The notes beneath the pieces are model-generated. The model saw only the letters and a program-made list of their open reading frames with translations, was not told the origin of the DNA and did no database searches. This document shows positions 1 through 32,000 of a DNA stretch of 32,000 nucleotides, piece after piece (positions within the stretch are counted from its first letter, which is position 1; each line of letters opens with the position of its first letter). The DNA lies in assembly GCA_027031765.1 (NCBI GenBank), contig JALVPN010000040.1, positions 21,255-53,254 of the forward strand. The letters run 5' to 3'. The DNA comes from Promethearchaeota archaeon (GTDB taxonomy: Archaea; Asgardarchaeota; Thorarchaeia; Thorarchaeales; Thorarchaeaceae). The position numbers and the translations under genes are program-made.

Positions 1-1518
1 TGAAGTCCCGTAGCTGACACCGAGGCCCACATTGAACAGGAGTATAAGGGCGATGAAAGCGTATGCTGCAACCGCATGCTCTGATGTCAAGGACTCGCTG
101 ATGCGATACCTGCGCCTGTCAAATACAGTCTTCTGAGAAACCACCTTTGCAAACGGTGAGAGAATGTTGTTTACCGCCACAGCCGCAAGGAGGGAAACAC
201 CGGGAGCGAGGATAAGGCTCAACCGTATCATGCTGCCAGCAAAGTAGACGGATGTCACACCATATAGGAATGCCAGCCAGTCCTCATCGCGGCCACGTTT
301 ATACATGAAGTACAGGCCCAGTGGGAACAGGAACATGAGTACGTTCAGTGTATGATAGAAGCTGCTCCATGGACTTGGTAGGTGCTCGGCCACAGACGCG
401 AAAATCCGTCTGTCAAGACGATAGAACGGGTTTATCACGGTCAAGAACTTACCGCCGATAGTCACAATGGGGTTGGAGTTGTAGATGGAAATCTTCAGGT
501 CCGAACTCCCTGCTACAACAAAGTAGGTCGCAACACCCACGACGGATGTGAACAGGCCAAGCAGGAGAGGACGCATGTGAGGAGCAAGGGCGGCAGCTGT
601 TGCCTCGCGATAGCCACCGATACGCACCCAGACCTCATACCCCGCAAGGAGCGCACCGACGCCTATTGGGACCAGGAGTGAGAAGGAGGTGAGGTTGGTG
701 AACCCGTTGCGTGGTACCAAGCAGCCAATGAACATCCCGAGGGAAACCGTTGTGAGGTAGGTGTTCAATAGGCTCCTGCTGTAGCGCCCGAACAGGAGCA
801 TGAAGAAGGCATACATTGCGAACAGGTCTATTAGAAAGTCCGATGCACCCCATGAGCCCATGAGGTATGCCAGTGAGAGGCCGGACAGGACCGCAGACGG
901 TATCGAGTTCCGTTTCAGTGCGCGCGTAAAGAAGTACAGCGTCAGGACGATGGCGAACACTCCTATACATTCATTGTCGTAGAACCCGGCGACCGTCCTC
1001 TGGATGAAAGCGGGGATGAATGCCATGAAGAGGGCGGTGAGCATGCCGACAGTGTTGTTTGATAGCTCACGGCCTAGGAAAAAGGAAACTATGACGGTGA
1101 GGGCACCCATGAAAGCAGGCATCACGACTGACACGGATACAACATCGACATGGATCCCAAGACCATTCAGAATGAAGTAGAAGAAGGCGCTCGTGAATGG
1201 GACCCCCACGTAGCTTGTCTTGGTCATGTCGCGACCAAAGGGCACCCATGTCGTGTCATCATACCAGTTGAAAAAGGCCGCATACCCGTGCTCAGTGATG
1301 CGCGTGGTGACCTTGAGCTGGAACCACGGGTCGAATGCACGGACAATCGGTTGGGCATCGAGGAGCGGCGCTATACGTAGGAGGAGGGCTGCAAAGAAGA
1401 GCAGACAGAGGGTCACTGCGATCATAATTGTACCACGTGACACCTTCGCCTTTGGCTTGTGGAACACCTGCTTCAAGAACCGTCGTGCGGATCGCATGTA
1501 ACGTCCGAGTCGTGACAT
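1..1518 (-). CDS. aglB: Oligosaccharyltransferase catalytic subunit STT3/AglB, N-terminal ~506 aa; runs off the left edge
   Basis: Manual translation from ATG at 1518 (MSRLGRYMRS...), open at the window edge. Contains RAFDPWF, GFYDNE and ASVAEH motifs plus many hydrophobic helices. The WWDYG domain would lie outside the window. Absent from the ORF track. Confidence 0.93.
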   Translation of the reverse strand, partial: MSRLGRYMRSARRFLKQVFHKPKAKVSRGTIMIAVTLCLLFFAALLLRIAPLLDAQPIVRAFDPWFQLKVTTRITEHGYAAFFNWYDDTTWVPFGRDMTKTSYVGVPFTSAFFYFILNGLGIHVDVVSVSVVMPAFMGALTVIVSFFLGRELSNNTVGMLTALFMAFIPAFIQRTVAGFYDNECIGVFAIVLTLYFFTRALKRNSIPSAVLSGLSLAYLMGSWGASDFLIDLFAMYAFFMLLFGRYSRSLLNTYLTTVSLGMFIGCLVPRNGFTNLTSFSLLVPIGVGALLAGYEVWVRIGGYREATAAALAPHMRPLLLGLFTSVVGVATYFVVAGSSDLKISIYNSNPIVTIGGKFLTVINPFYRLDRRIFASVAEHLPSPWSSFYHTLNVLMFLFPLGLYFMYKRGRDEDWLAFLYGVTSVYFAGSMIRLSLILAPGVSLLAAVAVNNILSPFAKVVSQKTVFDRRRYRISESLTSEHAVAAYAFIALILLFNVGLGVSYGTS

Positions 1519-1715
1519 AGGGAGCGCTCTCCGTCGTTACTAAGGCAACCGTGACAACCTTTGGTTGCGCTAAAAAGGTTGCTGTTGGTTTGACAGCTGT
1601 ACCCCTCTCACACACTATAGCAGGCAATAGTTCGAGCAGCAGGTGAAGGGGGACATGAAACAGGCAGGCAGTGTACGACAGGCATATTGGCATGACACTG
1701 ATATGCACTGTGCTC

Positions 1716-2114
1716 CTACAGGGAGTCAATGTAGTCGCGGTACTCCTCGGCACTCATGAGAGAGTCCAACTCAGCATCCAAGTTGGACGGCCTGACCTTG
1801 AACATCCAACCATCATCGTACGGCGACTCATTGACAGCCTCCGGACTCGACTCGAGATCCGTGTTCACTTCAATGACAGTCCCCGACACAGGTGAGAATA
1901 CCTCTGAGGAGGCCTTCATCGACTCGATCAGCCCGCACTCGTCACCAGCGGTGATGTCGGAGCCCACCTCGGGTAGCTCAACATAGGTTATCTCATGAAG
2001 CGAGTGTTGGGCATAGTCGGTGATTCCCACAACCACAAGGCCCCCCTCGATACGGGCCCACTCGTGCTCCTTGCTGTAGAACAGACCGTCGCGGACTTCA
2101 GTGTCATCGGTCAT
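1716..2114 (-). CDS. gcvH: Glycine cleavage system H protein
   Basis: YSKEHEW, VGITDYAQ, VELP and lipoyl-lysine ESMKAS; VNESPYDDGW. Confidence 0.97.
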   Translation of the reverse strand: MTDDTEVRDGLFYSKEHEWARIEGGLVVVGITDYAQHSLHEITYVELPEVGSDITAGDECGLIESMKASSEVFSPVSGTVIEVNTDLESSPEAVNESPYDDGWMFKVRPSNLDAELDSLMSAEEYRDYIDSL

Positions 2115-2166
2115 ATGGGTTCACCATCACAGAGCACAGGTGCTGTGTTGCTTAAATCAGTTGCTC

Positions 2167-3315
2167 CTACTCGGAGCTACGGGTCGCGCCATATCGCGAT
2201 GTGTCGTAAAATGGCCACTCGGTCACCTCTGCCTTCCGGTGCCGCCCACGGATGTCCACCTCAACTATGTCCCCCACATCAACAGTATTCGGTGGGACGT
2301 ACCCGAGGGCAATGCCCTTCTTGAGGAGTGGCGACATGCCACCACTGGTCACCACGCCAATCTTCTCGCCACCAAGTATGATTGGATAGTCCGGACGCGG
2401 GACCCCCCGGTCTATCATGACCAGACCAATGCGTGTTTTCTTGACCCCTTCCTTCTTGTGCCGACGCACAACATCGTATCCAATATAGTGGGGCTCGACC
2501 TTGAACTTGACAGCATATGGGATACGGGCCTCGATTGGCGATGTGTCCTCATCAAGCTCGTGTCCATAGAGTACGAAACCGGCCTCAAGGCGTGTTGAGT
2601 CCCTTGCACCAAGGCCGCAGGGCTTGACACCAAACTCGGCGCCCTGCTCAAGTATGGCCTCCCAGAAACGGACAGCCTTCTTGATCCCGGTCGGGTCGTA
2701 TGGGGTATCAAGCAGGAGAATCTCGCCACCGTCCTCACCAGTGTACCCCGTCCGGCACAGGAAACAGTCCTCACCTGCCAAGGTGAGGGGGTTGCATGTG
2801 AAACGGGGCAGTGCGCTGACATCCTCGCCAGCCAGTTTGGAGAGCAATGCGAGCGCCTTCGGGCCTTGGACTGCAATCATGACAATCTCGCGCGACTTGT
2901 CTTCGACCTTGACGTCGAACCGCGCGGCATGTTCCTGTATGTGCGCCCAGATCTTGGGCCCATTTGCTGCATTTGTGACCCAGATGAACTCGTCGTCGCC
3001 AACGCGGTACAACATCAGGTCGTCCTTTGTACCACCCCTCTCATTGAGACACGTAGAGTAGTGCCCACCATTTGGCTTCAACTTACGGACATTGTTTGTG
3101 GTGAGGGTCTGTAGAAAGTCCACCGCATCGTGGCCCGAAATCCTGAAGCGGGACATATGAGTGGTATCGAAGACCCCGACAGCCTCCCGGACAGCCATGT
3201 GTTCCTCGCGGATGTCCGAATACCTGACGGGCATCTCCCACCCGGCGAACGGGACTACATCTCCGTGGCTCTTGTGCCACTCAAAGAGGTGGGTGCGGTT
3301 CAGGGTGTCAACCAT
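2167..3315 (-). CDS. gcvT: Glycine cleavage system T protein (aminomethyltransferase)
   Basis: FAGWEMPVRY, VFDTTHM, RTGYTGEDGGE, GLGARDSTRLEAG. Start moved to ATG 3315 because the longer ORF overlaps the divergent folP. Confidence 0.96.
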   Translation of the reverse strand: MVDTLNRTHLFEWHKSHGDVVPFAGWEMPVRYSDIREEHMAVREAVGVFDTTHMSRFRISGHDAVDFLQTLTTNNVRKLKPNGGHYSTCLNERGGTKDDLMLYRVGDDEFIWVTNAANGPKIWAHIQEHAARFDVKVEDKSREIVMIAVQGPKALALLSKLAGEDVSALPRFTCNPLTLAGEDCFLCRTGYTGEDGGEILLLDTPYDPTGIKKAVRFWEAILEQGAEFGVKPCGLGARDSTRLEAGFVLYGHELDEDTSPIEARIPYAVKFKVEPHYIGYDVVRRHKKEGVKKTRIGLVMIDRGVPRPDYPIILGGEKIGVVTSGGMSPLLKKGIALGYVPPNTVDVGDIVEVDIRGRHRKAEVTEWPFYDTSRYGATRSSE

Positions 3316-3405
3316 AGAGTACCTCACCTTCAATAGCCGAGCCGCGTTCGGTATGCACGAGGTTTTATTTTCTTCCATATGCCGGCCGGAGTAGAGGCGG
3401 AATAC

Positions 3406-4629
3406 ATGCAGCACAATGTATACATCGACGGGCTTGCAGTAGGGCCAGACCAGCCGGTCAGGGTAATGGGCGTTATCAACCTGTCACCGGAGTCGTTCTA
3501 TCAGGAGTCAGTCGTGACAGAAGAGGACAGGCTGAGGGATGTTGTAAGGGAGATGGAACAGGCAGGGGCATCAGTAATAGACGTTGGGGCCGCATCATCC
3601 GCACCAAGTAGGGTCTACGGGACAGTCCATGTTTCGGTGGACGAGGAGCTCGAACGTGTGAAGACCTATCTCCCAACAATAGTTGAGGCAGCCTCGGTAC
3701 CCGTATCAATAGACACGGTCCACTTCACTGTTGCAGAGGTGGCCCTCGACATCGGGGCGTCTCTTGTGAACGACATATCTGGGCTCAATCGGGAGAGGAA
3801 GATGGCAGGGTTGGTGGCGGCCCGTGGGGTACCGGTGGTGTTGATGGCGGACTGTGATGGCCCATGCATGAGTATTGACGAGGCCATAAGGGCGTTGAAG
3901 GGGTCAATACGGACTGCACTGGGGGCGGGCATTGCCAGGGAGAGCCTGATCACAGACCCCGGTATCGGGTTTGGAAAACCATGCGAGGCCGACCTGGCAC
4001 TTATCAGAGGACTCCACAGGTTCACTCTGCTGGGACACCCGGTCCTCGTGGGTATTTCACGGAAGGCCTTTCTTGGGGAGTTACTAGGGGCACCAAGGCC
4101 TGAAGACCGACTGACAGGCACGATTGCGGCAACTGCCATTGCAGTTGCAAGAGGTGCAGACATGGTCAGGGCCCACGATGTCCAGGAGGCAGCAATTGCT
4201 TCGAGAGTGGGAAGGGCACTACGGGACGCCCTCCCATGTAGTAGGGGTCATGAGGTCGAACTGATAGGCTCATGTAGCCAGGAGGATGCGGCAATAGTAC
4301 TCGAACACATCGGTGTGGACGCCGAGGCCATAGGACGACTTGCCAAGAAGGCTACGGGCCTGAACATACTGCTCAGGGGGCTCAGTGCTCCAGCAGCGCT
4401 GGTGCTGAAACAGGAGATGTTGGCACTGGGAGGCGATGCAGCCTACCACAGGGACGTCATCGACTTCCAGACCAAGACGACCGATGTGCTGCTCATGGGG
4501 AACGTCCAGCAGGTCGAGAGGCTCTGTAGAGTGTTGCGACGGGCCAGTTACTTCGGCCTGCAAGAGGTGGGTGAGTCTGTGTCAAGCGTGCTGTCATGCT
4601 GGAGAGAATATCATAGCAAGAAGGAATAG
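3406..4629 (+). CDS. folP: Dihydropteroate synthase (archaeal-type TIM barrel) with an extra C-terminal domain of about 120 aa
   Basis: GVINLSPESFY, SIDT, VNDISG, DPGIGFGK, VGISRK, RAHDV; then a second domain containing LKQEMLALGGDAA. Start ATG 3406 preferred. Confidence 0.92.
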   Translation: MQHNVYIDGLAVGPDQPVRVMGVINLSPESFYQESVVTEEDRLRDVVREMEQAGASVIDVGAASSAPSRVYGTVHVSVDEELERVKTYLPTIVEAASVPVSIDTVHFTVAEVALDIGASLVNDISGLNRERKMAGLVAARGVPVVLMADCDGPCMSIDEAIRALKGSIRTALGAGIARESLITDPGIGFGKPCEADLALIRGLHRFTLLGHPVLVGISRKAFLGELLGAPRPEDRLTGTIAATAIAVARGADMVRAHDVQEAAIASRVGRALRDALPCSRGHEVELIGSCSQEDAAIVLEHIGVDAEAIGRLAKKATGLNILLRGLSAPAALVLKQEMLALGGDAAYHRDVIDFQTKTTDVLLMGNVQQVERLCRVLRRASYFGLQEVGESVSSVLSCWREYHSKKE

Positions 4630-4631
4630 AG

Positions 4632-5351
4632 ATGGAATGGAGCGAGTGGAAGCCGACGTATGACTGGATTTGCGGGCTACTCCACATAGACCCTGCTGAC
4701 GACGCCCGAACCACAGCCCTGCTGACAGAACTCCTCCGGGACGTTAGGCCGGAGCCCCTGCTGCACCAGCTCCAAGGCCTGATAACCGGGAGGACTGTTG
4801 TGGTGTGTGGGGCAGGGCCGTCACTGGAAAGACACCTCAACACTGTAGCTGACTGGACTGCACACGATGACATCACATTCATTGCTGCGGACGGGGCGAC
4901 CTCGGCATTCGAAGAGATGGGGCTGCACTGCGATATAGTCGTCACTGATCTGGACGGCAACGTCGATGACATTGCGGCAGCGAAGAGTAAGGGGGCTGTA
5001 GTGGTGGTGCATGCACATGGGGACAACATGCCGACAGTCCAAAGAGAGCTGCCCCGGCTTGGCCATGTCCTAGGGAGCACACAGACCAAGCCAACAGGAC
5101 GGGCTCATCTTTGGGGTGGCTTCACAGACGGGGACCGCGCATGCTACATGGCCGCACACTACAGTCCGCGCCAGATGGTACTTGCAGGGATGGACTTTGG
5201 CAGTCTAGTCGGCCGCTGGTCGAAACCTGGATACAGAGAACACTTCGTTGCAGGAGCAAGAAAACGCATCAAACTCGAAATAGCACGCAGGCTCATCGAG
5301 GAGCTGATACACAGGACGGCACCTGGAATTGACTACTCTACTCTGCAGTGA
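4632..5351 (+). CDS. mptE: 6-hydroxymethyl-7,8-dihydropterin pyrophosphokinase, archaeal MptE (DUF115) type
   Basis: VVCGAGPSL, AADGAT, VTDLDG, HAHGDN, GGFTDGDRA, LAGMDFG; starts 2 nt after the folP stop. Confidence 0.92.
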   Translation: MEWSEWKPTYDWICGLLHIDPADDARTTALLTELLRDVRPEPLLHQLQGLITGRTVVVCGAGPSLERHLNTVADWTAHDDITFIAADGATSAFEEMGLHCDIVVTDLDGNVDDIAAAKSKGAVVVVHAHGDNMPTVQRELPRLGHVLGSTQTKPTGRAHLWGGFTDGDRACYMAAHYSPRQMVLAGMDFGSLVGRWSKPGYREHFVAGARKRIKLEIARRLIEELIHRTAPGIDYSTLQ

Positions 5352-5407
5352 ACGGATGGCGGTACCCTGCAGGGGGAAGACCCCGGACGCCACAATGTTG
5401 GCAAGCC

Positions 5408-5836
5408 CTATGATGAGATGGCCCCCATCTTGTACGCGAACAGGTAGCTGAATATGAGCAGGGCAACACCGGCAAGCAGCATCCCGAGGAACATGAGACG
5501 CATCGCATAGTTTGGCTGGAACACGTACTTGGAACTGTAGTAGAGGAGTCCAAAGCCGAGTGTACCCATGAGGACTACAACTGAAGCAACAATGCCCTCC
5601 ATGCCGAGCTGCATGTCAATGCGTGGCGCAATCAGGATGGGGGCACCCTGTGACCCGCCCGCGATGGCAGGGGGTGTCCTGACAAGTGTGTATATGTTGC
5701 CACCAAGGATGAACAGTACAGCCAGAAATATTGCCCCAAAAACGACTATGTCCGGTGGACGCGCAGGCATACCGAACCTTGGTCTCTTCAGTCTGAGCTG
5801 GGGCTTGACAATAATACTCGGCCACCAAGGTTTCAC
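5408..5836 (-). CDS. OST3/OST6-family membrane protein resembling eukaryotic OSTC/DC2
   Basis: 142 aa with about 3 TM helices; PQLRLKRP, ILGGNIY, PPAIAG, QLGMEGIVAS, MGTLGF. GTG start with GAGGT about 7 nt upstream and TTAAAA about 35 nt upstream. Confidence 0.8.
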   Translation of the reverse strand: MKPWWPSIIVKPQLRLKRPRFGMPARPPDIVVFGAIFLAVLFILGGNIYTLVRTPPAIAGGSQGAPILIAPRIDMQLGMEGIVASVVVLMGTLGFGLLYYSSKYVFQPNYAMRLMFLGMLLAGVALLIFSYLFAYKMGAISS

Positions 5837-6060
5837 ATTCCTGACCTCGGTGGAGGGGTCGGGCGGTTCGCTTTTAAGAGTATCGTGAGATGAACAGCCG
5901 TACCAGTCATGGGACAGCAGGCAGGGTGCATCCGGGGCTCGACGCTACCATGTAGAATCCACGCCACACCCGCCATACCCAGCAGCCCCATGGTCACCAT
6001 AAGTACAGCTAGGCCGAGGATGGTCATCAACAGGCCCGGATTGCGAGAAGAGGGAGAAGC

Positions 6061-8172
6061 GTGTCAACAGTACTTGTAATCTGTGAGAAGCCCAGTGCCG
6101 CAAAGCGCATAGCGCACGCGCTTGACGATAATGGGGCACCCACCGAGGTGAAGAGGCGGGGCGCCTCGTACTTTCAGTGCAGGAACGGAGAGGACACCTT
6201 GCTTGTGGCATACGCAAAGGGGCACCTCTACGAACTCCGACAGGTAGAGAAGGGGTGGACATATCCACGTCTTGACGTGGAGTGGGCACCAAAGTACGAG
6301 GTCGTAAAGAAGGCAACAGATACGAAGGCCATCATTGCGCTAATCCGCAGCCTTGCGAAGAGAGCGGATCAGTTCATAGTGGCGACTGACTATGACATAG
6401 AGGGAAGCCTGATTGGATACCTGGTCGTAAAGTACGCATGTGGTGCTGACCCATCAATAGCACAACGGATGATATTCTCAGCCCTCACGGACAAGGAGCT
6501 ACGAGCAGCATATGCTAGCCGAGCACAGGAACTCGACTTCCAGCTGGTCGAAGCAGGACATCTCCGCCATGAGATTGACTGGCTATACGGTATCAACCTC
6601 ACACGGGCCCTCACACTGGCCATAAAGCGGACGGCTGGGTGGTTCAAGATAGTCTCGACAGGGCGCGTGCAGGGCCCAACACTTGCAATGGTTGCTGCAC
6701 GCGACCAAGAGGTCAACCAGTTCGTCCCGCACCCGTTCTGGAGCATAGATGCGCAGGGTGAGTGGGACGGACGTGAGTTGCACCTCAAGTATTCAAAGGA
6801 CAGGATAGACACTGTACACGCAGCAGAGGAGGTTGTGCGTGCAACACATGGCCAAGTCGGACATGTCGCATCTGTCCGGACACGGGTGATGACCCAGAAG
6901 CCGCCGGTGCCGTTCAACCTCGGTGGACTACAGACCGAGGCATACCGCCACTTTGGGTTCAAACCGAGCCGTACCCTTGCGCTCGCACAGCGTCTGTATC
7001 TCGACGCCTTGATCTCATACCCAAGGACGAACAACCAGCAGATCCCAGAGTCAATCGATGTCAGGTCAGTCCTCCATGGGCTCAGCAGTATGAGGGCATA
7101 CAAGGGACATGCAAGTGCACTCCTCAGCCGCAGAGTCCTGCAGCCCACCCAAGGCAAGAAGACCGACCCGGCGCACCCAGCCATCCACCCCACAGGAGAG
7201 ACGCCTTCAAGAAGACTGACACCGAGCGAAAAGAGACTCTTCGACCTGATAGTGAAGCGGTTCTTCGCCCTGTTCGGGCCACCCGCGAAGAAGAAGAGTG
7301 TGCGTGCCGACATTGTGTGCAACGACCACACGTTCTACTTGCGTGGAAGAGAGGTGCTCGAACCCGGGTGGATTGAGTTCTACAGGCCTTATGTGACCAG
7401 CGAGGAGGTGGAAGTCCCCGGGCTGACCGAAGGGGACGAGGTCAGGCTCACCCGTGTCAGGGCCGTTGAGAAGTACACGTCCCCACCGCTCCGTTTCAAC
7501 CCGGCGAGTCTGTTGAAGAGTCTTGAGAAGGAGAACCTTGGTACAAAGGCTACTAGGGCGGGGATTGTCGATTCACTGAGGTCACGTGGGTATACGCTGA
7601 ATGACCGTTTTGAGCTGTCAACTCTAGGATATGCAGTCTTCGAGACGCTACAGCGCCATGTGCCAAGACTGCTCTCTGTTGAGTTTACAAGGAGCCTAGA
7701 GGAGGAGATGAATATGATCCAGGAGGGGAAACGGACGAGAGAGGAAGTACTTGTGCGGGCCAAGGAGGACCTGCGTGAGATACTCTCCAAGTTCAAGTCG
7801 CTTGAGAGTGAGATAGGCAACGAACTGGTCGAGGGACTACAGAGGTTCTGGAGAGAGAAGGAGGAGGTAGGCCCCTGCCCTAAGTGTGATGATGGTACGT
7901 TGATGATAGTGCGGTCACCCAAGTCCGGGAAGCGGTTCATAGGCTGCAGCAACTACAGGACTGGAAAGTGCGACAAGACGTTCCCACTCCCACAGAAGGG
8001 GAACATAGTGGTGCTCGACAAGGAGTGCCCATATTGTGGACACAGGATGCTGAGAATAACGTCAAAGAGACGCACTTGGGAGACCTGCATCAACTGGGCC
8101 GAGTGCCCAGGGAGAGCTGAGGAACTCAGGGCACTTGAAGAACGGCGGGCGACAAGGGGGGCAAAGGGTTGA
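6061..8172 (+). CDS. topA: DNA topoisomerase type IA with C-terminal Zn ribbons
   Basis: ICEKPS, ATDYDIEG, STGRVQGPTL, LISYPRT (catalytic Tyr), AHPAIHPT, LGTKATR; C-terminal CPKC...C and CPYC...C. Confidence 0.97.
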   Translation: MSTVLVICEKPSAAKRIAHALDDNGAPTEVKRRGASYFQCRNGEDTLLVAYAKGHLYELRQVEKGWTYPRLDVEWAPKYEVVKKATDTKAIIALIRSLAKRADQFIVATDYDIEGSLIGYLVVKYACGADPSIAQRMIFSALTDKELRAAYASRAQELDFQLVEAGHLRHEIDWLYGINLTRALTLAIKRTAGWFKIVSTGRVQGPTLAMVAARDQEVNQFVPHPFWSIDAQGEWDGRELHLKYSKDRIDTVHAAEEVVRATHGQVGHVASVRTRVMTQKPPVPFNLGGLQTEAYRHFGFKPSRTLALAQRLYLDALISYPRTNNQQIPESIDVRSVLHGLSSMRAYKGHASALLSRRVLQPTQGKKTDPAHPAIHPTGETPSRRLTPSEKRLFDLIVKRFFALFGPPAKKKSVRADIVCNDHTFYLRGREVLEPGWIEFYRPYVTSEEVEVPGLTEGDEVRLTRVRAVEKYTSPPLRFNPASLLKSLEKENLGTKATRAGIVDSLRSRGYTLNDRFELSTLGYAVFETLQRHVPRLLSVEFTRSLEEEMNMIQEGKRTREEVLVRAKEDLREILSKFKSLESEIGNELVEGLQRFWREKEEVGPCPKCDDGTLMIVRSPKSGKRFIGCSNYRTGKCDKTFPLPQKGNIVVLDKECPYCGHRMLRITSKRRTWETCINWAECPGRAEELRALEERRATRGAKG

Positions 8173-8429
8173 GCCGCGAGTGTAGCATATGCGGCCGGCG
8201 GTGCGAGGATGAGGACGAGCTGTGCCCGTATCACAGTGGGGCACTGGAAAACCTCAAAGAGGCGTTCGTAAAGTGGAAGCACAGCCTTGGAGTCAGCTGG
8301 GACGAGTATCTCGAACGCCTAGAGCAGCTGGACACGGTAGGACGCTGGGTCAAAGAGGTGATTGTGTACCTCAAAGACCGAGAGCAGAACGTAGACCCGA
8401 CAGCAGCTCGAGTAGGAACTCACGACTGA
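8169..8429 (+). CDS. Small putative Zn-binding protein coupled to topA
   Basis: TTG overlaps the topA stop; CSIC-x10-CPYH followed by a helical region (WKHSLGVSWDEYL). Confidence 0.7.
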   Translation: MSRECSICGRRCEDEDELCPYHSGALENLKEAFVKWKHSLGVSWDEYLERLEQLDTVGRWVKEVIVYLKDREQNVDPTAARVGTHD

Positions 8430-8718
8430 TACTGCGGAGGCCGGCGACTACCAGCCACGCGTTTCCACTCCATAACGACAGCCTCTCTGCAATGATACGG
8501 ACAAGTGCAGAGTCCTCCGGGCTCGCGAACATCTCGGCTGAGACCGGCAAAGACATGCGGCTACGAGGGGGCACACCGATAGCAACAGGGCCGAGGCGGA
8601 AACCCTCAGAGTCTGTTAGGAGCAGCAACCGCCCGTTCTCAAGAGTGACAATCCGGGCGCGTACGGTCACACTAGACGTGTCAAGTTCAATGTCCTGTGT
8701 GTCTTCTGGTGGGGCCAT
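8371..8718 (-). CDS. Putative proteasome assembly chaperone PAC3/PAC4-like protein
   Basis: Predicted beta-rich N-terminus, RLGPVAIGVP, then RIIAERLSLWSGNAWLVV as recalled for archaeal PAC4-like proteins. TTTATTT about 30 nt upstream favours ATG 8718. Confidence 0.55.
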   Translation of the reverse strand: MAPPEDTQDIELDTSSVTVRARIVTLENGRLLLLTDSEGFRLGPVAIGVPPRSRMSLPVSAEMFASPEDSALVRIIAERLSLWSGNAWLVVAGLRSISREFLLELLSGLRSALGL

Positions 8719-8844
8719 CAGCACCACGTCTTGTGACGTCGAGGCCTCAAATAAAGGATGGGGCACTACGGGGACGGATGAGAGTAAATATCAGAGGATG
8801 TGTTGCAGGGGCGGATGATGCACATGACTGGGCGGATTGCACAC

Positions 8845-10779
8845 ATGGACCTGTTCCCCTATACCACTCCTCGGAGGGGGCAGGAGGAGATGATGGTACA
8901 GATTGAAGACGCGGTCAGGAGAGGACAGCACATGTGTGCGGAGGCGCCAAATGGCTTCGGAAAGACATGTGTGACGCTCTGTGGAGTACTACCATGGGTG
9001 CTTGAGAACGATGGGGCAGTGCTGTACTGTGCGAGGACGCACCGACAACTGGACAGGGTGATGGAAGAACTCAGGGCAATATCGAAGGGGGCCGAGACCA
9101 CAGTAACAGGGGTCTCCTTTCGGGGCCGCAGGCACATGTGCCTGAACGAGTTTGTACTGGAGAACGCTGGGGTGGTAGCCTCGATGAGCGAGGTCTGTGG
9201 GCAGCTAAAGAGTAGTAAGAGGTGTGCATTCTATGAGAACTTGAAGAAGACTGATGTCGAGGAGGTGCTCTACAGTTCAGAGACCGGCGTGCTGACTGCA
9301 CCTGAAGTGGTTACCATTGCAAAGGAGAGAAGAACCTGTCCCTACGAGTTGGCAAAGAGGATTGCAGGACACGTACATGTAGTGGCACTGTCGTATCTGT
9401 ATGTCCTCGACCCATGGATAATGGAGGCTTTCATTCCAGAACTCGGCACCCCACTCTCTAGGACTGTTCTGGTACAGGATGAGGCACACAATGTACCGGG
9501 AACGGCACTTGAGTCGGCAAGTGACTCCTTGGGGCTAGGCACCATAAGACAGGCTATGCGTGAGGCTACAACGTACAAGGATGAGGTTTCACGGGATCTA
9601 TGCAGGGGTCTTGCAAGGGCCGTGCTCGACCTCGCGGCAAACATGGAGGACAACGATGAACAGGAGGCCGACCCGCATGCCATCTATCATATGGCAACCG
9701 ACCTTGCTGGGGTGGACGAGGACATAGACCCCCTATCACACCTGATGAACTTGGGAAAAGCCATACGACGCGGTCTCCTCCGTGCAGGGAAGTTCCCGCG
9801 CTCCTTCGTCTTCAGGGTGGCAGACTTTCTGACAAAGTGGCTCTCGTTGAGCGCACGTGACGACTTCACTTTCATATTGACATCGGCACGTCCTAGTGGG
9901 GGGACAAGACGAATCTCACTTGACCTGGTGGCGCTTGACCCGACGACAGTCACACAACCAGTACTGGGAGCTGTCCATAGTGTGGTGGCCGTTTCGGGCA
10001 CAATGTCCCCACTCAAGGCCTATAGCGAGATGATTGGGCTGCGCGAGGACTGCGTGATGTCCGTCTTTGAGAGCCCCTTTGCCAGGAAGAACCGGCTGTG
10101 CCTGATAGTTGAGGGAGTCGACACATCCTATGATGCAAGGACAAGCCAACTCTTCAGGCGGATGGCTGAGCACTGCGCGGCCGTGGCCAATGCGACACCC
10201 GGGAACACAGGGGTCTTTGCGACCAGCTACTTTGTCGCAAAGTCACTGGTCAGAGCGGGACTTGAGAAGCTTGTTTCAAAGAAGGTGTTCATGGAGCGGC
10301 AGGGCATGAAGACACACGAGAACGATGTGATGATTGAAGAGTTCAAGTCGAGGGGGCAGCATGGAGGTGCAGTGCTCCTTGGTGTCCAAGGCGGGCGCAA
10401 CTCGGAAGGGGGTGACTTTCCAGGTGCAACGATGGAAAGCGTTGTAGTCGTCGGCGTACCATATGCAAGGCCAACAGTCAGGACAAACGCGTTGATACAG
10501 TACTACAATCATCGGTTCCACGGGCGCGGCCGCGACTACGCATACGTACTACCAGCAATGACCCGCGCAGTGCAGGCTGCAGGCAGGCCCGTGAGGAAAC
10601 TCGATGACAGGGCAGTGATTGTCCTGCTTGACCAGAGGTTTGCATCACCGTACTTGAGGCGGTTCATCCCAAGATGGTTGGACGAGGTCACACATGTTGT
10701 GCCAGACGACCCGGATGAGGTGGGCCAGCTGGTCGCAGGGTTCCTATCACAGACATCCACCAATGAGAGCGTCGATTGA
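8845..10779 (+). CDS. xpd: XPD/Rad3-family Fe-S DNA helicase
   Basis: Q motif FPY..PR.GQ, EAPNGFGKT, Fe-S cysteines (HMCLN, VCGQL, RCAFY, TCPYE), DEAHN, SGTM, GRNSEGGDF, QAAGRPVR. Start 8845 (alternative 8815). Confidence 0.93.
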   Translation: MDLFPYTTPRRGQEEMMVQIEDAVRRGQHMCAEAPNGFGKTCVTLCGVLPWVLENDGAVLYCARTHRQLDRVMEELRAISKGAETTVTGVSFRGRRHMCLNEFVLENAGVVASMSEVCGQLKSSKRCAFYENLKKTDVEEVLYSSETGVLTAPEVVTIAKERRTCPYELAKRIAGHVHVVALSYLYVLDPWIMEAFIPELGTPLSRTVLVQDEAHNVPGTALESASDSLGLGTIRQAMREATTYKDEVSRDLCRGLARAVLDLAANMEDNDEQEADPHAIYHMATDLAGVDEDIDPLSHLMNLGKAIRRGLLRAGKFPRSFVFRVADFLTKWLSLSARDDFTFILTSARPSGGTRRISLDLVALDPTTVTQPVLGAVHSVVAVSGTMSPLKAYSEMIGLREDCVMSVFESPFARKNRLCLIVEGVDTSYDARTSQLFRRMAEHCAAVANATPGNTGVFATSYFVAKSLVRAGLEKLVSKKVFMERQGMKTHENDVMIEEFKSRGQHGGAVLLGVQGGRNSEGGDFPGATMESVVVVGVPYARPTVRTNALIQYYNHRFHGRGRDYAYVLPAMTRAVQAAGRPVRKLDDRAVIVLLDQRFASPYLRRFIPRWLDEVTHVVPDDPDEVGQLVAGFLSQTSTNESVD

Positions 10780-11508
10780 GAGGTCACCGTGGATAATATG
10801 CTGCGCCTCGTCGGTCGTCAGGACTCGCCGCCCCTCAGTAAGGTGGGCCACAAGCTGTTTCAGAGACTTGATATAGCCCGACTTTGAGTCCAAGTGGAGG
10901 TCATCTTCACATAGTGGCCGTCCATCACGCCCGGCAATTGCAATGGCCGAGGACTGATCAGATAGGCCCACGACCGTAGTATGGTGCTCGTCTACAAGCA
11001 GCACACATACATCATTACCAGCGCTTACTGCACGGAGGAAAAGGACAGAGTAGAGCTTGGAGCCAGTGCCAACATGAACTGCAATCTCTGCGCTGGGGAA
11101 CAGGGAATGGAGAGTGCTCAGCCACCGGTGAGCAAGACTGGCGGCGCCAGTGGGAGTGGATGCTGTGGCACTGTGAACGGAAACGCCGTCAATGACAACT
11201 GCGAGACCAAAACGCATTCCGGGGTCGACCCCAATCACAATGAGCCTCGGTGTGTGGACTCGGTGTTTCAATACCATGACACGGAGAGCAACATCTTCAT
11301 TGTCCAATGGGTCACTGACCAAGACGAGGTTGTCAGGTGACAGCCCACGGGCCTCTGACTCGGTGACCAGGACACAGTGGGCCGAAGTGACCACGGAATC
11401 GTCAGGAGCGCACAGCATGTATGGGACTCCCAAGCGCTTGAGCAGGACGACACACTGATAGCGGATGCGGGAATTGCGTGTGGCCACGACGATATCATAT
11501 CTGCTCAT
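10747..11508 (-). CDS. Conserved hypothetical protein with a YqgF/RuvC-like RNase H fold
   Basis: IGVDPGMRFGLAVV and LVDEHHTT resemble the YqgF D-x-G and VDE-x-x-S/T catalytic motifs; additional N-terminal domain. Confidence 0.6.
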   Translation of the reverse strand: MSRYDIVVATRNSRIRYQCVVLLKRLGVPYMLCAPDDSVVTSAHCVLVTESEARGLSPDNLVLVSDPLDNEDVALRVMVLKHRVHTPRLIVIGVDPGMRFGLAVVIDGVSVHSATASTPTGAASLAHRWLSTLHSLFPSAEIAVHVGTGSKLYSVLFLRAVSAGNDVCVLLVDEHHTTVVGLSDQSSAIAIAGRDGRPLCEDDLHLDSKSGYIKSLKQLVAHLTEGRRVLTTDEAQHIIHGDLSIDALIGGCL

Positions 11509-11560
11509 ATCAGCCCGTGCCTCTAGTTATGCTTATCACGCCGTTTCTGCAGGCAAGTAC

Positions 11561-12259
11561 ATGGTGAAGCTGCATTTGATTCTTCCTTCAGGGATACTCG
11601 GGTTGGATGCAATCCTTGACGGAGGACTTCATGGGGGGGAGTTCACACAGGTGTATGGCGTCGCGGCATCGGGAAAGACAACACTGGCACTGATGTTTGT
11701 TAGGAGCGCATACAGGGCAGGGCTCTCCACCATATATGTGAACACAGAGACCACACTGCCATTTGCCAGACTGGAACAAATCACAGGGGTAGAGTTCAGG
11801 GCCATGTCCGACGGGGTCAGGGTGCTTGCCCCAAGTAGCTTTGAGGAGCAGGGAATGCTAATTGACGACCTAGAAGTGATGCTGTTGCCAAGAACGGGGC
11901 TGGTTGTGGTCGACACACTCACAGGACTGTACCGGCTCGTCCTGCGTGACCGCGAAACCAACTACCTTGCCCACCGCGAGTTGAACCGACAAGCAGGCGT
12001 CCTGAAAGGACTTGCAGTACAATACAACATAGCAGTCCTTGTCCTCAACCAAGTGAGGTCGGTTCCTGATAGCCGTGAGGAGTTCGAGCCGGTCGCAAGG
12101 AACATAATGGAGTACTGGGCCGACTACACCCTCCGTTTCCGGACAGGACGTACGCCTGGTGAGAGAGTGGTGGGACTCGACCCACCGCGGCGAGGTGAGG
12201 TGCACCTTGTCCTCTCACATGAAGGCTTCATTCCAATGACTCCACTAGAGAAAGAATGA
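11561..12259 (+). CDS. radB: RadA paralogue RadB-like ATPase
   Basis: GLDAILDGG, Walker A GVAASGKT, Walker B VVVDT, VLNQVR; ATPase domain only. Start ATG 11561. Confidence 0.88.
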   Translation: MVKLHLILPSGILGLDAILDGGLHGGEFTQVYGVAASGKTTLALMFVRSAYRAGLSTIYVNTETTLPFARLEQITGVEFRAMSDGVRVLAPSSFEEQGMLIDDLEVMLLPRTGLVVVDTLTGLYRLVLRDRETNYLAHRELNRQAGVLKGLAVQYNIAVLVLNQVRSVPDSREEFEPVARNIMEYWADYTLRFRTGRTPGERVVGLDPPRRGEVHLVLSHEGFIPMTPLEKE

Positions 12260-12296
12260 AATGGGTAATGGACGCGGAGAGCTTGGAGCACGACCG

Positions 12297-12884
12297 ATGT
12301 ACGAGGGACTCGTGATAGTTGGGCTCTCGCTGTGGCTCGGACTACCAGCATGGATTGCCAACTCGACCCCGGTAGTATTTGGAGGCGGGGCCCCAATTGA
12401 TGGTGGCCGGCGCTTCTATGATGGACACCGAATCCTAGGCGACAGCAAGACGATAAGAGGGTTTGTTGCGGGCATTGTCTGTGGGACACTCGTTGGACTG
12501 GTGCAGGTCATGGCCGCACCGACTGTCAGGGAATGGCTGACAGGGTATATAACCATGACCAAGAGCGTCAGGGACATCATTGAACTCGGCTCGAGTGGGG
12601 GCAACATTGCCATGGCACTGTGTACATCCCTCCTGCTCTCGACCGGGACACTAGTCGGCGACATGCTCGGTTCATTTGTCAAACGACGAGTGGGTGTTGA
12701 GAGTGGGGGGCCATCCCCGGTACTGGACCAGATAGGCTTCATACTCATGGCACTCGTGTTTGCCTCGCCAATACTGAAACCAGACCCACTCTATCCTGCA
12801 GTACTGATAGTGCTGACGCTTATTGCCCACTGGCTCAGCAATGCAGGGAGCTATCTACTTGGGCTCAAGGAACACCCTTGGTAA
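12297..12884 (+). CDS. carS: CDP-archaeol synthase (DUF46)
   Basis: PAWIAN, GDSKTIRG, GDMLGSFVKRR, LDQIGF, C-terminal GLKEHPW. Confidence 0.95.
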   Translation: MYEGLVIVGLSLWLGLPAWIANSTPVVFGGGAPIDGGRRFYDGHRILGDSKTIRGFVAGIVCGTLVGLVQVMAAPTVREWLTGYITMTKSVRDIIELGSSGGNIAMALCTSLLLSTGTLVGDMLGSFVKRRVGVESGGPSPVLDQIGFILMALVFASPILKPDPLYPAVLIVLTLIAHWLSNAGSYLLGLKEHPW

Positions 12885-13342
12885 GAGGGGGGACAGCTGG
12901 GGCACATCCCGACAGACATAACCACCGTCCTGACCCCCACATCCACACGAGGGACAACGGCAACGAGCACACAACAGGACTCCGGCCCAACGCCAAGCAG
13001 GGTTCCATTGTGGATGCGCGGACACCGATGTGCCGGTCATATTGGATAGTGGATGTAACTAGGGACATGCCACGAGCCTTCTACATAGAGTCGGTTGGCA
13101 AGTCCGATGCCCACATCGAAGCGGCACACCCGGTCGACCAGAACACAAGCACCCCGCCATTGCAATGGAGTGTTGGCCACTACAAGACTCATTCTGGGAC
13201 CGCATTACCCCTGCAATAAGATAGAAATAAAAGGGCAGGAAATGCCCTACTCATGTTCTGCTGCACTATAGTGACAACACATAGTACGCTGGTCGGTTAG
13301 AGGGACAGATCTCCTTTCGAAAGAGTACCGGAGTTGCACACA

Positions 13343-14191
13343 ATGATGGTCAAAGACTGCATGCATGAAGACCCCGCATATGTTTCGGTACCGGGGACAC
13401 GAGAGGACGTCCTCCAAGTCATGGCAGAGAAACAGGTCAACGGACTGCCTGTTGTGAAGAAGGGGACAATGGCTCTGGTCGGCATTGTGACTCGGAGTGA
13501 CCTCCTCCGGAAGGCAGATGAGAACCAGCTTGCATTGCTGATGGTACGCGACCCGCTCACGGTAGACCCTACGACTCCAGTTGAGAGGGCAGCGCAGCTG
13601 ATGATTGACCATGGCTACAGGCGGCTCCCAGTGGTCGAGGGCGACCGACTTGTTGGGATGTTGACCGTTGCGGACATCCTCGGCGCCGTCCTTGAGAACA
13701 GTGAGGACTACAAGGATACAACCATCGAGGAGTACGTGACGAGGAGTGTGATTGCGGTATGGGAAGAAACGCCGCTCCCACTCACCTACATGATTATGGA
13801 CATGGCAGGGGCAAATGCACTGGTCGTAATCAACGAGAGCGGTGGGGTCACAGGGATGATCTCGGCAAGCGACTATATCCGGCTCTCAGAGGTGGCAATT
13901 GAGGACAGCATATCAAAGACTCATAGCGGTACTGAGTCTGCTGTCGAGTGGGGATGGTCATCAAAGGACTTCCTCGTTGTGACAAAGAAGGTACTGAAAC
14001 TCCCCAACGTCAGTGTCAAGGAAGTCATGACAAAGAAGATAATCAGTGTGAGTGAGGTCACCACGGTTCCTGAGTGTGTGAAAATACTGCGGAAGAACGA
14101 CATCGACCAGGCGCCGGTGCTGTCTGTGACGAACAACCTGATTGGCATGATCGAGGATCGCACGCTGCTGCGGCTGGCAGTGAAGCCGTAG
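13343..14191 (+). CDS. Tandem four-CBS-domain protein
   Basis: Repeated CBS signatures GLPVV/GIVTRSD, RLPVV/GMLTVAD, LVVI/GMISASD, APVL/GMIEDRT. Confidence 0.9.
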   Translation: MMVKDCMHEDPAYVSVPGTREDVLQVMAEKQVNGLPVVKKGTMALVGIVTRSDLLRKADENQLALLMVRDPLTVDPTTPVERAAQLMIDHGYRRLPVVEGDRLVGMLTVADILGAVLENSEDYKDTTIEEYVTRSVIAVWEETPLPLTYMIMDMAGANALVVINESGGVTGMISASDYIRLSEVAIEDSISKTHSGTESAVEWGWSSKDFLVVTKKVLKLPNVSVKEVMTKKIISVSEVTTVPECVKILRKNDIDQAPVLSVTNNLIGMIEDRTLLRLAVKP

Positions 14192-14348
14192 CCACAGACA
14201 ACTCTTGAAGGACGGGCCTGGGAACTGGAAACAAGACGCACCTACCACCAACATCACCGATTGTCACTCATTCCCAAGGTGACAGGGGCGTCAGACGCAC
14301 TGCAGCAGGCGGTCGGGGTCGGCATTTTGGTCAAACATGCTTGTCCGC

Positions 14349-14431
14349 AAACTTTAAAGAAGAACCGACAGCCATGCCTGTGAGTCCCCCTAGACATTAC
14401 TAGGGGAGAAACTACACGTGGTGTTTAGGAA
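14349..14431 (+). promoter_or_regulatory. Putative EF-1alpha promoter and hairpin-containing leader
   Basis: TTTAAA at about 14352-14357; hairpin CCCCTAG (14387-14393) / CTAGGGG (14400-14406); AGGA before the TTG start. Confidence 0.5.
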
Positions 14432-15736
14432 TTGAGCAAGAAGGAAAAAGAACACCTCAACCTCGTAGTCATCGGGCATGTCGACCACGGAAAGAGCACG
14501 ATGACTGGGAGGTTGCTGTACGAGACAGGTGCCGTTGACGAGAGGACATTCCAGCAACACAGGGCTGAAGCGGAGCGACTTGGGAGACCATCGTGGGCTT
14601 GGGCCTTTGCCCTGGACCGGCTGAAGGAAGAGCGCGAACGAGGGCTGACAATTGACATTGCCTTCTTCAAGTTCGAGACCAAGCGGTACTACTACACAAT
14701 CATCGACGCTCCCGGTCACAAGGACTTCATCAAGAACATGATTACGGGCGCCTCTCAAGCAGATGTGGGACTGCTCGTAGTCAGTGCAAAGAGGGGCGAG
14801 TTTGAGGCAGGCATTGGCCCTGGTGGCCAGACGAAGGAGCACGCATATCTCGCAATGACCCTCGGCGTCCCATCACTAATCGTCTGCATCAACAAGATGG
14901 ACGATGAGAGTGTCAAGTACAGTGAGGAACGCTACAAGGAAGTGAAGGAAGAGGTCGAGTCGTTCCTCAAGAGCATCGGGTACAAGACCGACAAGATCCC
15001 ATTCATCCCAACATCGGCACTCGATGCTGCCAACCTGAAGGAGCGGACACCTGACCTGACCCCCTTCTATGACGGGCCGTGTCTGCTCGAGGCGCTCGAC
15101 ATGGTGGAGCCCCCGCCAAAGCCAATCGACAAGCCACTCAGGGTGCCAATCAACGACGTGTACTCAATCAAGGGTGTTGGCACCGTGCCCGTCGGACGTG
15201 TTGAAACCGGGATCATGAAGCCGGGTATGAAGGTCACATTCATGCCACCCAACAAGACGGGTGAGGTCAAGTCGATTGAGATGCACCACGAACAGCTTGA
15301 CCAGGCAATCCCAGGTGACAACATCGGGTTCAACGTGCGGGGCATCGAGCGGAAAGACCTTGGCCGAGGGGATGTTGCTGGCCCGGCGGACGCACCGCCA
15401 ACAGTGGCTGCAGACTTCACGGGTCAGATAATGGTAATCCAACACCCAACGGCAATCACAGTGGGGTACACCCCTGTTGTCCACGCACACACTGCGCAGG
15501 TCGCTTGCAGGTTCGAACAGATCCTCCAGAAACTCGACCAGCGTACAGGACAGGTCATCCAGGAGAACCCGGACTTTGTCAAGAGGGGCGAGTCCATGAT
15601 TGCAAAACTTGTCCCACTCAAACCGATGTGCGTCGAGCCGTACAAGAAAATCCCACAGCTTGGCAGGTTCGCAGTCCGGGACATGGGGATGACTGTTGCA
15701 GTTGGGATAGTCCAGAAGGTAACCCCAAAGAAGTAG
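14432..15736 (+). CDS. tuf: Translation elongation factor EF-1alpha
   Basis: [39 protein letters not shown]; TTG start. Confidence 0.98.
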
Positions 15737-15751
15737 GACATGAAGGAGGTA

Positions 15752-15792
15752 CCGGGCCGCAGAGCGGGCCCGGGCCCAACTCTTTCTTTTTC
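15752..15792 (+). terminator. Hairpin plus U-tract after EF-1alpha
   Basis: CCGGGC/GCCCGG stem with CGC/GCG inner pairs, followed by TCTTTCTTTTTT. Confidence 0.6.
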
Positions 15793-15875
15793 GCATACTG
15801 AAGGCATGACATGGCCAAGAACTGCTGTGCAGCCCAACTGGAAACTGGGCCGGCGTCGCAGTGGGAGGCACACCA

Positions 15876-16349
15876 ATGGAACATGACATCATGACGGATG
15901 GGCGACAGAGAGCAGTGCGCGTCCTGAAGACAATAGTCGTAGGGCTGGGAGTGGCCGGAGCCGGTGTGTTGATGTTGATTGAGGCAGCCAGCATGGAGGG
16001 GCCACTGAGTGCACTGGGACTCATTGACCTCTCAGTCTATGTTTCAGTGCTGGCGCTTGGCATGTACTATGTGTTGACCACTGGCTGCAGTAGGGATGAT
16101 CCTAGGATAGGAGATGTAGCCGCACCCACCAGCACAGCACCAGGTCACGGAAACATGGCAGCCGACAGGGATGAGGCGGTCCTATCAGCCATGTCACGAC
16201 ATGCCCTGCGTGCAGAGAGGGGCGTGCAGGACGGTACGTACCTGTGCCCAGAGTGTGAAATGTTGTTCAACCTGTCAGGCGCCCAGCCAGTTGAGGAGTA
16301 TGTCGTACTGTGCCCATTCTGTGGAGTGAGGCTGTACGTAGAGAAGTGA
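15876..16349 (+). CDS. Membrane protein (2 TM) with a C-terminal Zn ribbon
   Basis: Two hydrophobic segments, then CPEC-x16-CPFC; start uncertain (15876 or 15891). Confidence 0.7.
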   Translation: MEHDIMTDGRQRAVRVLKTIVVGLGVAGAGVLMLIEAASMEGPLSALGLIDLSVYVSVLALGMYYVLTTGCSRDDPRIGDVAAPTSTAPGHGNMAADRDEAVLSAMSRHALRAERGVQDGTYLCPECEMLFNLSGAQPVEEYVVLCPFCGVRLYVEK

Positions 16350-16578
16350 CAGGAAAAGGAGTGGGTGGCGCCGGGAGAGGGAACCCCAGACCCCATGGAC
16401 ATCATAGGGTCTTTTGAACCCTCGCGTGCTAAGCACACCAACTTAGCAGGCTGGCTCCCTACCAGGCTAGGACATCCCGGCATCAACGGCTGCCTGCGGC
16501 CATCTTCACTTAAACATTGTTGTCCATCTGACCGTGGTACTGAGCAACAGCAGCCTAGGGTCACATACGTGGATGGAG

Positions 16579-16893
16579 TGCAACGGCCCCGCCGCTTCGA
16601 ACGTCCCTTCCCACTGTGCGGTCCACCGCCTTTCTCAAGGCAGCGCCCTCCGGGGCTCCACCGCCCCGCCTTAGGGCTGCTCCCGCCAGGGCCTGGCCCG
16701 GTTCGGCGGCCTAGTCCACTCACACCAGTCCTTCGACTGGTGCTGTGACTGCGGCAGACTCCGGAGACTGCCTCTCACAGTCCAGCGGCAGGGCACATGT
16801 GAGTCGGGGTTCGTCCTCAGCTTTGGTTACTGGTCCCGGCTATTGCCATACCGGTTACAGGTCGCGGCAAACGACCCGACCCTACCCGTTGCA
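16579..16893 (-). ncRNA. ffs: Signal recognition particle RNA (archaeal 7S type, about 315 nt)
   Basis: Ends pair (UGCAACGG/CCGUUGCA). Alu domain: GGUCG-UUUGCCG-CGACC, UGUAA, CCGG-UAUGGCAAUAG-CCGG with loop-loop UUGCC/GGCAA. Long helix 5. Helix 6 GCACCAGUC-GAAG-GACUGGUGU. Helix 8 CCGCC GAACC GGGC CAGG CCC [UGGC] GGG AGCA GCCC UAA GGCGG. Confidence 0.95.
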
Positions 16894-16912
16894 AGACCGA
16901 CTCCGGATGACT

Positions 16913-16922
16913 TGAATTAAAG
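16913..16922 (-). promoter_or_regulatory. TATA box of the SRP RNA gene
   Basis: TTTAATT at 16921-16915, 22-28 nt upstream of the predicted 5' end. Confidence 0.65.
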
Positions 16923-16954
16923 CTTGCGTTGGGCGGGTGCCAGGCCCACATCCA

Positions 16955-18751
16955 CTATACGAATGCTCCGGCAGCCCGCTTAATCTCGACAATCTCCTCA
17001 AGGACGTCGAGCTCGGCTTGGGACAAATCGTCGGCGAACTTCGTGCGTATAGCAATGACGTGCTTGTCGGGCATATCCGTATAGAGGACATCGTCCTCTT
17101 TCACTTGACGACCGATTGTCGGCCCCCGGATTGAGATTGCAACCTCCATGCCTTCGGTCGCCTCGTCAATAGGCACATTTCTGTCCTGGATTTGGAGGAT
17201 GGTGCCAATGCGGCGCCCCTCCCGGTTGATCAGGCCGACCTTGGGACGGATCACACCATGCACACGGACTCCGACGACAGCAGGATTGTTCCTCCGAAAG
17301 ATATACTCCCGCAATATCTCGACCTTGCCCGGTCGGATGATAGAGGCAAGGGACTCTGCCTTTGCCTGCTCCCGCTTCACAATCAACCAAGCGTAGTAGT
17401 CGTCATAGAGGCGATAGATGACATCATTGAGGAATATCTCGACACCATATTCGGCTGCTAGGTCTTCAATCTCTGGTGCAACCTTGACGTTGAAGCCGAG
17501 TACTACTGCATTCAAGGGGTCTGTGTCGCCGGCGGCCTTTGCTTCGAGGATGTCACGCCTTACAATCGGGCCGACATCAGCTACACGGACAGGGACATTC
17601 CGGTCGCGGAGGAACTGCGTCACCGCTTCGAGCGAGCCGAGCGTATCGGTCTTCAGGACTATGCCCGATGAGTCTCGCTGAATCCGGATTTCACCCACTT
17701 CCTGACGTACCTTGGCCTTTATTTCATCGAGCTGTGACATGTCACTCACTGCATATACAGGGGCACCAGCCACAACACCGGTAACATCGGGGGCAACTAT
17801 CTTCACGCCAGCCGCAGCATGCACTTCGGGGACTGGGACGAACTTCTCGCGGGGGTCGCGGATTTCATCCAGCGCCTTTGGTAATAGCAACGCACGAATT
17901 TTGGCAACGATTACGTCGTCCAGCCCACCGACCACAATTGTGTCCGACTTGCGCAGCACCCCCTCGTATATGATTGTGTCCAGCGTAATCCCGAGACCGG
18001 TTTCTTCCCGGACTTCAAGGACTGCACCACATGCCGGCCCGTCGGAAACACGTAGGCGTTCCTTCATGTACTGTTGTGTCAGACCCGTCAGCACCATCAA
18101 CAGTTCGGGAATCCCCTCACCGGTCTTGGCGCTGGTAGGGACAATTGCGACCTCTCTTGTAAAGTCGCGTACGCGGTCAAAACGTTCTGACTGAATTCCG
18201 TTGGCAGAGAGAGCACCGACAATCTCATAGATTCTCCTGTCCAGTTCGGCCTGTGTACTGGTGCCCTGACTGCGGAGTGCCTGTGCAAGTGGGATTCCAG
18301 GCTTCGGCCTCCAACCAGGCACCTTGTCGAGCTTGTTGGCAGCCACTAGGAACGGTGTCCGTCCTGACCGGAGAATCTTCAGGGACTCGTAGGTCTGAGT
18401 CAGCGGCCCCTCATTGATATCGACGACTAGGATTGCAATGTCAGCAATGGCACCCCCCCGTTTCCGTAGGTTGAGGTATGCCTCATGGCCTGGTGTGTCA
18501 ATGAAGAGGAGGCCATCAATTGTGAGGCCAGCACGGACATCATCGAGTAGTGAGCCACAGATGTTGCGGATGGTTTCAGTGGGGAAAAAGGACGCGCCGA
18601 TATGCTGAGTAATGCCAGCAGCCTCGCGCGCTTGAACAGCGGTGCCGCGCATCTTGTCTAGGAGGGATGTCTTACCATGGTCAATGTGGCCCAACACAGT
18701 GACGATTGGAGAACGTAGCCGGACTTTCTTCCCATTACCAGACCCGGTCAT
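16955..18751 (-). CDS. infB: Translation initiation factor aIF5B (IF-2)
   Basis: RSPIVTVLGHIDHGKTS, GITQHIG, DTPGHE, NKLD, GSLEA. Confidence 0.98.
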   Translation of the reverse strand: MTGSGNGKKVRLRSPIVTVLGHIDHGKTSLLDKMRGTAVQAREAAGITQHIGASFFPTETIRNICGSLLDDVRAGLTIDGLLFIDTPGHEAYLNLRKRGGAIADIAILVVDINEGPLTQTYESLKILRSGRTPFLVAANKLDKVPGWRPKPGIPLAQALRSQGTSTQAELDRRIYEIVGALSANGIQSERFDRVRDFTREVAIVPTSAKTGEGIPELLMVLTGLTQQYMKERLRVSDGPACGAVLEVREETGLGITLDTIIYEGVLRKSDTIVVGGLDDVIVAKIRALLLPKALDEIRDPREKFVPVPEVHAAAGVKIVAPDVTGVVAGAPVYAVSDMSQLDEIKAKVRQEVGEIRIQRDSSGIVLKTDTLGSLEAVTQFLRDRNVPVRVADVGPIVRRDILEAKAAGDTDPLNAVVLGFNVKVAPEIEDLAAEYGVEIFLNDVIYRLYDDYYAWLIVKREQAKAESLASIIRPGKVEILREYIFRRNNPAVVGVRVHGVIRPKVGLINREGRRIGTILQIQDRNVPIDEATEGMEVAISIRGPTIGRQVKEDDVLYTDMPDKHVIAIRTKFADDLSQAELDVLEEIVEIKRAAGAFV

Positions 18752-18904
18752 TCGAGTGGCACCACCGACAGGCAGTTCTGGTGCCAGACGCCTGGTCGGC
18801 CATAAGAAACTGTCGTTCTGAACGAAGAGGTGCCAGTGCGCACAACGCTAATATGCGGGACCGTGTCCGGAGGCGCACCCAAACTCTGGCCTTGGTGATA
18901 GTAG

Positions 18905-19567
18905 TTGGAACAGTCACTCGTCATAATAAAGCCCGACGGCGTTGTGAGAAGAAGAGTCGGTGCACTCGTGATTGATGCCCTGCTCAAGAGAGGATATTCT
19001 GTCAAGGCGTTCAAGGAGATGGTGGTGTCGGACGCACTTGCCAAGATGCACTATGCAGTACATAAGGACAAGCCGTTCTTTCCTTGGCTCGTGGAGTTCA
19101 TAACCTCTGCGCCCGTGGTCGCGATAATCCTTGAAGGGGAAGGTGTCATTGAAGGGGTACGGGAGGCATTGGGAGCAACCTTTGTGCAGAAGGCTGCACC
19201 AGAGAGCCTGCGCGGGCGGTACGGGATATGGGCGGGTGTGAACATAGCACACGCCTCGGACGGCCCAGACACAGCTGCCGAAGAGATTGCACTATGGAAG
19301 AGGGAGGCCGGACTCGAAGAGGAGGCCGGTGCTGAGGAGAAGGCAAGAGAGTACATCGGACGGTACATACATGGAGAGACCGACTACACAGGCGAAATCC
19401 GGGCCATCGTTAGAGATGCCATCGCGAAAAAGGACACTTCAGAGGGTGTCCTCAAGAAACTTGAAGAGCTACTCTCGAAGGACGCGGATGACATTCCTCA
19501 AGACAGTGTGAGGAGACTGGCAAGGGTAATCTTTGACTTCATACACGAGGAGGTCGAAAAGGCCTGA
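18905..19567 (+). CDS. ndk: Nucleoside diphosphate kinase with a C-terminal extension of about 80 aa
   Basis: IIKPDGV, HYAVHKDKPFF, SLRGRYG, NIAHASD (phospho-His); TTG start after GGTGA. Confidence 0.93.
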   Translation: MEQSLVIIKPDGVVRRRVGALVIDALLKRGYSVKAFKEMVVSDALAKMHYAVHKDKPFFPWLVEFITSAPVVAIILEGEGVIEGVREALGATFVQKAAPESLRGRYGIWAGVNIAHASDGPDTAAEEIALWKREAGLEEEAGAEEKAREYIGRYIHGETDYTGEIRAIVRDAIAKKDTSEGVLKKLEELLSKDADDIPQDSVRRLARVIFDFIHEEVEKA

Positions 19568-19615
19568 GCACGGGCATAGATGGTCGGAATAGATGAGAGA
19601 GCTCAGTCGGCCCTC

Positions 19616-19813
19616 TCATCGCGGTTTCCCGCCCTTCTGGAAGTGGGCACTCCACTTCGTCCGACGGGGCTTCATCTTCCTCCTGAGCAATGCGGCCTTG
19701 CATTTGTTGGAGCAGAACCATAGCACAGCCCCGTCCTTCGTGCGCACGAAGGCAGAACCGGTGCCGGGCTCGATGTCCCGCCCACAAAAGACACACTTAT
19801 GGATGCCGACCAA
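19616..19813 (-). CDS. rpl24e: 50S ribosomal protein L24e
   Basis: CVFCGRDIEPGTG, FCSNKC, KPRRTKWS. Confidence 0.96.
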   Translation of the reverse strand: MVGIHKCVFCGRDIEPGTGSAFVRTKDGAVLWFCSNKCKAALLRRKMKPRRTKWSAHFQKGGKPR

Positions 19814-19815
19814 TG

Positions 19816-20046
19816 CTAACGCCTCCTCATCTTCCGGGCCTCACGCTCGGTCTCGCGGAGTATCAGTATGTCACCCAGTCGCACAGGGCCCTTCACATTG
19901 CGTGTGAGGACGCGACCCTTGTCCCGGCCCTCCAGTATCTTCACCCGCACCTGAGTGATCTCCCCGGTGACGCCGGTGCGACCGAGGAGTTGGATGACTT
20001 CGGCCGGGATGGCGGGGGTCCGTGACTCCTCATCTCGCTTGCTCAT
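19816..20046 (-). CDS. rps28e: 30S ribosomal protein S28e
   Basis: [35 protein letters not shown]. Confidence 0.97.
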
Positions 20047-20064
20047 AGAAACACCCTCATTTCA

Positions 20065-20436
20065 CTATGCGCGGAGAGCCGCAATCTTCTCAACTATGTC
20101 GGCTACAAGGTCTTTGGCCTTGCCCTCGACGACTATTGCAGCTGCAGCAGTGGGACGACTGATGCCTGCTGCTGCACCGAGATCCTTCTTACTGGGCACG
20201 AATATGTAGGGCGTTTTCCGGTCGTCACACAGACCTGGCAGATACATAATAATCTCGGACGGGTCGACATCCTCGGCAACGAGGACAAGACGGGCAATAC
20301 CACGCTCAATGGACTTTGTAGCCTCATTGATGCCCTTCTTAATCCGGCCCGTTTCGCGCGCGATTTCCAGTGCCTCAAGTGCTTTCTTCTGGAGTTCCTC
20401 TGTGGGCTCCCAGTCGATGAATGGTGGTCTTGGCAT
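20065..20436 (-). CDS. rpl7ae: 50S ribosomal protein L7Ae
   Basis: GRIKKGINEATKSIERG, AEDVDP, LGAAAG. Confidence 0.97.
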   Translation of the reverse strand: MPRPPFIDWEPTEELQKKALEALEIARETGRIKKGINEATKSIERGIARLVLVAEDVDPSEIIMYLPGLCDDRKTPYIFVPSKKDLGAAAGISRPTAAAAIVVEGKAKDLVADIVEKIAALRA

Positions 20437-20524
20437 GTGTTTCTACCTCTGTTTGCACTTCATTGGTATGGAACTACCGCTACAGCAGTGTTCCCCATGC
20501 GCGACTGGGTAGCCTCTTTTAAAA
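20437..20524 (-). promoter_or_regulatory. Putative rpl7ae promoter and structured leader
   Basis: TTTTAAAA at 20517-20524; hairpin GGAAC-ACUGC-UGUA-GCGGU-A-GUUCC (20494-20470); GAGGT before the ATG. Confidence 0.5.
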
Positions 20525-20635
20525 CTGTCGAAGTGCCGGTTTCAGGAGTCTGCTGTGCAGTCCGCGTCTGAAACGCTGCCCAGTTCGCACGGACTCACCC
20601 ATCAGGTCGAACGGATGTGCATGTGCTGGCAGTGC

Positions 20636-21634
20636 CTAGTCGAGATAACCGAGCATGGCGAGTGCCTTTTGGACTTGGGAGTCAGTAACAGGCAGGTGTT
20701 CAAGGATCGAGTAACGCCCACGTCGTTTCATAAGGGCAAGTGCATGGTGTATGTCGTCTAGGAATGTGGATTCAGACAGTGATAGGTCCTCCAAGGTAGT
20801 AGGGAGACCGTGCGCCCGCATGGCCTCACGCACGGGCTGTGGGCCATAGAGATGGTACCCGGACTCGGAGAGAAAGTAGGTGCATAGGGGAGTGGCAAAG
20901 GCAACCTGAATGCCGTGCAGCTCTACACCCCGGCGATCCATTGCGTGGGAGATTGCATGTTCAGTACCCGAACATGGCCGTGAACTCCCGAACATCTGCA
21001 TGGCAATTCCAGCGTGAACCTCTGCACGGACGAGAGTTTCCAGACTGGAGTCATTGAGCACACTGTCAAGTGCAGAGAGGACGAGGTCGTAGACATGCTG
21101 GTCGAAAGGTTCGCCATGGTGCTCATGGGCCAGCTGCCACTCTGCAAGGCTCGACGCCTTGGACAAGATGTCACCCATACCAGCAAGGCGTAGCTTCTTG
21201 GGGGCGGAGGCAATCATTTTGAGGTCTGCAACAACAACTATCGGGCCCTTACAACGTGCGGAGTACCTGTAGCCGTTGTGCTGGACGGAGGCAACATCAC
21301 TCGCAATACCATCATGGGACGCAGCAGTGGGGACGGATATCCAGTCGAGTCCCGAGTTTCTTGCCATGAGTTTGGCAGCATCAATGCTCCGTCCACCACC
21401 GAGGCCAAGGATTATATCGGCACCAGAGGGGAGTGTCTGGTTCACATCGACCCCCTCGGGAACAAGAACCCACTGAGTGGTAGCATCAATAATGGACTCG
21501 ATTGTGGATCCATAAAGAGACCTGACCACGGGGTCGGTGACGATGATTACACTTCGATAGTCAGCAAGGATTCCCTGTAGTTCTGATAACACACCATCTC
21601 CAATCAAGACCCTTGGGAGGTGTGCACCAGTCAT
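20636..21634 (-). CDS. egsA: sn-glycerol-1-phosphate dehydrogenase
   Basis: GLGGGRSIDAAK, VPTAASHDGIAS, GMGD, SRPCSGTEHAISH, LHGIQV. Start ATG 21634. Confidence 0.85.
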   Translation of the reverse strand: MTGAHLPRVLIGDGVLSELQGILADYRSVIIVTDPVVRSLYGSTIESIIDATTQWVLVPEGVDVNQTLPSGADIILGLGGGRSIDAAKLMARNSGLDWISVPTAASHDGIASDVASVQHNGYRYSARCKGPIVVVADLKMIASAPKKLRLAGMGDILSKASSLAEWQLAHEHHGEPFDQHVYDLVLSALDSVLNDSSLETLVRAEVHAGIAMQMFGSSRPCSGTEHAISHAMDRRGVELHGIQVAFATPLCTYFLSESGYHLYGPQPVREAMRAHGLPTTLEDLSLSESTFLDDIHHALALMKRRGRYSILEHLPVTDSQVQKALAMLGYLD

Positions 21635-21780
21635 GACTTCAACTCCTACCTGAACCGGCCGGAGCAACGGGCTTCTAAACCCTTCGACACAGCACCTAGC
21701 AGTAAGACGCCTGTGATACTCCAGCTATTATGCGGTACGAGAGATGCATTGCCCAAACACTCATGTTGGAGCCAGCTGAG

Positions 21781-22278
21781 ATGACCCAGTACGTAAAGGT
21801 TGCACTAATGGGTGCGGGCTATGCAGGCAAGTCCACACTGATCAAACTCCTCACAGACAACGTCACGAAGCTGAAATGCAACTACTCGCCGACTGTGGGG
21901 ATGGACTGTGGTACGATAACACTGGACGACGACACCAAGATATCGCTAGTCGAAATGGGCGGACAAGAACACTTCGAGTTCATGTGGCCCGATCTGATTA
22001 GGGGGAGCAGGATGGTCGTCGTTGTCACTGAGAGTACTCCAAAGGCAGTCCTGAAGACGAGACAGCTCCTTGAGAAGTATAGGGAGTACCTGACAGGCAT
22101 GCAGGTGATTGCAATTGCCAACAAACAGGACCTGCCAGGCTCCATGAAGCCAGAGTCGGTCCAGGATTTGCTTGGGGTACCTACATACGGGATGGTCGCA
22201 ATAGACCCGAAGCAGAGAGTCAACGGGTACCGCCTGATAGTGAGTGGTCTGAGGGACATGGTAAAGGTGGCCTCATAG
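21781..22278 (+). CDS. Small Ras-superfamily (Arf/Rab-like) GTPase with a variant G3 motif
   Basis: G1 GAGYAGKS, G2 PTVG, G3 EMGGQ, G4 NKQD. Start ATG 21781 preferred. Confidence 0.88.
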   Translation: MTQYVKVALMGAGYAGKSTLIKLLTDNVTKLKCNYSPTVGMDCGTITLDDDTKISLVEMGGQEHFEFMWPDLIRGSRMVVVVTESTPKAVLKTRQLLEKYREYLTGMQVIAIANKQDLPGSMKPESVQDLLGVPTYGMVAIDPKQRVNGYRLIVSGLRDMVKVAS

Positions 22279-22650
22279 CAGAAACAAGACATCGACTGGA
22301 ACGGGAACGACCGTTGCGGGGCAGGTACGACACCACAGCGACAGCGACTGCCGGGTAGGACTGCAGTCAGGCCACGCATGGTTGTGGCGCGCTCCGGACA
22401 CAGGGCCGCTCCTTAGTATAACAGGTGCTACTGGTGCGGTAGCGAGTGGCAGCTACGCCCATAGAAAAGGGGTGGCACGGGGCACGGGCTGACAGGGGGC
22501 TATGGACGGACACAGTAGGAGCCGAAGGGACTCGCGAAACAGGCGTATCCGGGTCAGGTAGGAGGGATGTAGCCATAGGAACAACTTCTGTGCATCATAG
22601 TAGGAGGGCTGGCGACCGGTGAAAGGGCCACTCAAGGGCCACATAACCAA

Positions 22651-22786
22651 ACCCTTTTATGCGGTCTGGATTGATACTGGGCCAACCCAAGACACGGGCG
22701 AGTGAGTCAGGTCTGGCTGCCTGGCGAGTCCGTTCGGGAAACGTGTCTTTTGGGTAAGGGCCTTCGTCCGCAGGACAGGTGATGTG
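22651..22786 (+). promoter_or_regulatory. rpoD operon promoter and ~100 nt structured leader
   Basis: TTTTAT at 22655-22660; stem ACCCAAGACACG (22685-22696) / CGTGTC-TT-TTGGGT (22742-22755); AGGTGA before the start. Confidence 0.6.
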
Positions 22787-23587
22787 ATGGAAGTCAGAAT
22801 CGTCCATAAGACCGAGAACGAAGTCCACTTCTTGGTCGAGGGGATTAATGCCGCCTTTGCAAATGCACTACGGAGAACCATGCTCACAAGACTTCCCACG
22901 ATGGTTATAGATGAAGTACTGATTCTCGAGAACACGAGCGTCATGTATGATGAGGTGCTAGCCCACAGACTTGGACTCGTCCCACTGGTCACCGACCTCA
23001 CCTCATACAACCTACCGGACGAGTGCGACTGCGAGGGGAAAGGGTGCAGCCTCTGTCAGTGCACCCTGACACTGGAAGTTGAGGCAGGAGACGAGGAACG
23101 AGTGGTGTACTCACGGGACCTCAACTCCCAGAACCCGAAGATAGTGCCGGCGGCTGACAACATCCCGCTCGTGAAACTCGCCCCTCATCAATGTCTAATC
23201 ATTGAGGCGTATGCACGACTGGGGACGGGACGAGAGAACGCAAAGTTCCAACCAGTAGCAACAGTAGCATACAAGAACGTCCCGATTGTGAGCGTGGACA
23301 AGTCAAAATGTGACATGTGCGGTGCCTGCATAGATGTATGTCCCAAGAGAATCCTCTGGAACGATGGGGGGACACTTGCCACACAGAACACACTTGACTG
23401 CAGTCTATGTGAGATATGCGTCAAGTCCTGCGAGGTGGGGGCCATTACGATTGACTACAAAAAGGACACATTTCTGTTCAAGGTCGAGTCCACGGGTGCG
23501 CTGCCGCCGGTGGAGATTGTGGAGCGAGCAGCAGAGATCCTGAAGGAGCGGATTCAGATAGCACTTGACTTTGCAAACTCGCTTTGA
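22787..23587 (+). CDS. rpoD: RNA polymerase subunit D (Rpo3) with a ferredoxin-like domain
   Basis: ANALRR, LAHRLGLVP, CDCEGKGCSLC, GTGRENAKFQP, CDMCGACIDVCP, CSLCEICVKSC, FKVESTG. Confidence 0.97.
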   Translation: MEVRIVHKTENEVHFLVEGINAAFANALRRTMLTRLPTMVIDEVLILENTSVMYDEVLAHRLGLVPLVTDLTSYNLPDECDCEGKGCSLCQCTLTLEVEAGDEERVVYSRDLNSQNPKIVPAADNIPLVKLAPHQCLIIEAYARLGTGRENAKFQPVATVAYKNVPIVSVDKSKCDMCGACIDVCPKRILWNDGGTLATQNTLDCSLCEICVKSCEVGAITIDYKKDTFLFKVESTGALPPVEIVERAAEILKERIQIALDFANSL

Positions 23588-23597
23588 GGTGGCAACA

Positions 23598-23960
23598 ATG
23601 GTTAGAGCAGGTTCAACGAATCCCAACACGCGAGCGCTAGTAAATGCACTCAGACGGGCCTCTGTGAAACACAACGCCCGTATCTGGCGAAGAGTAGCAG
23701 AGCTGATTGAGCGCCCTGCACGAAAGCGTGCGACAGTGAATGTCGGAAAGATAGGACGCCACACTCGTGCAGGGGATGTAGTAGTAGTGCCAGGAAAAGT
23801 GTTGGGTGCCGGGACAATCCCACACAGTGTCACCGTCGCTGCCCTCAACGCATCAGCAACGGCAAGGTCACTGATAGTTGGCGCAGGTGGCTCACTGATT
23901 TCGATAGGAGAACTGTTGGACAAGCACCCAAAGGGGACTGGGGTTACGATTATCATATGA
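23598..23960 (+). CDS. rpl18e: 50S ribosomal protein L18e
   Basis: STNP, IWRRVAE, VNVGKI, VVPGKVLG. Confidence 0.96.
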   Translation: MVRAGSTNPNTRALVNALRRASVKHNARIWRRVAELIERPARKRATVNVGKIGRHTRAGDVVVVPGKVLGAGTIPHSVTVAALNASATARSLIVGAGGSLISIGELLDKHPKGTGVTIII

Positions 23961-23970
23961 GGTGTAGTGG

Positions 23971-24423
23971 ATGGACGATAGCACGGTGAAAGTGTTTGAT
24001 GCGACAGGAATGGTAGTAGGACGACTGGCGTCGAAGGTGGCAAAGGCTGCGCTAATGGGGGCCCACGTGGTCATTGTCAACTGCGAGAAGGCGGTCATTA
24101 CCGGTCGTCGTCGGACAGTCATCGATGCGTTCAAAGAGAAACGCAATATCCGTACATCATACAACCCACGGAGGGGGCCGTTCCATCAGCGCAGGCCGGA
24201 CAGGCTCGTGCGCAGAATGATTAGAGGGATGTTGCCGTGGCCAACCCCGCGTGGCAAGGCCGCATACCGGCGCATAAGGGTGTACATAGGCGTCCCCGAC
24301 GAGTACAAGGATGCAGACATGATTGTACTGGAGGGGGCAAGGTACCGGAGCCTCAAGCAGAAGTTCATCACGGTTGAAGACCTCAGTCATGAACTGGGAT
24401 GGCGGAGTCCGGAGGTGGCGTGA
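23971..24423 (+). CDS. rpl13: 50S ribosomal protein L13
   Basis: DATGMVVGRLAS, VNCEKAVITG, IRGMLP. Confidence 0.97.
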   Translation: MDDSTVKVFDATGMVVGRLASKVAKAALMGAHVVIVNCEKAVITGRRRTVIDAFKEKRNIRTSYNPRRGPFHQRRPDRLVRRMIRGMLPWPTPRGKAAYRRIRVYIGVPDEYKDADMIVLEGARYRSLKQKFITVEDLSHELGWRSPEVA

Positions 24424-24424
24424 C

Positions 24425-24823
24425 ATGCGAGTGGTGGTGAGTGTTGGGAAGAGAAAGACGAGCATAGCAAAGGCCACAATAAAGGAGGGGCGTGGGCGTG
24501 TGCGGATCAATGGGCACCCGCTTGAGATACACGAGCCAGAAGTCGCACGCCTGCGGATTATGGAGGCACTGCTCCTGTTTGGAGAGGGATGGAAGAAGTA
24601 TGACATCCGTGTCCGTGTCCGTGGCGGCGGGTTCATGAGCCAGGCCGACGCGGTGAGGATGGCCATTGCAACGGGGCTCATCCGGATCAGTCAGGACTAT
24701 GAGGTGCGGTCACGGATGCTTGAGCATGACAGGACAATGTTGGTTGGCGACCCGCGTCGTACCGAACCGAAGAAGTTCGGAGGGCCGTCGGCACGCTCCC
24801 GGTATCAGAAGTCATACAGGTGA
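24425..24823 (+). CDS. rps9: 30S ribosomal protein S9
   Basis: [30 protein letters not shown]. Confidence 0.97.
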
Positions 24824-24830
24824 GTCCAAG

Positions 24831-25046
24831 ATGATAATCCCAGTGCGCTGTTTCACATGTGGAAAGGTCGTTGCCGACAAATACGAGGAGTTCAACAGGC
24901 GCGTACAACACGGGGAAGACCCGGCCGAGGTGCTCGACGACCTAGGCCTGAAACGCTACTGTTGCCGTAGAATGCTGTTGTCACACATAGACATCATTGA
25001 TAGCTTCATGGCTTTCGCAACCGTAGAGCCTACGGAGGGCAGTTGA
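24831..25046 (+). CDS. rpoN: RNA polymerase subunit N (Rpo10)
   Basis: [23 protein letters not shown]. Confidence 0.97.
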
Positions 25047-25048
25047 TA

Positions 25049-25684
25049 ATGAGCGAAGGAGAGATTGCAGAAGTCGACCTGCTGACACCAATGGACAAGT
25101 ATCTGGCCGCAGGGTGCCACATCGGGACACAGGTGAAGACGCAAGACATGAGCCCATTCGTCTACCGCCAGAGACCGATTGGGCTGTATGTGCTCGATGT
25201 GAGGAAGACTGACGAGCGGATCCGGATTGCGGGCCGCTTCATTGCAAGGTTCGACCCGGACAAGGTCGTTGTGGTGTCAGGGCGGGTGTATGGCAAGCGC
25301 CCCGTAATGTCGTTTGCACGGTACACTGGGGCCCATGCTTTTACTGACAGGTTCATCCCAGGAACCTTGACGAACCCAAACATCGCCGGGCCCCGGGACT
25401 ACGTTGAACCCGAACTGGTAATACTGACAGATCCACGGACTGACCAGCAGGCACTGAACGAGGCATCAAGGATTGGTGTGCCGGTTATTGCACTGTGTGA
25501 CACGGACAACGTTACGACCAACGTTGACCTCGTAATCCCGTCCAACAACCGGGGCAGGAAGGCACTGGCACTAGTGTATTTCCTCCTCACTCAACAGGTT
25601 TTGAGGGAGAGAGGTGAAATCCCAATGGACGGGACCGTGCCGTTCACCCCAGAGGACTTCGAGCCCCAGATCCAGAGGTTCTAA
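25049..25684 (+). CDS. rps2: 30S ribosomal protein S2
   Basis: [35 protein letters not shown]. Confidence 0.97.
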
Positions 25685-25762
25685 TGGGCATGATCCTACA
25701 TGATGTGCGGGCATGCCGGACAACAGCCCAGTCGCACTACCGGCGACAACCCACTCGGGGCC

Positions 25763-26155
25763 CTACTCTAGGATTGAAACGACACCGTTGTCAGCGTCTA
25801 CTTCGACATTCTGACCGGTACGGATTTTCTCGACGGGTACCGAGTCCACGGTGGGGATTTCGCTGATGATGCTCCCCACCGCGACCACAGGGTCGGTCTC
25901 GCGGTTCACAATAGCAAGGGGAGCGCGTCCTGCCTTCTTCAGGGCATATAGGACGTAGGAACCCACTGTCGACCCCTTGCCCGTGGGAAACACCAAGACC
26001 TTTCCGGCCACCGACTTCCCTTCAAGCTCGTGGCCCTTCTCAACAATCACTCCGGTCTCGGGGTCACACCCACCATAGAACGAGATGTCGTGGGAGGTGA
26101 CAAGCGCCTCACCGACAACCTTCCCCTTGCAGATCTTGCGTCCTCTGAACCTCAT
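25763..26155 (-). CDS. Aconitase X swivel subunit (DUF126), probable phosphomevalonate dehydratase small subunit
   Basis: ISFYGGCDPETG, HEL, GKGSTVGSY. Confidence 0.9.
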   Translation of the reverse strand: MRFRGRKICKGKVVGEALVTSHDISFYGGCDPETGVIVEKGHELEGKSVAGKVLVFPTGKGSTVGSYVLYALKKAGRAPLAIVNRETDPVVAVGSIISEIPTVDSVPVEKIRTGQNVEVDADNGVVSILE

Positions 26156-27339
26156 GATGTTGCCTCCCGTAGACATTCCTCCACATCCCTAATGATGGTC
26201 TTGAAGGCGTTCTTTCCTCGGGCATAGAAACATGCCTTTGCAGAGTCGGTCATCAGCCCATGAAAACGGCCCTTCAGTGGGGCCACCGCACAGCACGCAT
26301 CACTGACAAGAAACGCACCTGCTCGTTCAATCGTTTCGTAGTAGCCCATCTTGATTGCAAGGTCTTTCGTAGGCCGGGCAGTGGTAATCCAGACGGTCTT
26401 GCCCTCAGCCACCTGCTTGCCATCGAGGAGCTCAGCAATCCGTGCAATCTCTTTGATGCTCGCGTGCGGACAGCCAATGCTTATGAAGTCAATCTCAGCG
26501 CCCTCATCGTCAAGCTCTTCCCGCGCACGATCCATGTCGTCTTGAGCAACGGTCCCCACATCGTCTGGGACTGGTGTCCTGTTCGGAGTTATGCCCTCCA
26601 TATGGAACAGGGCCACGCCACCGTACGTGGCCACGGAGGCACAGAATGCTTTCAGTTCTTCAGTTGTGGCGTGCAGGATGCCGCGGATATAGGGAATCTT
26701 CTTGCGGGTCCGCGCGCCTATGACCTGCCCTAAGAGACCAAAGTCATCAGTGCCGTTGAGCTCGGCCTCCACCTCGTAGGTGACCTGAGCGAGGCGGTTC
26801 TTGTCCAGATGAAGGCCGTATTCAGCAGTCCGGCCGGTCAGTGCGGCTGCCAGCGCACTCGGCCCACCCTCACGGTTGGTCCTGGCCCCAATCACAGAGT
26901 TTGCAAAGCACACGGCAGACGACTCGGCCCACGCGATGTGTTCACCATAGTGGGGGAGGTTACCAATCAAGTAGGGAGTGCATGTACAGGTTGTGATTAC
27001 ACCCATTGCAGCAAACGCATCAATCACGCGTTGCTGGTTCCTTGCAAACTCCTCACTGATGCCGTGTTTCTTCCACTCCTCCAGGTCCATTCCGGCGGGG
27101 TTCAGGGTCGTGAGAACACGCACTCTCCCATCTTGCGCCATCTCGGCGAGGTACTCCAGGCCGGCCTCGCCAAGGTTGTGATAGGACACGCCAGCAATCT
27201 GAACACTGGACACAGGGATGAGGCGTTCTGCACCGTAGATCTCTCCGAGGGCGGTTATTATTTCCATGGCCTTCTGTGTAGCACGTCCCTGCTTCCCGTC
27301 AAGCATCTCCTGTTCTTCACGTGTGAGTTCCAGCACCAT
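26152..27339 (-). CDS. Aconitase X catalytic subunit (DUF521), probable phosphomevalonate dehydratase large subunit
   Basis: TTLNPAG, TCTCTPY, AWAESSA, NSVIGARTN, GCPHAS, DACC, DSAK; GGTGA before ATG 27339. Confidence 0.9.
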   Translation of the reverse strand: MVLELTREEQEMLDGKQGRATQKAMEIITALGEIYGAERLIPVSSVQIAGVSYHNLGEAGLEYLAEMAQDGRVRVLTTLNPAGMDLEEWKKHGISEEFARNQQRVIDAFAAMGVITTCTCTPYLIGNLPHYGEHIAWAESSAVCFANSVIGARTNREGGPSALAAALTGRTAEYGLHLDKNRLAQVTYEVEAELNGTDDFGLLGQVIGARTRKKIPYIRGILHATTEELKAFCASVATYGGVALFHMEGITPNRTPVPDDVGTVAQDDMDRAREELDDEGAEIDFISIGCPHASIKEIARIAELLDGKQVAEGKTVWITTARPTKDLAIKMGYYETIERAGAFLVSDACCAVAPLKGRFHGLMTDSAKACFYARGKNAFKTIIRDVEECLREATS

Positions 27340-27340
27340 C

Positions 27341-28648
27341 TCAATCACCAAGGAACTTGCTCAGGTCAACCTTGGGGAACGATGCACGGTCAAAGCTCTT
27401 GCCCCTTGTAACAAGGGGCTTGGTGACATCGAAACCAATCTTCGTGGTCATCTTCGTGCCCGGTTCTGCACTCGGGTCAAGGGAACTGCCCGGCTCTTTG
27501 TCTTTTATTAGCATGTCCACATCTCCCTGAAACCTGGTCGCCATCGCCCACTCACGGTCCTGTTCGTCATAGATGTCAATGTCTTCATCGTACACCCAGA
27601 CATGCTTGGCACTCTTGTGTCCCTCAAATGCCCCCTGGATTGCCTTCAGACCATCATCGTCGCTCCGCTTGCGGATCTTGACAGCAACATGGAGCCAGCT
27701 TGCGCCACCAGGTGTAATGTAGACATCCAAGACATCAACCCCCTTTTCAGCTATCTTGCGGAACACTGTGGGCTCCCGTGGCAGCCCCATCAGGAGTTTG
27801 TGCTCGAAACGGCCGGGGAGCAGGGCCTGCCAGACAGCATCCCGTCGATGTGTTATCCGTTTCACCTCGAACACAGGCTCTTGGCGGACAACATCCACCG
27901 TTTCTGTCAGGTCAATGAAGGGGCCCTCGTCGTGGGTCTCGGCCTGGATAACACGTCCCTCAAGGACGAACTCACAGTCTGCGGGGATGAGCAGGTCGGA
28001 GGACTTTGCATGGGTCACCCGGATGGGACGCAGTGCATTTGCAATCTCAAGCTCGTTGATGCCAGTGTCCACCGATGTTGCAGCGGCAATCAGGACTTCG
28101 GGAGTGTTGCCGACACATAGTGCTATGTCCACTTCGCCATTGCGTTCAAGGAACTTGTGAAAGTCCCGACCACGGACCACACGCATTACCATCCGGTCCT
28201 TGCCAATCTGCATGGCCCGGTGAAAGTCAAGGTTCTGTCCGAGCTCGGGGTCACTCGACACAACAACACCAGCAGAAACATAGGGGCCCCCGTCCACCCG
28301 GTTGTGCGTCAGGATTGGGAGCCGGTCAAGGTCCACCTGCGACTCGACGACCTCTTGGCATGGTGCATCGTCGACAGTTTCGGGGACGCTCCGGTTCTCG
28401 ATTGCACGGGTCAACGTTGGGATGAGTTCCTGAGTTGAGATCCCGAAGTACTCAGCGACCTGCGCCTTCGTGCAGAACAGGTTGCCCGCCACACGGAACT
28501 CGGACTCAGCAATGTGCTCGAACAGGACAGGAGTCGGTTCCAGCGCCTTGAGGACACCAGCCGCTTCCAGCACCTTCGATGCGGCCCTTGTAATCCGACG
28601 GCCCTTCCCATCACGGATTAGGCCTTCAATGTAGTCAGCCAGTATCAT
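27341..28648 (-). CDS. UbiD-family decarboxylase, probable trans-anhydromevalonate 5-phosphate decarboxylase
   Basis: DGGPY, DFHR, EGPF.D, EH..LMG, DEDIDI, WAMATRFQ; lies between mvk and the AcnX genes. Start 28648 follows GAGGTGA. Confidence 0.87.
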   Translation of the reverse strand: MILADYIEGLIRDGKGRRITRAASKVLEAAGVLKALEPTPVLFEHIAESEFRVAGNLFCTKAQVAEYFGISTQELIPTLTRAIENRSVPETVDDAPCQEVVESQVDLDRLPILTHNRVDGGPYVSAGVVVSSDPELGQNLDFHRAMQIGKDRMVMRVVRGRDFHKFLERNGEVDIALCVGNTPEVLIAAATSVDTGINELEIANALRPIRVTHAKSSDLLIPADCEFVLEGRVIQAETHDEGPFIDLTETVDVVRQEPVFEVKRITHRRDAVWQALLPGRFEHKLLMGLPREPTVFRKIAEKGVDVLDVYITPGGASWLHVAVKIRKRSDDDGLKAIQGAFEGHKSAKHVWVYDEDIDIYDEQDREWAMATRFQGDVDMLIKDKEPGSSLDPSAEPGTKMTTKIGFDVTKPLVTRGKSFDRASFPKVDLSKFLGD

Positions 28649-28662
28649 ATCACGCATCACCT

Positions 28663-29604
28663 CTACGTCCCAAACGATGTCAACCATACGGCTGCCGCAC
28701 CAGCATCTGTGAGTGCTTCGGCCACACGTTGTTTGACCCTTTCATCCGGGACCAAGGCAATCATATTTCCACCACGGCCGGTCCCTGTGAGCTTGGCACC
28801 CAGAGCGCCATGGGCGCGGGCGGTCGTGACGAGGCTGTCCAGTTCTTCGCACGACACTGTGAGCTGCTGGAGCAGCGTGTGGTTCCGGTCCATGAGTTTG
28901 CCGACACGATCCAGGTCAAGTGCCAGGAGCGCATCACGGGCACTGTGAACCAGCGACTTGTACTCATCCACAATGCCGTCGAACCACTCAGGGTTGGCCT
29001 CCTTCTTTGCACGGACATCGCCCACCACTTCCTTCGTGCTTGCAGTAATCCCGGTGGATGCAATCACAATGTGCACGGGCCTTGCGAGCTTCAGACGCTC
29101 AAATGTGGGTGGGCCCCCACTCAGGTCACGGACATACCAGACGAGGCCGCCGAAGGTAGAGGCGGTATTGTCAATCCCAGAGGGTGTCCCATGATACCCA
29201 CGTTCGCCCTCATAGGCCGCCTCATTGACCTTCTCATCGTCTAGGCCTAACGAGAACTCGTCACTGAGCGCACGAGCAAGAGCAACGCAGTTTGCAGCAC
29301 TCGCACCAATGCCGGAGGCACAGACGAGGTCACCACCGAACTCGATGTGAATGCCGGTTTCGGAGAGGTCAATACCAAGGTGGCGGATGACATTCTCGAT
29401 TGACACCCGCTGTTCGTCCAGTTTCTTTTCCTTGTAGCCGGGCATCTCGGGCCTGTTGTCGGTCAACGTCCATCCCGGGGAGTCCGTCCTCGTCACGCGT
29501 GCAGTGGTCGTGGATGAAATGCCGGCGGCCAGTGCAGGCAGACCGTACACCACAAAATGTTCGCCAAACAGAATGGTCTTTCCGCGTCCTGATCCGACAC
29601 CCAT
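28663..29604 (-). CDS. mvk: Mevalonate kinase (GHMP family)
   Basis: GKTILFGEHFVVYG, SGIGASAA, HGTPSGIDN, GAKLTGTGRGG. Confidence 0.92.
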   Translation of the reverse strand: MGVGSGRGKTILFGEHFVVYGLPALAAGISSTTTARVTRTDSPGWTLTDNRPEMPGYKEKKLDEQRVSIENVIRHLGIDLSETGIHIEFGGDLVCASGIGASAANCVALARALSDEFSLGLDDEKVNEAAYEGERGYHGTPSGIDNTASTFGGLVWYVRDLSGGPPTFERLKLARPVHIVIASTGITASTKEVVGDVRAKKEANPEWFDGIVDEYKSLVHSARDALLALDLDRVGKLMDRNHTLLQQLTVSCEELDSLVTTARAHGALGAKLTGTGRGGNMIALVPDERVKQRVAEALTDAGAAAVWLTSFGT

Positions 29605-29796
29605 TCGTCCTCACTCTTCTTTCTTGTCTCACAGACAGAGCGGAGCAGGGCCGAGTCGACACTTGACTCAGACCGCTTATTTAAGAGTGTGGGGTCATGT
29701 CACTTTTGAAAGTATTGCTAGACCGGTGTGGTGATGTGAGTGATGCCGGAGAATGGAACGCAGGCAAAGTTGCCCAGAGGAGGTGTTGACTGAAGG

Positions 29797-30759
29797 ATGA
29801 CAAGAGTGCTCGACCTGTTCTGCGGTGCGGGTGGGTTCACCTCCGGTTTCGTCCGGGTGGTCAGCGGAGAACACCTTGCAGTCGATATTGATGAGACTGC
29901 ACTGGGCACACTGTCACAGAACTACCCACACATCAGGACCATGTGTAAGGACATCAGTACGCTCCACGCCATGGAGGTGGAGAGGGCACTTGGACGACCG
30001 GACATCATTATTGCATCACCGCCGTGCGAAGAGTTCAGTCGTGCAAACCCGGTGAGCGACACGACAGCCGCAGAGAGGATTTATGGGAGCGGGACTGCCC
30101 GTCTACTGCTTGAAACAATAAGGCTCATTGGAGACCTAAGGCCGAGCGTGTTCGTGATTGAGAATGTCGCAGCCATCCTTGACAAAGGGGGTGGCCCAAT
30201 CATCCAGTCTGAGTTCCACCGTGTTGGTATAGAGGAGGTGCACTTCAACATGATCCGGGCACACCAGCATGGCAACCCCTCAAAACGTCTACGAGTGTTC
30301 ATCAGCAACATCAAGATGTCCCTTCCACGGAGAACCCCACCACGGGTCTTTGAGGTAATAGGGGACCTCCCACCACTGGGGCTTGAGGCCATATTCTGTC
30401 CGGGGCGCGAGGTGCCAAACCATGTGCTGAAACCGCTGAGTGAAACAACACTGCGGATGGTACAGAAGACGCGGGGGAGGCGGGGAATGAAACGGTTCCG
30501 CGCGTCTGGCGACAAGATGCTCCCAAACTGGGTACGTCTGAGACCGGATCAGATTGCCACATCGATAATCGGTCACTCCCGGTATATCCACCCCTTCGAG
30601 AACCGCCTGCTGACTGTGAGAGAACACGCGAGGCTGATGTCGTATCCCGATAGCTTCATTTTCACAGGCCCGATGGAACACCAGTACAACCAAGTCGGAG
30701 AGAGTGTGCCACCACTGATATCGCGACTGATTGCAGAGGAGGTCGTATCAGAACTTTGA
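29797..30759 (+). CDS. C5-cytosine methyltransferase (Dcm-like), no cognate endonuclease adjacent
   Basis: Motif I DLFCGAGG, IV SPPC, VI ENV, VIII RLRVF, IX LTVREHARLMSYP, X QVGESVPP. Confidence 0.9.
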   Translation: MTRVLDLFCGAGGFTSGFVRVVSGEHLAVDIDETALGTLSQNYPHIRTMCKDISTLHAMEVERALGRPDIIIASPPCEEFSRANPVSDTTAAERIYGSGTARLLLETIRLIGDLRPSVFVIENVAAILDKGGGPIIQSEFHRVGIEEVHFNMIRAHQHGNPSKRLRVFISNIKMSLPRRTPPRVFEVIGDLPPLGLEAIFCPGREVPNHVLKPLSETTLRMVQKTRGRRGMKRFRASGDKMLPNWVRLRPDQIATSIIGHSRYIHPFENRLLTVREHARLMSYPDSFIFTGPMEHQYNQVGESVPPLISRLIAEEVVSEL

Positions 30760-31226
30760 CGACAACAAGAAACGTGTTTGTTGTGTTGACAAATGTCCAC
30801 TCCCCAACCAAGGTCGTAGAGACCGCCCAAGTGGTCTATGGTTTGGGGTTCCAGAACTATGTTGTTTCGAAGGCCGAAGGCGCCGCAGCACAGGCTGGAG
30901 TCCCGGAGGCAAACAAGCTCGCCCTGCGGATGAAGCGGAACTTCATGGTACTACCAGACTTGCCTGATGTCCTCGAGGTGCTTGGTGTCAGTACACCCAT
31001 ACTTGTGGTCTCACCCGTGCTCACAAAGGAGCGACTGGACCTGCAAGACTTGGCAGAGAGGGTAAAGTCAGGAGAACGTGTTGCAGTAGTCCTATCTGGC
31101 AGCACGAGCTCGTTCTCGCGTCGCGAGATGGACTTGGGAGAGTGCAAGAGTCTTGAGGCCGAGGTGGACATTGGGCCAGCAGGGACAGCAGCCGTCGTCC
31201 TGTATGGCGTCCTGAGGAGGCTGTAA
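30756..31226 (+). CDS. Small archaeal SPOUT-like protein (COG4080/DUF2122-like), coupled to the methyltransferase
   Basis: TTG overlaps the upstream TGA; AAAQAGVPEANKLA, LPDLPDVLEVL, FSRREMDLG recalled as typical of this family. Confidence 0.7.
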   Translation: MTTTRNVFVVLTNVHSPTKVVETAQVVYGLGFQNYVVSKAEGAAAQAGVPEANKLALRMKRNFMVLPDLPDVLEVLGVSTPILVVSPVLTKERLDLQDLAERVKSGERVAVVLSGSTSSFSRREMDLGECKSLEAEVDIGPAGTAAVVLYGVLRRL

Positions 31227-31353
31227 ACAGGACATCATAGGACTGGCATGTGCAGGAAGGAAGTCCAGTCAGAGAGGGGTATGGGGGTTGGCTTGCCATC
31301 GACAGGCAGTGCTAACATTGGGTTGCTGTTTGTTGGGAGGAAAAGGGGAGGAA

Positions 31354-31462
31354 TGGTGGGCCGGACGAGATTTGAACTCGCGACCCCTTGGTCCCGAACC
31401 AAGGATCAGTGTGGTGAGGCCAAGCACACTGTGGCCTCAATACCAAGCTAGACCACCGACCC
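31354..31462 (-). tRNA. tRNA-Pro(CGG) with a 32-nt intron at position 21/22; CCA encoded
   Basis: Exon 1 31462-31441 GGGUCGGUGGUCUAGCUUGGUA; intron 31440-31409; exon 2 UGAUC CUUGG UU CGG GA CCAAG GGGUC GCGAG UUCAAAU CUCGU CCGGCCC A CCA. Confidence 0.95.
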
Positions 31463-31501
31463 ACGTTTGAACTGCACTATGAGTTGCTCCACAGTGCGGA
31501 T

Positions 31502-32000
31502 TTAATCATTTCGTTGCTGCGCCTGCTGTAACTCGGAAACTGTGCCGATATGCGTGCCATTTGTACTCAGGACACGTGTCGCACCTATGTCAACACACCC
31601 GCTATTGAACAGTGGCCCTATGAGGCGAGATGGGGGTGACCGGTTTACAGGAGTGCCAGGAATGAGCGGGTTGATGCTGGGAAGAGTCACGAGCGTGGAC
31701 CTCCCAACAGAACGGTCGGACATGGAGAGCACGCGACGGACGCAACCGGTGTCCAGTGGGGACAGCAGTATGACCGGGGACGGGACGGCCCTACGTGACA
31801 TCTTGGGCCGGCCAATCCCAGGCGCACTGACAATCCTGTGCCGTTGTACCGCTGGATGCACATGACCTCCGACAACAATCTCGCAGTCAAGGACTTCAGG
31901 TGATGGCCACGCATGGCCATGGACAAGTCCGACAGAGGGCATTGACCCAGAAGAGGGGATGACCATACCACGGACACTGGCAAAACGAACGGATCTGGGC
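31502..32000 (-). CDS. Calcineurin-like metallophosphoesterase, C-terminal part; start lies outside the window
   Basis: Frame open to the right edge; VHGHAW, GGHVHP, LPSINPL. Confidence 0.75.
   Translation of the reverse strand, partial: PRSVRFASVRGMVIPSSGSMPSVGLVHGHAWPSPEVLDCEIVVGGHVHPAVQRHRIVSAPGIGRPKMSRRAVPSPVILLSPLDTGCVRRVLSMSDRSVGRSTLVTLPSINPLIPGTPVNRSPPSRLIGPLFNSGCVDIGATRVLSTNGTHIGTVSELQQAQQRND

Follow-up and report, generated by a model that had tools for sequence, protein, structure and literature searches.

In the 81 archaeal SRP RNAs surveyed in 2010, helix 8 ends only in GRRA tetraloops, namely, GGAA, GGGA, or GAGA (PMC2905702). The adenosine at the fourth position of this loop pairs with an adenosine of helix 6, and the resulting clamp is described as highly conserved and as likely to exist in every SRP RNA of archaea and eukaryotes (PMC2905702, PMC4615810). 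In bacteria, where the tetraloop serves the early docking of FtsY (PMC5454536), URRC is a widespread alternative to GNRA at the SRP RNA's tip (PMC4091067); the initial annotation of the locus described here had likewise listed URRC loops from some bacterial SRP RNAs. A structural precedent for such loops comes from the UNAC/UMAC tetraloops of rRNA and phage boxB RNA, which mimic the GNRA backbone through a trans sugar/Hoogsteen pair between U1 and C4 (PMC5311481, citing Zhao 2012; PMC12550061).

Our analysis of a 32-kb stretch of DNA (the window) centers on a gene that belongs to the archaeal SRP RNA family by every tested feature save the GRRA loop of the literature and that supplies a Thorarchaeota (Asgard) archaeon with its functional SRP RNA from a single gene copy. 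Using cmscan and Rfam 15, the gene was matched to Archaea_SRP (RF01857) along the entire model (positions 1 to 317 of 317) with 111.7 bits, compared to a gathering score of 96.5, and an E value of 7.9e-25. No other Rfam family was matched in the window, and the source genome (2.95 Mb, 95% complete) holds no second copy. With the RF01857 RNAs of Methanocaldococcus jannaschii, Archaeoglobus fulgidus, and Sulfolobus solfataricus, the window RNA shares helices 1 to 6 and 8, the UGUAA turn that separates helix 3 from helix 4, the GNAR loop of helix 6, the SRP54-binding loops, and the accompanying SRP19, SRP54, and FtsY genes. In the alignment, the 5' and 3' ends, GCAACGG and CCGUUGC, pair to close helix 1; the small (Alu) domain, comprising helices 3 and 4, contains the UGUNR turn, with CCUGUAACC aligned to the consensus UGUaA; and both the asymmetric loop (GAAC/UAA) and the symmetric loop (CAGG/AGCA) of helix 8 are canonical. 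The element TTTAATT, whose center is some 26 nt upstream from the 5' end of the RNA, lies at a distance that suits archaeal promoters and is, as judged from its sequence, a putative promoter of the SRP RNA gene. The coordinates of these features are compiled in the table.

Table. Features of the SRP RNA gene in the window (positions count from the first letter of the window)
Feature	Positions	Strand	Basis
SRP (7S) RNA gene, archaeal type, full length, 313 nt	16580-16892	-	Rfam RF01857
Helix 8, SRP54 M-domain binding	~16666-16709	-	cmscan alignment to family consensus, sequence reading
Helix 8 apical tetraloop UGGC, URRC class	16685-16688	-	sequence reading, cmscan alignment
Helix 6 hairpin, SRP19 binding site (approximate limits)	16713-16753	-	cmscan alignment; 9-bp stem around loop
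Helix 6 GNAR tetraloop GAAG, clamp adenosine at position 3	16731-16734	-	sequence reading, cmscan
TTTAATT, TATA-box-like (putative promoter)	16915-16921	-	direct reading

The protein partners of this RNA are encoded in the same genome, as SRP19 (66.1 bits), the SRP54 M domain (83 bits), and FtsY (326 bits) were all recovered, and an alignment with archaeal SRP19 proteins of solved structure shows the RNA-binding motifs of this SRP19 to be intact. Within the SRP54 gene (G000:C144:40248-41700, L275), a run of N is followed by a change of frame, leaving a 349-amino-acid NG part and a 140-amino-acid M part; this break looks like a scaffold gap and not like a biological split.

The window RNA departs from the surveyed archaeal RNAs in the apical loop of helix 8. 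On the minus strand, U, G, G, and C occupy positions 16688, 16687, 16686, and 16685, respectively, and the window RNA reads CAGG-CCC-UGGC-GGG-AGCA, compared to a consensus of CAGG-CCC-GGAA-GGG-AGCA. The loop is closed by a Watson-Crick C-G pair (C-UGGC-G) and matches the definition of URRC, with U at position 1, purines at positions 2 and 3, and C at position 4. Thus, instead of the GRRA apical loop expected from the survey (PMC2905702), the window RNA has UGGC, and the fourth-position adenosine assigned to the clamp is a cytosine. Since the GRRA loop is a feature taken from the literature and no criterion of the Rfam model, the membership in RF01857 stands. The minus-strand reading and the alignment to the consensus bear out the initial annotation in its description of a complete archaeal-type SRP RNA, an adenine-free UGGC loop, and canonical surroundings, both in the neighboring SRP54-binding loops and in the GAAG (GNAR) loop of helix 6. 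Bacterial 4.5S and 6S SRP RNAs with URRC match the window RNA in the class and the position of the loop; unlike the window RNA, however, they have neither helix 6 nor SRP19, and their URRC loop therefore has no clamp partner.

The initial annotation had listed no URRC loop from an archaeal SRP RNA, which agrees with the GRRA-only survey (PMC2905702) and with the searchable literature, in which we found no paper describing one (its coverage is incomplete, with most subscription papers lying outside). Relative to this searchable literature, both the occurrence of URRC in archaea at all and its presence throughout a family that has helix 6 and SRP19 are new.

An unusual tetraloop might be the product of an assembly or sequencing error, or the locus might be a decaying extra copy, with GGAA or GGGA as the true loop. 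We found no support for either, and the evidence makes this reading so improbable that it can be set aside. UGGC is present in 27 of the 32 species genomes of the same GTDB family, Thorarchaeaceae, in which an RF01857 search recovered an SRP RNA, while GGGA is present in the other 5, which come from four genera; all of these genomes are MAGs. Furthermore, a Logan contig (1,702 nt, depth of 13.8) from the best-matching public run, a hydrothermal-vent metagenome that may be the source sample, covers positions 16560 to 16849 with 0 differences, and a variant letter at positions 16685 to 16688 was reported in none of the four public runs compared. None of the public runs listed as containing the locus is an RNA data set. 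The assembly error that had been allowed for at the outset is ruled out by the family-wide occurrence of UGGC together with the identical independent assembly. A decaying copy is contradicted by the full length of the RNA, by its score above the Rfam threshold, and by its being the only copy in a genome that is nearly complete.

To place the loop among archaea, GTDB was scanned, with one genome per species, for the helix 8 word containing UGGC. The Rfam-confirmed SRP RNAs carrying this word come mostly from Thorarchaeota but also from Altiarchaeota, Aenigmatarchaeota, Nanohaloarchaea, and one MAG labeled Thermoproteales. Bacterial matches to the word (in Phycisphaerales, Clostridia, Steroidobacteraceae, Saccharothrix, Avoscillospira, and Limnocylindrales) were rejected as chance matches, since none of them reaches the Rfam threshold as an SRP RNA. 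Helix 8 loops were furthermore read by script, within the Rfam coordinates, in 239 evenly sampled archaeal SRP RNAs, yielding 79 GGAA, 59 GGGA, 1 GAAA, 43 UGGC, and 33 UGAC loops. Several loops were read only by eye, as GGAA in L192, L195, and L211, as UGAU in L323 and L324, and as UGAC, with a C.C beside the loop, in L379 and L383. Aside from the two UGAU loops and one doubtful TAAT call, all readable loops are either G-R-R-A or U-R-R-C, and the mixed types G..C and U..A were not seen among the 239 RNAs.

The sampled groups differ markedly in their use of the two loop classes. All 30 RNAs from the phylum Nanohaloarchaeota have URRC (26 UGAC and 4 UGGC), as do 12 of the 30 from Altiarchaeota (the others being 2 UGAU and 16 GRRA) and 6 of the 30 from Aenigmatarchaeota (next to 23 GRRA and 1 with an insert). 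Of the 30 RNAs from Thermoproteota-like organisms related to the 'Thermoproteales' MAG, 2 have UGGC, 27 have GRRA, and 1 has an insert. Among the 87 RNAs from Asgard families other than Thorarchaeaceae, UGGC was found once, in L190, whereas the six sampled relatives of L190 have GGGA; three further RNAs are GGAA by eye, a single odd TAAT call is probably a mis-pick of the regular expression, and the rest are GGAA or GGGA, with 14 RNAs carrying an insert. Since other sampled archaeal groups carry URRC, the loop is not unique to Thorarchaeaceae, and its distribution demonstrates that it arose repeatedly in archaea. Apart from Thorarchaeaceae, the only RNAs seen to combine URRC with helix 6 are L190 and those of two Thermoproteota-like genomes (G189 and G299). 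G189, the one of these two that was tested for SRP19, has a UGGC loop, a GGAG loop on helix 6, and an SRP19 match of 84 bits. In the first sample, the RF01857 scores of Thorarchaeaceae RNAs were 72 to 120 bits (50.5 for one contig-end fragment), compared to 125 to 193 bits in most other Asgard families.

The three DPANN phyla, Nanohaloarchaeota, Altiarchaeota, and Aenigmatarchaeota, provide a different setting for the loop. Their SRP RNAs (90 loci, L295 to L384) are 262 to 286 nt long, with two outliers, one of 316 nt with an insert and an unusual one of 286 nt, and all 40 model positions of helix 6 are deleted in the three alignments examined (L298, L340, and L367). SRP19 was undetected with PF01922 in all 19 DPANN genomes tested, whatever their loop, by a profile that also misses the SRP19 of the Sulfolobus control. 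With helix 6 missing and SRP19 undetected, the DPANN RNAs represent a bacteria-like context. They resemble the window RNA in being of the archaeal type, above the RF01857 threshold, and in carrying a URRC loop (UGAC or UGGC), but they differ from it in that the window RNA and its genome have both helix 6 and SRP19. The proposition, raised at the outset, that URRC loops might already be common among archaea thus holds for these phyla, at the frequencies given above, but only in RNAs without helix 6 and in genomes in which SRP19 is undetected. Across the sampled archaea, URRC loops are rare in the company of helix 6 and SRP19 and frequent where these are absent or undetected, and this rarity hints at a cost of exchanging the loop in the context of the clamp.

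Within Thorarchaeaceae, the coexistence of both loop types allowed us to search for changes that accompany the loop. In the family RNA alignment, loop positions 1 and 4 alone separate 27/27 UGGC RNAs from 5/5 GGGA RNAs, and no column in the remainder of the SRP RNA, helix 6 included, does so. Likewise, the protein alignments contained no column that separates the types, whether for SRP19 (17 UGGC-type versus 5 GGGA-type genomes, leaving out rows G157 to G184, whose loop state is only assumed from the genus), for SRP54 (18 versus 5 genomes), or for FtsY (10 versus 4 genomes, leaving out four ORFs outside the motif filter); the RNA and protein comparisons all draw on roughly two to five independent loop transitions in this family. 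The covarying protein residues for which the initial annotation had proposed to look were therefore not found in any of the three partners. The RNA-binding motifs of SRP19 are conserved in UGGC-type and GGGA-type genomes alike, and nearly every family member of either type has GAAG or GUAG as its helix 6 loop, with GUAA and CGAA each seen in one UGGC-type row. FtsY retains, in both types, the lysine 13 residues past the DTAGR arginine, which we take to be the equivalent of E. coli K399, the residue contacting the loop in bacteria. At the level of sequence, the trait is fixed in most of the family, and neither the remaining RNA nor its protein partners show a change that accompanies the loop.

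An SRP54 tree recovered the family (100/99) with an unresolved internal backbone, over which the GGGA genera are scattered. A single origin of UGGC within the family was tried on this tree; the best tree needs five changes, but no well-supported branch stands against one origin, and the well-supported branches are compatible with it.

We consider it reasonably probable that UGGC is a shape-preserving, near-neutral swap at two positions and that the particle works as it does in other archaea. In this scenario, an ancestral GGGA would have become UGGC through a joint change of loop positions 1 and 4, wherein the closing pair of a GNRA loop, the trans sugar/Hoogsteen pair G1.A4, would give way to a U1.C4 pair of matching geometry. 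Such a replacement predicts that positions 1 and 4 change together, and the middle purines are indeed retained across the swap, with GGGA corresponding to UGGC and GGAA to UGAC. By analogy with the UNAC precedents, and given the strict 1-4 coupling in 239 sequences, UGGC may well adopt a GNRA-like fold with a U1.C4 pair. SRP19 would mainly read the backbone and the widened groove, in which case neither SRP19 nor the remaining particle would encounter a different shape. Opposite the helix 6 adenosine there would be a cytosine in place of an adenosine, giving an A.C contact or none, and helices 6 and 8 would owe their packing to SRP19 and to contacts of the internal loops. Several points argue against this scenario or limit it. 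First, although UGGC shares U1 and C4 with the UNAC/UMAC tetraloops, it is not strictly UNAC, as position 3 is G in the window RNA and A in those loops. Second, because C4 cannot form the same A-A pair, some change in the packing of helices 6 and 8 is likely. Third, the scarcity of URRC alongside helix 6 and SRP19 hints, as noted above, at a cost of the swap.

If the change in packing were consequential, UGGC would alter the particle, either through loss of the A-A clamp, with closure of the S domain then depending on SRP19, as in mammals, instead of on the RNA itself, or through a change in the first docking of FtsY at the tetraloop. The loop offers no adenosine to the adenosine of helix 6, even though high conservation is ascribed to the clamp adenosines (PMC2905702, PMC4615810), and the scarcity of URRC in archaea with helix 6 and SRP19, together with its frequency in those without them, would fit a functional effect, as would the retention of SRP19 in 54 of 60 Thorarchaeaceae genomes. 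We nevertheless regard an altered particle as rather unlikely, since no compensating change was found in helix 6, the remaining SRP RNA, SRP19, SRP54, or FtsY, the GNAR adenosine of helix 6 is kept in both loop types (except in the UGGC-type row with CGAA), and the FtsY lysine is kept as well. Moreover, the interspersion of GGGA and UGGC genera on the unresolved SRP54 tree suggests easy interconversion. The initial suggestion that SRP19 clamping or receptor activation may differ in this lineage is therefore not backed by any column that tracks the loop in the SRP RNA, SRP19, SRP54, or FtsY. More specifically, it seems quite improbable to us that Thorarchaeaceae, which have helix 6 and SRP19, truly gave up the adenosine clamp between helices 6 and 8, leaving S-domain closure and SRP54 loading dependent on SRP19. 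Were this the case, these archaea would share the SRP19 dependence of mammals, as opposed to the RNA-intrinsic closure of other archaea, and, as relatives of the eukaryotic ancestor, would have taken a step towards assembling their SRP in a eukaryote-like manner.

Being a four-letter word capable of Watson-Crick pairing and kept family-wide, UGGC could also have gained a base-paired contact, through kissing or tertiary pairing with a GCCA in the SRP RNA, in rRNA, or in another RNA. No other column of the SRP RNA covaries with the loop type, however, and the presence of UGAC at the same site in other lineages is not compatible with any one complementary partner. Positions 1 and 4 that are coupled around free middle purines are instead what a pair internal to the loop predicts, and we judge a new pairing partner to be highly improbable.

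Under the favored scenario of a shape-preserving swap, the window RNA and its relatives look like a modest exception to the GRRA and clamp rule, without support for a new mechanism, and the practical weight of the finding is correspondingly modest. Since a whole family with helix 6 and SRP19 has a cytosine at the clamp position, the identity of the adenosine at this position is nonessential. The GGGA/UGGC pairs within one family constitute a natural test of what the clamp contributes, and the survey provides a clean example of covariation inside a tetraloop, from G1.A4 to U1.C4. In addition, gene finders and classifiers that rely on the loop and expect GNRA will mis-score such RNAs.

Several further observations were made in the course of this work. 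In the 3' strand of the symmetric loop in helix 8, AACA replaces the near-universal AGCA in most Thorarchaeaceae (e.g., L015 to L019 and L021 to L036), and the conserved G.G pair would consequently become G.A. The window RNA itself has AGCA, and window position 16680 shows a C>T variant in related contigs. Among the family RNAs, the AACA/AGCA state does not track the UGGC/GGGA loop type.

The inserts mentioned above occur in 16 sampled SRP RNA genes, are 18 to 39 nt long, and lie at one fixed site of helix 8, between CCCGGGAG and GGAGCA. Their Asgard carriers belong to families f7 (L009, L010, L145, and L147), f15 (L139, L140, and L144), f19 (L151, L153, L154, L196, and L197), and f21 (L146 and L148), and the carriers beyond Asgard are L349 (Aenigmatarchaeota) and L389 (Thermoproteota-like). 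Because deletion of the insert restores a canonical AGG-CCC-GGGA-GGG-AGCA in 16/16 cases, the insert is probably, as far as the sequences indicate, an intron of the bulge-helix-bulge type.

Just downstream of the SRP RNA gene, at approximately positions 16380 to 16500 of the window (minus strand), a tRNA-like stretch has acceptor-like ends, GCCGGGA...UCCCGGC-G-CCA, and includes extra internal sequence. Neither ARAGORN nor Rfam called a tRNA at this location, and the stretch may be a tRNA gene with one or more noncanonical introns, or nothing.

Second SRP RNA matches were encountered in a few of the other genomes. One Asgard f12 genome has two full matches on separate contigs (G137:C149:1100-1439 and G137:C268:1727-2066), and a short, weak second match lies about 1 to 1.5 kb from the main gene in one Thorarchaeaceae genome (G113:C3:174398-174504) and in one genome of the phylum Altiarchaeota (G208:C25:32930-33023). 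In Candidatus Nanosalinarum sp. J07AB56 (L076), two SRP RNA copies, at positions 236 to 500 and 2960 to 3224, lie 2.7 kb apart; both contain the UGGC word, and Bacteria_large_SRP outscores Archaea_SRP.
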